Below are positions 1-64,000 of a stretch of 64,000 bases of DNA, piece after piece. The DNA comes from an uncultured Chthonomonadaceae bacterium (lineage in GTDB: Bacteria > Armatimonadota > Chthonomonadetes > Chthonomonadales > Chthonomonadaceae). The notes under the pieces are model-generated. The model saw only the letters and a program-made list of their open reading frames with translations. It did not search any database and was not told where the DNA came from. The stretch lies in contig CAWIEK010000034.1 in NCBI GenBank assembly GCA_963835065.1, positions 26,970 to 90,969 on the forward strand. The letters run 5' to 3'. Positions within the stretch are counted from its first letter, which is position 1. Each line of letters opens with the position of its first letter. The position numbers were made by a program, and so were the translations under genes.

Positions 1-1846
1 TGCGCGCGCTTTTCGGGCCGGTCGTATCGCCCGACATCAGCAGGCTGTCATCAATATAAATGCCCGTAGACGTGGTCAGTCCCACGCGCTTGCCCGTAGC
101 TTTGATGATGTGCGCCACCATACGGGACGTCGTGGTCTTGCCGTTTGTGCCTGTAATCGAGATCACGGGAATGCGGCAGGGCACGGGATCAGGGAACAGC
201 ATATCAATTACGGGTCGGGCGACGTTACGGCGCTTGCCTTCGGAGGGCTGCAGGTGCATCCGAAATCCGGGTCCCGCGTTCACTTCCACGATTCCGCCGC
301 CCGCTTCGCACAGCGAACGGGTAATATCCGGGGCTACGATGTCAATGCCGGCCACATCCAGGCCGACAATGCGCGCGGCGCGTTCGCATATCTCGATGTT
401 GTCCGGGTGCATTACATCGGTCACGTCAATGGCCGTGCCGCCCGTAGACATATTGGCCGTTGCGCGCAAATAGCACGTTTCGCCCTGCGGCAGCACGGTT
501 TCCAGCGTATGCCCGGCCTGCGCCAGCAAACGTTCCACCTGCGGGTCTACCGTAATGCGCGTCATGACTTTTTCGTGGCCCACGCCCCGGCGCGGGTCCT
601 GATTGACGATTTCAATCAACTGCGCAATCGTGTGTTCGCCATCCCCGACAACATGCGCAGGCACGCGATGCGCCACCGCCACTACCTTGTAATTGACCAC
701 CAGAACACGGTAATCGTTGCCTCGAAAATAGCTTTCCACCAGGACCACGCGGCTGTGGAGCAATGCCTGCTCAAAGCCCCAGCGCGCCTGTTCGGCATCG
801 GTGAGGTTCAGCGACACGCCGCGCCCGTGATTGGCGTCCAGCGGCTTTGTGACAACCGGGTAGCCGATACGGTCCGCGGCGGCAACCGCTCCTTCCGGCG
901 TTCGCGTTTCGATCTGCCGGGGCACGGGAATGCCCGCGTCGGCCAGCAGCCGGATGGTAAGGGCCTTGTCGCCGGCGGTTTCCAGCGCGATATGTGAGGT
1001 CATTCCCGTAACACTGGCGCGGATACGCTGCTGATAGCGTCCGTACCCAAGCTGCACCAGGCTTTGGTCGTCCAGGCGCAGGGCGGGAATGCCGCGCCGC
1101 TTCGCTTCGTCCACAAGGGATTGCGTGGTCGGGCCAAGCGCCTGCCGCTCCGCCAGGCGGATGAGGGCTTCCAGTTCCGCTTTGAAATCAAACGGCGCGT
1201 CGGGCGCATCCACAAGCCGCGCATCCGAGGGGACAAACATTTCCAGTCCGGCGATGCCGCGCAGGTGGGCGGGCAGCAGCGAATCTATCAGCCGCAGCGC
1301 CATCCATCCGGCCAGCAGGCCGACGCGCTCTTCCAGGTAGGAATACACGACATTGTAAGTTCCCGGCTGCTCTTTCAGCTCGCGCGTCTTGCCATACGTG
1401 ACGGGTGTTCCGGCCAGGCATTGCAGTTCCATCGCCACATGCTCGGCCACATGCCCCAGCCACGTTCCCTCTTCCAATCGCCGGACAAACCCGCCCGGTT
1501 CGCCATACGAGCAGCCATGCTCATGCAGCGTGGGAACCAATTCCAGCAGGCGTTGGGTAAATCCCGGCAGGCGCGTTGTCGGGTACTGTTCCAGCGCGCC
1601 CAGATCCAGCATGAAGCGCACCACAGGCCGGTAGCCATACGGGTTCGGGCCGCGATACACGCGCGTTTCCACAATCTTCATGCGCTGCGCTTCCCCGGCA
1701 AGTTCCTGTCGGTCTTCCTGTTCCGCGTGGCGTCCGCCCCGTTCATGCGCGCCGGGTTCCTGCAACGGAAGGCTGAGTTCCTGATTCTGCGCCTCCATCC
1801 GTACAGGCACATTCGGGACTTGTTCTGAAACCGTCGTATTTTCCAT
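1..1846 (-). CDS. cphA: cyanophycin synthetase (runs off the left edge)
   Basis: Manual translation from ATG 1681: MKIVETRVYRGPNPYGYRPVVRFMLDLG...LHEHGCSYGEPGGF...GTWLGHVAEHVAMELQ, the typical CphA N-terminus. In-frame upstream ATGs at 1846 (GAAGGA) and 2068 (GGAGG). Absent from the ORF track because it has no stop in the window. Confidence 0.92.
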   Translation of the reverse strand, partial: MENTTVSEQVPNVPVRMEAQNQELSLPLQEPGAHERGGRHAEQEDRQELAGEAQRMKIVETRVYRGPNPYGYRPVVRFMLDLGALEQYPTTRLPGFTQRLLELVPTLHEHGCSYGEPGGFVRRLEEGTWLGHVAEHVAMELQCLAGTPVTYGKTRELKEQPGTYNVVYSYLEERVGLLAGWMALRLIDSLLPAHLRGIAGLEMFVPSDARLVDAPDAPFDFKAELEALIRLAERQALGPTTQSLVDEAKRRGIPALRLDDQSLVQLGYGRYQQRIRASVTGMTSHIALETAGDKALTIRLLADAGIPVPRQIETRTPEGAVAAADRIGYPVVTKPLDANHGRGVSLNLTDAEQARWGFEQALLHSRVVLVESYFRGNDYRVLVVNYKVVAVAHRVPAHVVGDGEHTIAQLIEIVNQDPRRGVGHEKVMTRITVDPQVERLLAQAGHTLETVLPQGETCYLRATANMSTGGTAIDVTDVMHPDNIEICERAARIVGLDVAGIDIVAPDITRSLCEAGGGIVEVNAGPGFRMHLQPSEGKRRNVARPVIDMLFPDPVPCRIPVISITGTNGKTTTSRMVAHIIKATGKRVGLTTSTGIYIDDSLLMSGDTTGPKSAR

Positions 1847-2268
1847 GTCTCTTCCTTCACGTATCCAATTTTGGCAGGTATCATTCCCCGTAAGCGGGCT
1901 GGCGGAGATACAGCAATCCGTGTCTTGCGCAGCCGACGTTTGTTCCCCCTGTGGAACCGCTTCCTGGCGCGTTGTCAGCGCGCCATTGGCTTGCATTTGC
2001 GCCCTGTTGTGAGCAGGGTCGGCGAGTCGCAGCGAAGTAATCTTAACATCCGGCGTGATGGGCATCATTGCTCCTCCCCTGATGGCGGTGGTATTCAAAA
2101 GTTTGTGCTATCATGGTACAGGAAGCGTCGGCGCGGGACAGGGCCGGCATTTGCAAGTTCATGAGGCAGCACTCTGTTACACGTACACAGGCAGGGAGAT
2201 ATTGCCAACCTTTCTCTTACAAAATATCTATTTTCAACCGTGAAATTGGTTAGAGGACAAGCCAAACC

Positions 2269-2781
2269 ATGAAGGAACCGGCAGATAAACACAGGAAAGC
2301 AGACACCATGGAGGAGGCGCGCGCTGTCGCCTATCGCTTCTTAGGATACGCCGCCCGCAGCCGCAGCGAAATCGAAAAGCGTTTGGAGCGCGACGAGTTT
2401 ACGCCCGAAATCATTGCTGCCATCCTCGCCGAGTGCGAAGCGCAGGGGTGGGTAGACGATACCAAATTCGCCGGCGACTGGATTGCGGATCGCGCCGACC
2501 GCAAGAAGTACGGCAAAACGCGCTTGAAAATGGAATTGCAGCGCAAGGGGATTGACAAGGAGACGCTGAACGAAGCCTTAGACAAGGTGGACGACGAGGA
2601 CGAATTCAAACGCGCCCTTGCCGCCGCGCAGTCCAAATGGCGTCCCGACACGTTTTTCGGCCTGCCACGCGACGCGCAGCAAGCCGAAAAACAAAGATTA
2701 TCCAACTTTTTAATGCGGCGCGGCTTCACATGGGCAACAATCAAGCAGGTATTGGCCGAATTAGCGCCCAGAGACGACTGA
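2269..2781 (+). CDS. recX: regulatory protein RecX
   Basis: AYRFLGYAARSRSEIEKRL, WVDDTKFA, YGKTRLKMELQRKGI, FLMRRGF motifs; start may be ATG 2308. Confidence 0.9.
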   Translation: MKEPADKHRKADTMEEARAVAYRFLGYAARSRSEIEKRLERDEFTPEIIAAILAECEAQGWVDDTKFAGDWIADRADRKKYGKTRLKMELQRKGIDKETLNEALDKVDDEDEFKRALAAAQSKWRPDTFFGLPRDAQQAEKQRLSNFLMRRGFTWATIKQVLAELAPRDD

Positions 2782-2798
2782 CATCTATTTTCGTCGGG

Positions 2799-5399
2799 TT
2801 ACTCGATTGTGAAGGAATCGAGTATTTCTTCCGCAAGTTGTAAATTTACAGGGTCCGGGTGGGGAAAACCGACGACAGTAACAATGACGTATATCGTCCC
2901 CCTGGCGCTGCTGGTCGCGCGCGTAATCTCCAGCGCATCCGCGCCCTTGATTACATTGTTCACGGAAATGCGGGCTTCGAGCCAATTGACGCCCGCCTGA
3001 GAGATCGTTCGACTCGAATCCATATTTATCTGGCCGCTACCTTTTCCTTTATTTGCGGCCAACATTTCTTTTCGGTTCACCGCCAGACGTTGCGCCGGAA
3101 TGGCGGAGATATCCTCTTGATCATCGGCAGCGACCACCTGAATAGTCAACTGTTTGTCGGGCGATTGAAGCGAGTGTTCAAGTGTCTCCTCCGCAGACTT
3201 CAACGTTTCAAGGGTTGAAGGGACTGTGAAATGGTAGGGCACGGCCTTGCCGGACAAGGTAATCTTTTGCGGCAACGCCAGCTGCGTAACCGGAGGAGTA
3301 ACAGGCGTTTCCGGCGGGGCAGCCCCTAATGAAACTTGCTCCGGTTGAGCAGGAGGCTGCGAAGCCTCATTCGACGGAGCCGTTCCCTGCAAAGCTGAAT
3401 CCATGGGCGCAATTGCCTGCAATCCCCCATTGGACTGCGCAGATTGCTGCGAAGCCTGAGAACCGAAAAGCGCATGGCCGGCGTATTCGATGGTGGTATA
3501 CAGCACAAAGGGCAACCCCCACCCGGTCACGATGGCAGCCAAACTTGCCAGCGCAGTACGCGCCCCCCAAGGCCAGCGCGAGGGGAGGGGCTGTTCCCGT
3601 TCGCCTGCGTCTTTGCCTTTCAGAAAGGACTGCAGCGTGTAGGGCAGGTCGGCGGCCTCGCCGGTCAGCGGCCACAGCACCGGGCACTTGTATCTCACTT
3701 CCTGCACAATGGGCTTCCAGTTCGCGTCAAAGTAAACGAAGGCGGGCGCGTTCAGGAAGGGAACCCTGCGCGGCATCTGCGTATGGAACGCGCTGTCCAC
3801 CAGCCGGCACAGTTCCTCATACCTTTCCGGCTCTTGCCAGTAGCCCACCAGGCACATCAGCACTTTGCAGGGTTCGTTCAGGCTGCGGATTTGCTCCAGT
3901 TCCCACCTCACGCCTGGGGACGTGCCGGGCTGCAGCACGACGTACCGGCAGCGCTGAAGTTCGCTGCGCACCAGTTCCTGCCATTCCTTGTGAGTCGTGG
4001 CGGACAGGTAGGCGCGGGCGGCTCCGGCTGTGGGCAGCAGTTCGCCGGGGCGTCCGATGGCCCTTACAGGGCCGTAGGCCCGCAAGTAGTGGGCGATGGT
4101 CTCTTCGGAGGAGCCGGCTCCCAGCCCGATAACCATGCGGAACAAACAAACCGGATTGGCAACGATTACCATTTCCAGAATGGATACGCGCCCGGCGTTC
4201 TCTTCACGCGCTACCCGATTGCGCCGTATCTGGATTTTGTCGCGGACTCCTAAAAGCCAGGACAATGCGCCTGACGGCTGAAGCGTCGTCATCGCGTCGT
4301 CATTGAAGGGGCGCAGGTAGAGGATGGGGCTGCGCTCATCCTTGTCTTTCTGCGGGTCGTAGCGATGCTGGCACATCCGGTATCCGGCGTAGATCATCAA
4401 CGCGGCCGGTATCAGGAGCAGTCTCCAGATAGTGCGAATGGCTTGGTAGTTGTTGCCAAGGAGTGGCTCCATCGGCTTAAAGAGTAGCTCATCTGCGTCA
4501 CTGACGAGCAGTATCCAGTACACAATGCCCATAATCTTGAGCGTCCACCCCAACCCTTGTGAGTAGAAAGGAGACTTGCGTTGCGAACCTGTTTCCTGTT
4601 GCTTCCCGTCAGGAGCGGCTTCCGGGGAAAGGGAAGTGAGCTTTTTGAAAGTAGCCTGCCCACGCAGAAAGTGCGCTCCACCGAAAAACAACACGAGGCT
4701 TAGTACCGCGCCGAAAAGGGCTATCGGTGACTGTGTAGTTGCTGCAGCCCTTGCCGCAAACAGGAAAGCGATAAGACCTACCAGAAGCATTACGGCGGTG
4801 ACGCATCCTCCACCAATGGGAGCATTGACGTAATACTCGCCCTTCACTACCTTGAACAGCGTAGCGCGGACATCCTGAACCTGCGTACTGGGGATGGAAA
4901 ACCGGAAACTTCTGCCTTTCTTCCGGCTCAGGATGAACTCGATCATCTGTCTTTGAGAGCGGAGTTCTTTCTCGCTGACAGGTTTCTTTTCGCGCAATCG
5001 CGTCACGTCCTCGAAAGCGATGCTGCGCAATTGACGCAAATGCCGCGTCAACTCCGCTTCTCCCGTCTCCTGGCACATCCCATCGGTAAGTTCAATGCGT
5101 CGGGGCAGCCTGCCTTTGAGCAGGTGGTCCCTGTAGATGGCAACGACTTCCGTGTCAAAGAGTCCCTGCTGAGAGATACCCTGGTTTAAGCGCAGAATGG
5201 GATAACGCGGCTGGAAAGCGTCAGAAGCCGGTTCACCGGGCGGGGGCGCGACACTCGATACCCCAGGCGTAGTAACGCCGTTGCCTGCGGAACCCGGCGG
5301 CGTGAATTGTGGCGCGTCCGAAAGCGCGTTGCGGGTGTCGTCTGGCGCGGAAAAGCGGCTGTCCGGGCGCTCTCCGTCGGATGATGGTGTCTGGCTCAT
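2799..5399 (-). CDS. multi-pass membrane protein with a central LYLRPF..GRPGE..WEL (TIR/NDT-like?) domain and a C-terminal soluble domain
   Basis: 866-aa ORF with AAGGAG RBS; about 5 hydrophobic segments; motifs PILYLRPFNDD, GPVRAIGRPGE, SPGVRWEL. Confidence 0.7.
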   Translation of the reverse strand: MSQTPSSDGERPDSRFSAPDDTRNALSDAPQFTPPGSAGNGVTTPGVSSVAPPPGEPASDAFQPRYPILRLNQGISQQGLFDTEVVAIYRDHLLKGRLPRRIELTDGMCQETGEAELTRHLRQLRSIAFEDVTRLREKKPVSEKELRSQRQMIEFILSRKKGRSFRFSIPSTQVQDVRATLFKVVKGEYYVNAPIGGGCVTAVMLLVGLIAFLFAARAAATTQSPIALFGAVLSLVLFFGGAHFLRGQATFKKLTSLSPEAAPDGKQQETGSQRKSPFYSQGLGWTLKIMGIVYWILLVSDADELLFKPMEPLLGNNYQAIRTIWRLLLIPAALMIYAGYRMCQHRYDPQKDKDERSPILYLRPFNDDAMTTLQPSGALSWLLGVRDKIQIRRNRVAREENAGRVSILEMVIVANPVCLFRMVIGLGAGSSEETIAHYLRAYGPVRAIGRPGELLPTAGAARAYLSATTHKEWQELVRSELQRCRYVVLQPGTSPGVRWELEQIRSLNEPCKVLMCLVGYWQEPERYEELCRLVDSAFHTQMPRRVPFLNAPAFVYFDANWKPIVQEVRYKCPVLWPLTGEAADLPYTLQSFLKGKDAGEREQPLPSRWPWGARTALASLAAIVTGWGLPFVLYTTIEYAGHALFGSQASQQSAQSNGGLQAIAPMDSALQGTAPSNEASQPPAQPEQVSLGAAPPETPVTPPVTQLALPQKITLSGKAVPYHFTVPSTLETLKSAEETLEHSLQSPDKQLTIQVVAADDQEDISAIPAQRLAVNRKEMLAANKGKGSGQINMDSSRTISQAGVNWLEARISVNNVIKGADALEITRATSSARGTIYVIVTVVGFPHPDPVNLQLAEEILDSFTIE

Positions 5400-5864
5400 C
5401 TGTTACTCCTTTGAGCGGGCGCAGTGTCCGCTGGACGGCTTGCCTGATATAGGCTTCACGCCCGCGGACAGCAAATTGACACAGCGCGATTGCTATCCTC
5501 CGTAATACATCTTCGATTCGTGCCATATATCTTCCATCCGGCAGGTCAGCGAGGTTATAAACCACGCCGCCGTTGTTGCCAATTAACGTATAGCAAGAAA
5601 AATAAGTTCAGTTTCAACATTTCACGAACAAACTACGTGAACATTGTCCAATGTCATGTTTCAGAACAATTGGCCGCAGTCAAGTAACCGGAAAAAGAGT
5701 TTGTATGTATAAGTTGGGGCAATGCGGCAGGGCAATGTTTGTATAGCTTGTCCATCATTTTAGAAAATCCCGCGTATCAAGCAGCTCACTAACGAAATGA
5801 ACAAGGGAAGCAAGCTATGCCTGGCGAAATGGTAATCAAGTGGAGAGTGGAGGAGTGAGAGAAA

Positions 5865-8004
5865 ATGGCGAGTTTACTCTCATTGCTCTCACACTCACTC
5901 AATAGGGAAGGCGGTCAGTCAAGCAGTATGAGGGGAAAACAACAGCATCCATTTCGTCCGCATCCTTACGATTTTCTCCAGAGTCGGACCGAATGGGAAA
6001 CCGCCGCCGCGAAGCTTTTGGATGAGGGGCAGGCGTTCCTTGCTTCCGATCTGGCGCGCAACGGCCTGGAGCGTTACCCGGACAGCCTTCGCTTAAAGCA
6101 AGCGGCGGCGATGGCAATGATTCGGGTAGGCGCGCTGGAGGAAGCGTTAAAACTGCTGGAACCGCTTTGCCCGCCCCTGCGCCGCGACCCCCAAATGCTG
6201 CAAGAGGTTTATCAGAGCCTGCAAAGCCTGCTTCCTTCCCTTGCTGCGCCCTCAGATCAGCCCGGAAGTGAATTCGCTGGAACCGTTGGAGCATTTTGTC
6301 AACGCGCTGGAACGCATTCTGGCTTCCGAGCAGCGACAGGAAAAGCCGGACGAAGAAACGCTGGGGATGCTGGCGCGCATTTATAAGGATAAGTGGCGGC
6401 ACTCCGGCGACAGGGAGATGGCGCGTCGTTCCCGTGATATGTACCATTACAGCTACCGGACAACGGGAGGCTATTACACGGGGATTAATGCCGCGACCAT
6501 GTCCTTGCTTATCGGGGATGTGGATTTGGCGCAGGAATTGGCCCGCGCAGTTCTTGAACAGTGCCGCAAAGCGCAGGCCGAACAGGGAAGCGACTACTGG
6601 CTTCTCGCCACCCTGGGAGAAGCGGAACTGCTCCTGGGAAACAACAACAAGGCGACAGCGCTGTATCGCCAGGCGGTTCCTTTAGCGGGTTCGCGCCATG
6701 CCTGGATTGTTTCATCCCGCCAGCAGCTCCTCTTGATGGCGAAACACGGTATCAAAGTGCCGTCAGCGCTGATAGAAATTCTTCAGCCACCCCGCGTTGT
6801 GGTATTTGTCGGACACATGATAGATGCCCCTGACCGGCCAGCCCCGCGCTTTCCGGCGGCATTGGAAGCGCAGGTTGCCACACAGATTGACCGTAAACTG
6901 GAGGAACTGGACGCGCGTATCGGCTACTGCTCCGCCGCCTGCGGCTCGGATATTCTGTTTATTGAGGCAATGCTTGCGCGCGGGGCCGAAGTAAACGTCA
7001 TTCTTCCCTTTGCCGAAGAGGATTTCATTCACAGGAACGTGGCCTTCGCCAGCGAGCGCTGGATAATCCGGTATCGAAACGCGCTTAAACTGGCGAATTC
7101 CATCTCCTATGTTACCGAAGAGCCATTTTTAGGCGACAGCATCTTGTTGGATTTTATGGCGCGTATCTTTCATGGCTATGCCGAATTGCGCGCCCACACG
7201 CTGCTGACGACGCCGCGCCTGCTGGCGGTCTGGGATGGCATCCCGAAGGGGCCAATCGGCGGAACGGCGGACTTTATCAAACGCTGGCCCTATAAAAACC
7301 AGCGCGACATAATCCGTATTGACAGCCTGCCACTTCCAGTCGCACCGGCACATTCCCCGCCTGCTTCCACCCGTCAGACCGGAACCAAGCCACCGAAAGC
7401 GCAGGACGCGCTGGCCTATCACGGGCAGCGTCGCATCTGCACGATGCTGTTCGCGGATGTGGTGGGCTACAGCAAGCTCGAAGAGGCTTCCATTCCCGCG
7501 TTTCTGTATGAGTTCTGGATGACGGTCGCGGAGCGCCTTGCGCCCAAACCTCTTTTCGTAAATACGTGGGGAGATGCGATCTTTGCGGTCATGGAGAAGG
7601 CGCAGGATATGGTAGAGTACGCGCTTTCCCTACAAAGAGCCGTCAGGGAAACCTTCTGGAAAAATACAGAAGTACGGAAAGGGATTGATGTGCGTATCGG
7701 CCTGCATGTTGGGCCGATTTTTGAAGCGACGGACCCCATCACGCAGCGAATCAACTATTATGGCTCGCATGTCAACCGCGCCGCGCGTCTGGAACCCGTC
7801 ACCGTGCCGGGCCACATCTACGCTACCGAGCAGTTCGTCGCCCTGTTGATGTCCGATGTGAGTGGCCGCCGCGCCGTTTCCAATCTATTTAGTTGTGAAT
7901 ACGTAGGGGTTCTTTCGCTGGCAAAGGATTTCGGCGAGCAAGTCACTTACCACATTCGTGGGGCCGATCCAACGGAGGGCCTTTCAGACAGTCCCACAGA
8001 GTAA
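5865..8004 (+). CDS. TPR (DUF4071/TRAF-binding-like) + SLOG-like + class III nucleotide cyclase; split by an apparent frameshift near 6240
   Basis: ORFs 5865-6386 and 6241-8004 join. Motifs ETLGMLARIYKD..YTGINAAT, FVGHMID..SAACGSDILF, LFADVVGYS..TWGD..RIGLH.G..YYGSHVNRAARLE. Confidence 0.8.
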
Positions 8005-8195
8005 CCGTTAAACTGCTAATTGCCTGCACGACAAAAATCAGTTTACTTTTTTCACTCCCATTGCTTCGATTGGAGTACAATCAAGCAGGTATTGGCGGAA
8101 CCGACGCCGAACAATACTTAACTTCTCGTGGTTTTTGCGCCAAAAGCGGCTTTTGTAAGTTCGATCCGCTTCGGTGCGCAGTCAACCTGCCAGTC

Positions 8196-8318
8196 ACAGC
8201 AGGCCGAGTTCACAATAACAAGTTCTTAGACCCGATACAGCCTTTTTCCCATTTCTGTACATTCTTTATAGAAGTGGGCCGGGCGTGGCTGAGGCTTGTT
8301 GGGAACGTGGTCAGCTGT
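8196..8318 (+). ncRNA. candidate structured RNA upstream of rny (6S-like rod or cis leader)
   Basis: Nested pairings ACAGC/GCTGT, GTTC/GAAC, AACAAG/CTTGTT and apical stem CCCATTTCTGTA (8248-8259)/TATAGAAGTGGG (8267-8278). Confidence 0.4.
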
Positions 8319-8381
8319 TTACCCTCGCTCAATCTCGGACAGGGGCGCTCGTTGCCCATTCTCTGTCTGGAGGTGAGGGAT

Positions 8382-9954
8382 TTGTATACGTCAACAGTTG
8401 TTTTTATTTTGGTCTCCGCTTTTGCATTGCTCTTGGGAGTTTTTGTTGAACATTTCTTCTTGATTCGTCCCATTGAAACACGCGAACGCGCGCGTGTGGC
8501 TGAACTGGTACAGGCCCAACAGACAGAAGCGCAGAAATTAAAAGAGGATGCGCTCAAAGAAGTGGAATCCTCCGAAACGTCAGGCCCTGTTGGAAGCCAA
8601 AGAAGACGCGCTCCATTTCCGTACCGAAGTGGAAAATGAAAACCGGGAAAAACGAGCTGAAATCCAGAGGTTAGAGCGAAGACTGGCACAAAAAGAAGAA
8701 AATCTCGACCGCCGCACCGACAGTCTGGAAGGCCGGGAACGTCAAATACAGGAGCGTGAAGCCCAATCCGCGCAGGGACGGCAGGAGGTGGAGGAACTGC
8801 TGACCAAACAGCGGCAGGAACTCCAGCGGCTTGCCGGATTGTCGCAGGAAGACGCCCGCGCTTTGTTTATGAAAAACATTGAGGACGACAGCCGCCACGA
8901 TGCCGCCAAACTGATGCGCGACATTGAGGAGGCCGCGCGACGCGACGGGGAGCGCAAAGCGCGTCAAATCGTCACCGATGTCATACAGCGGTGCAGCGTG
9001 GATCAAACGTCGGAAACAACCGTTTCCGTCGTGCCCCTGCCCAACGACGAGATGAAGGGCCGCATCATCGGGCGCGAAGGCCGCAACATTCGCGCTTTCG
9101 AGACCCTGACAGGCGTGGACCTGATTATAGACGACACGCCGGATACCGTCGTGCTGTCCGGGTTCGATCCTGTCCGGCGCGAAAAAGCCCGTATCGCCCT
9201 GACCAACCTGATTGTGGATGGGCGCATCCATCCGGGGCGCATTGAGGAGTTGTACAAAAAAGCGGAAGTGGAAGTGGAAGCGCGGATTCAGGAGGCGGGC
9301 GAGCGGGCCGTGCTGCAAACCGGCATGACCGGCCTATCATCGGAAATCGTACACCTGCTGGGCAAAATGAAATACCGCACGTCCTTCCGCCAGAATGTCC
9401 TCGACCACAGCATCGAAGTGTCGCTCCTTTGCGGGATGCTGGCGGCGGAAGTGGGCGCGGATGTGCAGATTGCCCGCCGCGCAGGACTCTTGCACGACCT
9501 GGGCAAAGCCGTAGATTTCGAGATCGAAGGCCCGCACGCTTTGATTACGGGCGAGATTCTGCGGCGCAACCGCGAGTCCGAACCCGTTGTCCATGCGGCG
9601 GAAGCGCATCATCACGATGTGGAACCCGCCACTGTCGAGGCCATCCTGGTGATCTGCGGCGACCAGATTTCCGCCGCCCGTCCCGGCGCGCGGCGCGAAA
9701 CGCTGGAAACCTACGTGAAACGCCTGAAGAAACTGGAAGACATCGGTGAAAGTTTCGCAGGCGTAGAGAAAGTGTTCGCGGTGCAGGCTGGCCGCGAAAT
9801 CCGGGTCATCGTGCGCCCGGAGCAGATTGACGACCTGGCTTCCCTAAAACTGGCGCGCGACATGGCCCGCCGCATCGAAGACGAGATGGACTACCCCGGC
9901 CAGATCAAAGTGACGGTAATTCGGGAAACTAGGGCGGTGGATTTTGCGAAATAG
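8382..9954 (+). CDS. rny: ribonuclease Y; apparent frameshift near 8570
   Basis: TTG start after GGAGGTG; N-terminal TM in one frame, then coiled coil, KH (MKGRIIGREGRNIR) and HD (LLHDLGK) domains in ORF 8548-9954. Confidence 0.95.
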
Positions 9955-9960
9955 GAAGGA

Positions 9961-10081
9961 GGTAGACGGTAGACGGTAGACGGTAGACGATAGCAACTTA
10001 CCCATTCGTCAGTTCTCATCTTGATAAAGATGGCAGTGAATGGAAGTTCTACCGTCTACCGTCTACCGTCTACCGTCTACC
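9961..10081. repeat. inverted pair of heptamer tandem arrays (GGTAGAC)4 ... (GTCTACC)4-5
   Basis: Arrays at 9961-9988 and 10047-10081. Confidence 0.95.
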
Positions 10082-10095
10082 TGAAAAGCACTTTT

Positions 10096-10893
10096 ATGCG
10101 CGTACTCATGGTCGGCAACGTGGTCGGCAAAGCGGGGCGATTGCTTACGCACGAATTGGTTCCTATCCTGCGGAGGGAACACAAAGTAGACTTTGTGATT
10201 GTGAACGGGGAAAATTCCGCCGGGGGAATCGGCATCACGCCCGATATTGCCAATACGTTTTTGCGCCACCAGATTGACGTGATTACGCTGGGCAACCATG
10301 CGTGGGGCAAGCGCGATATTTACCCGATGCTGGACGAAGAGCCGCGCCTGCTGCGTCCCGGCAATTATCCGCCGGGTGCGCCGGGGCGGGGATGGGGCGT
10401 GTTCGGTTCGCCGGCGGGGTCGTTCGGCGTCGTCTCGCTGCAAGGGCGCACGTTTATGGAAGCGATTGATGATCCGTTCCGCGCCATAGACGCCATTCTT
10501 GAGGAATTGCACAAGCGAACGCGCCTGATTTTCATTGATTTCCACGCCGAAGCCACATCGGAAAAAGTGGCGTTCGGGTACTACGTGGACGGACGGGTGA
10601 GCGCGGTTGTCGGAACGCATACGCACATCCAGACCGCCGACGAGCGGATTCTGGACGGCGGCACGGCCTACCTGACCGATGTAGGCATGACCGGCCCGAT
10701 AGATTCCGTTATCGGCATGAAGCGCGACATCGTGATTCCCAAATTCACCAGTGGCCTCCCCGCCCGTTTCGAGGTTGCTGACGGCGAAGCGCAGTTGTGC
10801 GGGGTTCTCGTAGACATTGACACCGCGACCGGCAAGGCAACCGCCATTCAGCGCCTTCAATCGCCGGAGCATGTGAAGAGGAGCGCCCCCTGA
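10096..10893 (+). CDS. ymdB: YmdB-family (TIGR00282-type) metallophosphoesterase
   Basis: NGENSAGG, TLGNH, DFHAEATSEK, GTHTH, TDVGMTGP motifs; follows rny. Confidence 0.93.
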   Translation: MRVLMVGNVVGKAGRLLTHELVPILRREHKVDFVIVNGENSAGGIGITPDIANTFLRHQIDVITLGNHAWGKRDIYPMLDEEPRLLRPGNYPPGAPGRGWGVFGSPAGSFGVVSLQGRTFMEAIDDPFRAIDAILEELHKRTRLIFIDFHAEATSEKVAFGYYVDGRVSAVVGTHTHIQTADERILDGGTAYLTDVGMTGPIDSVIGMKRDIVIPKFTSGLPARFEVADGEAQLCGVLVDIDTATGKATAIQRLQSPEHVKRSAP

Positions 10894-11098
10894 CTACTTT
10901 CCTCCTGTTTTTATCGTATAATGAAATCACTGCGCGATAAGTGGCTATTTCACCGGAAGATGCGTCCCAACACTTTGGTTGAACGTAAAGACACTGTTTA
11001 CTTCGTTCGCCGTCCCGCAGAAAGCGCGGGAGTGTCCGAACACCGAATACCAAATACCGAACACCGTTTGTAAGATTAGCAACGGAGGCAAGCAAACC

Positions 11099-12118
11099 AT
11101 GCACAATCATTCTTTTCGACCGGGCGCGAAACGCCGTTTGATGGCGGCGAGCGGCCTTGCCGGCCTGATCGTTTTGGGCGGCAGCGCGGCTTATGCGCGT
11201 CAAACAGCCGTAGTCATGAACATTTTTCAGGGTACATCGGCGCAGGCGTCGGGGCTGAAATTAGGCAACTGGGGCAGCGGCAGCATTACCGAAGATGAAC
11301 ACAGCGTTTTCACGGGAACCGAGTCGTTGCGCGTCGTGACGCACGGGCAGTTTCAGGGGGGGGTGTTGCGTCTGAACAGGCCCGTAGATTTAAGTAATTA
11401 CGTGGCGAACCGAAACGCCTTCTTGCAGCTCGCCGTGTTGGTGCAGGCTCCGGCGGGCGGCACGGGCGGCCTGCCCGGTGGGCCTCCCGGAGGATTTGGG
11501 GGGTTGGGGGGATCGGGCGGGCCGGGCGGATTCGGCGGGCAGGGCGGGCTGCCCGGCTCCAATGGTCCGGGCGGCAAGTTCGGGGCCGGTGGAAGCGCGT
11601 CCACAACCGCGAAGCCAAGAGCCATTGAAAACGTGCGCGTCGTGTTGAGCCGCGCAAGCGGACGGGGAGCGGAATTTCTGCTGCCTCTCACATCCGCCGC
11701 TTCCGAAGGCCAGTGGAAACTGCTCAGTATCCCCGTCAGCATGATACCCGGCATTACCGCCGACAACGCGAAGTTCACGGAAGTCCGGCTATTCGGCGAC
11801 AATTCCGGCGTGATGAATGTTGGGCGCATCGGCATCGTCACGGATACCACACCTATCAAGGTGGAACCCGTGTCCGACAAGGACGTGTCCACCCAAAACC
11901 GCTACCGCTATGTGGCAAATGCCAACGGCGGCGCAACCCCGCTCAAATACTCCTGGGATTGGGACGACACGGACGGCATTCAGGAAGAATCCATCGGGCG
12001 TACCGTGGAGCATACCTACTACAAAAACCGCGATTACGTCGGAACCCTGACGGTCAGCGACGTCTACGGCATCAAGCCGCCCGTCACCACGCGCTTCAAA
12101 ATCCACGCGCATCGGTAG
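11099..12118 (+). CDS. secreted protein with Gly-rich insert and C-terminal PKD-like domain
   Basis: GGAGG RBS, signal peptide (..SAAYA), YSWDWDD..HTY..GTLTVSD PKD-like motif. Confidence 0.7.
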   Translation: MHNHSFRPGAKRRLMAASGLAGLIVLGGSAAYARQTAVVMNIFQGTSAQASGLKLGNWGSGSITEDEHSVFTGTESLRVVTHGQFQGGVLRLNRPVDLSNYVANRNAFLQLAVLVQAPAGGTGGLPGGPPGGFGGLGGSGGPGGFGGQGGLPGSNGPGGKFGAGGSASTTAKPRAIENVRVVLSRASGRGAEFLLPLTSAASEGQWKLLSIPVSMIPGITADNAKFTEVRLFGDNSGVMNVGRIGIVTDTTPIKVEPVSDKDVSTQNRYRYVANANGGATPLKYSWDWDDTDGIQEESIGRTVEHTYYKNRDYVGTLTVSDVYGIKPPVTTRFKIHAHR

Positions 12119-12150
12119 AAGAAAAGGCAGAAGACAGAAGGCAGAAGACA

Positions 12151-12180
12151 GAAGGAACCGCACAGCGCGGTTCCTTTCTG
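12151..12180. terminator. hairpin between convergent genes, possible terminator
   Basis: GAAGGAACCGC-ACA-GCGCGGTTCCTTTC, preceded by (AGAAGRC)n repeats. Confidence 0.45.
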
Positions 12181-12355
12181 CTATCCAAGACAGGGCATAA
12201 CGACGTCCGCAGACGAGGTTTGCATGCAGGGCGAAAGAATATACGAGTGCCACTTGCGCTCCCTGTTCAGCGCGGCGGATGAGAGGAATTATGTCGTGAA
12301 AGTGGATTGTTTTGCATGGCGACGGGACAATCCCTTTTCAGTAGAACACGAGGCG

Positions 12356-13396
12356 TTACTGAATCTGCCTTGCGCTGACATCGCAGAGGGCGTCAATGGC
12401 GCGGTCTATGTCTTCCTCATCTACGTCCAGGTGCGTGACCCAGCGGATGCGGTGGGGCGCGGTGGGGTTGCACAAAATTTTGTGGCGTTGTTCCAGCAGT
12501 GCCTTGATTTGTGGCGCGGGCAACTGCGTGTTGAAGTACACCATGTTGGTCGGCACGTCGGGAGAGTCGAGCGTGATGCCGGGAAGGTTGGCGATCCCTG
12601 CGGCCAATTTGCGGGCGTTTTGGTGGTCTTGCGCCAAGCGTTCGATGTTGTTGTCCAGCGCGTACAAACCCGCCGCCGCCAGTATCCCCACCTGCCGCAT
12701 CCCGCCGCCGAGCATTTTGCGGACGCGCTTGGCTTTTTCGATGAACTCTCGCGTTCCGCATAGTACGGAACCGACCGGGCAGCCCAATCCTTTCGACAGG
12801 CAGAACGTCACCGAGTCCGTACACGCCGCGTACTCCGAGGCCGCAATACCCGTCGCCGCCACCGCGTTGAACAACCGCGCCCCGTCCAAGTGTACCTTCA
12901 AGCCGTTTTCCTGCGCCCACTGCCACAAATGCCGATGCACATCAAGCGGAACCACATAGCCGCCCGCCCGGTTGTGCGTGTTTTCCAGCACCAGCAGCGT
13001 TGTGCCGGAACCGTGCAGCGACTCGCTATGGAGGGAACGCTCAATTTCCGCCACATCGGGAACGCCTTTTTCGCTATGAAACTGCCGCGTCAAAACGTGC
13101 GCAATCGTGGCGGGCAGGCCCACCTCGTACAGCATAGAATGGGCTTCCGCGTCCAGCAATATCTCGTCGCCGGGTTTCGTATGGACTTTAATCGCCACCG
13201 CGTTGCCCATCGTGCCGCTTGGCACAAACAAGCCCGCTTCCTTGCCCATTAGCAGCGCGGCCCGTTCCTGCAAGCGGTTGACGGTCGGATCGTCCTCGTA
13301 CACATCGTCGCCCACCAAAGCCTCGGCCATCGCCTGCCGCATCGCCACACTCGGCTTCGTCACCGTATCACTGCGTAAATCCACAAACTCGCGCAT
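12356..13396 (-). CDS. ltaE: low-specificity L-threonine aldolase
   Basis: [33 protein letters not shown] (PLP lysine). Confidence 0.93.
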
Positions 13397-13419
13397 AATT
13401 CTACTCCAATGCAAAAATT

Positions 13420-13657
13420 AACCACCCGCTGCGCTAGAGACACAGAGACACAGAGGGGGAACACAGAGGAAGAAGAAAAGAAAAGAAGAAGAGGAGAATA
13501 AACTTCTTTGCTCCCTTTGCCTCTTTGCGGTTCTTTTTGTTTTTTCCTTTTTTCGTCTTGGTTCGTGTGTTTCGCGGTTCCTATCTCTTCTTTCTCTTTG
13601 TTTTTCTCGTATTGGTTTTTCCTCTGTGTCTCTGTGTCTCTAGCGCAGCGGGTGGTT
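13420..13657. repeat. MITE-like element with perfect 37-bp terminal inverted repeats
   Basis: AACCACCCGCTGCGCTAGAGACACAGAGACACAGAGG at 13420-13456 and its exact reverse complement at 13621-13657. Confidence 0.85.
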
Positions 13658-14493
13658 CATTCCATTTCTGCCGTAATCTTCCATTGTGCCAGCAGTTGCG
13701 GCTCGACGAAGGTGAGGGGGAAGCGCTGCGCCAGTCGGACGGCGGCGGGCGTGAAACCGTTTCTGCCGATGAGGTAGGCGCGATCCGCGTCCGCCTGTTG
13801 TCGCGCCTGTTCCAACGCTTCCACGTCCACGACGGCTACGGGGGTATCTTCGGCTGCGAACTGCGCGATTTCAAGGCGGTTATCCGGCAGGGGCGCAAAG
13901 CGCAGCAAAGAAGTATTGCTGTCAAAAGTGTTGCTGCCGTTTTTGGTTGCGCTGTCGCGCTTGTCAGACGGTTGCAGGCCACGTAACGCAAAAATGGCTT
14001 CCACTTCGGCGCGGAACGAAAGAGTATCCAGGCATTGCAGACATTCCGCTTCAGTGGCGACCTGCGCAAAGCGAGAAGCGCGCTGCGCGTTTTCAAACGT
14101 CGCGCGTTCCACTTGCGCCTGCCGCTCTGCCTGTCGTTGTTGTTCGTGTGCCTGCTTCGCCTGCGCCTGCGCGGTTTTGTGCCGTTGCCGCCGGGTTTGC
14201 TGTTCGGTTTGACGCGCCTGCCGCTTGATCTTCTGCGCGGCCTGCATTTCGGCGCGTACTTCGGCTTTTTGCAGGTCTTGCCGCCGCAAACGCCGATGGC
14301 GCAGCCACCGCGCCACTTCCCACGCGCAGCCGCTCGCTCCCAACACCGCGCCCATTGCGCCCGCGCCTCGCGTTGCCGGCACAAGCCCCGCCAAGCCCGC
14401 CAAGCCCGCCAACAGCACAACAACCCACAGCGCCAAAACGCGCCAATCGTTTCTTGATTGTGGCGCTTTTGGCGTGGGCTTGCTGTCCCCCAT
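13657..14493 (-). CDS. membrane-anchored coiled-coil protein with a degenerate Mrr-like restriction-endonuclease domain
   Basis: Two N-terminal TMs, Q/R-rich coil, C-terminal V..L..A...A..IGRNGFTPAA..LA motif. Confidence 0.65.
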   Translation of the reverse strand: MGDSKPTPKAPQSRNDWRVLALWVVVLLAGLAGLAGLVPATRGAGAMGAVLGASGCAWEVARWLRHRRLRRQDLQKAEVRAEMQAAQKIKRQARQTEQQTRRQRHKTAQAQAKQAHEQQRQAERQAQVERATFENAQRASRFAQVATEAECLQCLDTLSFRAEVEAIFALRGLQPSDKRDSATKNGSNTFDSNTSLLRFAPLPDNRLEIAQFAAEDTPVAVVDVEALEQARQQADADRAYLIGRNGFTPAAVRLAQRFPLTFVEPQLLAQWKITAEME

Positions 14494-14589
14494 TTGAACT
14501 TGTAAGCGAATTGCGCGCATGAACATATAACGCCAGGGAGGAGGCAGAACCAGTTTAGCGTCTGCCTCCCTTAAAACCCTAACATCCTG

Positions 14590-15252
14590 CTAATGGAAGA
14601 ATCTCACGCCGAAACTTGCGCCGTCCGTATCAATAGAGTGAATCTGCTGATTGACACGGTAGCTGCCGTAAAGCGTGATGTAGCGCAGGGGATACTCGAC
14701 CCCAACGCTGATGCTCGGCGCGAAGTTGGAGCGGTCGAAGCCCGGATTGGCGGTAATGGAGCGCGCCCGCCCCAGAAACAGCCCGCCCGAAACGAACGGC
14801 GTGATGCGATTGACCACGCGCCGCGTGGAAACTTTGAAGGCCGGACCGATCAAGCCGAATTCGTTGCCGCCCTCAAACGGGAAAAAGTGGTCGTTGGCGG
14901 ACACGATTTCCAGCCCACCTGTGACATCAAAGAGCGGAAAGTGTTTTGGTTTGGCGAAAATCTGCGTGTCACCGTAAAACTTGGGTGTGCCAAGTGCGCG
15001 AGTGGCGGTGCGATCCGTAAAGTAGTAGCCGCCCACGCTGAAAAACCCGGCAACCGTGCGTATCAACGGGCTGATAACCGACTGGCTGCCGCTTGCCGCC
15101 TGGCCGGGCGACGTGACATGCGCGAACAGGTCTTCGCGCTCAGAAATGGACTGCGCAAACGCGGAAGGCGCGGCGCCCAGCATCGCCAGCATCAATGCCG
15201 GCATGGCAAGGCGCGCAGCAAAACTTTTGAAGGGCAGGGTATAAGACAGCAT
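14590..15252 (-). CDS. secreted, probable small outer-membrane beta-barrel protein
   Basis: AGGAG RBS, signal peptide (..SAFA), amphipathic strands, ends ASFGVRFFH. Confidence 0.6.
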   Translation of the reverse strand: MLSYTLPFKSFAARLAMPALMLAMLGAAPSAFAQSISEREDLFAHVTSPGQAASGSQSVISPLIRTVAGFFSVGGYYFTDRTATRALGTPKFYGDTQIFAKPKHFPLFDVTGGLEIVSANDHFFPFEGGNEFGLIGPAFKVSTRRVVNRITPFVSGGLFLGRARSITANPGFDRSNFAPSISVGVEYPLRYITLYGSYRVNQQIHSIDTDGASFGVRFFH

Positions 15253-15542
15253 ACGACTTGATCTCCTGAGAAAGATAATCTCCTGACAATCCGATGCAAA
15301 GGTTTGAAAACCTCCTATGATTGTGCCACAAAACCCGGTGAAAAAACGCTGTCTGACGCGCGCTGTTCCAAAGAATTGCGCGCCCCTGTTCGCCAGCCTG
15401 CGCGCGGCTTGCTTTCCCCTGTAGTTTTGGGGTACATTAGAAGGGTTTGCGCGGCGCAAGGGCTTGCGCCGCGCCTGATCCTGCGCCCGATACGAGCGCG
15501 AATTTCTCTTTGCGCGGAATTACAAGCGCATATCCGAACTAT

Positions 15543-15780
15543 TCACACACTGGCGGCAGAACGGTCGGCGGGTGAGAAAACAACCATTTTCTTAACCGGC
15601 TTATGGCGAAGCGTCAGGAGGAGGCGGGGAAATGATGAGTGATGAGTGATGAGTGATGAATAAAAACCATTGACGTCTGAGTTGTTCGCAGCGTAAGACT
15701 GGTAAGAACTAATGTCTTTGTATTCATCACTCATCATTCATCACTCATCGTTCTGCCTACAACCCAACGGAGGAACGATA
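15543..15780 (+). promoter_or_regulatory. probable rpsB leader containing an inserted inverted heptamer array
   Basis: CACACAC..GGGT..GGAGG..AACCCAAC elements resemble S2 leaders; (GATGAGT)n at ~15632-15662 pairs with (ACTCATC)n at ~15720-15750. Confidence 0.45.
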
Positions 15781-16689
15781 GTGGCATCCCTTTCGATGAA
15801 AGAACTGTTGGAAGCGGGCGTTCACTTCGGGCATCAGACCCGGAGATGGAACCCCAAAATGAAGCGCTACATTTATGGCGCGCGCAACGGCATTTACATT
15901 GTGGACCTGCACCAGACCTTGAAACTATTCGATGAAGCGCAGCGCTTTGTGCAGGAAATCATCGCGGACGGCGGCAAAGTGCTGTTCGTCGGAACCAAGA
16001 AGCAGGCGCAGGACGCGATTTCCGAGTCCGCCGTGCGCTGCCGCCAGTATTTCGTCAATCAGCGCTGGCTCGGCGGCATGCTGACCAACTACACGACCAT
16101 TCGCGGGCGCGTCAAGCGATTGGCCGAACTCAACGAAATGCAGGCCAACGGCACGTTCGACCGGCTGACCAAAAAGGAAGCCGCCCTGCTTACCGAACAG
16201 CGCGACAAGCTGGAACGGTACCTGGGCGGTATCAAAGAAATGCCGCAGTTGCCCGACTGCCTGATTATCATAGACTGCAAAAAAGAGCATCTGGCGATTG
16301 CGGAAGCGCGGCGGCTGGAAATCCCCATTGTCGCGCTCGTGGATACCAACTGCGACCCGGACGAGATTGACTACGTAATCCCCGGCAACGACGACGCCAT
16401 TCGCGCCATCAAGCTGATCGCCGGCAAACTGGCCGACGCCATTGCCGAAATCAAGCAGGCCGAATGGGACGCGGAAGAAGAAGCGCGACTGGCTTCCCTC
16501 CCGCCTTCCGAAGAGGAAGCGCCTGAAAAACCGGACGTGGACGCGCTGTTCGCCGAGCCGACGATTACAACAGTGGATTTGCCCGCGCCGCCTGCGGATG
16601 GCGACTTCGTGTTCCGCCCCGGCGTGGACGACGAATACTCCCGCATGGGCGCGGACGATCTGGAGCCGATTGCGACTGTGGAGCGGTAG
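15781..16689 (+). CDS. rpsB: 30S ribosomal protein S2 with acidic C-terminal tail
   Basis: [33 protein letters not shown] start after GGAGG. Confidence 0.98.
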
Positions 16690-16855
16690 TGCAGCAGGTG
16701 GTTGGTGATTGAGGTGGTTAGGGGTGATGGCACTGAAACTTAGTCTTTGCAGATATTGCTGTCTTGTGTGATTGCGGTACGGGCAGGCAGCTGGAGGCAG
16801 TTCCAGTCACCTAATCACCAACCACCAGACCCCAGATGTGGAAAGGGTAACGAAA

Positions 16856-17773
16856 ATGGCAGAGATTTCGGCGAAGGCCGTGATGGAACTGCGCGAGCGC
16901 ACGGGCGCGGGCATGATGGACTGCAAGGCCGCGCTGAAAGAGACGAATGGCGACTTCGACGAAGCCGTCAAGGCGCTGCGTATCAAAATGGGCAACAAGC
17001 TGACCAACCAGGGCAAACGGGCGGCGGCGGAAGGCATTATCGCGGTTGTCGTGCTGGACAATCAGGACGCCGCGATTATAGAACTGAATTCGGAAACCGA
17101 TTTCGTGGCGCGCAGCGAGGACTTCAAGGCGCTGGCGCGGGAATTGGCCGAACAAGTCGCGCGCTCCAAAGGCCACAGCGTGGAAACCGTGTTGACGCAG
17201 GAGTCGCATGTGCAGCCCGGCGTGACGGTGCAGGAGCGGCTCAACGACGTATTCACCAAACTGCGCGAAAACATTATCTTCAAGCGGTTTGAATTCATCT
17301 CGACGGCGGAAAACGGCGCGGTTGCGGGCTATGTGCATCTGGCCGCAGCGGACAAACTCGGCGTTCTGGTGGAAGTGGAAGCGGATTCCCCCGAAGCCGC
17401 GAAAAGCGACGCGGTTCTGAATCTGGCGAAAGAACTCGCGATGCAGATCGCCGCGTCCCGCCCACGCTATACGACCCGCGACGAAGTGCCCGCGAATGTT
17501 TTGGACACGGAGCGCGAAATCGCCCGCACCACCGCGCAGAACGATGGCAAGCCGGAAGCCGCAATGGACAAGATCGTGGAAGGCCGCGTTCGCAAGTTCT
17601 ACGAGGAAGCGGTTCTGCTGGATCAGCCGTACCTGCGCGAACCGAAGAAAACCGTTGCGCAAGTCATCAAAGAGGCCGGCGCGGGCGTGACGCTGAAGCG
17701 CTTCGTGCGCTACGAAGTCGGCCAGGTGACGGGCGTGGAAACCAGTGGCGACATCAAGGCGACGGTGGAATAA
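16856..17773 (+). CDS. tsf: elongation factor Ts
   Basis: ELRERTGAGMMDCKAAL, ELNSETDFVA. Confidence 0.98.
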   Translation: MAEISAKAVMELRERTGAGMMDCKAALKETNGDFDEAVKALRIKMGNKLTNQGKRAAAEGIIAVVVLDNQDAAIIELNSETDFVARSEDFKALARELAEQVARSKGHSVETVLTQESHVQPGVTVQERLNDVFTKLRENIIFKRFEFISTAENGAVAGYVHLAAADKLGVLVEVEADSPEAAKSDAVLNLAKELAMQIAASRPRYTTRDEVPANVLDTEREIARTTAQNDGKPEAAMDKIVEGRVRKFYEEAVLLDQPYLREPKKTVAQVIKEAGAGVTLKRFVRYEVGQVTGVETSGDIKATVE

Positions 17774-17844
17774 TGGATGATTCGGATTCTCAATCCGGCT
17801 CAACATTCATTCAAGCGTCTCCTCTGAGAAACAACACAGCATAA

Positions 17845-17886
17845 CAGGAAGGCGCTGGCGGAATCATTTCTGCCAGCGCCTTCCTG
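17845..17886. terminator. GC-rich hairpin between tsf and pyrH
   Basis: CAGGAAGGCGCTGGCGGAA-TCAT-TTCTGCCAGCGCCTTCCTG; weak U-tail. Confidence 0.45.
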
Positions 17887-17916
17887 CTGTCAAAATAGGC
17901 GGGAAGAGAGTAGGAC

Positions 17917-18741
17917 ATGAGCGACAATACCACTGAAGTTATCAATACTGGCGCAAGCGCCGCCGAACCGCCGCGCACTTCTGGCTTGCGCTGGAAGCGG
18001 GTTTTGCTGAAACTGTCCGGCGAGGCATTTGCGGCGGAACACGGCGTGAGCGAAAACGCGGGACGCGAAATGAGTACCACTCCCCGCGTCGGCCTGAATT
18101 ATGGAACCATCCGCGCCATCGCTGCTGAAGTCGTTCAAGCGCACCATGCGGGCGTGGAAATCGCCATTGTGATCGGCGCGGGCAACATCGTGCGGGGTGA
18201 ACGCGCAGCCGAAGCGGGCATGGAGCGGGCGGCTGCCGATTATATGGGCATGTTGGGTACGGTCATCAACAGCATGGCCTTGCAGGACGCATTGGAAAAG
18301 CAGGGCGTCCCGACCCGCGTGATGAGCGCGATTGCCATGTCGGAAGTGGCCGAGCCGTTTATCCGCCGCCGCGCCATCCGGCATCTGGAAAAAGGCCGCG
18401 TGGTCGTCTTAGCGGGCGGAACCGGCAACCCCTTCTTCACAACCGACACCGCCGCCGCCCTGCGCGCCAATGAAATCCGGGCGGGCGCAGTGCTGAAAGC
18501 CACGAACGTAGACGGTGTTTACGACAAAGACCCGCGCAAATTTGCCGATGCGAAGCGCCATACCCGCGTCACGTATGACGAGTGCATCTCCAACAACCTG
18601 CGCGTGATGGATCAAACCGCGTTTACTTTTTGCCGCGAATACGACATTCCCATCGTGGTCTTCGACATCGCCCAATCCGGCAACATCCGCCGCGTGGTCA
18701 TGGGCGACAACATCGGCACTCTCGTCAGCAGGGGAGCGTAG
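17917..18741 (+). CDS. pyrH: uridylate kinase
   Basis: [34 protein letters not shown]. Confidence 0.97.
18696..18731 (+). repeat. pyrH 3' end, copy 1 of a 36-bp direct repeat
   Basis: GGTCATGGGCGACAACATCGGCACTCTCGTCAGCAG, identical at 21229-21264. Confidence 0.95.
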
Positions 18742-18903
18742 TTTCCGGTTCACCACAGAGACACCGAGACACAGAGGATTCACAGAGGGAATGGCGAACA
18801 AAGGAGAACAAAGAGGGTAGTTTCGTTTGTGTGCGGCTATGCCTCATGTAAACCTCTGGCGTGGTTGTGTCGTATGTCAGGCAACAGTGGGAAGAAGGAT
18901 GTT

Positions 18904-19428
18904 ATGAGCGTCACAAAAGATTTCATTCGGCAGCCGTCGCTGTCTTCACGAGAGATAGAGCAGGCTGTTGCCATTGCCATTGCCGTTGTAGAAACAAGCC
19001 CTCTGCTGCGCCCCCCGCGAATGGTGGAGCAGCGTACAAATGCTTTTGCCGCATGGCTTGAGGAATGGCGAAACAAGTTTGCGCCTTTCATCGCGTCGGC
19101 TTTGCGTTGTGAAGCCGCCGAGGTGTTTGCCGATATGCCGGACAGCGTTTTAGCGGAAGTTGTGGCGCGGCAGATTTGGCCCGGTGTTGTGCCCCTCCTG
19201 CAATCCGTTGCCATTGATTATCAGGCAGGCGAATGGGGGCGCAGGCATTTCGGGGACGCGACAATGTACTATACGGCCATTCAGGAAAACGGTCGCTGGC
19301 GCGTCCCGATTGGCATAGCGCGCAGAGAAGGAATACAGGGCCAGATTGTATTAGATACAGACGGCAACGTCATTGAAAGCCTGACATCAACAAAGGCGCA
19401 ACTTTTAGAGAAACTCCGTGATAACTAA
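18904..19428 (+). CDS. hypothetical protein A1 with PepSY-like C-terminus; paralog of 21295-21888
   Basis: AAGGA RBS; WRVPIGI..GQIVLDTDGNVI; overlaps the next gene. Confidence 0.7.
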   Translation: MSVTKDFIRQPSLSSREIEQAVAIAIAVVETSPLLRPPRMVEQRTNAFAAWLEEWRNKFAPFIASALRCEAAEVFADMPDSVLAEVVARQIWPGVVPLLQSVAIDYQAGEWGRRHFGDATMYYTAIQENGRWRVPIGIARREGIQGQIVLDTDGNVIESLTSTKAQLLEKLRDN

Positions 19429-19906
19429 CTTTCCTCTGCTGCAACAGCGTCCGGGCAGTAACAGGTGTTTATCAACAGCAGTTCGCGTGGTGTTACTGTG
19501 GTCTGGCGAACAGGTAACAGCAGATGAGGTTTCCGAATGGTGCGCTGAAGACACCTATGGACGCGTATTGGATTTGGCAATAGGGGGATTACGCGATGCA
19601 GGTTTCGACGTTCAGGAGTTGACAGCGCCCACAGAGGAAGAAGCGCAGGAATTGTTACGCGCCTCGGTCATGGATGAAGAGGAACCGCATCCTGTTATCG
19701 TCACGCTGCGAAATCAATTGTCGCCCGCGCGTCTGGATCACGCTGTCGTGTTGGTCGGCGTTGAGCAAATATTTACGCTCACAGGCGAACGTGAAACAGT
19801 GACGTTCATGGACCCAGTGACCGGACGCCTGGAACAGGACACAACGGGAACATTCTGGCGGCAATGGGAATTCGCCGGACGACGCGCCTACATCATTCAG
19901 CCTTGA
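19418..19906 (+). CDS. C39-like (papain-fold) cysteine peptidase B1
   Basis: LQQ....NRC, PVIV, HAVVLVG, FMDPVTG, FWRQW: Q-C-H-D residue order. Confidence 0.75.
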   Translation: MITNFPLLQQRPGSNRCLSTAVRVVLLWSGEQVTADEVSEWCAEDTYGRVLDLAIGGLRDAGFDVQELTAPTEEEAQELLRASVMDEEEPHPVIVTLRNQLSPARLDHAVVLVGVEQIFTLTGERETVTFMDPVTGRLEQDTTGTFWRQWEFAGRRAYIIQP

Positions 19907-19961
19907 TGACGATACCTCGAATTGCCTGAGCAGCAGTCCTATAGACAGAAGGAAGCAGACT

Positions 19962-21143
19962 ATGAGCGGCGGCATTTTTGTACTTCAGGAGAACGGCAGT
20001 CTGGTTGAGATGCGGCAGGAGCCTTACAATGCTGAAGCCGTGCTTCAGCGATTAGTCGAAGAGTATCCTGCTTTGCTGGCAGGCGATCAAATGGACAGTA
20101 ACGCGCCGCGTAGGTGGCTGCTCGTGAAGCGCGAAATGGAAGTTCCCGATACCTCCGACAGCAGTGGGCGATGGTATCTGGATCACTTGTTTTTGGATCA
20201 GGACGGCATACCAACTCTGGTAGAGGTAAAACGCAGCACGGACACGCGCATACGCCGTGAAGTGGTCGGGCAAATGCTGGATTACGCGGCGAACGGCGTG
20301 GCGTACTGGCCGGTGGGAACGCTGCAAACCAATTTTGTCGCAACCTGGAAAGAGAAAGCAAACCAGAAGTTGGCAGACTTCCTGATGGTGGATGAGAATG
20401 ATGCCGGTGCTGACAATCTGGACGGATCGGATCCAGAAACAAATCCTGCTGTCGAGGCGTTCTGGCAGAAAGTGAGCGCGAACTTGCAGGCCGGGAAACT
20501 GCGCCTTTTGTTTGTCGCGGATGAAATACCAACGGAACTTCAACGCATTATCGAATTTCTGAACGAGAAAATGGACAGCGTAGAAGTGCTTGGCGTTGAA
20601 ATCAAGCAGTTCGCCGGACAACAGATGAAAACGCTTGTTCCCCGTGTCATCGGGCAGACAGCAAAAGCAGTAACGCAAAAAAGCGCGAACACTATTAGTA
20701 GTGGGGGCAGACAATGGAACGAAACAACGTTCTTTGAGGACATGACAGCCAGAGGCAATGTGGAAGCAAGCAATGCCGCCCGTGCTATCTTCAATTGGGC
20801 GCGTTCACAGGGAATTGATGTTTGGTGGGGATCGGGCAAACGGTATGGTTCTTGCGTTCCCTATTTTCATCATAAAGAGAGAAGTAATCAGTTATTTGTA
20901 CTATGGAGCAATGGCTACATAGAATTCTACTTCCAGCATTTAGGCAACAAGCCGCCATTTAACGACATCACAAAACGCGAGGAACTTCTTGGCAAACTTA
21001 ACTCCATTGCCAATGTTGATATTCCAAAAAGCAAAATTGCAAGCCGTCCGAGCGTACCGCTAACGATATTCAGCGAACCGGGAAGCTTGTCACAACTGTT
21101 GCAGGTTATGGGCTGGGTGGTTCAGGAAATCAAAACGTCTTAA
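19962..21143 (+). CDS. PD-(D/E)XK nuclease (NucS/DUF91-like N-terminus) with a separate C-terminal domain
   Basis: E..LQ, RE, LDHLFLD, LVEVKRS..RREVVGQMLDY. Confidence 0.8.
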   Translation: MSGGIFVLQENGSLVEMRQEPYNAEAVLQRLVEEYPALLAGDQMDSNAPRRWLLVKREMEVPDTSDSSGRWYLDHLFLDQDGIPTLVEVKRSTDTRIRREVVGQMLDYAANGVAYWPVGTLQTNFVATWKEKANQKLADFLMVDENDAGADNLDGSDPETNPAVEAFWQKVSANLQAGKLRLLFVADEIPTELQRIIEFLNEKMDSVEVLGVEIKQFAGQQMKTLVPRVIGQTAKAVTQKSANTISSGGRQWNETTFFEDMTARGNVEASNAARAIFNWARSQGIDVWWGSGKRYGSCVPYFHHKERSNQLFVLWSNGYIEFYFQHLGNKPPFNDITKREELLGKLNSIANVDIPKSKIASRPSVPLTIFSEPGSLSQLLQVMGWVVQEIKTS

Positions 21144-21228
21144 ACGTAAATTAGCAAAGGAATGGGAACTATGAGCCGAATGGAGGGCTTGTATGAGCGT
21201 CTTGCTGCGTTTGGCATAGATAACGCGA

Positions 21229-21264
21229 GGTCATGGGCGACAACATCGGCACTCTCGTCAGCAG
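21229..21264 (+). repeat. second copy of the pyrH 3' end
   Basis: 36-bp identity to 18696-18731 (40/41 bp if extended to 21224). Confidence 0.95.
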
Positions 21265-21294
21265 TTCGGCGTAAACTGTACCAGAGGTGCAAAA

Positions 21295-21888
21295 ATGACA
21301 GTGTTAGCAAATATACAAGTGTTGGACGATTGGCTGGCGGAGCCACAAACTAAAACGGGCTTGCAGCGTTGTGCAGACAATGCCATTGCTGCGATTGACG
21401 CAAGCCTGTCTCTGCGCATACCTAAAACCGAGCAGGAACGGCAAAACGCCTTTGCCGGCTGGCTTGCAGGGTATCGCGCCAAGATTGGCGTCGAACTTCA
21501 AAAACAGTTTGCGCGGGAGTTTCCCAGCCTGTTCCAATGCCTTAGCGAAAACACGATCAAAGAAACTGTTGACAGCTATGTGTGGCCGCTAATCGAGTCG
21601 GACGTTCAGAAACGTTTCCAGCAAAGACTCATTCCTTATGCCGTGCTAAGTCAGGCAATTGCCTGGGGTCGTAAAAACATAGGAGATGTCGGTCTTTACG
21701 GCCAACCTCAGCACGATGGCTGTCTATGGCGCGTTGCCCTGGGTATTGCGGGATACGGGGAGAATCTGGGGCAAATCACGCTGGACGCGGACGGTAACAT
21801 TCTCCTGGAACAAACAACAACACGTCAGGAACTCCTAAAACATATCCATGATTACCCTTCCGTTCCTGCTGAGGCAGTCAACGCCTAG
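21295..21888 (+). CDS. hypothetical protein A2 with PepSY-like C-terminus; paralog of A1
   Basis: GAGGTG RBS; NAFAGWL, WGRKNIGD, WRVALGI..GQITLDADGNIL align with A1. Confidence 0.72.
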   Translation: MTVLANIQVLDDWLAEPQTKTGLQRCADNAIAAIDASLSLRIPKTEQERQNAFAGWLAGYRAKIGVELQKQFAREFPSLFQCLSENTIKETVDSYVWPLIESDVQKRFQQRLIPYAVLSQAIAWGRKNIGDVGLYGQPQHDGCLWRVALGIAGYGENLGQITLDADGNILLEQTTTRQELLKHIHDYPSVPAEAVNA

Positions 21889-22349
21889 CGGCTGCCTGCC
21901 AACGACAATTCGCGCCGTTTTGCTATGGGCGTTGTGCGAAGAAGCGCCAGAGGATTGCGCAGAAAACCTTGTGTCTGAGCGTAAGATTACTCTGCTATGC
22001 CATCAAGACGAAACCGTTATTGGCTGTGATTGGGACGTTGCTCTGCCGGAGCTGGGACAGGCATACAACGTAGAGGATTTAACGGAAGATGAGGAAGGGA
22101 TACGAGAAATTTTCCAGAACGTGCGCGAACTCGCAGCCTGTGATTGTTGTTTTGGGCGATCCTGCCGGCTTCGCAATAGGCACACACGCGGTAGCAATTC
22201 TGGACATCATTCCCAACGCGCAGGATACCGACGGAGAAACGGTTGTTTTTTACGATCCTGCGCGTGGTGAACTTCGAGAAATGAGAGGCATAGATTTTTG
22301 GAGCGCCTGGAGTCTCGGCGGCGAGTACGCCTTCATCATTCAGCCTTGA
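21848..22349 (+). CDS. C39-like cysteine peptidase B2; apparent frameshift near 22125
   Basis: LRQSTPSGC in ORF 21848; PVIV..THAVAIL..FYDPARG..AFIIQP in ORF 22089-22349. Confidence 0.7.
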
Positions 22350-22431
22350 TGATGGTAAATCGAATTGCCTGAGCAGTCCTCATGCGCCAACAACGCGCAG
22401 CGTCTAAAAACAGACAGGAGATAAGGCTTAT

Positions 22432-23046
22432 ATGGAGCCATTCATACGCTTAACAGGGATTGCCGCGCCATTGGATCGCGTCAATGTGGATACCGACCAG
22501 ATTATTCCCAAACAGTTTTTGAAGCGGATCGAACGCACCGGATTCGGGCAATTTTTGTTTTTCGATTGGCGCTATCGGGAAGACGGCAAAACCCTGAACC
22601 CGGATTTTGAATTGAATGTGCCCGCCCTCCAAGGCGCCAGTATTTTGATTGCCGGGAAAAACTTCGGCTGCGGCTCGTCGCGGGAACACGCGCCCTGGGC
22701 CTTGCTGGACTACGGCTTTCGCGCCGTGCTTGCGCCCTCCTATGCCGATATTTTCTACAACAACTGCTTCAAAAACGGCATCCTGCCTATCGTCCTGCGG
22801 GAAGCAACCATTAACGCTCTGCTGGCGAAAGCGAAAGCCGAGCCGGGCTGCGAATTGACTATTGATCTGGAAAAACAAACGATTACGGACGCGCAGGGGC
22901 TGGAAGAACCCTTTGAGGTAGACAGTTTCCGCCGCCACTGCCTGCTCAACGGACTGGACGACATCGGCCTGTCACTGCAACACGTAGCAGACATCGCCAC
23001 GTATGAAGCGCAGCGTCCACAGTGGAAGCGGGGCGTGGCAGTCTAG
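22432..23046 (+). CDS. leuD: 3-isopropylmalate dehydratase small subunit
   Basis: [36 protein letters not shown]. Confidence 0.97.
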
Positions 23047-23388
23047 TTGATAGTTGAGGGTTGATAGTTGATAGTCACGTTTGCACTTGTTTCCTGGAGC
23101 GTCCCTACTAAATCATGCTCCAAAATGATGCTGTGTCTATCAACTATCAACTTTTTTGGAAGGCGTCCGCGCTGGTGCCTCTCAGCGCATTTATGCGTAT
23201 CGTCGGCCCTCTGCCGTCTGCACAAACACCCGCTGCCGCCACCACGCGAAGGAGCGGCCGCGTGTAAACGCCTTCCATCTGTGTTCTTCCATGCCGCCAT
23301 ACAAAACTGTACACGCAATTATGCCTGTTCTGATTTATATTTATCTTTTTACATTTTTTCGCTAGCCCTGCGGCTCTGATAAACAAAC

Positions 23389-23422
23389 ATCCCCGACAGA
23401 ACAATAAAGTTCTGTCGGGGAT
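23389..23422 (-). terminator. probable intrinsic terminator of the minus-strand cluster
   Basis: Perfect 14-bp stem ATCCCCGACAGAAC/GTTCTGTCGGGGAT followed by GTTTGTTT on the minus strand. Confidence 0.6.
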
Positions 23423-23470
23423 AAACATTACAGCAAACCAATTATTAGCCACCAATACCACCACCAATCC

Positions 23471-25441
23471 CTAAAACCTTGTTGCTGTCAGGTCGAAGGA
23501 GATACGGTGATTGAACGTGGAGTAGGTGAGCTGCAGTTCTCGCGCGCCGATGCGTCGTCCGAGGGTAAATTCCAGATCGCTGTAGCTTTGTCCCTCGAAG
23601 CGCTGAAGCGTGGCCGAGGTCAGGATGCGCCAATTGCTGTTCAGGCGATACGCGGCATCGGCCAGAACGCTGGTGTCGGCGGTATCCAAAAACGTGCTTC
23701 CGAAAACCGACATCTGAAATTTCTTGGTATTGGCGACGTTGTAGTTCAGGCTCACGCGGTGCTTGCCGCCCGTGTCCAGCGTACTCTGCGGGCGCGTCAG
23801 GTAATCATACGTCAGGTTCATGGAGCCGCCGCCCGCGAACGTGTGATCCAGCGACATGGTTGCCAGTCCAAGCAAGCCTGTGTTGGTCGGTCCGTTCCAT
23901 AAGTGCCCGAACGTCACGCTGTTGGTCAAGGTCGTGCGCGTGTTGATTTGCAGGGGGCGGGTGAACGCGCGCATCGTCACTTGCTCGGACGTATCGCTGA
24001 TCCCCGGCTCCGTGGTAAGATGGCTGCTCAGGCGGCTGGTGTTGAAACTGCCGCCGAACACGTACTGCACGTCTTTGGAGCCGAACAAGCGGTGCGGCAG
24101 AGTTTCCGCATAAGCATCGTTGTGGAAGGTGTTTTCGCCGTCGCTGGTAAAAGATTGGCCTTCCGTTAAATTCATGCCGAAGCGCATGGTTTGGGTTTGT
24201 TTGGACAGGCTCGTGTTGGCGTATACGCTATCGTGGTGCGGGAAATCCACGTACATCGCGCCTTGCAGATTGTTGTGGAAATCCTGGTTATGCGTCCACC
24301 GAAAGCCCCAATCGCTGCTCAACAAGCCCGTAAATCCATACGCCCCTTCCACGCGCTTGTCCCCCTCCGAGGAGTAGCCCTGAATCACGTCCACCGCCCA
24401 GCCGGGGTTGGTGGCAAAGTAGCTGCGTCCCACCTGCTGCCCGTGCCGCAGATACACAATGCCTGAACCGCGTGGAGAGAGATTGTAGTAGAACGGCAAT
24501 TCCAGTCCGAAACCGTTCGTGCCCACGCTGACGAAGTGATCCGAAAAGAGTTCCTCGGAGTTTATGCCAAGTTCATAGTAAGGCAGCGTGAGGATTTTGG
24601 CCTGATCCTGAAAGAAGTTTGGGGCGCGGAATTGCAGCCGGTCGCCGGGGAAGTAGGTGATGCTGCGCGCGGTAATAATCAATTTGACAGACAATTCGGC
24701 GTACTGGTAGCGCGATGAGGGCGTAGGAGTCGTATCGGCTTTGGTCAGCAGATGCGTACCCGTTACAACGATAGGCTGCGTTTTGCCGTCCAGTTCGCCT
24801 ATCGCCTGGCCTTCCTCGCTGGACAGGCTGTAGTGGAGTTTGGTCGCGTGAACGACATCCTTGCCGCGCTTCAGCGTGACGTTGCCGCTGGCGCGAATGT
24901 TGGCGGCATCGTTGCACTCCAACTGGATGCGGTCTGCGGTCAGGTCATAGTTGCGAAACGCCAGATGCGCTCCGCCGTCCTTGCCTTCCGCCTCAATGAT
25001 TTTGTCGTTGGCGCTATATGCCAGATACCCCTTCCCGGTAATTAAAATATAATTGTTGCCTTCAAACGTGGCTTCGGGATCATCGGTAAACTCGATGTGG
25101 ATGGTGTTGCTGGCGGCGGTTCCATTCACGAACGCGGTCACATCGGCGACGCCGGCAATCGGCGCGCTTGTCAGCGTGGTATGGGCGCTGCCGCCGAACA
25201 CGCGGACGCGGCTTTCGCGCAGCGTTCCCTTTGTGGTGGTAAACGTCACTTCGGCATTGCTGCCCAATCCGCCCTGCACCGTGACGAATAGTTCCGCCTG
25301 CTGCTTGCCATCGGCCAGCAGGGTGCTTTTGTTGGAATGAAGCGAAATCGTTGCTGCCGCGCAGGCTCGGATTGCAGAAAGGGAAACAAGCAAGGTTGTG
25401 AGCAGCAGCCAACACAGTGTCAGCACAAGTGGTTTGCGCAT
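23471..25441 (-). CDS. outer-membrane protein: Ig/invasin-like N-terminus, OstA-like jellyroll and beta-barrel (LptD-like architecture)
   Basis: Signal peptide; LLADGKQ..L.VTV..VTFTTTKG; LTADRI..RASGNV.L; LTLPYY; amphipathic strands; C-terminal Phe. Confidence 0.65.
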   Translation of the reverse strand: MRKPLVLTLCWLLLTTLLVSLSAIRACAAATISLHSNKSTLLADGKQQAELFVTVQGGLGSNAEVTFTTTKGTLRESRVRVFGGSAHTTLTSAPIAGVADVTAFVNGTAASNTIHIEFTDDPEATFEGNNYILITGKGYLAYSANDKIIEAEGKDGGAHLAFRNYDLTADRIQLECNDAANIRASGNVTLKRGKDVVHATKLHYSLSSEEGQAIGELDGKTQPIVVTGTHLLTKADTTPTPSSRYQYAELSVKLIITARSITYFPGDRLQFRAPNFFQDQAKILTLPYYELGINSEELFSDHFVSVGTNGFGLELPFYYNLSPRGSGIVYLRHGQQVGRSYFATNPGWAVDVIQGYSSEGDKRVEGAYGFTGLLSSDWGFRWTHNQDFHNNLQGAMYVDFPHHDSVYANTSLSKQTQTMRFGMNLTEGQSFTSDGENTFHNDAYAETLPHRLFGSKDVQYVFGGSFNTSRLSSHLTTEPGISDTSEQVTMRAFTRPLQINTRTTLTNSVTFGHLWNGPTNTGLLGLATMSLDHTFAGGGSMNLTYDYLTRPQSTLDTGGKHRVSLNYNVANTKKFQMSVFGSTFLDTADTSVLADAAYRLNSNWRILTSATLQRFEGQSYSDLEFTLGRRIGARELQLTYSTFNHRISFDLTATRF

Positions 25442-25568
25442 GGCGAGGCGGGTCTCCGAAGGGGGGTTGAAAGGAAAACTGTGAAATCGCTGGAGGAAAC
25501 AAAGCGCAGGCGAGGCGCCTTTGTTTTCCTCCAGATAAGGCGGCATTTCACTACCGGCCAACTTTAGT

Positions 25569-25699
25569 CAGTGGTTGAAAACCACTGTCTGAATAGCCTG
25601 CGGCTGAACGTCCTACGGACGTAAATGCCTGTTTAACAAGGTATCGCGTCCGTAGGACGCTCGGCGCAACGCCATTCAGACGGGTATTTTCAATGCCCG
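25569..25699. repeat. palindromic non-autonomous element with two terminal TTGAAAA-loop hairpins
   Basis: CAGTGGTTGAAAACCACTG and CGGGTATTTTCAATGCCCG at the ends; inner CGTCCTACGGACG/CGTCCGTAGGACG. Confidence 0.7.
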
Positions 25700-25729
25700 G
25701 CCAAAGGTGTCCGGTAGTAAAGGCGGCAT

Positions 25730-26640
25730 TTACTTGACGGTGGGAGCTGCCGCGCCTGCCGCCCCGCCTGCGCCGGCAGGAGCCGTTCCCGCAGCGGCAG
25801 CGCTCTTCGGAGTCATCGCTGATTTTAGTACGGATGTCATCAGCTTTTCCGTGAGAGTGCGCGCGGCTTCCGTCGCCGCTGTGGTATCGGTTGCGTTTTT
25901 CGCCGACTTCGGCGCCGTTTTCACCGTATCGGCGGCGGTGGAACTAACCGGAGTCGGCCCGGAATAATCAATCATCTGAACGCTGAGTACCATCGTAACG
26001 TTTTGTTCGTCGGCGTTGTACTCGTATGAGATCAGAGTGCTTATCAGGGCGGCGTCGTAGCCTGCCGCCGCCGTCAGCTTTTGCGCCTTATAGGTAACGG
26101 CGAACGGCGGGGCAACATCGGCGGGCGTCAGAGATTGCTCGGTCACGGAGCGGCGAATAGACGGCAGGGACGGCAGGAACGAAACCGGTCCAAATGTGCC
26201 TGTCGCCGACAAACGGCTCTTTTCCACATCCGTAATCACGTCCGACAATTGCAGCGCGGCGGCTCCCGTCGCGTCTACGGGGAACACCAGCACTGTACGC
26301 TTCGCCTCATACCCGTTTTTGCTGCCTTTTTTGCCGCTCTTTGCCGCCATTTTCGAGTTGCTTTTGGCACGTACTCTTGGATGGCTTTTTTGTTTTTGGT
26401 GGACTTCGGGTTTGTCTTCATGCCGGGGGGAGCGCCGTCTTTCTTAATGACGGTGTCAGGACGGTCGCCGGTTCGGGGCGTAGTGTCGCTGCTATCCTGC
26501 TGCGCGCGAACCGGGCCGGCAAGCGAACACAACAGCATTGCGCCCAGCATTGCGCCGCCCCACCGCGCAAATCGCTTGCGTTCTGACCGCGCGTTTACAG
26601 CCCGTCCTGTCGCTATGTCCAAAGAGTCTTGCTTGTTCAT
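25730..26640 (-). CDS. secreted protein with CsgG/TolB-N-like domain; apparent frameshift near 26360-26390
   Basis: Signal peptide (..GPVRA-QQ) in ORF 26275-26646 joins ORF 25730-26350 (RTVLVFPVD..AGYDAALI..VQMID) near an A-run. Confidence 0.6.
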
Positions 26641-26817
26641 GAACATGGGGGTCTACTCCATTGCCACAATCGAAATTGCCATAACCGAAAGCGTGAACGG
26701 GACTGCCATCCGGCAGCAGTCCCGTTCACAAAGGGAATACAGGAACCAAGCGACGGAGCGCTGATAGTTCGTAGCGCCTGCGTTGCTATCAACTACGAAC
26801 TATCAACTATCAACTGC

Positions 26818-29800
26818 CTAGCGGGTGATCACGAGGGGCTGGACTTTGCGTACGCGCTGTCCATCTTCGGTCTGCACTTGCAGTTCCACGTTGTACTGTC
26901 CGGCGGCAACCGCCGTGCCCTGCTGGTTTTTCAGATCCCACAGCGCGCTGCCGGTGGAAAGCCCGCCTTCCGCATCGCGGGTGCTGAGGTTGGTCAGCTT
27001 GCGCACCACTTGCCCGCGTCCGTTCAGGACGTTGATGGTCATCTGCGCCGCCGAGCGCGTCAGCGTGAAGTGGATGTTGGCGCTGCGCGTATCGCGGCCC
27101 GTCGTTCCGGCTGCGGTCAGCACATCCAGGGATGTGATCTGAACGCCGCTGTTGCGGCTGATGGGTTCGGCGATAACCTGAACCGTCTGCGTTCCGTCCT
27201 GTCCCACGCTCACGATGTGCGAGGCCGCGCTGCGCATATTCACCCGCTCGTTCGTCACCGGGTTCACCATCGTCAGACGATAGTTGCGCGGCACGTCGCG
27301 GGAGATGCTGTTCCAGCTAAGGGTCACGCTGTCGTTGGGCTTGCTGGAACGAACGGTCATGTCCCACGTTTTCACGCCCGCCGCCGGGGAGCGCAGGTCA
27401 TGCGCCAGTCGTGTACCTTCCGGCCACTCCTTGTGCGTGATTTCCAGCGTCAGCGTCTTGTTCATTTCCGGCGCTTTGCTGTACTTGTAGCCGTCCATGC
27501 CATCCGTGGCTTTGGGCGCGACACCGATGAAGTTATCGGGATCGTAGCCCGCCAAGCTCTTGGCGCTGATTTTCAAACGCCAGTTGTCCGAAGTGCCCCG
27601 GCCCAGTTTTTCCACGCTGGTCGAGCGCAGCTTGTTCTTAAAGCCCACGCCCAGAAGCGCGGCGCGGCCAACGGAAACGCCCGGAATGTCCACGCCCGGA
27701 TACAGGAATTGCAGGTTCGCCTTCTTCACGTATATCCAGTAACCCACATACGGCTGCATGGTGAAGCCGATGCTGTCCAGCAGCGTGTAGTGCCAGTTGG
27801 TCGGATCGGGATCGCTGGTATCGAACACGTACACGGCGGGCAGCACCAATTGGTTGGTGGGAACCGACGCATCGGCGACGCTCGAAACCGACAGGGTATC
27901 AGGATCGAAGATTTGTATTTCCGAAAAGTTGATCGGATACACATACGGGTCGCCGACCTGATTCCAGCCCCGGTTGTACACCATTTTATAAGCGTTTGAT
28001 GTGGGCTGAACCTGGTTGTTCAAGGGCGGATACGCGGTCGGGTCCAGCAGAATATGCGAGTCCTGCGTGATGCGGCTGCGTATCCAGTAGGCCATGCCCG
28101 GCACGAACGTGGAAACCGTCTGGTACTTGCCCGTCGTGGCATCGAACTGCGCCAGGTCGGGAGCCACGATGTTGGGGTCCTGGCCGGGGAACAAGGCAGC
28201 CGAAGGAGCCGTGCCGTGAAAGTCCAGCGGGAACGAGATCATCTGGTACAGGCCTTTGGTGTTGGCGTTGCCTTTCAGATCAATGGCGGGCGCGCTCGGC
28301 ACGATAATATCGCGCTGAACCACTTTGCCGCTTCCTACGTTTGCCGCCGCCGTCACCGTGAAGCGCAGCGTACCCGTTGCCGCGCCGTTGGACTGCACCA
28401 TCCAGCTGACGCCGCCTTCCTGGCCGGGCGCGATGCTGCCGATGGTCTTGGTGGCCGTTTCGCCCGTCGCCAATTGCAGGCCGGTGGGCAGGTCAAGGCT
28501 CAGGCTGACCGGGCTGATGCTGATGCCCGAACCCGGCTGCAAGTCCAGCAGGTTTGTCACGAACGCAGAGATCGTGAAGGTACTCGTCGGCGTACTTGCG
28601 CTGAACGGCAGGGCTGTAGGCGCGACAACGGCCAGGTTGATCGGCTGTCCCGCGTCAATGCTGCTGTCGCCCTGCCCGATATAGGTTGTAATCGGAATGT
28701 TCTGGCCGGGCGCGACGGACTGCTCATCATAGAAGGTGACAATCGCCGCATCCTGCGATCCCGGCGTGTCGAAACGGATTTTCGGGTCGGGAACAAAACC
28801 CCAGATACTATCGAAGTAACGTCCACTCGGTCCGGGAATGGATGTCGTGGTTCCCGTCGCGCCGGTCAGCGAAGAGGGCGGCGGATCGCTGCCTTCGAGC
28901 AGGCGTCCGCGTCCCAGCGCAAAGCGGGAGGGAACCGTCGGCTCATTGCCGGACGTGGATGTGGGCCGCAGGAAGCCTTCAATGCTGTGGATGGAAGCCG
29001 CGCTGTTGGTGCCCACCGCGGCCGTGCCCCGGCGCTGCACCTGCCAGGTTGTCGGCACATCGTTACCGCCGAGAACCACTTCGGTGCGCAGGTAAGGCCG
29101 GTTCGGAATGATGATCGGCGCGCTCAACGAGAGATCAACCGGGTCAAAGGCGAAGTCCTGCAAAAACGCCAGTCCTACCGTGTGGCTGCGGCCAATATCG
29201 TTATTAAGGATGTTGAACTGAAAGCGAATCTGGTCATGCACGAAGGAGGCCACAAGATCAATCTCGATTTTGGGATCAATCGTGGTGACAACCGTGCCGC
29301 CACCGCCGGTTCCACCGCCGCCTCCCGTACCGCCACCACCGGTTCCACCGCCTCCCGTGCCTGCCAGGGGCGCGTGGGGAAAGGTCTGCCAGCGCGCTAC
29401 CAGATGGCTGTTGACCAGGTAGGGCACGGTCAGCCAGGTGCCGCCCCTGGTGGTATCCGGCTGCCCGAACTCGTAATCGAACCCATCGTGGCCGCCGTTG
29501 ATACCGCCGTCCACGCGCACGAACACGCGCGTGCCATACAAGCGGATGCCTGTGGGCGGAATCAGCTTGCCGTAGTAAAAGAGGGTACTATTCGGGTCTG
29601 TCGAGTTGCCACTCGTGGTAAAGATGCCGATGGAGCCGCCGCAGTTCTTGCCCCGGCCCATAGATAAGAACAGATCGCCGTTCCCGATGGTGATAAACTC
29701 GTTATCGCCGATGACGTTGGCCGGCGTATTGGCAGGATGGTTCCAGATGCCCTCGCCCTGCGGCGGGAATACCTCTTGCGCGCCTGCTTTGGTCATCGCC

Positions 29801-29871
29801 AGGCCCATGAGCGCCATAACGCTCATTACAAACCCGGCTAGACGCTTGCTCTGTATGTGTTTCCACCCCAT
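26818..29871 (-). CDS. large secreted protein with shared C-terminal module ending in a FlgD-Ig-like tail
   Basis: Signal peptide; GWNQVGDPY, ATDGMD, WDLKNQQG..AGQY, ends PLVITR. Confidence 0.85.
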   Translation of the reverse strand: MGWKHIQSKRLAGFVMSVMALMGLAMTKAGAQEVFPPQGEGIWNHPANTPANVIGDNEFITIGNGDLFLSMGRGKNCGGSIGIFTTSGNSTDPNSTLFYYGKLIPPTGIRLYGTRVFVRVDGGINGGHDGFDYEFGQPDTTRGGTWLTVPYLVNSHLVARWQTFPHAPLAGTGGGGTGGGGTGGGGGTGGGGTVVTTIDPKIEIDLVASFVHDQIRFQFNILNNDIGRSHTVGLAFLQDFAFDPVDLSLSAPIIIPNRPYLRTEVVLGGNDVPTTWQVQRRGTAAVGTNSAASIHSIEGFLRPTSTSGNEPTVPSRFALGRGRLLEGSDPPPSSLTGATGTTTSIPGPSGRYFDSIWGFVPDPKIRFDTPGSQDAAIVTFYDEQSVAPGQNIPITTYIGQGDSSIDAGQPINLAVVAPTALPFSASTPTSTFTISAFVTNLLDLQPGSGISISPVSLSLDLPTGLQLATGETATKTIGSIAPGQEGGVSWMVQSNGAATGTLRFTVTAAANVGSGKVVQRDIIVPSAPAIDLKGNANTKGLYQMISFPLDFHGTAPSAALFPGQDPNIVAPDLAQFDATTGKYQTVSTFVPGMAYWIRSRITQDSHILLDPTAYPPLNNQVQPTSNAYKMVYNRGWNQVGDPYVYPINFSEIQIFDPDTLSVSSVADASVPTNQLVLPAVYVFDTSDPDPTNWHYTLLDSIGFTMQPYVGYWIYVKKANLQFLYPGVDIPGVSVGRAALLGVGFKNKLRSTSVEKLGRGTSDNWRLKISAKSLAGYDPDNFIGVAPKATDGMDGYKYSKAPEMNKTLTLEITHKEWPEGTRLAHDLRSPAAGVKTWDMTVRSSKPNDSVTLSWNSISRDVPRNYRLTMVNPVTNERVNMRSAASHIVSVGQDGTQTVQVIAEPISRNSGVQITSLDVLTAAGTTGRDTRSANIHFTLTRSAAQMTINVLNGRGQVVRKLTNLSTRDAEGGLSTGSALWDLKNQQGTAVAAGQYNVELQVQTEDGQRVRKVQPLVITR

Positions 29872-30148
29872 TGGAAGTCCTCCCTGGAGACGTATATTCT
29901 CTCAGCATAGCTGGGGGAACCACCATGCTTTCAAGGTTGATTGATAGGGGCCAGCCTGTCGCCGTCCCTCGTGACGTTCCCGTCACGGCGCGATTACAGC
30001 CGCGCAGGCTGTTCCGAATTGTTCCGGTCTTCCCCGGCAGGGCCGGCATGGGGTATGCCGGCCCTGCCCTCATTTTCAAGCAAAGGCGCGTGGCGGCTTG
30101 CGGTTCTTTTTACCAACCATCGGCCGCCAATCACCAATCACCAACCCC

Positions 30149-33100
30149 CTAGCGCCCCGTTACCGTCAGCGGATAATGGTACTGCGTTACCCGGCCTTCG
30201 GACGAAGTGGCGCGGAACCGGACGATGTAGGTTCCGGCAGGCAGGGCGTGGTTCTGGCTGTCGCGTCCATTCCAGACTCACATGGTTGTCGCCGCTCGTA
30301 GCCGCGCGTCCCGAATCCAACTGCGTCAGCAGGCGTCCGCCCGTGCCCAGGATAGATACGTCCACCTGCGCGTCATGCGAGACATTGTAGTCTATCTGGT
30401 ACGTGGACTGCCCTGTCGCTTTCGACGTGCCGCGCTGCGCGACAAACACGTTGTTGAAGACCACCGCGTCGCCGCTGTTACCCGGCTGCGCGGTAATGGT
30501 GAACTCGCGCGCCTGCGCTTTCGGTCCCGAATTGAACTGGAAAGCGGCGCGGCTGCGAATATCCACCACCTGTCCCGTTGTGTTGTCCTTCAGCGTGAAC
30601 TGGTAGTTACGCGGCAGGGAGTGGGCGTCGGGCCAGGACATGGTGACATCGGCATTGGGCTGATCCGTGCTGACGACCACATCCCAGGTTTTGGTTCCAC
30701 CCAGGGAGCGCAAGTCCTGCGCGTACAGGCCGTTTTTGGCGGAGCGCTGCAGGCCAAGCGAAACGTTGGAGCCGAACCGGGGCGGCTTGGGCGCTTTGGT
30801 CAGATCATCGCCATCGGTGGCCGTGGACGACATGCCGATGTAGTTGTGCGCGTCTACCATGTCTTTGGAGCGCGCCACCAGCCGCAAGGCCCAGCTTCCC
30901 GCGCCGCGCACGATGGGTTTGTTGGCGGCAATGGATGTCGCCCGCGTTTCCACGTTCTTCACGCCGAGCGTCTTTGCGCCCCGCGTGGTTCCGGCCTGTG
31001 TGGGCGTCATTACCAGCGTCAGCGCGTTGGGAGCGGGATTCACGCTTGTCGGGTCTTTGGGAATCACGTAAATCCAGTTGCCTTCCCAGGGATACAGCGT
31101 GCCGTTGGGAAGCGCCTGGAACTCGTAATCGTTGCCGATAAAGCGATAAATGAACGGCAGGATGAGCTTGCTTGTAGCGGCATCCGAGGCCGCGTACAGG
31201 GTTCCGTTCTGCGCCTGGATGGTCAGGTTTGCAAACGCAATCGGGAACGGGTACGCATCGCCGATCATATTCCAGCCTTCATGCAAAGGTACGCGGATCG
31301 TCTGCTGCGAGAACGTGCGTCCGTAGCTTTGAAAGGCGGAACCGGCAGTCAGATTGATGAAATATCCCAATCCCGCAGGCGTGGCATCCGTAACCGTGCT
31401 GGCAGGGTCGTTGGGATTGTCGCGCGGATCAATGGTCGGAATAGGTGTCGTCGAGACATCAGTCGGATGCAGGGAGGCCAGGGTGTTCAGCTTATCGCCC
31501 GCCCCGGAACCATTGATGGCGTACTGCCCCTGAACCGTTTGCGCGCCGCTGGAATTAACGACTGCCGAATTGATCCACCGGTACAGGATGGCGCTGTTGG
31601 TTCCCAGAATCGCTTTGATGTCGCGCTTGGGATTGGCGGGGTCCGGCGAGTCGCCGGGCGTTTCCACAACCGGGAAGGACACCATCGAAATGCCTGCCGG
31701 GAAGATATGCGGCCCCACGTTGTACACCAGGGATGCCTGGGCTGGAGCCAGGGTCGGGTCCTTAGGCGTCGAGGAGATGGATATTTGCTGCTGCTGCGAC
31801 GTGAGGGAGGGAGCCGCCGTGTACCGGAACGAGATGTTGAACTTGGAAAAATTGGGATCTGGCGACACGTCCTGAACGTAGAGGTTTGTCACCAGCTTCG
31901 TCGCGCCGGGATCTACCGCGCCGTTGGTTATCAAGGGCTGGGAGCCGGTGGGCGTTGTCAGCGTGACATTGATCAGGGGAGCGCCGGACGCGCTGCGCGC
32001 CGCATTGGTGGCCTGGAACCGGATCAAGGGGCGGAAGGTTTCTACGGGCAGGGGAGCGGCCTGCGAAGGCGCGGTGGACGAGTTTGTCGCCGGGTCAACC
32101 CCCTGGGGATCGGTAATCGTGACGACGTTGGAAACGCTCACCAGGGACGCATACGCATCCAGCAAGCCCACCCCGAACTTCTGATCGGGAACAGACGCCT
32201 GCCCGGTAATGGAATGGTTCGCATAGTTAATCAGCGCGTTCAGTCCGCGCGTATAGTCCACGCCGGGTACGCTGCGCAGCAATCCCGCAACTCCCACGAC
32301 GTGCGGCGCTGCAAACGACGTCCCCTGTATAAAGGAGTACTTATTCCCCAGGTCCAGACACAGGATACCATTGGGGTCGTTGTCGCTGCGTTGTTCGCCA
32401 CCGGGAGCGGCGATCAGGACATTAGGCGCGACAACGCCGTAACTGGAATAGTAGGCCAGCTTCGTTGGGTCGGGTCCAGTGGCGGAAACGGCAAGCACAT
32501 TCGGGAAGTTTGCCGGGAGGACGGTAGTATCCGTTGAGTCGTTGGCCCTGGAAGCAATCAGGATGACACCGGCATCGGATAGCTTTTTCAAAGCTACGTA
32601 CTGCGGGTCATTTAGATCAACGGCTGAATGATCTCCAAGATCCGCGCCATAACTCATGTTGAGGGCCACGACGTTGTATTTGGTCACATTCTTGGCGATG
32701 TCTGCGTAGGCGGCAAAGATCGCGGCAGAGTCCAGATTATTCGTGTTTTTTTTCTGAACCTTGTAGGCCAGACAGGGCATATAATTCCAGATGACTCCGG
32801 CGATTCCTTTGGAATTGTTGGTATGCGCCATGATGACGCCGCTTGTGGAAATGCCGTGCGACTCTTCCATTCCCGTTCCCGCGCTGATGTCGGCAGTTCC
32901 ATCGGCGAAGTTGTAGCTGCCTGGCGAGAAATTGGGCGCGTCTTCATGCGTGGGTTCGAAGCCACTATCTATATCCGCTACGGTGACACTGAGCGAGCCT
33001 TTTTGCAGTGTCCAGGCCTGGGGCATGTTAATCAATTTAAGCCCGTACTGTTCACCGGTTTTGTAGCGCGGGTCGTTCGGCTCGGTGGTATTGCTCGTCG

Positions 33101-33482
33101 CCTGATGAACGACGTACTGAGGGCTGGCCTCGACGAACCGGACAGTCGTTTCCAATTTTAGTTGTGCCACAGCCGCCGCGACGCTGGGCTGGTCTAAATG
33201 GTTGTTGTCCAGCGTGACCATGTACAGGTTTTCCAGCGCCAGAGGGACAACACTGGCCGCCTGCACGGAATTCGCCAGCCGCGTGGCTTCGGCGGCGGGA
33301 GTTCCGGGCTTGAGGAACAGCAGAATTCTCCCCGGCTCATAGCGGGGGCCGCCAGGCTGGATGGCGCGATGTGGGCCGCGCAAGGGTTTTTTGGCCTGTC
33401 CTGACGCGAGGTTTGCGGCTGCGGCAAGCGCGCCGGTGACAAGCAGCGTCTGACTCAGGACGGATCTGCGAAAATGAAGCAT
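30149..33482 (-). CDS. S8 (subtilisin-like) serine peptidase with the shared C-terminal module; one extra base near 30279
   Basis: Triad DIDSG / SHG / GTSFAAPHV; corrected tail DNHVVWNGRDSQNHALPAGTY..YPLTVTGR, stop at 30149. Confidence 0.88.
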
Positions 33483-33755
33483 TATGAAATAACTCCTTGT
33501 CCGGGCGGCCTGCCGGAGCAGCCGCTGTGCAGACTGTGTCAGCGCGGAGGGAGCGACACCAGGGATGTTGCAAGTTGGCTTACAAATGAAGCGACAGAAA
33601 AAGAACTCAGAAATGAACACATTGGGGGGAAGCTCATCGTCGCCATACGGCAGGGCTGCAAGTTGACGATGGATATGTTTATTGTACCCTACAAGCGGCG
33701 GCAATGAGAGCAGGATTTCAAATTTTGCTCGTATTTTGTGTTTTCCGCCGGGCTA

Positions 33756-34047
33756 CCTCACCCCAACCCCTCTCCTGGACGCTCGTTCCTCGCTAGGAGA
33801 GGGGCTATTTTGTGGCAATCCTCTCCGGTTCGCTCGTTCCTCGCTAGGAGAGGGGCTATTTAAATGAAATCCTCTCCTGGTACACCGTCAATGTAGAACA
33901 GTTAGGTAGGGGCGCTGCTTGCTGCGCCCTCTGTGAGCGGTTGCTGCGCCCTCCTTTGAGGAGGGTTCAGCAAGCAGAACCCCTACAACGTACCCTACCC
34001 ATCCTACCTTGACAGAGTACTAGCCGCTCGTTCCTCGCCAGGAGAGA
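33756..34047. repeat. nested REP/MITE-like cluster
   Basis: Three CGCTCGTTCCTCGCYAGGAGAG units; the third is interrupted by an element with 20-bp imperfect TIRs (33877-34023) that holds two inverted GTAG-REPs (33906-33931, 33961-33986). Confidence 0.8.
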
Positions 34048-34079
34048 GACTTTGAAGCGCAGGATTGGCCTGATTTGGC

Positions 34080-36386
34080 TTAGTTGCGGCTGCGTCCCCG
34101 TCCCGTCAGGATGTCCTGCGGGGTGGAAACGTGTGTGCCGTTGATGGACCGGCGCGACCCCGGCAGGGGCAGAACGGCGCGCGAAGCCGCATTATTCCGG
34201 TTCAGGAGGCCCGCCACTTTGGACGTGCTGCCGGGATTACCGGGGGGCAGCGGAACCGGCTGGAACGGAATAATCTGGCTGTACACGAACCGGAAGGTGC
34301 GGTCATTATCGGAAGCGTTCAGGCTCAGGACATTGATCGGGCCGGGACTGTCTTCGTCATGCCGCGCGCCGACGCGCAGGTACAGCGTCGGCAATTGCGG
34401 CGTGGTCGTGCTGTTGGTGTTGCCGACGAAGTTGGAAAACGTCTGGTTTGACAGCAGTTCCGTCGCCTGGGTCAGGTTGATAGGCGTAGTCAGGTTTTGC
34501 GCTACGCCGTCCTGCGTGGCGGCGGTGGAAATCAACTGCTGGCGGAAAACCGTTTTCGGGTTGGAAAACGTTCGATCCGTAGACACTTCGATCTGGAACA
34601 GGTCTGCGCCCTGGCGACTGCCGAAGGAGGGGGCAAACGTGCGCAGGTCAACGTTGGTGGCGCCTGTGATCGGCGTGGAAATCAGAACCGGATTGATGGG
34701 TGTGGCAAGGCCGGTGCGAATCGGATCGGTTTCGATGCACTGGCTGCTGCCCTGGTTGCCCGTGCCGTTGCCGCCGCCGTTGCCGCCGCCGTTGCCGCCG
34801 CCGCCAACGCCACCGCCACCGCCCACGCTGCCGCCGCCGCCGCCGCCCGTGCCAACGGAGCCGCCTGCGCCGCCGCCACCGAGGCCGCCTGTGCCACCGC
34901 CGCCCTGACCGCCACCGGAATCCTGCGTCACGATCTGGCGCAGAATAATGGCGGTGATTTCATAACGGTAGCTGCGTCCGGGCGTAAAGCCCAGGTCAAT
35001 GGTGGTCGTTCCCGAACCACAGCCGCCCTGCGTGTTGGTGCCGCCACCGCCGCCGCCGTTGGTGTTACCGCCAGAAGAAACGCCGCCCGTGTTGTTGCCG
35101 CCGTTGCTTTGCGCAACCAGGAAGCTTCCCGTCGCGAACGTGAAATTGGGCGAGGGGCGATCAATGAACTCTCGAGTGCTCGCCGCAGATACGCCGACCG
35201 GAACGGCGGTATTGATGGCGGTAGTGGTTCCACCGCCGTTGCCGCCGCCGTTGTTGCTGCCGCTGCCGGGCGAGGTGAACGGAAAGTCCGGGTCGCGGTA
35301 AATCTTGTATTGCAGAACGCCCGCCTGCCCGAAGATGTTGTCGTTGTAGCGCACGCGCACAGCCGGGGCCGTGCTTTCCGTCGTGGCTTCCGCGGTGGCG
35401 TTGGTTAGCGAACCCTGGCCGCCCTTGATAGCAACCGCAATCAGTACGCCCAATCCCAGTACGGCCAGCGTTTTGCCCACCGTGCTGAAGTTGACGCGGG
35501 TGCTGCGCTCGTTGCTTTGATGGAAATTCTGTAGGTCGAGCGCGAAAGCGGGCCGGTACAGCGCGCGGGCGATGTTTTCCGGGCTGATGCCGTTGTTCAG
35601 CGTGGCGTCGCACTCGCAGTCGGTCGCATATGCGCGGGCCACCTTGATGATGCCCTTGCTGATGGTGGAGCCGTTGGGCTGATAGCCGAGTACCAGCAGT
35701 TCATCGCCCACGTGCAGGCCGTCGCGCGTTCCCCGGTTGATAATCACGGTTTCCACGTTGATGTTGAGAACCGTTGCCGTCACCAGTTGGCGCTGCACCA
35801 TCTGCCGCACCGCATCCAAACCGGCGTCGCCGATGGCGCGCGTCACGGCTTCTTCCACCGCTTCCCCGGCGCGCGGCGTTACCGCCTGGCTTACGATGGC
35901 GCCGTTGAGGGCATATTCCTTTTCGGAAATAGCGTCTACGATGGTCGTGTCAATGGCAACCGAGGTCACGCGCCCGGCTTTGTTGGTCGCGACGTTCACT
36001 CTGCCGGTCACAACGCCTTCCGCGTTCAGCGCCTTTGCCAGCCGAGTCAGGTCGGCGCGGGAAAAGTTCGCGGGCTGGTTCGGGTTGCTTGGTACGCGAA
36101 TACCGATCTGCCGGGCTTCCGTAATCAGTTCCTTTTGCGGAATCGGGTTGAAGCGGCCCTGTCCCGAAGCGGTCAGCTCATTGAATACGGCATCCCGCGC
36201 CTGAGTGGCGAGAGCATCCGTCTTTTTGGTGCGGATATTCGTGAAGTCCGCCACAATCACGGTGATAGCCTGCTGCGCCTGCGCCTGCGCCGGGCGTCGG
36301 CCCAGCATCAGCATCGGTATCAGCAATGCCACCGTCAGCAGCCACGAAATGCTTCGGGCCGCCCAACTTTTACGCAGTGAATTCAC
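34080..36386 (-). CDS. secreted protein with CsgG/FlgT-like N-terminal region, internal hydrophobic helix and Gly-rich beta domain
   Basis: GTG start after GGAGGAG; signal peptide; VIVADF..LNAEGVVTG; VIINRGTRDGLHVGDEL. Confidence 0.72.
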   Translation of the reverse strand: MNSLRKSWAARSISWLLTVALLIPMLMLGRRPAQAQAQQAITVIVADFTNIRTKKTDALATQARDAVFNELTASGQGRFNPIPQKELITEARQIGIRVPSNPNQPANFSRADLTRLAKALNAEGVVTGRVNVATNKAGRVTSVAIDTTIVDAISEKEYALNGAIVSQAVTPRAGEAVEEAVTRAIGDAGLDAVRQMVQRQLVTATVLNINVETVIINRGTRDGLHVGDELLVLGYQPNGSTISKGIIKVARAYATDCECDATLNNGISPENIARALYRPAFALDLQNFHQSNERSTRVNFSTVGKTLAVLGLGVLIAVAIKGGQGSLTNATAEATTESTAPAVRVRYNDNIFGQAGVLQYKIYRDPDFPFTSPGSGSNNGGGNGGGTTTAINTAVPVGVSAASTREFIDRPSPNFTFATGSFLVAQSNGGNNTGGVSSGGNTNGGGGGGTNTQGGCGSGTTTIDLGFTPGRSYRYEITAIILRQIVTQDSGGGQGGGGTGGLGGGGAGGSVGTGGGGGGSVGGGGGVGGGGNGGGNGGGNGTGNQGSSQCIETDPIRTGLATPINPVLISTPITGATNVDLRTFAPSFGSRQGADLFQIEVSTDRTFSNPKTVFRQQLISTAATQDGVAQNLTTPINLTQATELLSNQTFSNFVGNTNSTTTPQLPTLYLRVGARHDEDSPGPINVLSLNASDNDRTFRFVYSQIIPFQPVPLPPGNPGSTSKVAGLLNRNNAASRAVLPLPGSRRSINGTHVSTPQDILTGRGRSRN

Positions 36387-36557
36387 TGTATCGTCTCCTC
36401 CTGGTGTCGGGAGTGAGCCGCAGGCCGGCGCGTGGAAAACGGGAACCAAAAGGCGCCTTTCCACATTGTTTCCACTTGCCGGCTGCTCTCAACTACGCGC
36501 TTGTTTGCCTACGTACCTGCATCTCTATCAACTATCAACTATCAACTGATCACCAAT

Positions 36558-39500
36558 CTACCGGGTAATCAGGATGGTTCCCACCTGCCGGACGACATGG
36601 CCGTCCTCATCCGCGGCGCGCACTTCTACCGTGTAGACGTTGGCCGGAACCGCCGCGCCCCCGTCCGTTTTCAGGTCCCATGTCGCCTGGTTGTCCCCGG
36701 CGGCGCGGCTTCCTGTTGCGGTCACATTGCGGATCGCGCGGCCATTTTGCGTGATCTTGATCGCTACGGCAGCCGATTTCGTCAGATGGTAGGAGATGCT
36801 TACCGGAGCGCCCGTCGCCCGTCCATTTCCAGGCTGCACAACGGTCAGGTTGGTCAGACTGAGCGGGTTGCGGGTGGCCCGCTGCACATCCAGACGGTAG
36901 TGCTTGGCGATCACGTTCTGGCTTGCCGGGATCACGAAGCTGGAACGGTTGCGCAGGCTGAGGGTCTGCTTGCTGTCCAGATCGGTGATTTGCATATCCT
37001 CATGGCGCGAGATCGTGGTGATGTTGGGCCACGAAACCGTTACCGGCGCGTTCAGCACGTTGGACGTGACGGTGAACTCCCACGAGGTGGCGCTGGCGGA
37101 ACGCACATCCATGCTGTAAGCGGCGGATTTGCTGCCCCAGTCCTTATGCTCGAAGGCGATCTGCACGTTCTGCTTGGTGGCGACAGGCGGCACTTCCAGC
37201 TTATAGGTGTCGTAACCGTCCGTTGCCTTGCGGGACACGCCCAGATAAGCGTTGCTGGCCGTTTTGTCGTCCACTTTGGCATGCAATTGCAGTTTCCAGC
37301 CGTCGCCCGTCACATTGGAAGCGACGGTTGCCCGGCCTTTGCTGCCAACCGCGCGGCTTTGCGACGCGCCGGGCGTGACGATCAAGGTCACAGGCCGGAA
37401 CGCGCGCAGCCAGTAGCCCCGGAACGGATCGAGCGTGAACACGATCTCGTAGGAGCCATGCTCATAGGTGAACAGCGCGCCGCCCAGGGCCGGGTTGCCG
37501 CCGCCCTGCGCGTCGGGCACGTTGACCAGGGTTCCGTTCGCCTCCTGAATCTGGAGTTTCGAGAAGTCTACGGATGTGGTGAACGGCATGCCGATCAGGT
37601 TCCAGCCGTTTTGCAGCGGAATGGAGAACGGCAGGTAGTTGCCAAGCGCGTCTTTCGGAGCCGTCCCGTAGTTCGGGTTGGTCAGCGCGAGAATGGTCGC
37701 CGTATTGGTTTCCTGCAGGAAGTAGCCCACTCCCAGGTGGAAGGTATCCGCCGGGGGCGTCGGGGTATACACATACTTCTGCTGGCTGGCGTCCCAGGTG
37801 ATAAACGCGAACGTGTTGTTGATGTCCGCGCCCGGAATGCTGAACAGGTCCGTGATGCTTACGCCGAGATACTGGAAGGGCGAGCTGACCAGCGTGAGAT
37901 CGGAATTGAACGAAGCCAGCGGATCCAATATGAAGTTGACGTTGGGCGTTTCCGCGCCCGTCGTGACCGGCTCCGTCAGCGTATTCGGGTTCGGCTTGGG
38001 CGTGTACCCGGCTTTGGTGGCTGTCACCTGAACCGTCGTACCTGCCGGGATGTTGCCGACCTTATAGTTGTAGGAGTATTGGGTGCTGGTGGTTCCGGGC
38101 AGAATTTCCGTCTGCACGGCTCCCGTCGTGGCCGTGATCGTCTGTCCCGCCGACGTGGTGATGGTGATCGTCGCGCCCGGAACCGGAATGGAATTGGGCG
38201 GCGAAGTCGTTACCAGGCCGGAGATCGTGCCGGGCGGCAGGGGCACGAGCGAGAAGTTCACCGTCGCGGTCTGCTTCGACACAATGGTCACGGCAACCGC
38301 AGCGGACGACGCATAGCCGGGGGCGCTGGCAACCAACTGGTAGCTGCCGGGATTCAGGCTGATGGAGTACATGCCGTTGGCGTCGGTCGTGCCGGTCGGC
38401 GGGGTGGTTCCCCCCGTGACCGTGATGGTCGCGCCGGGTATGACCGTAGGCGTTGCCGCCCCGCTGACAAACACGGTTCCGACGAGAGTTCCCGGCGGCT
38501 GCGTCAATTGGAAGTTCTGGCCGGTCACGTTCTGGCCGGACGCTACCTTGACGCCGGTGATAACAGGCGGGACGCTGCCGCTGAACCCAAGCGCGGCCAC
38601 GTTGGTCACGCTCAGGTCATACGTGCCATTGCCGGGCACGTTCTGGATGAGGTAGTTGCCCTGCGCGTCGGAAGGAAGCGACGTAAACACGGCTCCCGTT
38701 GATTCATCCACCGCCTGCACAGTTGCGCCGGGAACCGGCAAGTTGGTTCCGAACGTGGTGACTTTGCCGGCGATAGTGCCGGGCTGCGCCTGGATCAGGG
38801 TGAAGTCGTTGCGTCCCTCATAGCCGCCATGGAACACACTTCCGGTGGCGTGTTGGGTGATGAAGCCGGATTGCAGCGCGTCCATGCCGTAAATGCCGTC
38901 GGCATCCAGGCCTTCAATGATAAACGAGCCATCGCTTCTGGTTTTGGCCGTAAAGACATTGGCGGCGCCAATTATGCCCGTCACGGGATCGGGACGGTAA
39001 GCGCGCACAATGGCTCCCGGAATCGGCTGCAAGGGGCCACCCGTCGAGTTGCGGGTGCGTACCTGTCCGACAAGCCGCCCGGTGCGCAAAAAGTCCAGCA
39101 CGTTGTGGGTCAGTTCCACGCGGCGGTTCTTGAAAACGCACGTGGTTCCGGCAATGTAGTACTCGGGATTGATGGCTTCCCAGCCGAAGGGCGAGAAGAC
39201 CACTTTGCCCGATTGCGCGTTGCGGTACCACATGATGGCCGCGTTGTTGGTTCCCGTTCCGGCGTTGTACAGCGCATCCACGCCGTACTGCCCGGCGTAG
39301 ATTTTGTTGGCAATGTCAACGTTGCCTCCACCCGTCGGCGGCGTGAGCGTTGGCGGGGTGAAGATCACCTGGTCGGGCGAGCCGATGGCGGTGATGCCTC
39401 CCTCCGCGCCCGTGTTCGGGCAGCCGTAGAGCCGGTTGGTGGGCGCAATGGTCGTGTTGCTCAGATAAACGGGCGGCGTGTTGAAGGGCGGATCGTCGCC

Positions 39501-42500
39501 TCCCGCCGGAGTGGGATAGGCATGCAGCACATCGTACCAGGTTTCAAACCCGATGGGATGGACGCCGCGCCCGAACGCATCCGGGTTTTTCTTCAGACTG
39601 TCATTGACGTAGTCGCCGTTGAAGCCGATGGGTGGCCCGATGGCGTCATCGCCCGTTGTCGCATCGAACTGCGCGCGCAGCGTGTTGTTCAGGAAGGCGC
39701 GGCCCGATCCGCCCCCGCCACTGGGATCGTTGCCCAGGGTCAGGCCGAAGGCAATGTCCTGTCCATTGACGAACAAGCGTCCGCCGCGATTGACAAAGGC
39801 CGTCAGGTTCGTCTGCGTGTCGCTGTCCAGCAGCGTGCCCGGCCCGACGTACAGGTCGCCCAGATACGGCGAGTGCCAGATTACGCATTTGTCCGCAACC
39901 AGCACCTGCCGCGCCGGGAAGGGACCAAGCGGATCCGCCGGCTGCGTGATGGTGCGCGGGCCGTAGGTATTGAGAACCGATACCGGCACGGGGCCGCGAC
40001 ACTGGACGCGCCAGATGTCGTATATCCCCGTAATGGGCGCGGTATTGGTTATTCCTCCTCCGCCTCCGCCGGTCAAGCCATCGAAGTAGGAGTTCACGCC
40101 GAGGGGAGTCAGGAAGTTGAGGATCGTGTAAACCGTCGTCCCTTGGATGGCGATTTGCGGGAACAACTGCGAACTGAATTCGGTTGTCCACGACTCGGTG
40201 GGATTGCCTTCGTAGCTCAGGCCGACGGAGTTGGTCAGGCCATTCTGGAAATCACCCGTTCCAAAGCGCGAACTGAGGAATTTCTGGCCCGTGTCATAGT
40301 CGCTGATGTAGAGACACTGTCCCTGGCCGATGAAGGGACGGGTGGTGAAGCCCCATACGTTGTCGTATATTTTCCAGTTGCTTTGCGTCGCGCCGGTTCG
40401 GTCGAACGGATACACAGCGTTATCATACAGGATCACGTCAATGACCATGTCGCTGGGCAAAGGTTGCCGGGAGTATTCCATTCGGCCTGGAACGTGCCCG
40501 TGCCCGTGCCGTCGTCCTGCAGGGGCAGCCAGTAGCCGACGTCGCCATCCGGGAACTGTCCCGCGTTGGGCGTGATGCTGGCGTCATCCGGCGGGTTCAG
40601 ACTGCCGCTGTAAGCGTTGAAGTCTTCTACGTTGGGCGTATAGCGGTTGAAGCCCGGCCAGGTGTTGGGAATGCCGCCGCCCACCGAAGCGGGAGCGTTC
40701 GCGCCGCCGTTAGGACGGAACTTCGCCGTACTCGATATCCGAGGCCTTGATCGCCTGCTGGTCGAATTCATACGGCGTATTGATGGCGAACAGCGTGGTA
40801 TCCAGTTGTCCCAGGCCCAGGGACGAGCCGTTGTAGAAGATTTTGTGTTCCTGGCCGTCCGAGGACTGGGGCGCGCTGTCGGGGCATTTGATTTGCAGGT
40901 ACGCATATTTGATGCCGCTCTGGTAGTCTACGGCGCGAATTTTGAAGCGAACGCGCGACCCGGCAGCCACAAAGCGGTTCAGCAGGGGCTGGCCGGGAGC
41001 GTTCGCGAGTTCGACGTGGACGATCTCGTTGGAGTTCTCGTCGTACTTGAGCAGCGTGGGCGCGTCAATGTCGAGGATGGCCGCCGCCCACAGATTGTAG
41101 TTATTGCCCCGGTCGCTTTGAAAGGCGATGCGCGAGGTGTTGATGAACTGCGGGAAGGTGGGAAAGTCCTCGCTGGTCGTGTTGCCGATGTCGAACTGCG
41201 ACAGGCCGGGTTTGTCCAGTGCGTCTACGGTGCTTTGCGGCTCCAGCGTTTGCAGCTTGTGCGCGCCCGTATACTGCGAGGAACCGGCGGCATAGGAGAC
41301 TTCACCCACGGGAACCGTGACAACGTTCGCGTTGCGCACATCGGGGCCGATGGTCGCATTCATATAATAGATGTCAGTGGCGCCCGGAATTCCGCCGGGG
41401 CCGGCGGGACTGATGGTGTCGGGCTGGCCGTTGGATTGGGAATCCGTGCGGGTGCTGGCGAAGCCAAGCAGTATCTGGCCCTGGCCGGTGGGGTTGCCGT
41501 TCGCGTCCTGGCCGGGCGGAACGCCGCCGATACGCGGCAGGCCTGTGCTGGGATCAATATCCAGCCGCGTGGTGCTCCAGGCCGGGTTGCGGTTGGTGGC
41601 ATGGGGCACGTTGGGATCGTTGGGATTGGCCGTGCCGGGCAGCACAAAGTTGGTGATGCGCTTGGGCGCGGGAATCAGCGGGTTGGGCTGGAAGACGAAA
41701 ATCTCGTCATGGGAGCCGGCGAAAGCATTGGGCGGGTTGACAGACGTGGCAACCACCGGCGCATTGCTGTTGCCGTTCGCAAACGTCAGGGCATTGGTGG
41801 TGTACGCGATGACAGTTGCGCCCTGAGGATTGGTGACGGCAGGCGACCAGGCCGGCGAGTAATCGTTGGACACGCCTGACGTGTACTGCGTGATGTTACC
41901 CTGCGCGACATTGACGGTAAAGATGTGGTAGTTGGTGTCGCCCTGCAGTTTACCGGCAAACGCGATGTCCGTGCCGCCCGGAGAAAACGAGGGATGGCGC
42001 ACGTCCGTGAAGGTAAAGAGGTTGTTGAGGTTGGTTAACTGCTGCGGCGTCTGTCCGCTGTTCAAATCCATGAAGAACAGGTTGAAACCGGTGGTTTGCG
42101 TTTGCAGCCCCGGCGAATTGGACGGGGCGTTGAGCGCGGCGAGATTGGTGATCTGGCCGCCCGACACATAGCAGACGCGGTTGTTCTGCGAGGACACGTT
42201 GGGTTCGATCTTGTTATCGGTTCCCGACGTGATCTGCTCGACGGAAGAGCCGTCCGTAATCAGGCGATAAATGTTGAACGGAGCGCCGCCTGCCGTGTTG
42301 GTCGCGCTTTGACGGTCGCTGTCGAAGTAGATGTAGGTTTCGTCGCTGGACCAGAACGGATGCTCATCTACAGACGGCGCGAACTGAAGGGAAAAATTGG
42401 CCGAAGGAGTCGCTTTTGTCAGCAGAATGGTCTGCCGGGGAACGCCCTGATCCCCCGCGGCGCGGCTTCCTTTGGGATGCCAGGTTCGGGCCATGCGCGT

Positions 42501-42728
42501 GAGTTTGTCGCTGAGATGGCGGCGCGTGACCCAGGTGGGCAGTTTGGCAATCTTGCCGATGGCGACGTGTTTGGTGATGCGTCCGCCGGCTTTGTGAACG
42601 CTGGTGGGCAAAACGCGGCGCGGCGCGGGACCGCGTTTGCTTTGCGCGATAACCAGCGACGCCAGCGCCACCAGGGCGATGGTCACAAGCAGGTGCAGGA
42701 CAACATTGATTTTGTTGGCTCTGTTCAA
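36558..42728 (-). CDS. ~2050-aa secreted protein: TolB/PD40-like propeller, carboxypeptidase-regulatory-like repeats, shared C-terminal module; frameshifts near 40733 and 40459
   Basis: ORFs 40710-42728, 40433-40906 and 36558-40481 join; PFWSSD, PSFSPGG, PAWSP; repeated GT(I/L).G.V..P(V/I)PGAT; ends TILITR. Confidence 0.8.
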
Positions 42729-43306
42729 GGCGAGTCCTACCTCCTCATAAGATCTGACTTAGATCACAAAATGGCACGCTTGAAGGGGAAAGCCTGCGCA
42801 GCCGGAGCGGGGAGATTTCCGGCGTTGGATGGAATTAGTGAAAACGTTCTACGGGCTACGGCCAAACGGAATTGTTGGCAATGAGCGTTGGGTGGAGCGG
42901 ACGCCCGTGCAGGGAGGACCCTTAAATCGAACTTATCCGCCATTGAACTTCGCTGCTCGCGTGGGCAGGGAAAAAGTTCGGCGCATTCTGGGGGTTTCAA
43001 TCCTCGCCCGACTCCTTACAAGAACTCATAAGTTCACTTTTGACAGCAGAAACTTATGAGCAAAAGCGAGAAGGCCGGACGCAACTAACGGGAAGCCGTT
43101 GAACGTCCTGAGAAGACCGTTACGCGGTTATGTTGTCACCGTTGCCGGTTGGTGGGTTTACCGGTTTGGAATGACATCCCTGACAGATTTAGATGATAGC
43201 ACACTGACAAAGAGAAAGCAAGCGTTTTTTCAGCAATCGCGGCTGCTTTCATGGAAAATTGCGAAAAGTTCCCAAACATTCTGCGCCCAGGCCGGAAATT
43301 AGGGAA

Positions 43307-43925
43307 TCACGGCTGATTTTCGGCTTGGGCCGTCCACTGCCGCCACAGATTTTCTATGGTTCGCCGCAGCTCTTCGAGTGACCCTTCATTGCGTATAACC
43401 ACATCCGCCTGCGCTTCTTTGAGTTCTAAAGGCATTTGCGCGGCGATACGCTGTTGGGCTTCGGCTTCCGTCAGACCATTGCGCGCGGCAAGCCGAGTCA
43501 CCTGCACCGTTTGTGACGCGCTGACCACAACGATTCGTTCAAACCAATTTTGCATTTTTGCTTCAAACAACAGGGGAACTTCCACGGCAACGATCAAGGA
43601 GGGAGAAAAGTCGCGCCGACATGCTTCAATCTGCGAGCGCAGCAGCCGCAAAATAGGGGGATGGGTGATTTGTTCCAGTTGACGGCGGGCTGAGTCACTC
43701 GCAAACACAACGGACGCCAGGTACGCGCGGTCAAGGCTGCCGTCCGACTCTCAGCGCGTCCGCGCCAAACACGCGGGCAATTTCGCGCATGGTCGGCAAC
43801 ACGGGATCAAGAACCGCCCGCGCCGCCTCATCCGCGCTGAACGTAACCGCGCCCTGCTCACGCAGCAACGCCGTCACCAGACTTTTGCCCGTACTCAGGC
43901 CACCGGTAATGCCAATTACAAGCAT
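43307..43925 (-). CDS. coaE: dephospho-CoA kinase; apparent frameshift near 43745
   Basis: IGITGGLSTGKS..SAD in ORF 43731-43931; LEQITHP..EVPLLFE..ADVVIRN in ORF 43307-43708. Confidence 0.9.
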
Positions 43926-44033
43926 AGGCATTAGGCATTAGGCATTAGGCTCAGAACTATCTTCGATACACCTACCAATGTTGGCAAGATATAGGAAGAC
44001 GAAGTTCCTAATGCCTAATGCCTAATGCCTAAT
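43925..44033. repeat. inverted heptamer arrays (TAGGCAT)n ... (CCTAATG)n
   Basis: 43925-43950 and 44008-44033; same family at 58601-58717. Confidence 0.9.
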
Positions 44034-44035
44034 AT

Positions 44036-45778
44036 CTACTCCTCTTCCGCCTCGTCTTCCAATTCGACACTGTTGATGTCGAACTCTTCTTCGGCTTCGG
44101 TGTCGCGCTGTTCGCGCTTGCTGCGGCGGGCGGCGGCAAAGGCTTCGCCCAACTGGTTGAAGCGCGGCTCGTCGGGTCGCGGCGGCGTGAAGCGCGGGCC
44201 GAAGTCTTCTTCCGCTTCGCGTCCGCGTCCGGCGCGTTCGCGCTTTGGCGCGGCAGTGGTTCCCGCTTCGCCCGCAGGGCGCGGTTCGCGGGGCGGGCTT
44301 CCCGCTTCGCCAGTGGGACGGGGTTCGCGGTTCGCTCCGGCTTCTCCGGCTGCGCGGGGCGGGCGCGGGGCTGCCGGTTCCTGCTCTTCGGGCGGCAGCA
44401 GGGCTTTCAGCGACAGGGTCATTTTGCGCTCTTCGGCGCGCAGGCTGATGATCTTGACTTCGACCACTTCGCCCTGAACCACGTCTTTGCCCGGCTGGCC
44501 GCCGCGATTGCGCGGGATTTCCGAGTTGGGGATGATGCCTTCAACATCGCCCTCAATCTGCACGAACGCGCCAAAGGGAACGCGGCGCGTCACCGTGCCG
44601 GAAATCACGTCGCCCTCATTATAACGCTTGCCGACTTCCACCCAGGGATCGGGCAGAATGTCGCGCAGGCCGAGGGAAACGCGGTTGCTTTCCAAATCCA
44701 TTTTCAGGATTTTGACATCCAGTTCCTGGCCTTCGCGCAGCACTTCTTTGGGGTCATTGATGCGCGTCCACGACATTTCGGAAATGTGGAGCAGGCCGTC
44801 AATGCCGCCCAGGTCAATGAACGCGCCGTAGTTGGTCAGGCGGCGCACCACGCCATGCCGAATCTGTCCCGGCTGCAGGCTGGATTTGGTTTCCTGGCTT
44901 TTGGCCTGGCGCTCCTCATCCACAGCGGACTTGTTGGACAGGACGACCTTGCGGCGCTCCTTGTCCACTTCGATCACCTTGAGCGGAATGGACTGGCCTA
45001 CGTACTTGTCCAGATTGGTTTTCAGGCTGCCGTTGCCGACATGGGACGCGGGCACGAAGCCCCGAATTCCCAAATCCACCACAAGCCCGCCCTTGACGCG
45101 ATCCGTGACCAGTGCCGTCAGGGTTTCGCCGCTGTCTTTGGCCTGCTGTACCTTGTCCCACGCCTGCTCGAAGTCCGCGCGCTTTTTGGAAAGCACGGGG
45201 ATGCCGTCCTGATTTTCCGGCTCGATGACGTAGACCTTGATTTTATCGCCGACTTTGACAACGTCTTCGGGGTTGAGATTGCCGTCCCGCGACAACTCGT
45301 TGGGGCGGATGATGCCCTCGGACTTGGCGCCCACATCTACCAGTACGCCTTCGCGGCGATCTACGCGCATGACCGTGCCCGTAATCACCTCGTTTTCGCG
45401 CAACTGCTGCAGGGAGCGGTCGTATTTCTTGCCCATCCCCAGCGCCTGCATTTCCGCTTCAAAGGCGTTGGCATCCTCATCCGCCGCGCTCAGGCTACCC
45501 TGCCCGTTGCCTGCCGCAGACGCGCTCCCGTTTTGAACGGGCGCGTCGGGGGTAAGCGGGGCCGGGGTTGCATCGGCAATGTCGGCAGTCGGGGAAGTCG
45601 CCGGGTCGGATGCGGCGACGGGTTGGACCGGAGCCGGTTCATCCGTCACTGCGGCTCCGGCAGCAGCGGTGGAAGAGACGGGCGTCGCCACAGCGCCGGG
45701 CTGGCCCTCCTCATGGCCGTTACCCAACTCCACACCGGCGACCGGGTTCGTCTTTTCCTGAACCATCTCGTCAGACAT
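44036..45778 (-). CDS. rpsA: 30S ribosomal protein S1 (4 S1 domains, disordered ends)
   Basis: LVDVGAKSEG, GIRGFVPAS, YGAFIDLGGIDGLLHISE, FGAFVQI. Confidence 0.93.
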   Translation of the reverse strand: MSDEMVQEKTNPVAGVELGNGHEEGQPGAVATPVSSTAAAGAAVTDEPAPVQPVAASDPATSPTADIADATPAPLTPDAPVQNGSASAAGNGQGSLSAADEDANAFEAEMQALGMGKKYDRSLQQLRENEVITGTVMRVDRREGVLVDVGAKSEGIIRPNELSRDGNLNPEDVVKVGDKIKVYVIEPENQDGIPVLSKKRADFEQAWDKVQQAKDSGETLTALVTDRVKGGLVVDLGIRGFVPASHVGNGSLKTNLDKYVGQSIPLKVIEVDKERRKVVLSNKSAVDEERQAKSQETKSSLQPGQIRHGVVRRLTNYGAFIDLGGIDGLLHISEMSWTRINDPKEVLREGQELDVKILKMDLESNRVSLGLRDILPDPWVEVGKRYNEGDVISGTVTRRVPFGAFVQIEGDVEGIIPNSEIPRNRGGQPGKDVVQGEVVEVKIISLRAEERKMTLSLKALLPPEEQEPAAPRPPRAAGEAGANREPRPTGEAGSPPREPRPAGEAGTTAAPKRERAGRGREAEEDFGPRFTPPRPDEPRFNQLGEAFAAARRSKREQRDTEAEEEFDINSVELEDEAEEE

Positions 45779-45826
45779 ATACAATCCACTCCTCTCGGCG
45801 CGGTCCGCGCGTCCGGTAAAGCCGGA

Positions 45827-46714
45827 TCAGGCGGAAGCCGCGACTGGTTGACACTGGGGGCAGAAGGTGGTGCCTCGCCCATGAAAGGTTATTTTTTGGA
45901 GGCTTTCCCCGCATGTCGGACAAGGGAAGCCGGGACGATCATACACTTGCTGACTTGACAGTCCCTCAAACGTTTCCAAATTTTCGCCCGCCGCCATCAA
46001 ACGCTGCACGGTGATGCCGCTTTCGCGGACGGCTCCGCCCAATACGGCGACAATCGCTTCCCGCAATCGCGCCACTTCTTCCACAGACAGGCTGTTGGCG
46101 GGGCGGGACGGATGCAGGCCGGCCCGGTGCAGGCTGTCGTCGCAATAAATGTTTCCCAATCCGGCCACAACGCGCTGTCCAAGCAGCAGGGGCTTGATGG
46201 GAGTACGATGCTTTTTCAGCGCCCAAATCAGGAATGGAGTCGTAAATTCCGCATCGAACGGCTCGATTCCCAACTCGTCCAGTCCGGCAATTCCGGTCAG
46301 CTGCGGGTCGGGCGGCACAAGCCACCACTCTCCCCAGCGCCACATATCATAAAATCGCAGTTCGCGCCCGTCTTCCAGGCGCAACACCCCGCATAAATAC
46401 TTACCAGGAATCGAACCGCCGGGTTCCACGCGCATCCCGCCGCGCATCCGCAAATGAATTACCAAACGGCTTTCGCTGCGCTCGGCGCTCGGCTCTATAT
46501 CCGGGTTCACGCATGTGCGCAATGCAAACAACAGATACTTGCCGCGCCGTTCAATGCCTTCGATTTCGCGCCCCGTCACTTCGGCCTGAAACTCGGACGC
46601 AGTTTTGTTGCGCAGAATTACCGGGGAAGGGAAACAAGCATCCACAATACGCGCGTGGGTGACGTGGTGTGCAAGCAGTTGACGCAGCGACTCGACTTCG
46701 GGCAATTCAGGCAT
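45827..46714 (-). CDS. mutM: formamidopyrimidine-DNA glycosylase
   Basis: MPELPEVE, RRGKY, GLGNIY, C-terminal CPTC..CPQC zinc finger. Confidence 0.95.
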   Translation of the reverse strand: MPELPEVESLRQLLAHHVTHARIVDACFPSPVILRNKTASEFQAEVTGREIEGIERRGKYLLFALRTCVNPDIEPSAERSESRLVIHLRMRGGMRVEPGGSIPGKYLCGVLRLEDGRELRFYDMWRWGEWWLVPPDPQLTGIAGLDELGIEPFDAEFTTPFLIWALKKHRTPIKPLLLGQRVVAGLGNIYCDDSLHRAGLHPSRPANSLSVEEVARLREAIVAVLGGAVRESGITVQRLMAAGENLETFEGLSSQQVYDRPGFPCPTCGESLQKITFHGRGTTFCPQCQPVAASA

Positions 46715-46829
46715 GAAAACACCGGCCAGGCAGGACTATTCCTCGCTTTTACAGTTTCTAACAGGCTATTATAGCATGATTCGCAGCAAACAACAAAATT
46801 TTGATTGATTTGCGACCTGTGCGAAAAAA

Positions 46830-48140
46830 TTATTTTACAGATTTTGCCCCCGGAATGGCTTCCACGTAGGTTTCCGTGTGCGGCAAGCCCGGCAGCGTGG
46901 TTCGCGCGGCGTCCGAATCGAGGAACGGATGCTCGGCTGACCGGCGCATCCCAAGCCAGTAGCGGCGTATCATCACGCGGGCAATGGACGCAATCGGAGC
47001 GGCAAAGAACATCCCAAGCAAGCTGCCAATCGTGCCGCCGATGAGCAGACCGCCGATTTCGCCGCCCGCGATTAAAACCACAATGATAATGACCGGATGC
47101 AGTTCCATGCGGTCGCCGATCAGTTTGGGCATGATGAACTTGCTTTCGGCGAAGTGCAGGAACGTGAAAAAGCCCAGAACCGCCAATGCGGTTCCCGGCC
47201 CCTTGCTCACCAGCGTCAAGAGGACAATCGGGATGCCGCCGATAATCGGGCCGATGATGGGAATAGCGCGGGTAATTCCCGCGAGTACGCCCATGACAAA
47301 CGGGTATTGCACCTGCAAAGCCGCCAATCCCACGCCGACGACAACGCCTGCCAGGGCGCACAAGATCACCTGCCCTACCACAAAGTCGCGCATGATGCGG
47401 TTGAACTCGTTGACCATACGCATGGCTTCGCGCAAATGGCGGCGCGGCAATAAAGCCATAAATTCGTGCTTCAGTTTGCGCCCGTCAATCAAAAAGTAAA
47501 AGGCCAGAACCGGCAGCACGACCACTTCCACAATGTTTTTGGCGCTTTCCAGCGCCTTCTGCCCCGCCGCCGCCGCTATGCCCTGCGCCATGCCGGCAAA
47601 GTCTATTTTCTTGATTTGTTCGCGCACTTTGTCAGATTTACGCCAGTCAGGGGCGTCGTCATCGTACTCTTCCAGCCGGTCATTTATCTTGTCCGTGATG
47701 TCCTGGATATTGACCGGGCTGGTGGCGATTTTGATTTCCGACACAAACGGCGTGACGATCAGCCGCGTTCCCCACCACAGCCCGAACACGGTCAGCACGA
47801 ACACATACAGCGTGGCGTACACCCGCAAAACGTGCCGATGGACCCGAACGCGGCCCTGGGGTGTGACAAGCTGATGGTACATCACGCGCCGGTACGTAAT
47901 CTGACAATGCGTTCCCAGCCGGGTAATGGCTTCATGCACCCGTATAAACCATTCCCGCCGGCACAGCCAGTCCACAGGGGGATTCAGCGTATACGCGATA
48001 ATCGCCCCGATGAACACAGTCGTAATGATGTTGCGCAGGCGGTAGCAGGCGTACAAAACCACGCCGATAACCACCAGGCGCATCAGAAAACGCCATGCCG
48101 CACCCAACGTATTTTCCGCGCGTCCGGCTGAACCGAGCAT
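46830..48140 (-). CDS. AI-2E family (PerM-like) membrane protein
   Basis: AYTLNPPV, FYFLIDG, IPIIGP, ESKFIMPKLIG..LHP. Confidence 0.9.
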   Translation of the reverse strand: MLGSAGRAENTLGAAWRFLMRLVVIGVVLYACYRLRNIITTVFIGAIIAYTLNPPVDWLCRREWFIRVHEAITRLGTHCQITYRRVMYHQLVTPQGRVRVHRHVLRVYATLYVFVLTVFGLWWGTRLIVTPFVSEIKIATSPVNIQDITDKINDRLEEYDDDAPDWRKSDKVREQIKKIDFAGMAQGIAAAAGQKALESAKNIVEVVVLPVLAFYFLIDGRKLKHEFMALLPRRHLREAMRMVNEFNRIMRDFVVGQVILCALAGVVVGVGLAALQVQYPFVMGVLAGITRAIPIIGPIIGGIPIVLLTLVSKGPGTALAVLGFFTFLHFAESKFIMPKLIGDRMELHPVIIIVVLIAGGEIGGLLIGGTIGSLLGMFFAAPIASIARVMIRRYWLGMRRSAEHPFLDSDAARTTLPGLPHTETYVEAIPGAKSVK

Positions 48141-48157
48141 GGGGGGTCTCCTTCGGG

Positions 48158-48278
48158 AGTAGACGGTAGACGGTAGACGGTAGACGGTAGAATACAGGCT
48201 TTACCTGAAAACGCAGCAGCAAACAGGTGGCGCTTGCGCATTGTTCTACTGTCTACTGTCTACCGTCTACCGTCTACC
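48158..48278. repeat. inverted heptamer arrays (GGTAGAC)n ... (GTCTACY)n
   Basis: 48158-48191 and 48244-48278. Confidence 0.9.
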
Positions 48279-48282
48279 TCCT

Positions 48283-50958
48283 CTACATTCGCCGTCGTCG
48301 CGTCGGCTGCTTGCGAACGGTTGTTGTCGGACGCGCGCCGGGGGAGCGGTCAGTACGAGTGACGGCATCATCGTCGCCAATGGTTTCCCCATCGTCCGAT
48401 TCTTCGCTGCTATCGCCGTTTGTGGTGGCTCGGCTTGTGGTGACGGTCGGGCTTGTTGTGGACGCGCCGCCGTTAGCTGGCAGGACGGGCGTGGCGGGCG
48501 CAGAACCGACGGGCGTAATCGAGCGGTCTTCCAATTCACCCCGGCGGGCGCGCTCCTGCAGGGTTTGCGGGGCGCGGTTGGGCGTTCCGGCTTTGGAGGG
48601 ACCGGCCACGATGGGCGCGATGTCCTTGCTTTTTGCCATGACGAGAAGGACGCTGGCGTTGAAAATAGACGAGTAGGTTCCACTGACGATACCGATGAGC
48701 AATGCGCCCGCGAACTGGTGAATCACCACGCCGCCGAACAGGAACAGGGCGAGCAGGGTCATAACCACTGTCCACGAGGTTTTGATGCTGCGCCCGATGG
48801 TCTGGTCAATGCTGCGGTCGGTCAAGTCTGAAAAGGATTCGCCCAGGCCGCGATGGTGCAGGTTTTCGCGCACCCGATCAAAAACGATGATCGTGTCATG
48901 CACGGAAAAGCCGATAACCGTCAGCATGGCCGTGACGAACAGGCTGTCCACCTGCCAGCCGAACAGCTTGCCCATGATGGCGAACGATCCCCACAATACC
49001 AGAACGTCGTGCAGGAGGGCGACAACCGCGCAGGTTCCGTACTTCAAGCCTTCCTTGAACCCGCCGATGGAGAACCGGATCGCGAGGTATAGGACGATGA
49101 ACACAGACGCGAAAATCACCGCTTCGATGGCGTTGACGGTTAATTCCTTGCTGATGGTTCCGCTGACATTGGAAAACGGCACGTCGGTTACGGCAAGCTG
49201 TTTGCCATTCACTTTGTCGAGCGGCCCAACCTGCTTCACCAGCGTGTTGAGCAGTTTGAGACGATCCGGCTCATCCAGGCGTTCGGTTGTTATACTTGCC
49301 TGATGCTGGAATGTCTGCTTGGGGTCTTCCGAAATGACGACGCGGTTGTCCTTGAACTTGTCGCCCAGGGAGGACACAACTTTGCTGATTTCATCGGGGG
49401 AGTGGCGAGACGCGAACGCGATCTGCTGCTCCGTGCCGCCCGTAAAGTCAATGCTCTGCTTGATGCCGTTTATCGGAGGCGCCCAGAAAATCAGGCCGGG
49501 CACGATGATGGCGAGAGACAGGCCAAGCCAGAGCCACTTGCGCTTCATGACGTTGAAATGCTTGATGTGCGCTTCGCCCGCCACGCCGAACACGCCGGGA
49601 TTGTCGCCCAGGTTGGTGTTGACGAGCGCGAACAAGAACGTGCGCGTAACCGCAATGGCCGTAAACATGCTGACCACGACGCCCAATCCGAGCGTCAGCG
49701 CGAAGCCGCGTATGGGACCCGTTCCAAACTCGTACAAAATGCCGCAGGTGACAATGGTACACACATTGCTGTCGAAAATGGCCGTAAACGCGCGCTTGAA
49801 TCCGGCGTCAATGGCGGAACGCAGGTTCTTGCCGCTGCGCAATTCTTCTTTGAAGCGCTCGAAGATCAGGATATTGGCGTCTACCGCCATGCCGATGGAC
49901 AGGATAAATCCGGCGATACCAGGCAGGGTGAGCGTAATCGGCCAGAGTTTGAACAGGGCAAGGGAAAACAGCGCGTACAAAATGAGCGCGAAGTTGGCGA
50001 GCAGGCCGGGCAACCGATACCAGAACAGCATAAAGACAAGCACGAGCGCCAGGCCGACAATGCCGGCGACAAACGTGGTGTGAACCGCTTCCTGCCCCAG
50101 TGTGGCTTCCAGTTTGCGGACTTCCACTTCCTCCAACGCTACCGGCAATGCGCCCGCGTTGAGTTGGTCGGAAAGGGATTTGGCGGATTCGAGCGTGAAA
50201 TTGCCCGTGATCTCGCCCTTACCGGCAATCATGCTGTGAATCGCCGGGGCGGACAGCAGGCGTTTGTCCAAAAAGATGGCGAGGAACTTGCCGACGTTGT
50301 TGCGGGTCACTTCCTGAAAGCGCTCTTTGCCTTCGCCTTTGAGTTCAAAAGCGATGGTCGCTTCGCCGTTGGAAGGGTTGGGCTGCGCGCTGCTGGCCGC
50401 GAGGTCGCCCCCGGCGGCAACGGGGTCCTGGCTGAACACTTCTTCCTGCAGAATTTCGAGGGGAACGGGCTGGCCGTTCTGCGCGAAAACAAGGGTTTCC
50501 TCTTCCGCGCCTGATACCGGGTTCTTCACGCTGGCAACGCGCCATTTGGCGGGCAAGCGTCCGTCCTTGTCGCCCAATTGCGGCAATAAATAGAATTGCA
50601 GGCTGGCGGTAGACTGGAGCGATCTGCGGACATCGGCCTCGTTTTTCAGGCCGGGCAGTTCGATGATGATCTGGTCGGGCTTTTTGGTGATGATCTGCGG
50701 TTCCGCAACGCCGGTGGCATTGACGCGGTTTTCCAGCACCTTGCGCACGGCTTCCAGGTTGGTGTCCGGGTTCCACTTGCCCTTGTACTCCTCGGTCTTG
50801 GCGCGCAGCACGACCCGCGCGCCGCCCTGGATGTCCAGGCCGGTGCGGAAGGGGATGTTGCCCAGGCCGGGCAAACGGTTGCGAAACGTGATTGTGGCCG
50901 CCAAAACGGTCAGGACGAGGATGAACAGGAGCATCCCGCGATTCTGCTTGCCAGTCAA
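48283..50958 (-). CDS. secDF: protein translocase SecDF fusion
   Basis: GLDIQGG, GMAVDANILIFER, IDFTGG, GFSVHDTIIVFDRVRE. Confidence 0.95.
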   Translation of the reverse strand: MTGKQNRGMLLFILVLTVLAATITFRNRLPGLGNIPFRTGLDIQGGARVVLRAKTEEYKGKWNPDTNLEAVRKVLENRVNATGVAEPQIITKKPDQIIIELPGLKNEADVRRSLQSTASLQFYLLPQLGDKDGRLPAKWRVASVKNPVSGAEEETLVFAQNGQPVPLEILQEEVFSQDPVAAGGDLAASSAQPNPSNGEATIAFELKGEGKERFQEVTRNNVGKFLAIFLDKRLLSAPAIHSMIAGKGEITGNFTLESAKSLSDQLNAGALPVALEEVEVRKLEATLGQEAVHTTFVAGIVGLALVLVFMLFWYRLPGLLANFALILYALFSLALFKLWPITLTLPGIAGFILSIGMAVDANILIFERFKEELRSGKNLRSAIDAGFKRAFTAIFDSNVCTIVTCGILYEFGTGPIRGFALTLGLGVVVSMFTAIAVTRTFLFALVNTNLGDNPGVFGVAGEAHIKHFNVMKRKWLWLGLSLAIIVPGLIFWAPPINGIKQSIDFTGGTEQQIAFASRHSPDEISKVVSSLGDKFKDNRVVISEDPKQTFQHQASITTERLDEPDRLKLLNTLVKQVGPLDKVNGKQLAVTDVPFSNVSGTISKELTVNAIEAVIFASVFIVLYLAIRFSIGGFKEGLKYGTCAVVALLHDVLVLWGSFAIMGKLFGWQVDSLFVTAMLTVIGFSVHDTIIVFDRVRENLHHRGLGESFSDLTDRSIDQTIGRSIKTSWTVVMTLLALFLFGGVVIHQFAGALLIGIVSGTYSSIFNASVLLVMAKSKDIAPIVAGPSKAGTPNRAPQTLQERARRGELEDRSITPVGSAPATPVLPANGGASTTSPTVTTSRATTNGDSSEESDDGETIGDDDAVTRTDRSPGARPTTTVRKQPTRRRRM

Positions 50959-50982
50959 AACGAACCTCCGGTATCAGGGGAG

Positions 50983-51096
50983 GGTATTCAGGTATTCAGG
51001 TGTTCAGGTGTTCGGTGTACAGGTTTGGGAGGCGCTGATGCGGCAAATACCCAATCCTGAATACCTGAATACCTGAATACCTGAATACCTGAATAC
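50983..51096. repeat. inverted octamer arrays (GTRTTCAG)n ... (CTGAATAC)5
   Basis: About 50983-51020 and 51047-51096. Confidence 0.9.
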
Positions 51097-51385
51097 CCCG
51101 AAAGTGCAAATACGTCCTTACATTATAAACGGCATGGGAGGGAATGTCAAGGTGAGGGGCATACGCCGTAGGGCAAGCGCATATTAATCTCATTTTAGCG
51201 AACACGCAAATGCCGATGAGACAGGAAAAATACGTCGCGCGCCGCCCCTGACATCCTGTGGAACCTTTGCGCTTCCAATAAAGGTATAATCAATCGCTGA
51301 CAATGGCAATGCCGCACTCCAAATAGAGCGGCGTGGCACGGGTCTGCAGCAATTTGATTGTCCGACAATTCGCTCAATTTCTCTT

Positions 51386-52291
51386 ATGAATTCTTATCGC
51401 CTAACCCATCTGAAAGAACTCGAATCCGAGTCTATTTATGTGCTGCGGGAAGTGGCCGCGCAATTCGAGCGCGCCGCGCTGCTATTTTCCGGCGGCAAAG
51501 ATTCCATTGTCCTGAGCCATCTCGCCCGCAAAGCCTTCTGGCCCGCCAAAATCCCGTTTGCTTTGCTGCACATAGATACGGGGCACAATTTCCCGGAAGC
51601 CCTTGACTACCGGGATCGCTGGGTGGAACAAATCGGGGCCAGGCTGATTGTCCGCTACGTTCAAGACTCGATTGATTCGGGTCGCGCGGTGGAAGAAAAA
51701 GGCCCGAATGCCAGCCGCAACGTGCTGCAAACCATTACGCTTTTAGACGCGCTGGAAGAACTCAAAACCGACGCGGCCATTGGCGGCGGCAGGCGCGACG
51801 AGGAGAAAGCCCGCGCCAAAGAGCGGTTCTTTTCGCACCGGGACGAGTTCGGACAGTGGGACCCGAAAAACCAGCGCCCCGAACTGTGGAACCTGTTCAA
51901 CGGCAAAAAGCACATCGGTGAGCATTTCCGCGTTTTCCCCATCAGCAATTGGACGGAAATGGATGTATGGCAGTATCTGTATCAGGAAAAAGTGACGATG
52001 CCGAGCCTGTACTTCACGCATCAGCGCGAATGTGTCAACCGCAACGGCGTTCTGCTGGCGCAATCTACCTACCTGCCGCCCAAAGCGGGTGAAACGGCGC
52101 GTGTCTATCAGGTGCGCTTCCGCACCATTGGCGACATGACCAACACGGGCGCGATCCTTTCCCCGGCGAGTACGATGGAAGAGATCATTCAGGAAGTGGC
52201 CGCAAGCCGCACGACGGAGCGGGGCAATCGCGCCGATGACCGGCGCTCCGAAGCGGCAATGGAAGACCGCAAGAAGGAAGGGTATTTCTAA
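51386..52291 (+). CDS. cysD: sulfate adenylyltransferase subunit 2
   Basis: LFSGGKDS, RRDEEKARAKER, RPELW, KKEGYF. Confidence 0.97.
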   Translation: MNSYRLTHLKELESESIYVLREVAAQFERAALLFSGGKDSIVLSHLARKAFWPAKIPFALLHIDTGHNFPEALDYRDRWVEQIGARLIVRYVQDSIDSGRAVEEKGPNASRNVLQTITLLDALEELKTDAAIGGGRRDEEKARAKERFFSHRDEFGQWDPKNQRPELWNLFNGKKHIGEHFRVFPISNWTEMDVWQYLYQEKVTMPSLYFTHQRECVNRNGVLLAQSTYLPPKAGETARVYQVRFRTIGDMTNTGAILSPASTMEEIIQEVAASRTTERGNRADDRRSEAAMEDRKKEGYF

Positions 52292-52388
52292 GCAGTTGAT
52301 AGTTGATAGTTAGTAGTTGATAGAGATGCAGGAGCGACGAACTTTTAGCGCTCCATTGCCTGGGAGTATTTGTCGGGAAAGGAATTCT

Positions 52389-53736
52389 GTGGTAACTGAC
52401 ACAGCGATAGAGGATTTTTCCAGTACCAGTTATCTGGATATGGAACTGTTGCGCTTCACAACGGCGGGGAGCGTGGACGACGGCAAAAGCACGCTTATCG
52501 GGCGGCTGCTGTACGACAGCAAATCCATTTTTGACGATCAGTACGACGCCATCAAAGCGTCTTCGGAAACGCGGGGGGAAGAGCATGTCAATCTCGCCCT
52601 GCTCACGGACGGGCTGCGGGCCGAGCGGGAACAGGGCATTACCATTGATGTCGCGTACCGCTATTTCGCCACGCCTAAGCGCAAATTTATCATCGCGGAT
52701 ACGCCCGGACATATCCAATACACGCGCAACATGGTCACGGGCGCTTCTACGGCCAACCTCGCTATTATCCTCATAGACGCGCGCAAGGGCGTTATCGAGC
52801 AGACGTGCCGCCACGCGATTATTGCCAGCCTGCTGCGCATCCCGCATATCGTGGTTTGCGTCAACAAAATGGATTTGGTGGATTTTCAGGAGGACGTGTT
52901 CCAGAAGATACGGCGCGAGTTCGATGCGTTTTCGGCGGGACTGGCGGTTGTGGACGTTCGCTTCATCCCCATCAGCGCCCTGCTCGGCGATAACGTCGTG
53001 GAGCGTTCGCAGCATACGCCCTGGTACGACGGCCCGACCCTGCTTTCCGTTCTGGAAACCACGCACATCAGCAGCGACTTGAATCTCACCGACACGCGCC
53101 TGCCCGTGCAGTACGTGATTCGCCCGCAATCCGCCGAGTATCCCGATTATCGCGGGTATGCGGGGCGCATTGCGGGCGGCGTATTCCGGCAGGGCGATGC
53201 GGTCAAGGTATTGCCGTCCGGTTTAACGTCGCGTATTAAATCGCTGGATACTTATGAACAGCAGCATGATGAGGCGTTCGCGCCCATGTCGGTGACAATC
53301 ACGCTGGAAGATGACATAGACATCAGCCGGGGCGATATGATCGTGGGCGCGGACGAAGCGCCGCAGGTGTCGCAGGATATTGAACTGATGGTGTGCTGGA
53401 TGGGCGAAAAGAAACTGGCGCTTGAACGCCCGATACGCGGTGAGGCACACGACCAAAGAGGTTCGCGGCGTTGTCAAGGACATCAAGTACAAACTCAACA
53501 TCAGCAATCTGGAAGAAATCCGCGACGATAAAAACGTCAACATGAACGACATCGCCCGTATTACCCTGCGCACCACGCAGCCGCTCGTCTTCGATCCCTA
53601 CAGCCGCAACCGCGCCACCGGCAGCCTGATTCTAATTGACGAGTCCACGAACACAACCGTCGGCGCAGGCATGATTATCCAGACCCCGCCTCCGCCGCTT
53701 CCAAATTCGACAGGAGAAACAGACTACTCCATTTGA
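52389..53736 (+). CDS. cysN: sulfate adenylyltransferase subunit 1; apparent frameshift near 53425
   Basis: [33 protein letters not shown]-terminal [15 protein letters not shown] in ORF 53422-53736. Confidence 0.93.
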
Positions 53737-53775
53737 CAGCAAGACCTACATTTGTATTGAAGGGGAACAGAGGAT

Positions 53776-54237
53776 ATGCCCGACGTGCATTTTACAGCAC
53801 GAAATTACCTGATTGCGGCTCAGGAACATTTAGGATTAGCAGCTGCGTTGCTGCGAGGAAATCACTATTCTGTGGCGCATTACTTCGCCGGGGTAGCTGT
53901 TGAATGCATTCTCAGAGCACATAGCGTTTCACCGAGTGGAACCTTTGACAGCAGCCATAGCATTGAATATTGGGCGCGCAAATCTAATCTACTGCCGGGT
54001 GGTACAGAAGAGGCGAAAACTGAGTTTCGCGCTGCATTAGATGAAGTAAATGCCAGATGGCGAGCCAACCAACGGTATATGACTGCGAAAATGATGGATG
54101 CCTATTTGCATTCCACCGGACTTGACAAAATACGCGGTGACAGAATCAAATACAGCAGTAAGCGCCTGTTTGAACTTGCGAACAGTGTTGTCGAAGTAGG
54201 AGTAGAAAAATGGAAACCGAGACCACAAAGCGGATAG
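53776..54237 (+). CDS. HEPN-domain protein
   Basis: A..HL..A..LL....YS.AHYFAGVAVECILRA..SHSI..W...RY helical pattern. Confidence 0.7.
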   Translation: MPDVHFTARNYLIAAQEHLGLAAALLRGNHYSVAHYFAGVAVECILRAHSVSPSGTFDSSHSIEYWARKSNLLPGGTEEAKTEFRAALDEVNARWRANQRYMTAKMMDAYLHSTGLDKIRGDRIKYSSKRLFELANSVVEVGVEKWKPRPQSG

Positions 54238-54473
54238 AGTCTCTTTTGCGTCGTGAATTGCCTGAAGCCACAATCAACATCACGCAGGATGAAGATGCAG
54301 GCATAATCGGCGGACGGGTAATTTGGCGCGGGTTCGAGGGGTCTACAAAACTGCAGCGGCAGAACCGTATCTTTGGTTTGCTGCGCCGGGATATGACAAC
54401 TGCGGAAGCCAGAAGTATAGGCTACATATTCACCTATACGCCTTCGGAGTACGAGCAAGCCGTTGCTGTATAA
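54210..54473 (+). CDS. small BolA-like protein overlapping the HEPN gene
   Basis: AGGAG RBS; I..LL...LPEA.I..VIW.GFEG..L.RQ.RI..LL..FTYTPSEY. Confidence 0.6.
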   Translation: METETTKRIESLLRRELPEATINITQDEDAGIIGGRVIWRGFEGSTKLQRQNRIFGLLRRDMTTAEARSIGYIFTYTPSEYEQAVAV

Positions 54474-54542
54474 TCCATTGGAACAGAACTTGTCCAGATA
54501 GTTCTAAAACAACAGCATTGCAGAAATGTCACGCCGGAATGG

Positions 54543-55457
54543 TCAGCGGGGCGGATAGAGAAATTGCAGCATGTCGCCGACGCGGGCAGCCCATGCCGCT
54601 TCGTTGTGTTCCGCGCCCTCGGCTTCCACGTACTGTAAATCCCGGCTCAATTGCCAGCCATCGGCAAGCAGGGCGTCGCGGAGCAGGCGCGCGTCCTCCA
54701 CGTTTTGCTGCCAGTCTTCCTGTCTTCCCTCATGCGTTCCCATGTCCAGCCAGATGCGCAGGCGCGGCTTGAAACGCAAACCCCGCGCCTGCCGGATAAT
54801 AGCCTGTTCATCCCACCAGGCGGATGGCGACACAATTGCCAGTTTGCCGAACACGCGCGGGTATTTCAGCCCCAGGTACAGCGATACCAGCCCGCCAAGT
54901 GACGAGCCGCCTAACCCCGTGTTGGCGGCATCCCGGCGAGTCCGGTACGTTTTGTCAATGAAGGGTTTCAGTTCCTCGACCAGCATGCGCCCGTAAGCGT
55001 CCGCGCCGCCGCCGCGTCCCTGTTTGTCCCGCGTGGGCGTGTATTCGGCCATGCGCTGTTCGCCGACATTGTAAATTCCAACGACAATCAAGGGCTGGAT
55101 TTTGCCGCTTTCGATCAGTTGCTGCGCCGTCTCGTCCACGCGCCACTCCTGCCCCGCAATAAAGGACGTTGCGCCATCAAACAGGTTTTGTCCGTCGTGA
55201 AGATACAGAACGGGGTAGCGGGCGTGGCGGTTCCGCTCGTAATCGGGGGGCAGGTACACAAGTATGTCCCGGTCCTGCGACAAAAAACGCGAATGGAACT
55301 GCGCGTGGGTTTGGATGCGCCCCGTCAGCGTGTGCGCCCTGCCCGGCGACGCTTCCTGCCGCCCTCCCCGCGCCGCGCGATGAAACGCCACCAGCGATAT
55401 AATCAGCAGAAGCCGCACCAGCCCTTGAAACAATACGCTCGTCCTCCCACGCAGCAT
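54543..55457 (-). CDS. alpha/beta-hydrolase esterase (Fes/IroE-like)
   Basis: YPVLYLHDGQN, GGSSLGG, HNEAAW. Confidence 0.9.
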   Translation of the reverse strand: MLRGRTSVLFQGLVRLLLIISLVAFHRAARGGRQEASPGRAHTLTGRIQTHAQFHSRFLSQDRDILVYLPPDYERNRHARYPVLYLHDGQNLFDGATSFIAGQEWRVDETAQQLIESGKIQPLIVVGIYNVGEQRMAEYTPTRDKQGRGGGADAYGRMLVEELKPFIDKTYRTRRDAANTGLGGSSLGGLVSLYLGLKYPRVFGKLAIVSPSAWWDEQAIIRQARGLRFKPRLRIWLDMGTHEGRQEDWQQNVEDARLLRDALLADGWQLSRDLQYVEAEGAEHNEAAWAARVGDMLQFLYPPR

Positions 55458-55556
55458 TAACTTCACCGCGCCGCCCTTGCCTGCGTCTGCGCGGTCTTCC
55501 AACATTTCGATGTATACTGAATCCAATCCCGAAAGTTCCAGGCGGCACACCTGTTG

Positions 55557-56312
55557 TTATTTGGCAGGAGACGTTTTCAGGAAGGCAATCCACTCCGTAT
55601 TGAGGTCGTCCAGCGTTTTGCCGGTCAGGTCATGCCAGAGAGATTCTTTGTACGTGTCGGCTCGCAACGCGGTGTCGAGTTTCTTCACGAGGTCTTTGTC
55701 GTACTTGTTGGCGGTCCAATCCAGAAACGCCGCCGTTGTCCGGTAGCTGTCGCGGGCGGTGGCCTTGTCGGGGTTGGGGTGCGGGCGCTTGTCCTTTGGC
55801 TCGAAGTTGAACCAGCGCACCCAATCGGCAATGCCTTCCACAAGCCAAACCGGATCGTACTTCGGATAGCCCTGCACCACATGGGTCAATTCATGCACTA
55901 CCATGCCCAGATCGTCGGGATGCTTGCGTATCCAATCGGGCGACATGGCGATGCGCGTTCCACTGGTAGCCGCCACGCCCTTGTAATTGAAATCCATGAC
56001 CAGAGTGATTTTGCGGGGATGCTTGGGAGCCGTCACGCCCAGCAGCTCAATGATGCGCGGATACCAGTCTTTAGCCGTCGCGTCGGCTTGTTTGGCAAAC
56101 TGGCTGAGAATATCCACTTGCGAGGTATCCATCACGATCTGCGGACTGCCGGCCTGTTGTGGCTGCGAACCATCGGCCTGCTGCGCAAACGCGGGCGAGG
56201 CAAGCGCGCCCATGACAAGGACGCCGCCGAGCATCAACTGGCAAAACCGTAAGCCCGCAGAACCGCGCAAAGGGTTACGGCTTCGCGTTTTCAAACGTAT
56301 GGTAGTATTCAT
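55557..56312 (-). CDS. secreted basic-secretory-protein (BSP)-family metallopeptidase
   Basis: Signal peptide; VVHELTHVVQ..WLVEGIADWVR. Confidence 0.85.
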   Translation of the reverse strand: MNTTIRLKTRSRNPLRGSAGLRFCQLMLGGVLVMGALASPAFAQQADGSQPQQAGSPQIVMDTSQVDILSQFAKQADATAKDWYPRIIELLGVTAPKHPRKITLVMDFNYKGVAATSGTRIAMSPDWIRKHPDDLGMVVHELTHVVQGYPKYDPVWLVEGIADWVRWFNFEPKDKRPHPNPDKATARDSYRTTAAFLDWTANKYDKDLVKKLDTALRADTYKESLWHDLTGKTLDDLNTEWIAFLKTSPAK

Positions 56313-56618
56313 AGTAGTTTTCAATGTAAAGAAACCTTCTTTCACTGCCGACGCGCCATTTCCGGCTTGTTGTTTTCCGCCAATGGAAACGATAGCAGCG
56401 TTTGATATTTAGGGTAATGTTCTGGTACAGCCTGCGCGGCTACAATTCGCTTTCAGTGGCAGACTTCCCTTCTTCTGACATTTACGGCTTAAATTTGCGG
56501 CAGGAACCCTTATCGTTCGCGTCGAATTATACCCTGTTGTGTGGCGGGAATACAGCCTGCGTGACCTGAGTTTCGCCTGCCACTATAGCAAACAGCGATT
56601 TACCGAGGAGAACCCTCT

Positions 56619-57416
56619 ATGACAGCCACCATTCCACCTGCTCGTTCTTCCCGGCGTCCGCGCAGTGAAGACGACTTTTACCCGACAAGCGACGGCAAAC
56701 CGATGGCGGAAACCGAACTGCACCTGCACCAGATGTTCTACCTGATCAACGGTTTAGCCGCGCGTTACGTGGACGATCCCAATGTCTATGTGTGCGGCAA
56801 CAACTTCCTGTACTATGAGAAAGGCAACCCCCGCGCTGTCGTGTCGCCGGACTGCTATGTCGTTTTCGGCGTTCCCAAACTCGTGCGCGACACGTTCAAA
56901 GTATGGGAAGAAAATGGCAGAACGCCGGACGTTATTTTCGAGATCACTTCAAAGAAAACGAAAAAAGAAGATACCAACACCAAGCGTCCTGTTTATGAGC
57001 GTATCCTGCGCGTATCCGAGTATTTCCTGTTCGATCCTACCGGGGATTACCTGCGTCCGTCCCTACAGGGCTACCGCCTTGTGGAAGGCCGCTACGAAAG
57101 TATTCCTGTCATAGAAGGCAAAATGCGCAGCGAACAACTGGGCGTTGATCTGGTACAGGAAGGCAAAACCCTGCGCGTGTTCGATCCCGTTCGTGGCGTT
57201 GTGCTGCTCACGCCTATCCAGGCCATGCAGCGCGTGGAACTGGAAGCCAAACGCGCTGAACTGGAAGCGCAACGCGCCGAATTAGAAGGTTTGCGCGCGC
57301 GCCAAGAAGAAGAACGCGCAAATGAAGAAGCGCAACGCGCCGAAAGCGCTGAAGCGGAAAACGCGCGGCTGCGCGCGGAACTGGCGATGCTGCGCGAGGG
57401 CAAGCAGCCGTCCTGA
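56619..57416 (+). CDS. Uma2-family endonuclease with coiled-coil tail
   Basis: YPTSDGKPMAE, SPDCYV, FEITS, EYFLFDP. Confidence 0.92.
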   Translation: MTATIPPARSSRRPRSEDDFYPTSDGKPMAETELHLHQMFYLINGLAARYVDDPNVYVCGNNFLYYEKGNPRAVVSPDCYVVFGVPKLVRDTFKVWEENGRTPDVIFEITSKKTKKEDTNTKRPVYERILRVSEYFLFDPTGDYLRPSLQGYRLVEGRYESIPVIEGKMRSEQLGVDLVQEGKTLRVFDPVRGVVLLTPIQAMQRVELEAKRAELEAQRAELEGLRARQEEERANEEAQRAESAEAENARLRAELAMLREGKQPS

Positions 57417-57542
57417 AATGGTGAAAGCGTCAGGAGCGCGGCTTTGAGCGCGAACACATTTTAACAGGCGGAATTTAGCGCTTTGCAAGCGCCTGTTGGA
57501 TGGCATGAAAATTTTAAAGGTAATCTGGAGGAGCAGGACTGC

Positions 57543-58598
57543 ATGTTAAGTCGAGACGCCGATTCGTGCTATTGGATTGGACGCTATGTGGAACGGGCGG
57601 AAGCGACCGCGCGCATGGTGGACGTGCATTACCATGCCGCTCTGGAGTCGCCCCTGTCGCCCCTGCGCGACGGCGATACGGACAGCGAACTCAGCACCCT
57701 GCGCTGGCAGTCTATTCTGGCGATTTCCGGCAGCGGCGAAGCGTTCCACAGGCGGTATGAGGATGAAACCGACCGGAACGTTTTGTACTATTTCGCCTTC
57801 GATCCCGACCATCCCAACGCCATTCTGACCGTCTGGAAAAAGGCGCGGGAAAACGCCCGCTGCATCCGCGAACAGATCGCGTCGGAAATGTGGGAAAGCC
57901 TGAATGTCTCGTATCTGCAACTGCGCGAGTGGGATGTGGATCGCGTGCTGGCAAGCGGCCCGCACGAGTTTTTTCAAACGGTCAAGGACGCTTCGCATTT
58001 GCTGCAAGGCATCCTTAACCGCACGATGCTGATGAGCGAAGCCCGCGACTGGCTGGACACAGGACGCTTTCTGGAGCGCGCTGACCAGACCGCCCGCCTG
58101 CTGGACGTGAAATACCATGACCTGCTGCCGCCCTATCAGCATCCCGAAGCCAATTCCCCATCCGGCAATCCTGCCGAAGCCGTTACCCGCGCTGAGCCGC
58201 CCACTCTGAGCGCGTATGGCGTGGGCGGCGCCCTGGATATGCACGGCTGGATCGCCGTCCTCAAATCCGTCAGCGCGTTTGAAATGTTCCGGAAAACACA
58301 CCAGGATGGAATTACGCCCGCGCATGTGGTAGACTTTCTGGTACTCAACCCGCGCTTTCCCGCTTCCGTGCGGCATGGCATCGGGCGCGTCGAAGGCTGC
58401 CTGCGCCGCATCAGCGGCAATCAGGGCGAGGAACCTTCTACGGAACCGGAACGTCTGTTAGGGCGGCTCCGCGCCGACCTGACCTATTCGCAGCCCAAAG
58501 AGATTATCCGGGACGGCCTGCACGAGTTTTTAGAAGACGTTCAGACACGCTGCGCCGCCATAGGCAACACCATTACGCGCACGTATCTGTCGTATTGA
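57543..58598 (+). CDS. alpha-E domain protein (DUF403)
   Basis: MLSR.A..YWIGRYVERAE..AR, GRFLERADQTARLLDVKY. Confidence 0.92.
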   Translation: MLSRDADSCYWIGRYVERAEATARMVDVHYHAALESPLSPLRDGDTDSELSTLRWQSILAISGSGEAFHRRYEDETDRNVLYYFAFDPDHPNAILTVWKKARENARCIREQIASEMWESLNVSYLQLREWDVDRVLASGPHEFFQTVKDASHLLQGILNRTMLMSEARDWLDTGRFLERADQTARLLDVKYHDLLPPYQHPEANSPSGNPAEAVTRAEPPTLSAYGVGGALDMHGWIAVLKSVSAFEMFRKTHQDGITPAHVVDFLVLNPRFPASVRHGIGRVEGCLRRISGNQGEEPSTEPERLLGRLRADLTYSQPKEIIRDGLHEFLEDVQTRCAAIGNTITRTYLSY

Positions 58599-58704
58599 GG
58601 AGGCATCAGGCATTAGGCATCAGGCATTAGAAACGTGCTTCAGGGATCAGCGCAACACCTTCGATGGGAGGCGCTATCTTGGTTTCGCTAATGCCTAATG
58701 CCTA

Positions 58705-59760
58705 ATGCCTGATGCCTTCCCGAAGGAATTGCCCTTGCGCCTGCGCGTACTCCATGCGACCCGGTATCTCTATCCCACGCCGGCAAGCAACAGCTACAAC
58801 GAGGCGCGTCTGATGCCGCTCAGTGACGCGGATCAGACCTGCCTGGATTTTCGTTTGAGCGTCACTCCTTCTGTGCGCGTTTTCGCTTATGACGCGCCCT
58901 GGGGACGGGTGCATCATTTCAATTGCCGCGCGCCGCATCGGGAACTCAACATCAGGGCGGAAGCGCTAGTCGTCACGCAAAGCGCGAACCCGTTCGCGCA
59001 ATTACAGCTTGTGGCGGATGACCGCGACTTTTATGCTCGTCCCGACGTGCGGCAGCGCTATTACGAGTATCTTCAGCCGACCGCCCGTGTGCCGCTTGCC
59101 CCTGAAACCGACCGCATCGCCGCTGTAGCGCGCAAGCAGGCGGGCGTGGGAACGGCTTCCTTTCTCATCGCCCTGACGCGCCTGCTGCATCGCGCCTTCA
59201 TCTTTGCGCCCGGCAGCACAACCATCCACACGTCTTTAATGGAAGTTCTGGAAAACAAGCAGGGCGTGTGCCAGGACTTTGCGCACCTGATGTTGAGCGT
59301 GTGCCGCCGGCAGGGCATTCCTGCCCGTTATGTAAGCGGATATTTGTATACGGGGGAACACGCGCCCATTGGCGGCGGCGAAGCGGGAGCCGGTCGCAGT
59401 TTGGAGCAGGGAGGCAAGGGAACGCTTGTGGATGTCGCGCCGGATGCCGCCGGACTGCGCAACGAGGTAAAGAACGACGTAAAGACAGAAAGCGAGAACG
59501 AAGCCGAAGCCGAAGGTACGCCTGAAGAAGAACTGGTGGGCGGCAACGCCATGCATGCCTGGGTCGAGTGCCTGATGCCCAACGAGCAGTGGCGCGGCTT
59601 CGATCCCACGAATAACCTTGTCACCAACGATTGGTATATCAAGTCGCACTATGGCCGCGATTACGGCGACGTGCTGCCCATACGCGGTCTGTATCGCGGT
59701 CCCTCCGCAAACACCATGGACGTAGCCGTTCACGTTCGCCGCGAACCCGACCGGCAATAA
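58705..59760 (+). CDS. transglutaminase-like protein
   Basis: H.T.Y.Y N-domain, GVCQDFAH, ARYVSGY, HAW, FDPTN, GRDY.DV; exact start uncertain. Confidence 0.92.
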   Translation: MPDAFPKELPLRLRVLHATRYLYPTPASNSYNEARLMPLSDADQTCLDFRLSVTPSVRVFAYDAPWGRVHHFNCRAPHRELNIRAEALVVTQSANPFAQLQLVADDRDFYARPDVRQRYYEYLQPTARVPLAPETDRIAAVARKQAGVGTASFLIALTRLLHRAFIFAPGSTTIHTSLMEVLENKQGVCQDFAHLMLSVCRRQGIPARYVSGYLYTGEHAPIGGGEAGAGRSLEQGGKGTLVDVAPDAAGLRNEVKNDVKTESENEAEAEGTPEEELVGGNAMHAWVECLMPNEQWRGFDPTNNLVTNDWYIKSHYGRDYGDVLPIRGLYRGPSANTMDVAVHVRREPDRQ

Positions 59761-59763
59761 GCA

Positions 59764-59801
59764 AACGCCGACGCAACGAACCTGTTGCGTCGGCGTTTTT
59801 T
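59764..59801 (+). terminator. intrinsic terminator
   Basis: AACGCCGACGCAAC-GAACCT-GTTGCGTCGGCGTT followed by a T-run. Confidence 0.8.
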
Positions 59802-59965
59802 AGTACATCGCGGCGTAAATCTGCCTACGGTCGCCGCATAGTGAACGCCCCGTCTAATGGGCCTACGGCCAGCCGCTCTGCGACCGGAAAACTATTGGTC
59901 TATTTACGCCGCAATGTACGCATTGAACCGAACTGCCCTGACTCCTGGCCCCTGACTCCTGATCC

Positions 59966-61525
59966 CTACTTCGGTATATGCCACGTCTGCCCGCTGGCAA
60001 GCAGATTGGCGGCGGCGGCAGGTCCCCAGGTTCCCGCCGCGTAGTTGGGGAACAGCGGGCAGGACAGGTCGCGCCAGGCGTCCATGATGGGCGTGATGAT
60101 TCCCCACGCGGCTTCCACCTCGTCATTGCGCGTGAACAGGGCCGCGTCGCCGCGAATGGCGTCAATAATCAGCCGCTCGTAAGCGTCACGGATGGGCACG
60201 TTGAAGGCCGCGCCGTACTGGAAATTCATCTGCACGGACTGAATGTGCATTTCCGGGCCGGGAACTTTGCTGCTGATTTCCATCGAAGCGCCCTCGTCCG
60301 GCTGGATGCGCAGGGTGAGCGTATTGGGCTGAATGTTGGCATACGCCATACGCGCAAACAGCACTTCGGGCACGGACTTGAAGAAGATTTTCACTTCCGT
60401 CACGCGCTTGGGCATCCGCTTGCCCGCCTGCACGTAAAACGGGACGCCCGACCAGCGCCAGTTTTCAATGTCGAAGCGAAATGCGGAGTACGTGTCGGTT
60501 GTGGACTCCGGGGCAACGCCCTCTTCCTCGCGGTAGCCCGGAACCGCTTCGGTTTTGTCCTTACCCTGCATGGTTCCCGGCCCATACTGCCCGCGCACCG
60601 TGTAGTTCGCCACATCGTCCGGCGTGAATGGGCGTATGGCTTTGAGAACCTTCACCTTTTCGTCGCGTATGGCGTCTGCGGTCAAGGCGACGGGCGGTTC
60701 CATCGCAATCAGGGTCAGCACTTGCAGCGCGTGGTTCTGCACGATGTCGCGTGTGATGCCCGCGTGTTCAAAGTACCCGCCCCGGCCTTCCAGACCGATG
60801 CTTTCCGCCACCGTGATCTGCACGTGATCAATGTAGTTCTTGTTGAACAGCGGCTCGAATATCTGGTTGGCGAAGCGCAGCACGAGAATGTTCTGCACGG
60901 TTTCTTTGCCAAGATAGTGGTCAATGCGGAACACCTGATTTTCGGCAAACACGCCGCCAAGTTCTTTGTTCAGGGCGCGGGCGGAATCGAGGTCAATCCC
61001 GAACGGTTTTTCAATGATGATGCGCGACCAGCCTCCCTCGCGGCGTGGTTTGTTCAAGCCCGCTTCGCCGAGTTTCTGGATAATCATGCTGAAGTTGTCG
61101 GGCGGCGTGGCGAGATAGAACAAATGGTTGCCGCCCAGGTCGCGCTCCTGATCCAACTGCGTCAGCCGTTCGGCAAGCCGCTTATACCCTTCCACATCAT
61201 CGAAAGAGGATTTCAGGTAAAACAGGCTGTTAGCGAACTTGTCCCATTCCGCGCCTTCAGACGGCAGTTTGGGCGCGAATTCTTTGATCGCCGCCTGCAT
61301 GTCCTTGCGAAAATCGTCATCGGTCTTGTCCCGGCGCGCAAACGCGATGATGACAAAGTTCTTGGGCAGCAGGTTCTGCGTGGACAGGCTGTACAGCGCC
61401 GGGATGATCTTGCGGTGCGTCAGGTCGCCCGTCGCGCCGTACAGCACAAACGCGCAGGGCGGCGGCGCGTTGTCGGCAGGTTCCGTCAGGTGTTGCATTG
61501 CGGCAGGCACTGTCATGGTATCCAT
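59966..61525 (-). CDS. zwf: glucose-6-phosphate 1-dehydrogenase
   Basis: GATGDL, EKPFG, RIDHYLGKE, RDIVQNH, AYERL. Confidence 0.97.
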   Translation of the reverse strand: MDTMTVPAAMQHLTEPADNAPPPCAFVLYGATGDLTHRKIIPALYSLSTQNLLPKNFVIIAFARRDKTDDDFRKDMQAAIKEFAPKLPSEGAEWDKFANSLFYLKSSFDDVEGYKRLAERLTQLDQERDLGGNHLFYLATPPDNFSMIIQKLGEAGLNKPRREGGWSRIIIEKPFGIDLDSARALNKELGGVFAENQVFRIDHYLGKETVQNILVLRFANQIFEPLFNKNYIDHVQITVAESIGLEGRGGYFEHAGITRDIVQNHALQVLTLIAMEPPVALTADAIRDEKVKVLKAIRPFTPDDVANYTVRGQYGPGTMQGKDKTEAVPGYREEEGVAPESTTDTYSAFRFDIENWRWSGVPFYVQAGKRMPKRVTEVKIFFKSVPEVLFARMAYANIQPNTLTLRIQPDEGASMEISSKVPGPEMHIQSVQMNFQYGAAFNVPIRDAYERLIIDAIRGDAALFTRNDEVEAAWGIITPIMDAWRDLSCPLFPNYAAGTWGPAAAANLLASGQTWHIPK

Positions 61526-61587
61526 CTTTAGCTTCTCCTTCAATAGATAAGTTACTTTCACAGGTTCAACAGTTACACCGTAAATTT

Positions 61588-62697
61588 CTAATCTTGCTCA
61601 GAAACAACGTCTGTATTGTTGCCCTTACGGTTATTCATGCTTGAGTTCGTCGTTTTAGCTGACACGGCTTTCTTGGCGTCTGCTTCCTTACTCGGAGTTG
61701 AAAGTAAAGAAGGTGTTTGATTTCCAACATGAATCAGGTATTGCAGCATCTGCGTGATAGCCAACTCTTTTTGTCGATCTCTCGCATCTGCCGAAGTAAT
61801 CGTTTCAGCGACCAGCATAATCTGAATAATCCAGTCACACTTCAGCATGTTTTCATTATGAAGCTTGTACGAATCGTCCGCATCTTTTTTATACTGAGCG
61901 AAGAGACGTTGCGCCGCTAAGGATACAATACTTGAAATCTCGGTTACTACTCCTGCTGTCGTTTTGCCAAACATAAGAAAGAGAACACCCATTAGTATCA
62001 CACCGAAACCAGCCCACACAGCATACAAACTGGCATTCGACCATTTTCTCGCCTCCTGCCTTGCGTACTCTCTATCTCCTTTGATACTTTCCTGCCTGTG
62101 ATGGGCTTGTTCTCTTAAGTGAACTGTTGCCTGACTTTGGCCTGCATCCAATATCCTCTCTTGAGAAACAAGAGCTGCTCCACGCAACGTACTCAGAGCG
62201 ACACTGTTGAAGGAGTAGACGCCAGAGCGAATTGAAAAGAAGTCAGGAGAACCTTTAGAAATTGCATCAAGTACATAGTTCGGCGTCCAGAGTACAAGAG
62301 GACATGGCACAATCTCACTGAACTGATCTCGTGACGTGTTCAAGTTTGCAATCAGAGGTTTAGAAGAAAGATCAGATGTATTCGTAATACTATATTCAAG
62401 CCCGGATACAAACACACTATCAGGGAGTGGCGGTTTAAGGCGTTTACTTAGCTCATCAAGTAAATGAGCAATTTCGGTGTCGAAGCCTACCTCACGTATT
62501 TGTACATTTGGCAGTTGAGTTTGCAGTGCAGCAAACAGGCGCTGACGGTGTTCCGGCTGGTTACAGCGCACAAAGTACAACTGAAACCCGGTTGCCATTC
62601 TTAACGATTGTGCTAAGGCTTGTAAGTCACTTTGTTCCTCTACTTCCGTTGGTTGGAGAGCATGAGAAGTATCAAACGGGTTAGATAATCCGCTCAC
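61588..62697 (-). CDS. ATPase-associated protein with C-terminal 2TM module (TRADD-N-associated-like)
   Basis: FVRCN..FVSGLE..LN.SRD..PLVLW..PDFFS.RSGVY; then Y...A..W..AS..GFGVI..AGVV..I; GTG start abuts the upstream stop. Confidence 0.65.
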   Translation of the reverse strand: MSGLSNPFDTSHALQPTEVEEQSDLQALAQSLRMATGFQLYFVRCNQPEHRQRLFAALQTQLPNVQIREVGFDTEIAHLLDELSKRLKPPLPDSVFVSGLEYSITNTSDLSSKPLIANLNTSRDQFSEIVPCPLVLWTPNYVLDAISKGSPDFFSIRSGVYSFNSVALSTLRGAALVSQERILDAGQSQATVHLREQAHHRQESIKGDREYARQEARKWSNASLYAVWAGFGVILMGVLFLMFGKTTAGVVTEISSIVSLAAQRLFAQYKKDADDSYKLHNENMLKCDWIIQIMLVAETITSADARDRQKELAITQMLQYLIHVGNQTPSLLSTPSKEADAKKAVSAKTTNSSMNNRKGNNTDVVSEQD

Positions 62698-64000
62698 CTA
62701 ACGCTCCTCCAACTCTCGAACAGCGGACTTGAATTTACCTAATTCACGAACAATGGGATTTACGGCCCACCATACTTCACCAGAACCGAAAGGATTTTCT
62801 TCGGAAGGTCCCTCGTAATACTCTAAGATGCTCAAATTATCTAACATCATCAGGTAGTCGGGGTCATCTCCAACAAAAAAATGACCCTTGGATGAGAGAT
62901 CAAGTTGAGCCAGTTTTTTCCAGTGACTTTCCGGTATTGATGTGCTGTACGCTGTAACAACTTCACGAATTGCTTGATGCGCTGCCTTCAATGGGATTGG
63001 AACGGTATCGGCGTAGACACATGAATTTTTTATGAACATCATCAAACTGCGAATGTGTCCCCCACTATACATCATCAAAAAGTCCAGCGCGTCAGGACTG
63101 AATGCTTGCTCTAAAGGTACGTCTTGTAGACGTTTTTGAAGCAAAGCTTTCAAACAGTCAAGGCCTACTACCGAAGGCGTTCGCGTGTATCGCTCTATTA
63201 CCCTGACCATCGGCAAAACGAATGTGCCATCATACTGATGATGCAGACGGGCGCTTTCGTGATGGCGCAGCAATCTCAAGGGAGCAGTATAAACAAAATG
63301 AGCAGCTAACTTTGTCAATTGTGGTGCCCATTCGATGAAGAGTTCGCGTTCTAAATCCACGCCCTCCACGAACCCTGTAACACGTCTTATCTTTTCCAGA
63401 TTGTCTACTATAAACACAATGTCATCGTAGGCCCTGCCTTTCAATATAATTCGTGCCTGATGCACAGCAGTATTGGTGGCTTCCAACAATGTACTGGTCT
63501 GCGGAGAGAGAGAAGCACGGATTTGTTTGCGAGTATAAGGATCACGTTTTACCCGCTTCAGTGCCTCGCTCATCTGATGTTCAGGGGTGTCAACTTCTCC
63601 TTTGATAAAATCTCGAAACAATAACGACTTCATATCCTCTAGTATCTTTCCAAAATGGTTGTCGTTAATATAAACTTGGCATCGTTCTCGGAATTGAACT
63701 CCCAGTTCTAGACAATGCTTAATAGCAAATCGGTGAAAGCCAGATCATAATCGTCTACGTAGTCACTTACGTTGATTAAAACGGTAAAGTATCGTTTTGG
63801 AGCATCTGGAAATGCCTCCATACGTCTCTGCAACTCGAAAAGTTCAGAAGACTTTCCGCACCAATGTGACCGGATACTAAGAAAGACAGATAGCTATTTG
63901 CAAGCGCAAGATGGCTTCGAAAAACATCTTGCAGTGCGCTCCCTCCTCTCGCAACCGAACAATTGGTGTAAAATTGCGAAGAAGCTGGCTCGGCAGGGTT
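62698..64000 (-). CDS. P-loop ATPase; 5' part frameshifted and running off the window (errors or pseudogene)
   Basis: Walker B FIVDNLEK and SGGHIR in ORF 62698-63633; Walker A GHIG(C)GKSSEL recoverable near 63840-63875 with a 1-nt indel. Confidence 0.7.

Follow-up and report, generated by a model that had tools for sequence, protein, structure and literature searches.

Two small overlapping genes from an uncultured Chthonomonadaceae bacterium, here called A and B, probably form a type II toxin-antitoxin-like module whose candidate toxin is a protease, as judged from sequence comparisons and structural models. The genes lie in a stretch of 64,000 nucleotides (the window) that carries two copies of the module, A1-B1 and A2-B2 (Table 1). 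A preliminary description of this DNA had proposed a toxin-antitoxin-like pair of a protease and its cognate inhibitor next to a nuclease. The co-occurrence of the two genes, a predicted interface between their products, AbrB/MazE-like fusions, and one-sided loss of B speak for that proposal. The inclusion of the nuclease, the functioning of both copies, and the membership of A in the PepSY family were not supported.

Table 1. Features of the module and its surroundings in the window
Feature	Position	Strand	Description
pyrH (UMP kinase)	17917..18741	+	PF00696, 134.7 bits; synteny with relatives; end of rpsB-tsf-pyrH; 3' end is the insertion site
D1, first copy	18691..18740	+	50-nt direct repeat, pyrH 3' end; only two copies in genome
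A1	18904-19428	+	174 aa; predicted antitoxin/inhibitor; N-lobe helical, C-terminal lobe PepSY-like
B1	19418-19906	+	162 aa, GTG start; intact stand-alone C39 cysteine peptidase by sequence and model, candidate toxin; Q10, C17, H108, D132
D2, first copy	19885..19933	+	49-nt direct repeat, B 3' end and downstream bases; only two copies in genome
N	19962..21143	+	Nuclease-like gene; a passenger rather than a conserved module component; PADLOC PDC-S11, E = 2.8e-13
D1, second copy	21224..21273	+	Directly 5' of A2; 90% to first copy
A2	21295-21888	+	197 aa; intact second A protein; 30% to A1
B2	21848-22349	+	Second C39 peptidase, frameshifted near 22120-22131
D2, second copy	22328..22376	+	90% to first copy; leuD next at 22432

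Sequence and fold of the A and B proteins

Sequence and structural model both place B among the C39 cysteine peptidases, as a stand-alone protein. B1 scored 25.0 bits against PF13529 (cut-off, 24) and matched PCAT1 with a profile E value of 3.9e-10. Its AF2 model (pLDDT, 93) has a papain-like C39 fold that matched the PCAT1 structure with a Z score of 16.8 (Foldseek E value, 1.2e-6), and the catalytic Q, C, H, and D residues aligned in register with those of PCAT1. These residues were kept in 119, 118, 119, and 119, respectively, of 120 B homologues of 131 to 162 aa. Both the Q-C-H-D set (Q10-C17-H108-D132) and the A(Y/F)IIQP end that had been attributed to the B proteins are present. The two copies had also been described as paralogous pairs with overlapping reading frames, and we confirmed this, with 30% identity between A1 and A2 (181 columns; E = 1e-27) and 35% between B1 and B2, both far above chance, and overlaps of 11 nt for A1/B1 and 41 nt for A2/B2. 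The supposition that both copies are functional found no support at B2, whose reading frame is not intact, the Cys half lying in one frame and the His/Asp half in the next. No contig piece among the public sequencing-run matches listed spans the site, no RNA run is among those matches, and the frameshift is either a real lesion or an assembly error.

The C39 domains of PCAT/AMS exporters (PCAT1, 8vp3/4ry2; ComA, 3k8u/5xe8; 6mpz; families PF03412 and PF13529) have the same fold as B (Z, 16.4 to 16.8; rmsd, 2.2 to 2.4), the same Q-C-H-D set, and a similar size of about 140 residues. In contrast to these domains, B is free-standing and accompanied by a dedicated partner gene, and genes for a transporter or a leader peptide are lacking in its vicinity. 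The reported absence of an ABC transporter agrees with a six-frame scan of the whole window, in which the Walker A motif GxxGxGK[ST] did not occur. Bacteriocin processing was rejected, as neither an exporter nor a precursor is nearby. Likewise, signal peptides had been reported as lacking, in agreement with a hydropathy scan (rather than a signal-peptide predictor) that detected neither a hydrophobic 19-residue stretch scoring above 1.6 nor a basic N terminus with a hydrophobic core after it.

The C-terminal lobe of A is PepSY-like by modeled fold only, and the likeness is middling. The A1 model (AF2 pLDDT, 89) gave as its top fold match the C-terminal domain of YpeB (Z, 6.8; rmsd, 2.5; 71 residues), a Z score below 8 that may reflect a common arrangement, and the fungalysin prodomain was also among the matches (Z, 6.4). 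A shares the helix and three-stranded sheet of PepSY/YpeB (PF03413), but it is cytoplasmic, falls below the family cut-off, and has a cysteine peptidase, in place of an M4 metallopeptidase, as its partner. The earlier description of A as PepSY-like stands as a structural likeness and not as a family membership: none of the 66 long-form members matched PF03413 at an E value of ≤0.1, and short-form homologues reached at best 13.9 bits (cut-off, 24), one of them grazing the profile at an E value of 0.068, below the family cut-off. A was assigned to no Pfam family, and nothing reached the cut-off in an NCBIfam search. With A1 as the query, Foldseek returned no match at an E value of ≤0.001 and the Atlas search only low-score hypothetical clusters (0.75). 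Pfam profiles and the fold search detected no DNA-binding domain in A1 or A2, which are of the long form. The motifs listed in the preliminary description as common to A1 and A2 are present. A1 carries LRxP at residues 35 to 38 in the N-lobe and GDA at 117 to 119 in the C-terminal lobe, and G117-D118 is the best-kept motif in the domain common to A homologues. A2 is 59% identical to the A protein of a genome of the same genus (G001).

Shorter A homologues of about 120 aa carry an AbrB/MazE-like N terminus in front of the C-terminal domain of A (hhalign, 99.3%) and are labeled MazE/AbrB in their source databases. PF04014 was found in 6 of 29 short homologues at an E value of ≤0.1, in one of them above the cut-off. 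At all seven genomic loci of the AbrB form (7/7), the A gene is followed by B. A search of the AbrB-form profile against PDB sequences returned alphaRep noise only.

Pairing of A and B

The co-occurrence of A and B, which the preliminary description had proposed to check, was evident in 61 genomes: the same 7 carried both genes, adjacent in every case, and the other 54 carried neither. Among 351 genomes sampled from the phylum and 4 additional relatives, we tallied 34 distinct non-methyltransferase A loci, with a whole B adjacent at 21 (20 downstream and 1 upstream), a broken B at 6, none at 4, and a contig edge at 3. Thus, 27 of the 31 decidable loci had an adjacent B, whole or broken. Viewed from the B side, all 18 B-profile matches of at least 60 bits adjoin an A-type gene, although 13 of the 18 were in the profile; an A-type neighbor was found for 6 of 10 short-frame B matches examined and for none of three weaker short-frame C39 matches (34 to 39 bits). 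No whole B of at least 50 bits lacked an A-type neighbor in the phylum sample and relatives, and intact A genes with a broken or absent B were found at 8 loci. This 8-to-0 asymmetry in the loss of B versus A is only suggestive: the carriers are related metagenome-assembled genomes (MAGs) and hence not independent observations, and a frameshift in a MAG may stem from misassembly. Some occurrences of the PepSY-like domain lack B, namely, 4 loci at which it stands alone and others at which it forms the N-terminal domain of a DNA methyltransferase (L047, L050, and L051), and therefore it is not solely a C39 partner. Long-frame weak matches to the A profile, these three methyltransferases among them, were excluded from the tally; L054 and L074 proved not to be convincing A domains, and five giant proteins (P0097, P0105, P0107, P0112, and P0131) were dropped as Ig/cadherin-repeat false positives. 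A search of plasmid and viral collections with few queries did not find the module, and no homologue with the same architecture turned up on plasmids. The correlation between A and B identities (rho, 0.60) is attributable to linkage and kinship and was not taken as evidence of coevolution.

An interface between A and B, to be sought by complex prediction, was the other expectation of the preliminary description, and one was predicted for A1-B1. The ipSAE was 0.80, compared to 0.00 for the best of three controls; of 157 solved complexes, 116 reached the mark applied, as did 2 of 215 mismatched pairs. Contact agreement between runs was at least 65%, and partner pLDDT was at least 85. In the predicted complex, the contacts of A1 on B1 flank the catalytic C17 and H108: the GDA strand of A and the neighboring helix (102-124) touch B residues 103 to 109, the segment before the catalytic His, and the LRxP loop of A (30-37) grips the C-terminal helix of B (143-154). 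Binding of A in the cleft of B is also what would be expected of a substrate.

Genomic setting and the second copy

The neighbors of the module in the window are pyrH, N, and leuD. The near-identical direct repeats D1 and D2, which had escaped the preliminary description, bound the two module copies. The pyrH-A junction of G001 aligned at 75% with the second D1 and the start of A2, and a contig of sequencing run X2 also extends from N into the second D1. In the tree, A1 and A2 share one supported clade with G001. Recent in-place duplication was rejected, in that an exclusive clade of the A1 lineage and A2 gave an AU P value of 0.013, in a test that left out G308 and whose group was named after the first tree had been seen. 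Likely, recombination at the pyrH 3' end stacked another A-B(-N) unit onto the first, and B2 decayed (or was misassembled) as A2 stayed intact. The carrier of the two stacked copies is a soil bacterium.

The module sites in different genomes are unrelated. pyrH and frr are directly adjacent at 24 of 30 loci, with A-B sitting after pyrH at 4, and other sites include carA-carB and the tRNA-Ser 3' end in G002, where a 31-nt duplication encloses A-B only. The GC3 of the module is 0.52 to 0.55, compared to 0.67 to 0.77 in flanking genes, and its codon use is atypical. A promoter and terminator scan gave no more than shuffled sequences did, and A was not preceded by a promoter-like site; the long-form A of the window is probably read through from rpsB-tsf-pyrH.

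The nuclease-like gene N, whose motif we take to be PD-(D/E)xK, had been considered together with the A-B pair. It was rejected as a core component by its position beside A-B in only 2 of the 7 carriers and its presence without A-B: among the 61 genomes it occurs in 3, following B in G000 and G001 and present also in G006, where A-B has no match. The 3' part of N is replaced in a related strain. PADLOC returned nothing for A1, A2, or B1 and, for B2, only a C-terminal piece at an E value of 0.003.

A toxin-antitoxin-like reading and its alternatives

Under the toxin-antitoxin-like reading, the substrate of B would be an essential protein of the host, and A would neutralize B, bound across the substrate cleft. 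Loss or displacement of A would free B, which, in line with other C39 enzymes, may then cleave after a site of small residues (Gly-Gly-like), and an AbrB-fused A would also repress its own operon. The pair resembles MazEF/VapBC-type systems, which have AbrB/MazE antitoxins, in its two small overlapping genes with the antitoxin first, in those A homologues that combine an AbrB-like N terminus with a partner-binding C terminus, and in its patchy, site-hopping distribution. However, its toxin would be a papain-fold protease rather than a nuclease or transferase, and the A proteins of the window are without the AbrB part; the lack of a detected DNA-binding domain in long-form A counts against this reading, as do the lack of a promoter-like site before it, the occurrence of the PepSY-like domain without B, and the lack, with the queries used, of plasmid-borne homologues with the same architecture. 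Type II toxins are mostly nucleases, kinases, and transferases. The only protease-toxin system that we found in the literature is of the LetA-LetS type, described in the accessible text of its source as a serine-protease-like toxin with an AAA-ATPase antitoxin (PMC3874152).

Secreted C39 toxins offer a precedent. In the accessible portions of the sources, StbD-CT and Cpe1 act in the cytoplasm, cut GyrB/ParE, and need immunity proteins, which bind exosites and not the active site. B fold matches include 8ssm (Z, 13.2) and 9l5u from this group, and StbD-CT/StbI (CDI), Cpe1/Cpi1 (T6SS), and Tox-PLC39 of polymorphic toxins likewise pair a cytoplasm-acting C39-fold protease with an adjacent partner gene. 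Unlike B, which has no delivery domain, these toxins are described there as parts of large secreted proteins delivered to other cells, with the immunity gene after the toxin, whereas the A gene mostly lies ahead of B, and its PepSY-like product is predicted at the cleft. Their sequence likeness to B is negligible (E, 0.14 to 0.68), exporter C39 domains being much nearer to it (E, 4e-10). By analogy with these toxins, GyrB/ParE might be the target of B, which we regard as improbable. Our literature search found no cytoplasmic C39 protease and partner pair of this kind, and A-B is likely an undescribed toxin-antitoxin pair.

The predicted interface would also suit a regulated-proteolysis switch, in which A is the substrate of a nontoxic B and is cleaved on a signal, the AbrB form being a repressor; ImmA cleaves ImmR and IrrE cleaves DdrO in this manner. 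Contacts on either side of C17 and H108, the strong conservation of G117-D118, and the existence of repressor-type AbrB fusions are in keeping with such a switch. We nevertheless consider it unlikely, as there is no common third gene to control, the neighbors differing site by site, and long-form A offers no detected DNA-binding domain to inactivate. Gly-Gly is absent from A at the conserved motif, and a harmless B should stand alone as often as A, which is not so. Slightly less likely still is phage-triggered abortive infection by the same chemistry, in which A would be a sensor removed by a phage protein or by host shut-off and N would act along. Many toxin-antitoxin pairs act against phage, N matches a candidate defense family and follows B in two genomes, and its 3' part is replaced, as is often the case in diversifying defense genes. 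However, most carriers do not have N beside A-B and one genome has it without the pair, neither A nor B has a noteworthy PADLOC match, and most loci lie within housekeeping operons rather than defense islands.

The least likely of these alternatives is a nontoxic peptidase served by its own chaperone, adaptor, or safety inhibitor, in the style of a trans propeptide or of staphopain-staphostatin, performing a dispensable processing task. It is favored by the match of A to a fungalysin prodomain, by the presence of staphopain-staphostatin complexes among the B fold matches, and by the roles given to PepSY domains in the accessible text of PMC6393860, those of propeptide and protease inhibitor. 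Staphopain and staphostatin are, in the part of the literature available on them, a papain-fold protease encoded with a cytoplasmic inhibitor; staphopain is secreted as a zymogen, and the staphostatin fold differs from that of A. Against a useful routine job stand the patchy presence (7/61), the changing sites, and the frequent decay of B; signal peptides are lacking, neither an exporter nor a precursor peptide lies nearby, and the AbrB fusions would be left unexplained.

Returning to the toxin-antitoxin-like reading, we see about an even chance that A-B represents a widespread and overlooked class of type II systems. Its toxin would be a stand-alone C39 protease that cuts an essential self protein, and its antitoxin a cytoplasmic PepSY-like cleft plug whose N-terminal module can be exchanged (AbrB, a helical lobe, or no module at all). 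Such toxins would have been filed as bacteriocin exporters and may represent an intracellular version of the secreted topoisomerase-cutting C39 toxins. If true, a papain-fold protease toxin would be a new chemistry for type II toxin-antitoxin systems, with a new target. It would give a role to many C39 proteins of about 150 aa now labeled "ABC-type bacteriocin exporter," as well as to an unnamed PepSY-like domain, and it would extend PepSY-type inhibition to cytoplasmic cysteine proteases.

Linkage of A and B across genomes

The pair formed by A (a predicted inhibitor) and B (a stand-alone C39 cysteine peptidase) is real and conserved. Paralogous pairs with overlapping frames, as set out in the preliminary description, were found in the window with overlaps of 11 and 41 nt, and the A and B motifs quoted there are present in both. 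Its two-copy module held in part: both pairs were found, but one of the two copies is broken by a frame change in B2, overlooked in that description like the repeats below, that leaves Cys in one half and His and Asp in the other. The anticipated co-occurrence was seen in a neighborhood survey of homologs, in which A and B lie together and adjacent in the same 7 of 61 genomes and neither occurs in the other 54 with the queries used.

We extended the survey to 351 genomes of the phylum and four further relatives and counted 34 distinct A loci after removing weak and methyltransferase-type matches. A whole B is adjacent at 21 of these (in one case upstream of A, in another with a shift confined to its last residues), B is broken at 6 and missing at 4, and a contig end cuts the remaining 3. 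B directly follows A at all seven loci of the AbrB form. From the B side, all 18 B-profile matches of at least 60 bits adjoin an A-type gene, 13 of them being profile members, and no whole B of at least 50 bits without an A-type neighbor was found among the B-side matches of the phylum survey. Ten further short-frame matches comprised six with an A-type neighbor, one at a contig end, and three (34 to 39 bits) without. An intact A stands beside a broken or missing B at eight loci (window B2, G155b, G024, G223:C274 near a contig end, G037, G284, G084, and G217); at two more, A is itself damaged, with B either broken or lost. The linkage and decay counts are not independent because the genomes are related MAGs, and some of the lesions may be errors. 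In the reversed locus, L110 (G293:C318), the C39 gene precedes a short PepSY-like gene.

Locus layout, nuclease-like gene, and chromosomal sites

Features of the loci discussed
Feature	Location	Strand	Remark
Short element	18749-18790		between pyrH and A1
A1	18904-19428	+	
B1	19418-19906	+	
Cys42 of B1	19541-19543		
N	19962-21143	+	nuclease-like gene
N 3' part	20682-21152		replaced in run X2
A2	21295-21888	+	
B2	21848-22349	+	
Frame change in B2	near 22120-22131		
leuD	22432		after the module
frr-uppS	G000:C65:35367-35930		other contig of the same genome
A-B islet	L013:6949-8432		genome G002
Methyltransferase-like gene	L047:1435-2655		PepSY-like N-terminus

The window (contig C34; genome size, 8.0 Mb) has the gene order rpsB-tsf-pyrH-A1-B1-N-[pyrH 3' end copy]-A2-B2-leuD. 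GC3 is 0.52 to 0.55 in A, B, and N, compared to 0.67 to 0.77 in the flanking genes. Whole-genome profile searches gave two A frames and three B frames, all in the window. A1 and A2 are 30% identical (E 1e-27), and B1 and B2 are 35% identical. The units are bounded by two direct repeats, each 90% identical and present in two copies genome-wide: one of 50 nt, which is the pyrH 3' end, and one of 49 nt, which is the B 3' end. The junction from N to the pyrH copy is more than an assembly artifact, because a contig of the independent sequencing run X2 also passes from N into the pyrH copy. Among the pieces listed for the public runs, none spans the frame change in B2. The short element upstream of A1 occurs 121 times on 38 contigs, often as two inverted copies separated by a few hundred bases, and is REP-like or a miniature mobile repeat. 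Here pyrH and frr are not linked as they usually are: frr-uppS is on a different contig, and leuD comes after the module.

The preliminary description placed the module next to a nuclease. N is beside A-B in just 2 of the 7 carriers, is also present in G006, where A-B has no match, and is considered incidental to the module. N matches the candidate defense family PDC-S11, and the X2 contig has 469 other letters in place of its 3' part, which suggests a swappable C-terminal domain.

The pyrH gene is directly beside frr in 24 of 30 loci and is followed by A-B in 4 of those 30; among carrier relatives, A-B follows pyrH in 5 of 6. In G002 a gene other than the usual frr follows pyrH. The pair also lies between what we take to be carA and carB, and after a presumed guaA, names read from translations. 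The G002 islet (1.4 kb), flanked on one side by a tRNA-Ser gene and on the other by 31 nt duplicated from the 3' end of that gene, contains only A and B, with no integrase inside it. In G001, of the same genus, the order is pyrH-A-B-N-frr; its A is 59% identical to A2, and its pyrH-A junction matches the second pyrH copy in the window at 75% identity. These likenesses suggest that pyrH'-A2 was already resident and that recombination at the pyrH end stacked A1-B1-N in as a second allele. A1, A2, and the G001 A fall in one supported clade, in which A1 and A2 are not mutual closest relatives.

The A and B proteins and their predicted complex

B1 scores 25.0 bits on PF13529 (cutoff, 24). A profile of 20 B sequences matched the PCAT1 peptidase domain at E 3.9e-10, the Gln, Cys, His, and Asp residues falling in register. 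Its matches to StbD-CT and the Cpe1-type entry, representing secreted C39 toxins, reached only E 0.14 to 0.68. The B1 model (pLDDT 93) resembles PCAT1 (Z 16.8) and StbD-CT (Z 13.2). A wider profile search over protein lengths of 79 to 291 yielded 135 proteins (E≤1e-15), of which the 120 homologs listed are 131 to 162 aa long and keep Q, C, H, and D in 119, 118, 119, and 119 cases, respectively. The few named homologs are from Armatimonadetes, Anaerolineae, and Okeania, and many are labeled "ABC-type bacteriocin exporter" in IMG. All 20 aligned B proteins have the Cys42 of B1, which may be a redox or metal site, but most of the wider clade has Leu at this position. An extra Cys after Gly48 is frequent in the same alignment; B1 has Arg there.

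The view of A as PepSY-like is partly supported, by a moderate likeness of fold but not by family membership, as profile searches placed A in no Pfam, NCBIfam, or PADLOC family. In the A1 model (pLDDT 89), a helical N-lobe is joined to a C-terminal lobe made of a helix plus a sheet. That lobe comes closest to the C-terminal (PepSY) domain of YpeB (Z 6.8, rmsd 2.5, 71 residues aligned), with a fungalysin prodomain second (Z 6.4); both scores are middling. Exhaustive profile searching yielded 123 clusters (50% identity), of which 5 were false positives with Ig/cadherin repeats. Three forms of protein carry the C-terminal lobe: the long one of A1 and A2, one of about 120 aa with an AbrB/MazE-like N-terminus (same lobe, hhalign 99.3%), and a related short one of about 100 to 130 aa (96.7%). 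PF04014 was found in 6 of 29 AbrB-form proteins, once above the cutoff, and one cluster of this form carries the source name Poribacteria. The A domain is also found fused after a P-loop kinase-like domain (P0064), a PD-(D/E)xK-like domain (P0120), and two AbrB-like segments (P0095). A related PepSY-like domain forms the N-terminus of methyltransferase-like genes at L047, L050, and L051, with no C39 gene adjacent; two of these are followed by a restriction-enzyme-like gene. We presume both the DNA methyltransferase and the restriction enzyme names from motifs.

The proposed A-B interface was recovered in complex prediction, where A1+B1 scored 0.80 and the best control 0.00; 116 of 157 solved pairs attain that level, as do 2 of 215 mismatched ones, counts that are only rough for our own alignments. 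The runs share at least 65% of contacts, with partner pLDDT of at least 85. Predicted contacts on B1 (14-15, 18, 49-53, 96-109, and 143-154) flank C17 and H108, and those on A1 (30-37 and 102-124) include its best-conserved residues, R36, P38, A108-W111, G117, and D118. The model supports predicted binding of A1 at the B1 substrate cleft, which would fit an inhibitor and a substrate alike.

Function of the A-B pair

The linkage, the intact catalytic set, and the mobility-like distribution are shown, and complex formation is predicted. We consider A-B to be probably a type II TA-like module, the best reading, with B toxic and A an inhibitor on the active-site side. B would be toxic to the cell, loss of A would release it, and cleavage may be of the Gly-Gly type; AbrB-form A proteins may be autoregulatory. 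The same placement at the cleft would suit A as a substrate of B in a proteolytic switch, which we regard as unlikely. Phage-triggered defense appears a shade more doubtful, N with its defense family match being incidental to the pair. Least probable is a harmless peptidase B with A as its chaperone or inhibitor.

In two preprints (bioRxiv 10.64898/2026.05.07.723447; 10.1101/2024.12.30.630690), secreted C39 toxins are shown to cleave GyrB/ParE at Gly-Gly, and immunity proteins that bind an exosite block them. In contrast, A is predicted to sit at the substrate cleft of B. Other sources list Tox-PLC39 among polymorphic toxins (PMC3482391), mention a TA system with a serine-protease-like toxin (PMC3874152), or, in the text available, mention PepSY, C39, or proteases in other settings only (PMC6393860, PMC4158269, and PMC9561280). 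No description of a cytoplasmic C39 peptidase with a PepSY-like or AbrB partner was found in the literature outside most subscription journals, and supplements of TA surveys may list such pairs. As a type II TA module, A-B would represent a toxin chemistry not met in the literature searched.

Follow-up and report, generated by a model that had tools for sequence, protein, structure and literature searches.

A conserved C-terminal tail on large secreted proteins of Armatimonadota, a likely export tag for a type IX-like pore

The SprA barrel of type IX secretion (T9SS) has 36 strands. In the sources cited here, the system is described as confined to Bacteroidota (PMC10202324, PMC11611037), the proteins carrying its C-terminal domain (CTD) are likewise called restricted to that phylum (PMC10202324), and type B CTDs are sometimes labelled as the FlgD_ig superfamily (PMC11611037). 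Here we describe a likely counterpart in the Armatimonadota, a phylum of soil and hot-spring bacteria, one member of which is described with a diderm envelope and a 55-nm periplasm (PMC11535203). The literature we searched (incomplete in coverage, main texts without supplements) held no account of this system.

The window, i.e. the whole stretch analysed, comprises 64,000 nucleotides from an uncultured Chthonomonadaceae bacterium (genome G000). As first described, six successive genes lie at 23471-42728, all on the minus strand, as are all window features given below, and all with apparent signal peptides (assessed by eye). They encode an LptD-like outer-membrane protein (23471..25441, likely start at the ATG at 25441; assigned by Pfam, a structural model and Foldseek); a small secreted protein (25730..26646, true start 26646) that has a single domain of the CsgG/LptE/LpoB type; a beta-rich secreted protein of 1017 aa (26818..29871; tail BLASTP and Pfam); an S8 subtilase (30149..33482; PF00082, E = 1.6e-25); a protein we call the ring protein (34080..36386; Pfam and PDB searches); and a giant secreted protein of about 2050 aa (36558..42728) with a TolB-type propeller and carboxypeptidase-regulatory Ig repeats. 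The beta-rich protein, the subtilase and the giant protein each carry a full copy of a shared tail, ending in ITR, TGR and ITR, respectively.

Three of these genes had to be re-joined across four frameshifts, two in the giant gene (~40736 and ~40459), one in the S8 gene (~30277) and one in the small gene (~26350). These are most likely assembly errors, since the orthologues of the affected genes in a related genome (G001) are single open frames and, in public runs, contigs from closely related bacteria do not have the additional bases at positions 30277, 40459 and 40736 (~26350 lies outside the listed pieces). The orthologue of the giant protein is encoded by an uninterrupted frame (1866-2196 codons) in 10/10 genomes of the order. 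True pseudogenes were ruled out, as the genes are intact in relatives. Upstream of the cluster, coaE (window 43300-43900) appears frameshifted too, consistent with an indel-prone assembly. In the public runs, short intergenic stretches at ~25600, ~26800, ~33800 and ~36520 show many contigs and high depth, which suggests small repeated elements between the cluster genes.

The preliminary description gave the three large proteins a common end of about 300 aa. The common end is real and has the motifs GWN.(I/V)G, ATDG.D and D.RS, but it is closer to 400 aa; the tails share 27-29% identity over 377-484 aa (pairwise BLASTP, E = 1e-32 to 2e-33). The last 400 aa of the giant protein (36561..37760; alignment A1, from which one incomplete tail in G023 was left out) comprise a GWN domain, an ATDG domain and a terminal Ig domain of about 95 aa (model pLDDT 84.8). 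Neither the GWN nor the ATDG domain has a Pfam match, and a Foldseek search with the tail model gave generic Ig/FN3 matches only (TM ~0.2), with no S-layer structure among them. The terminal domain, by contrast with its two neighbours, matches the FlgD Ig-like domain (PF13860) at E = 2e-7 to 1e-13. In the giant protein (36561-36866) it matches FlgD in the PDB (E = 5e-11), and there is a weak resemblance to the ends of PorU and PorZ (E = 0.3); in the beta-rich protein (26821..27138; PF13860, E = 2e-7; alignment A8) it is likewise a candidate sorting signal. Unlike the FlgD domain it resembles, it sits at the end of large secreted proteins, after GWN and ATDG. Among the best 150 library hits, 121 of the 128 full-tail (ATDG-bearing) proteins end in Arg. 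In a separate set of inspected proteins from other families, six with the terminal domain end in another residue. The Arg that is invariant in our alignment of terminal domains (A8) is not evidence, since A8 was assembled from Arg-ended proteins.

To count the tail across the genome and the phylum, as had been proposed, we used a tail profile. Within G000 it matches these three proteins and one more, a full-tail protein of 1181 codons whose N-terminal part has no Pfam match (G000:C49:649410-652952, L031:9411-12953); in the phylum it has a match in 189/201 genomes. G000 thus has just four tail proteins, and f11 genomes have a single one. In other families, the terminal domain closes unrelated proteins, with or without GWN and ATDG: S8 proteases, TolB, WD40 and LVIVD propellers, beta-helices, a C39-like peptidase and Ig-repeat proteins of 2500-4600 aa (the largest 4649 aa). 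In G171, all 25 candidates scored (the most scored for any genome) match the terminal domain. The GWN domain persists in lineages that lack the terminal domain or the second barrel introduced below.

FlgD_ig hits as such are a poorer guide. Their numbers in five chosen genomes were 40, 67, 15, 13 and 0, and 9/12 inspected hits in G189 were internal, so we rejected the idea that every FlgD_ig hit is a signal. The same genome holds a big family of secreted proteins of about 1000-1400 aa with an internal FlgD-Ig-like domain (L057-L062), and other proteins (P0001-P0006 and others) carry 8-15 such domains as tandem repeats. At the other extreme, a 264-aa protein of G132 (L076:10975-11766) consists of a signal peptide, the ATDG domain and the terminal domain only.

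The tail had been proposed to act as a T9SS-like sorting or docking signal for machinery partly encoded in the cluster. The signal half of that proposal is supported, because the terminal Ig domain ends unrelated cargoes and co-occurs with a SprA-related barrel; the machinery half is not, as the likely translocon lies outside the window. Judging from sequence, then, the tail is a likely export tag for a cut-down type IX-like pore encoded elsewhere in the genome.

This second barrel is encoded on another contig of G000 (C53:391574-394849, L116:9575-12850; a 1092-codon frame with a C-terminal Phe) and belongs to an unnamed family with mature proteins of about 830-1000 aa that end in Phe. A search for SprA, suggested earlier, found no full-length protein: none of 81 genomes passes the cut-off of the 2319-position SprA model (TIGR04189), and weak partial matches of about 100 residues, far below that cut-off, occur in 44. 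The second barrel gives such a partial match, with E-values of 1.2e-8 in G000 and, spread over three stretches, 2.4e-21 in G050. PF14349 is absent from G000, in a search with no positive control genome. Sequence searches of the PDB with the second barrel returned weak OmpG matches or none, and did not retrieve SprA. Its named homologues are hypothetical proteins. An Atlas search placed it with a SprA cluster at 0.85, which we treat as a lead only and which did not recur with a homologue; the Atlas also has unnamed look-alikes in Rifleibacteriota and Pseudomonadota. The 834-aa orthologue in G044 (L136) has 40 amphipathic 10-mers, some of them in two inserted domains, against 21 in the ~22-strand barrel of the window, which suggests, as a crude estimate, 30-36 strands.

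The surroundings of the second barrel are also recurrent. DUF5693 and csaB (pyruvyl transferase) lie directly upstream of it in seven loci (L119, L120, L123, L125, L127, L131 and L132), with lptC/lptA-like genes downstream in four, and some neighbouring proteins show a weak match, over their Ig repeats, to an anammox S-layer model. Two more barrel families, of about 600-730 aa and 900-1180 aa, have the same small SprA-like domain (G000:C33 L117:9271-11094; L124, L126, L129 and L135); in three loci, a member of one of them follows an anti-sigma-factor gene.

To compare the distributions of the terminal domain and the second barrel, we scored at most 25 and 4 candidates per genome, respectively, with profiles that were both built from positive genomes. 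Second-barrel scores fall into two groups separated by an empty gap from 1.1e-49 to 2.8e-21, and the cut-off (1e-45) was chosen after this was seen; that for the terminal domain was 1e-12. Among 201 genomes, 125 have both, 62 have neither, one (G049) has the second barrel only and 13 have the terminal domain only. Of these 13, we inspected five (a further six are f6 genomes): four have internal Ig domains, and in G219, which is a single contig, the terminal Arg is lost. Two fragmented assemblies (G020 and G091) have the terminal domain, with no full second barrel found.

Mapped onto a 25-row tree of the window barrel (a quick tree), the joint state changes seven times, and at least five of these changes are forced by well-supported branches, so a single split is insufficient as an explanation. 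There are also two contrasts within families, G199 vs G044 and G219 vs G161; in G199 the tail genes end before the terminal domain, whereas its family member G044 has both. A full-tail gene lies at most two genes from the second barrel in 13/35 loci (5/15 and 8/20; 10 of the 13 were selected because, by their coordinates, the genes seemed to be adjacent). Five more loci have a partial tail there. No tail gene lies beside the second barrel in the four Chthonomonadales loci, G000 included.

It seems to us highly improbable that common descent or biased profiles alone produced this co-occurrence and that tail and barrel are functionally unrelated. Such an account can draw on the non-independence of the genomes, on profiles made from positive genomes and on the diverged paralogues of the second barrel that are present in negative genomes; the forced changes, the two contrasts within families and the adjacency in several families argue against it.

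The barrel encoded in the window itself appears to have a different task. It has a signal peptide, a Big_1/invasin-like Ig domain, a beta-jellyroll, about 22 barrel strands and a C-terminal Phe (model pLDDT 81.5, pTM 0.45). The top 15 Foldseek matches are all LptD (E = 4.5e-16 to 8.6e-12, TM ~0.35), the best of them over 668 columns (TM 0.34, with a high rmsd). Its profile has a match in 194/201 phylum genomes (some weak ones perhaps to the Ig domain only), it is single-copy in G000 with no second LptD found there, and its scores stay strong in f8, f23 and f29, families without the terminal domain. LpxC is found in 79/81 phylum genomes. From the fold match, the single copy, this breadth of distribution, the presence of LpxC and the retention of the barrel where the terminal domain is lost, it is probably an ordinary lipopolysaccharide (LPS) transporter, LptD, and is predicted to move LPS. 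The idea of a phylum without LPS, hinted at by G000 alone, is overturned by the LpxC count; lpxC and lpxB were not found in G000, though lpxC is in 4/4 family members, and their absence is probably an assembly gap.

With known LptD and LptDE, the window barrel shares a jellyroll followed by a barrel that ends in Phe, a single copy, a neighbour of the LptE fold, and LPS and Lpt genes in the phylum. It differs in its strand number (LptD has 26), in the extra N-terminal Big_1 domain and in having no match to the Pfam LptD models (PF04453, PF19838); its neighbour has no lipobox evident by eye, and its gene is unlinked to lptABCFG. It probably represents the LptD of Armatimonadota, one that Pfam misses. 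One study of 'atypical diderm' genomes, in whose text as cited here this phylum is unmentioned, did not find lptD or lptE (PMC8871954). A 703-aa LptA-like protein (weak, E = 0.0016; L055:5701-7812, G000:C57) lies between lptC-like and lptB genes of G000; it is far above the usual length and may suit a wide periplasm.

The two CsgG/TolB-N/FlgT-like proteins first noted in the cluster do share a domain, of the CsgG/LpoB/TolB_N/LptE type (HHalign 97%; Pfam), but LptE and LpoB match it about as well as CsgG does. Pfam searches on 23 orthologues of the ring protein gave LpoB in 8, CsgG in 7, TolB_N in 4, LptE in 3 and FlgT_C in 2, and PDB searches gave TsaP (E = 4e-7) and LpoB (E = 3e-4). In sequence, the ring protein resembles the envelope proteins CsgG, FlgT, TsaP and LpoB in an alpha/beta domain and a FlgT_C/TsaP-like beta domain. 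Unlike them, it continues with a hydrophobic 19-residue segment (35427..35483; mean Kyte-Doolittle value 2.1), hydrophobic across a 23-sequence alignment and possibly a membrane helix, and after it a Gly/Thr-rich FN3-like part. In the small protein, LptE matches 4/17 orthologues and CsgG 3/17 (best E ~1e-3), and we infer a candidate LptE-like partner of the window barrel.

The cluster is conserved well beyond the source genome, as the first reading of this DNA had asked of it. The gene order giant TolB-type protein, ring protein, tail proteins and barrel is kept in 10/10 Chthonomonadales genomes (picked for long contigs from 38 with a match). Nine of the ten have the S8 gene and nine the small gene, which lies directly upstream of the window barrel in 9/10, and two add a fourth tail protein of about 2500 aa. 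For other Armatimonadota families we surveyed 20 loci, 19 of them readable (G089 was left out); the cluster is kept in 15/19, and the window-barrel gene is solitary in four. Of the 15 kept clusters, nine have a complete tail, three a tail that ends after the first domain and three no tail gene. In family f26, where the tail is absent, the ring gene still lies beside the barrel; a search without a positive control failed to find the small gene in four f26 genomes and in G161.

Taken together, we favour, with a probability of about 0.55, a reading in which a minimal route with a SprA-like barrel exports the cargo and the end of the tail serves as sorting signal; binding and export are predictions. 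The signal peptide would first direct the cargo across the inner membrane (Sec), and the cargo would fold in the periplasm. The terminal Ig domain, with its final beta-strand ending in Arg, would then be recognised by the second barrel, and the folded cargo would pass through, or assemble on, this barrel of about 30-36 strands in some 830-1000 residues. GWN and ATDG would be accessory modules for surface assembly or anchoring, and we take them to be separable because GWN survives where the second barrel is missing and because the Ig domain is the only part of the tail on some cargoes. On this explanation, the cluster would be an ancient envelope operon that joins LptD, two LptE/CsgG-fold proteins and three core cargoes.

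Docking without translocation would account for the co-occurrence equally well, with the tail proteins periplasmic or anchored as parts of an outer-membrane scaffold associated with the LPS translocon. The core tail genes stay beside LptD throughout the phylum, DUF5693-csaB and lptC/lptA-like genes commonly flank the second barrel, and TolB-type propellers are usually periplasmic. We nevertheless consider docking unlikely: the lineage-specific spread of the domain onto proteases, beta-helices and adhesin-like giants of up to 4649 aa suits surface display better, and the same fold class is a T9SS export signal in the account cited here (PMC10202324). Export or assembly of the tail proteins by the window's own barrel and the CsgG-like rings, as first suggested, which would put an LptD-like protein to use in protein export, is improbable. 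The barrel is the sole LptD-like protein found in a genome with lptC/A/B/F/G-like genes, in a phylum with near-universal LpxC; it does not co-vary with the terminal domain, being kept in the three families that lack the domain and beside the ring gene in tail-less f26, and a ~22-strand pore seems small for folded cargo of 100-200 kDa.

Finally, the tail might be a self-assembling S-layer or lattice module on a known route (e.g. type II secretion), with the second barrel a mere anchor or unrelated. The csaB gene that often precedes the second barrel, the weak S-layer matches of its neighbours and the persistence of GWN without the terminal domain would all fit; the tail model matches no S-layer structure, and the cryo-ET description of Fervidibacter, in the text cited here, has two membranes and peptidoglycan with a lattice unmentioned (PMC11535203). 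We therefore give this little credence, less still than to export by the window barrel.

Returning to the favoured export route, several T9SS components were also sought. PorV was above the cut-off in 0/41 genomes, with two weak partial hits (the control itself scored below the cut-off), and GldM and GldN were found in 0/41, in searches where no control genome was positive; without good positive controls, distant homologues are possible. The type A and B CTD models (TIGR04183, TIGR04131) gave no NCBIfam/Pfam match in the window proteins at E = 0.05, where FlgD_ig and the weak PorU/PorZ ends appear instead. A more specific version, which we hold only tentatively, is a stripped-down and perhaps ancestral type IX system, in which a mini-SprA of about 35 strands exports folded proteins tagged with an Arg-ended Ig domain, without a PorK-N motor or PorV. 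If true, the SprA-CTD pair would span the Terrabacteria-Gracilicutes split and be older than the Bacteroidota machine. Found in a Terrabacterial phylum, a compact SprA-related pore with its matching signal would offer a simple model of how a giant barrel selects folded cargo, inform the question of how the T9SS arose and make it possible to predict the surface proteome of this little-studied group.

Compared with the T9SS, the Armatimonadota system appears alike in the type of signal and in its probable pore, but by the searches made here, which found neither a full SprA nor a CTD of type A or B, it is not a member. Both combine a signal peptide with a C-terminal Ig-fold domain of about 95 aa on unrelated large cargoes, the end of the tail weakly resembles those of PorU and PorZ, and the distribution of a large barrel with partial SprA similarity tracks the terminal domain. 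However, the Armatimonadota barrel has about 830-1000 aa against the 2319 positions of the SprA model, the cargoes end in Arg where type A has a Lys motif and are few in many genomes, and the host belongs to a Terrabacterial phylum.
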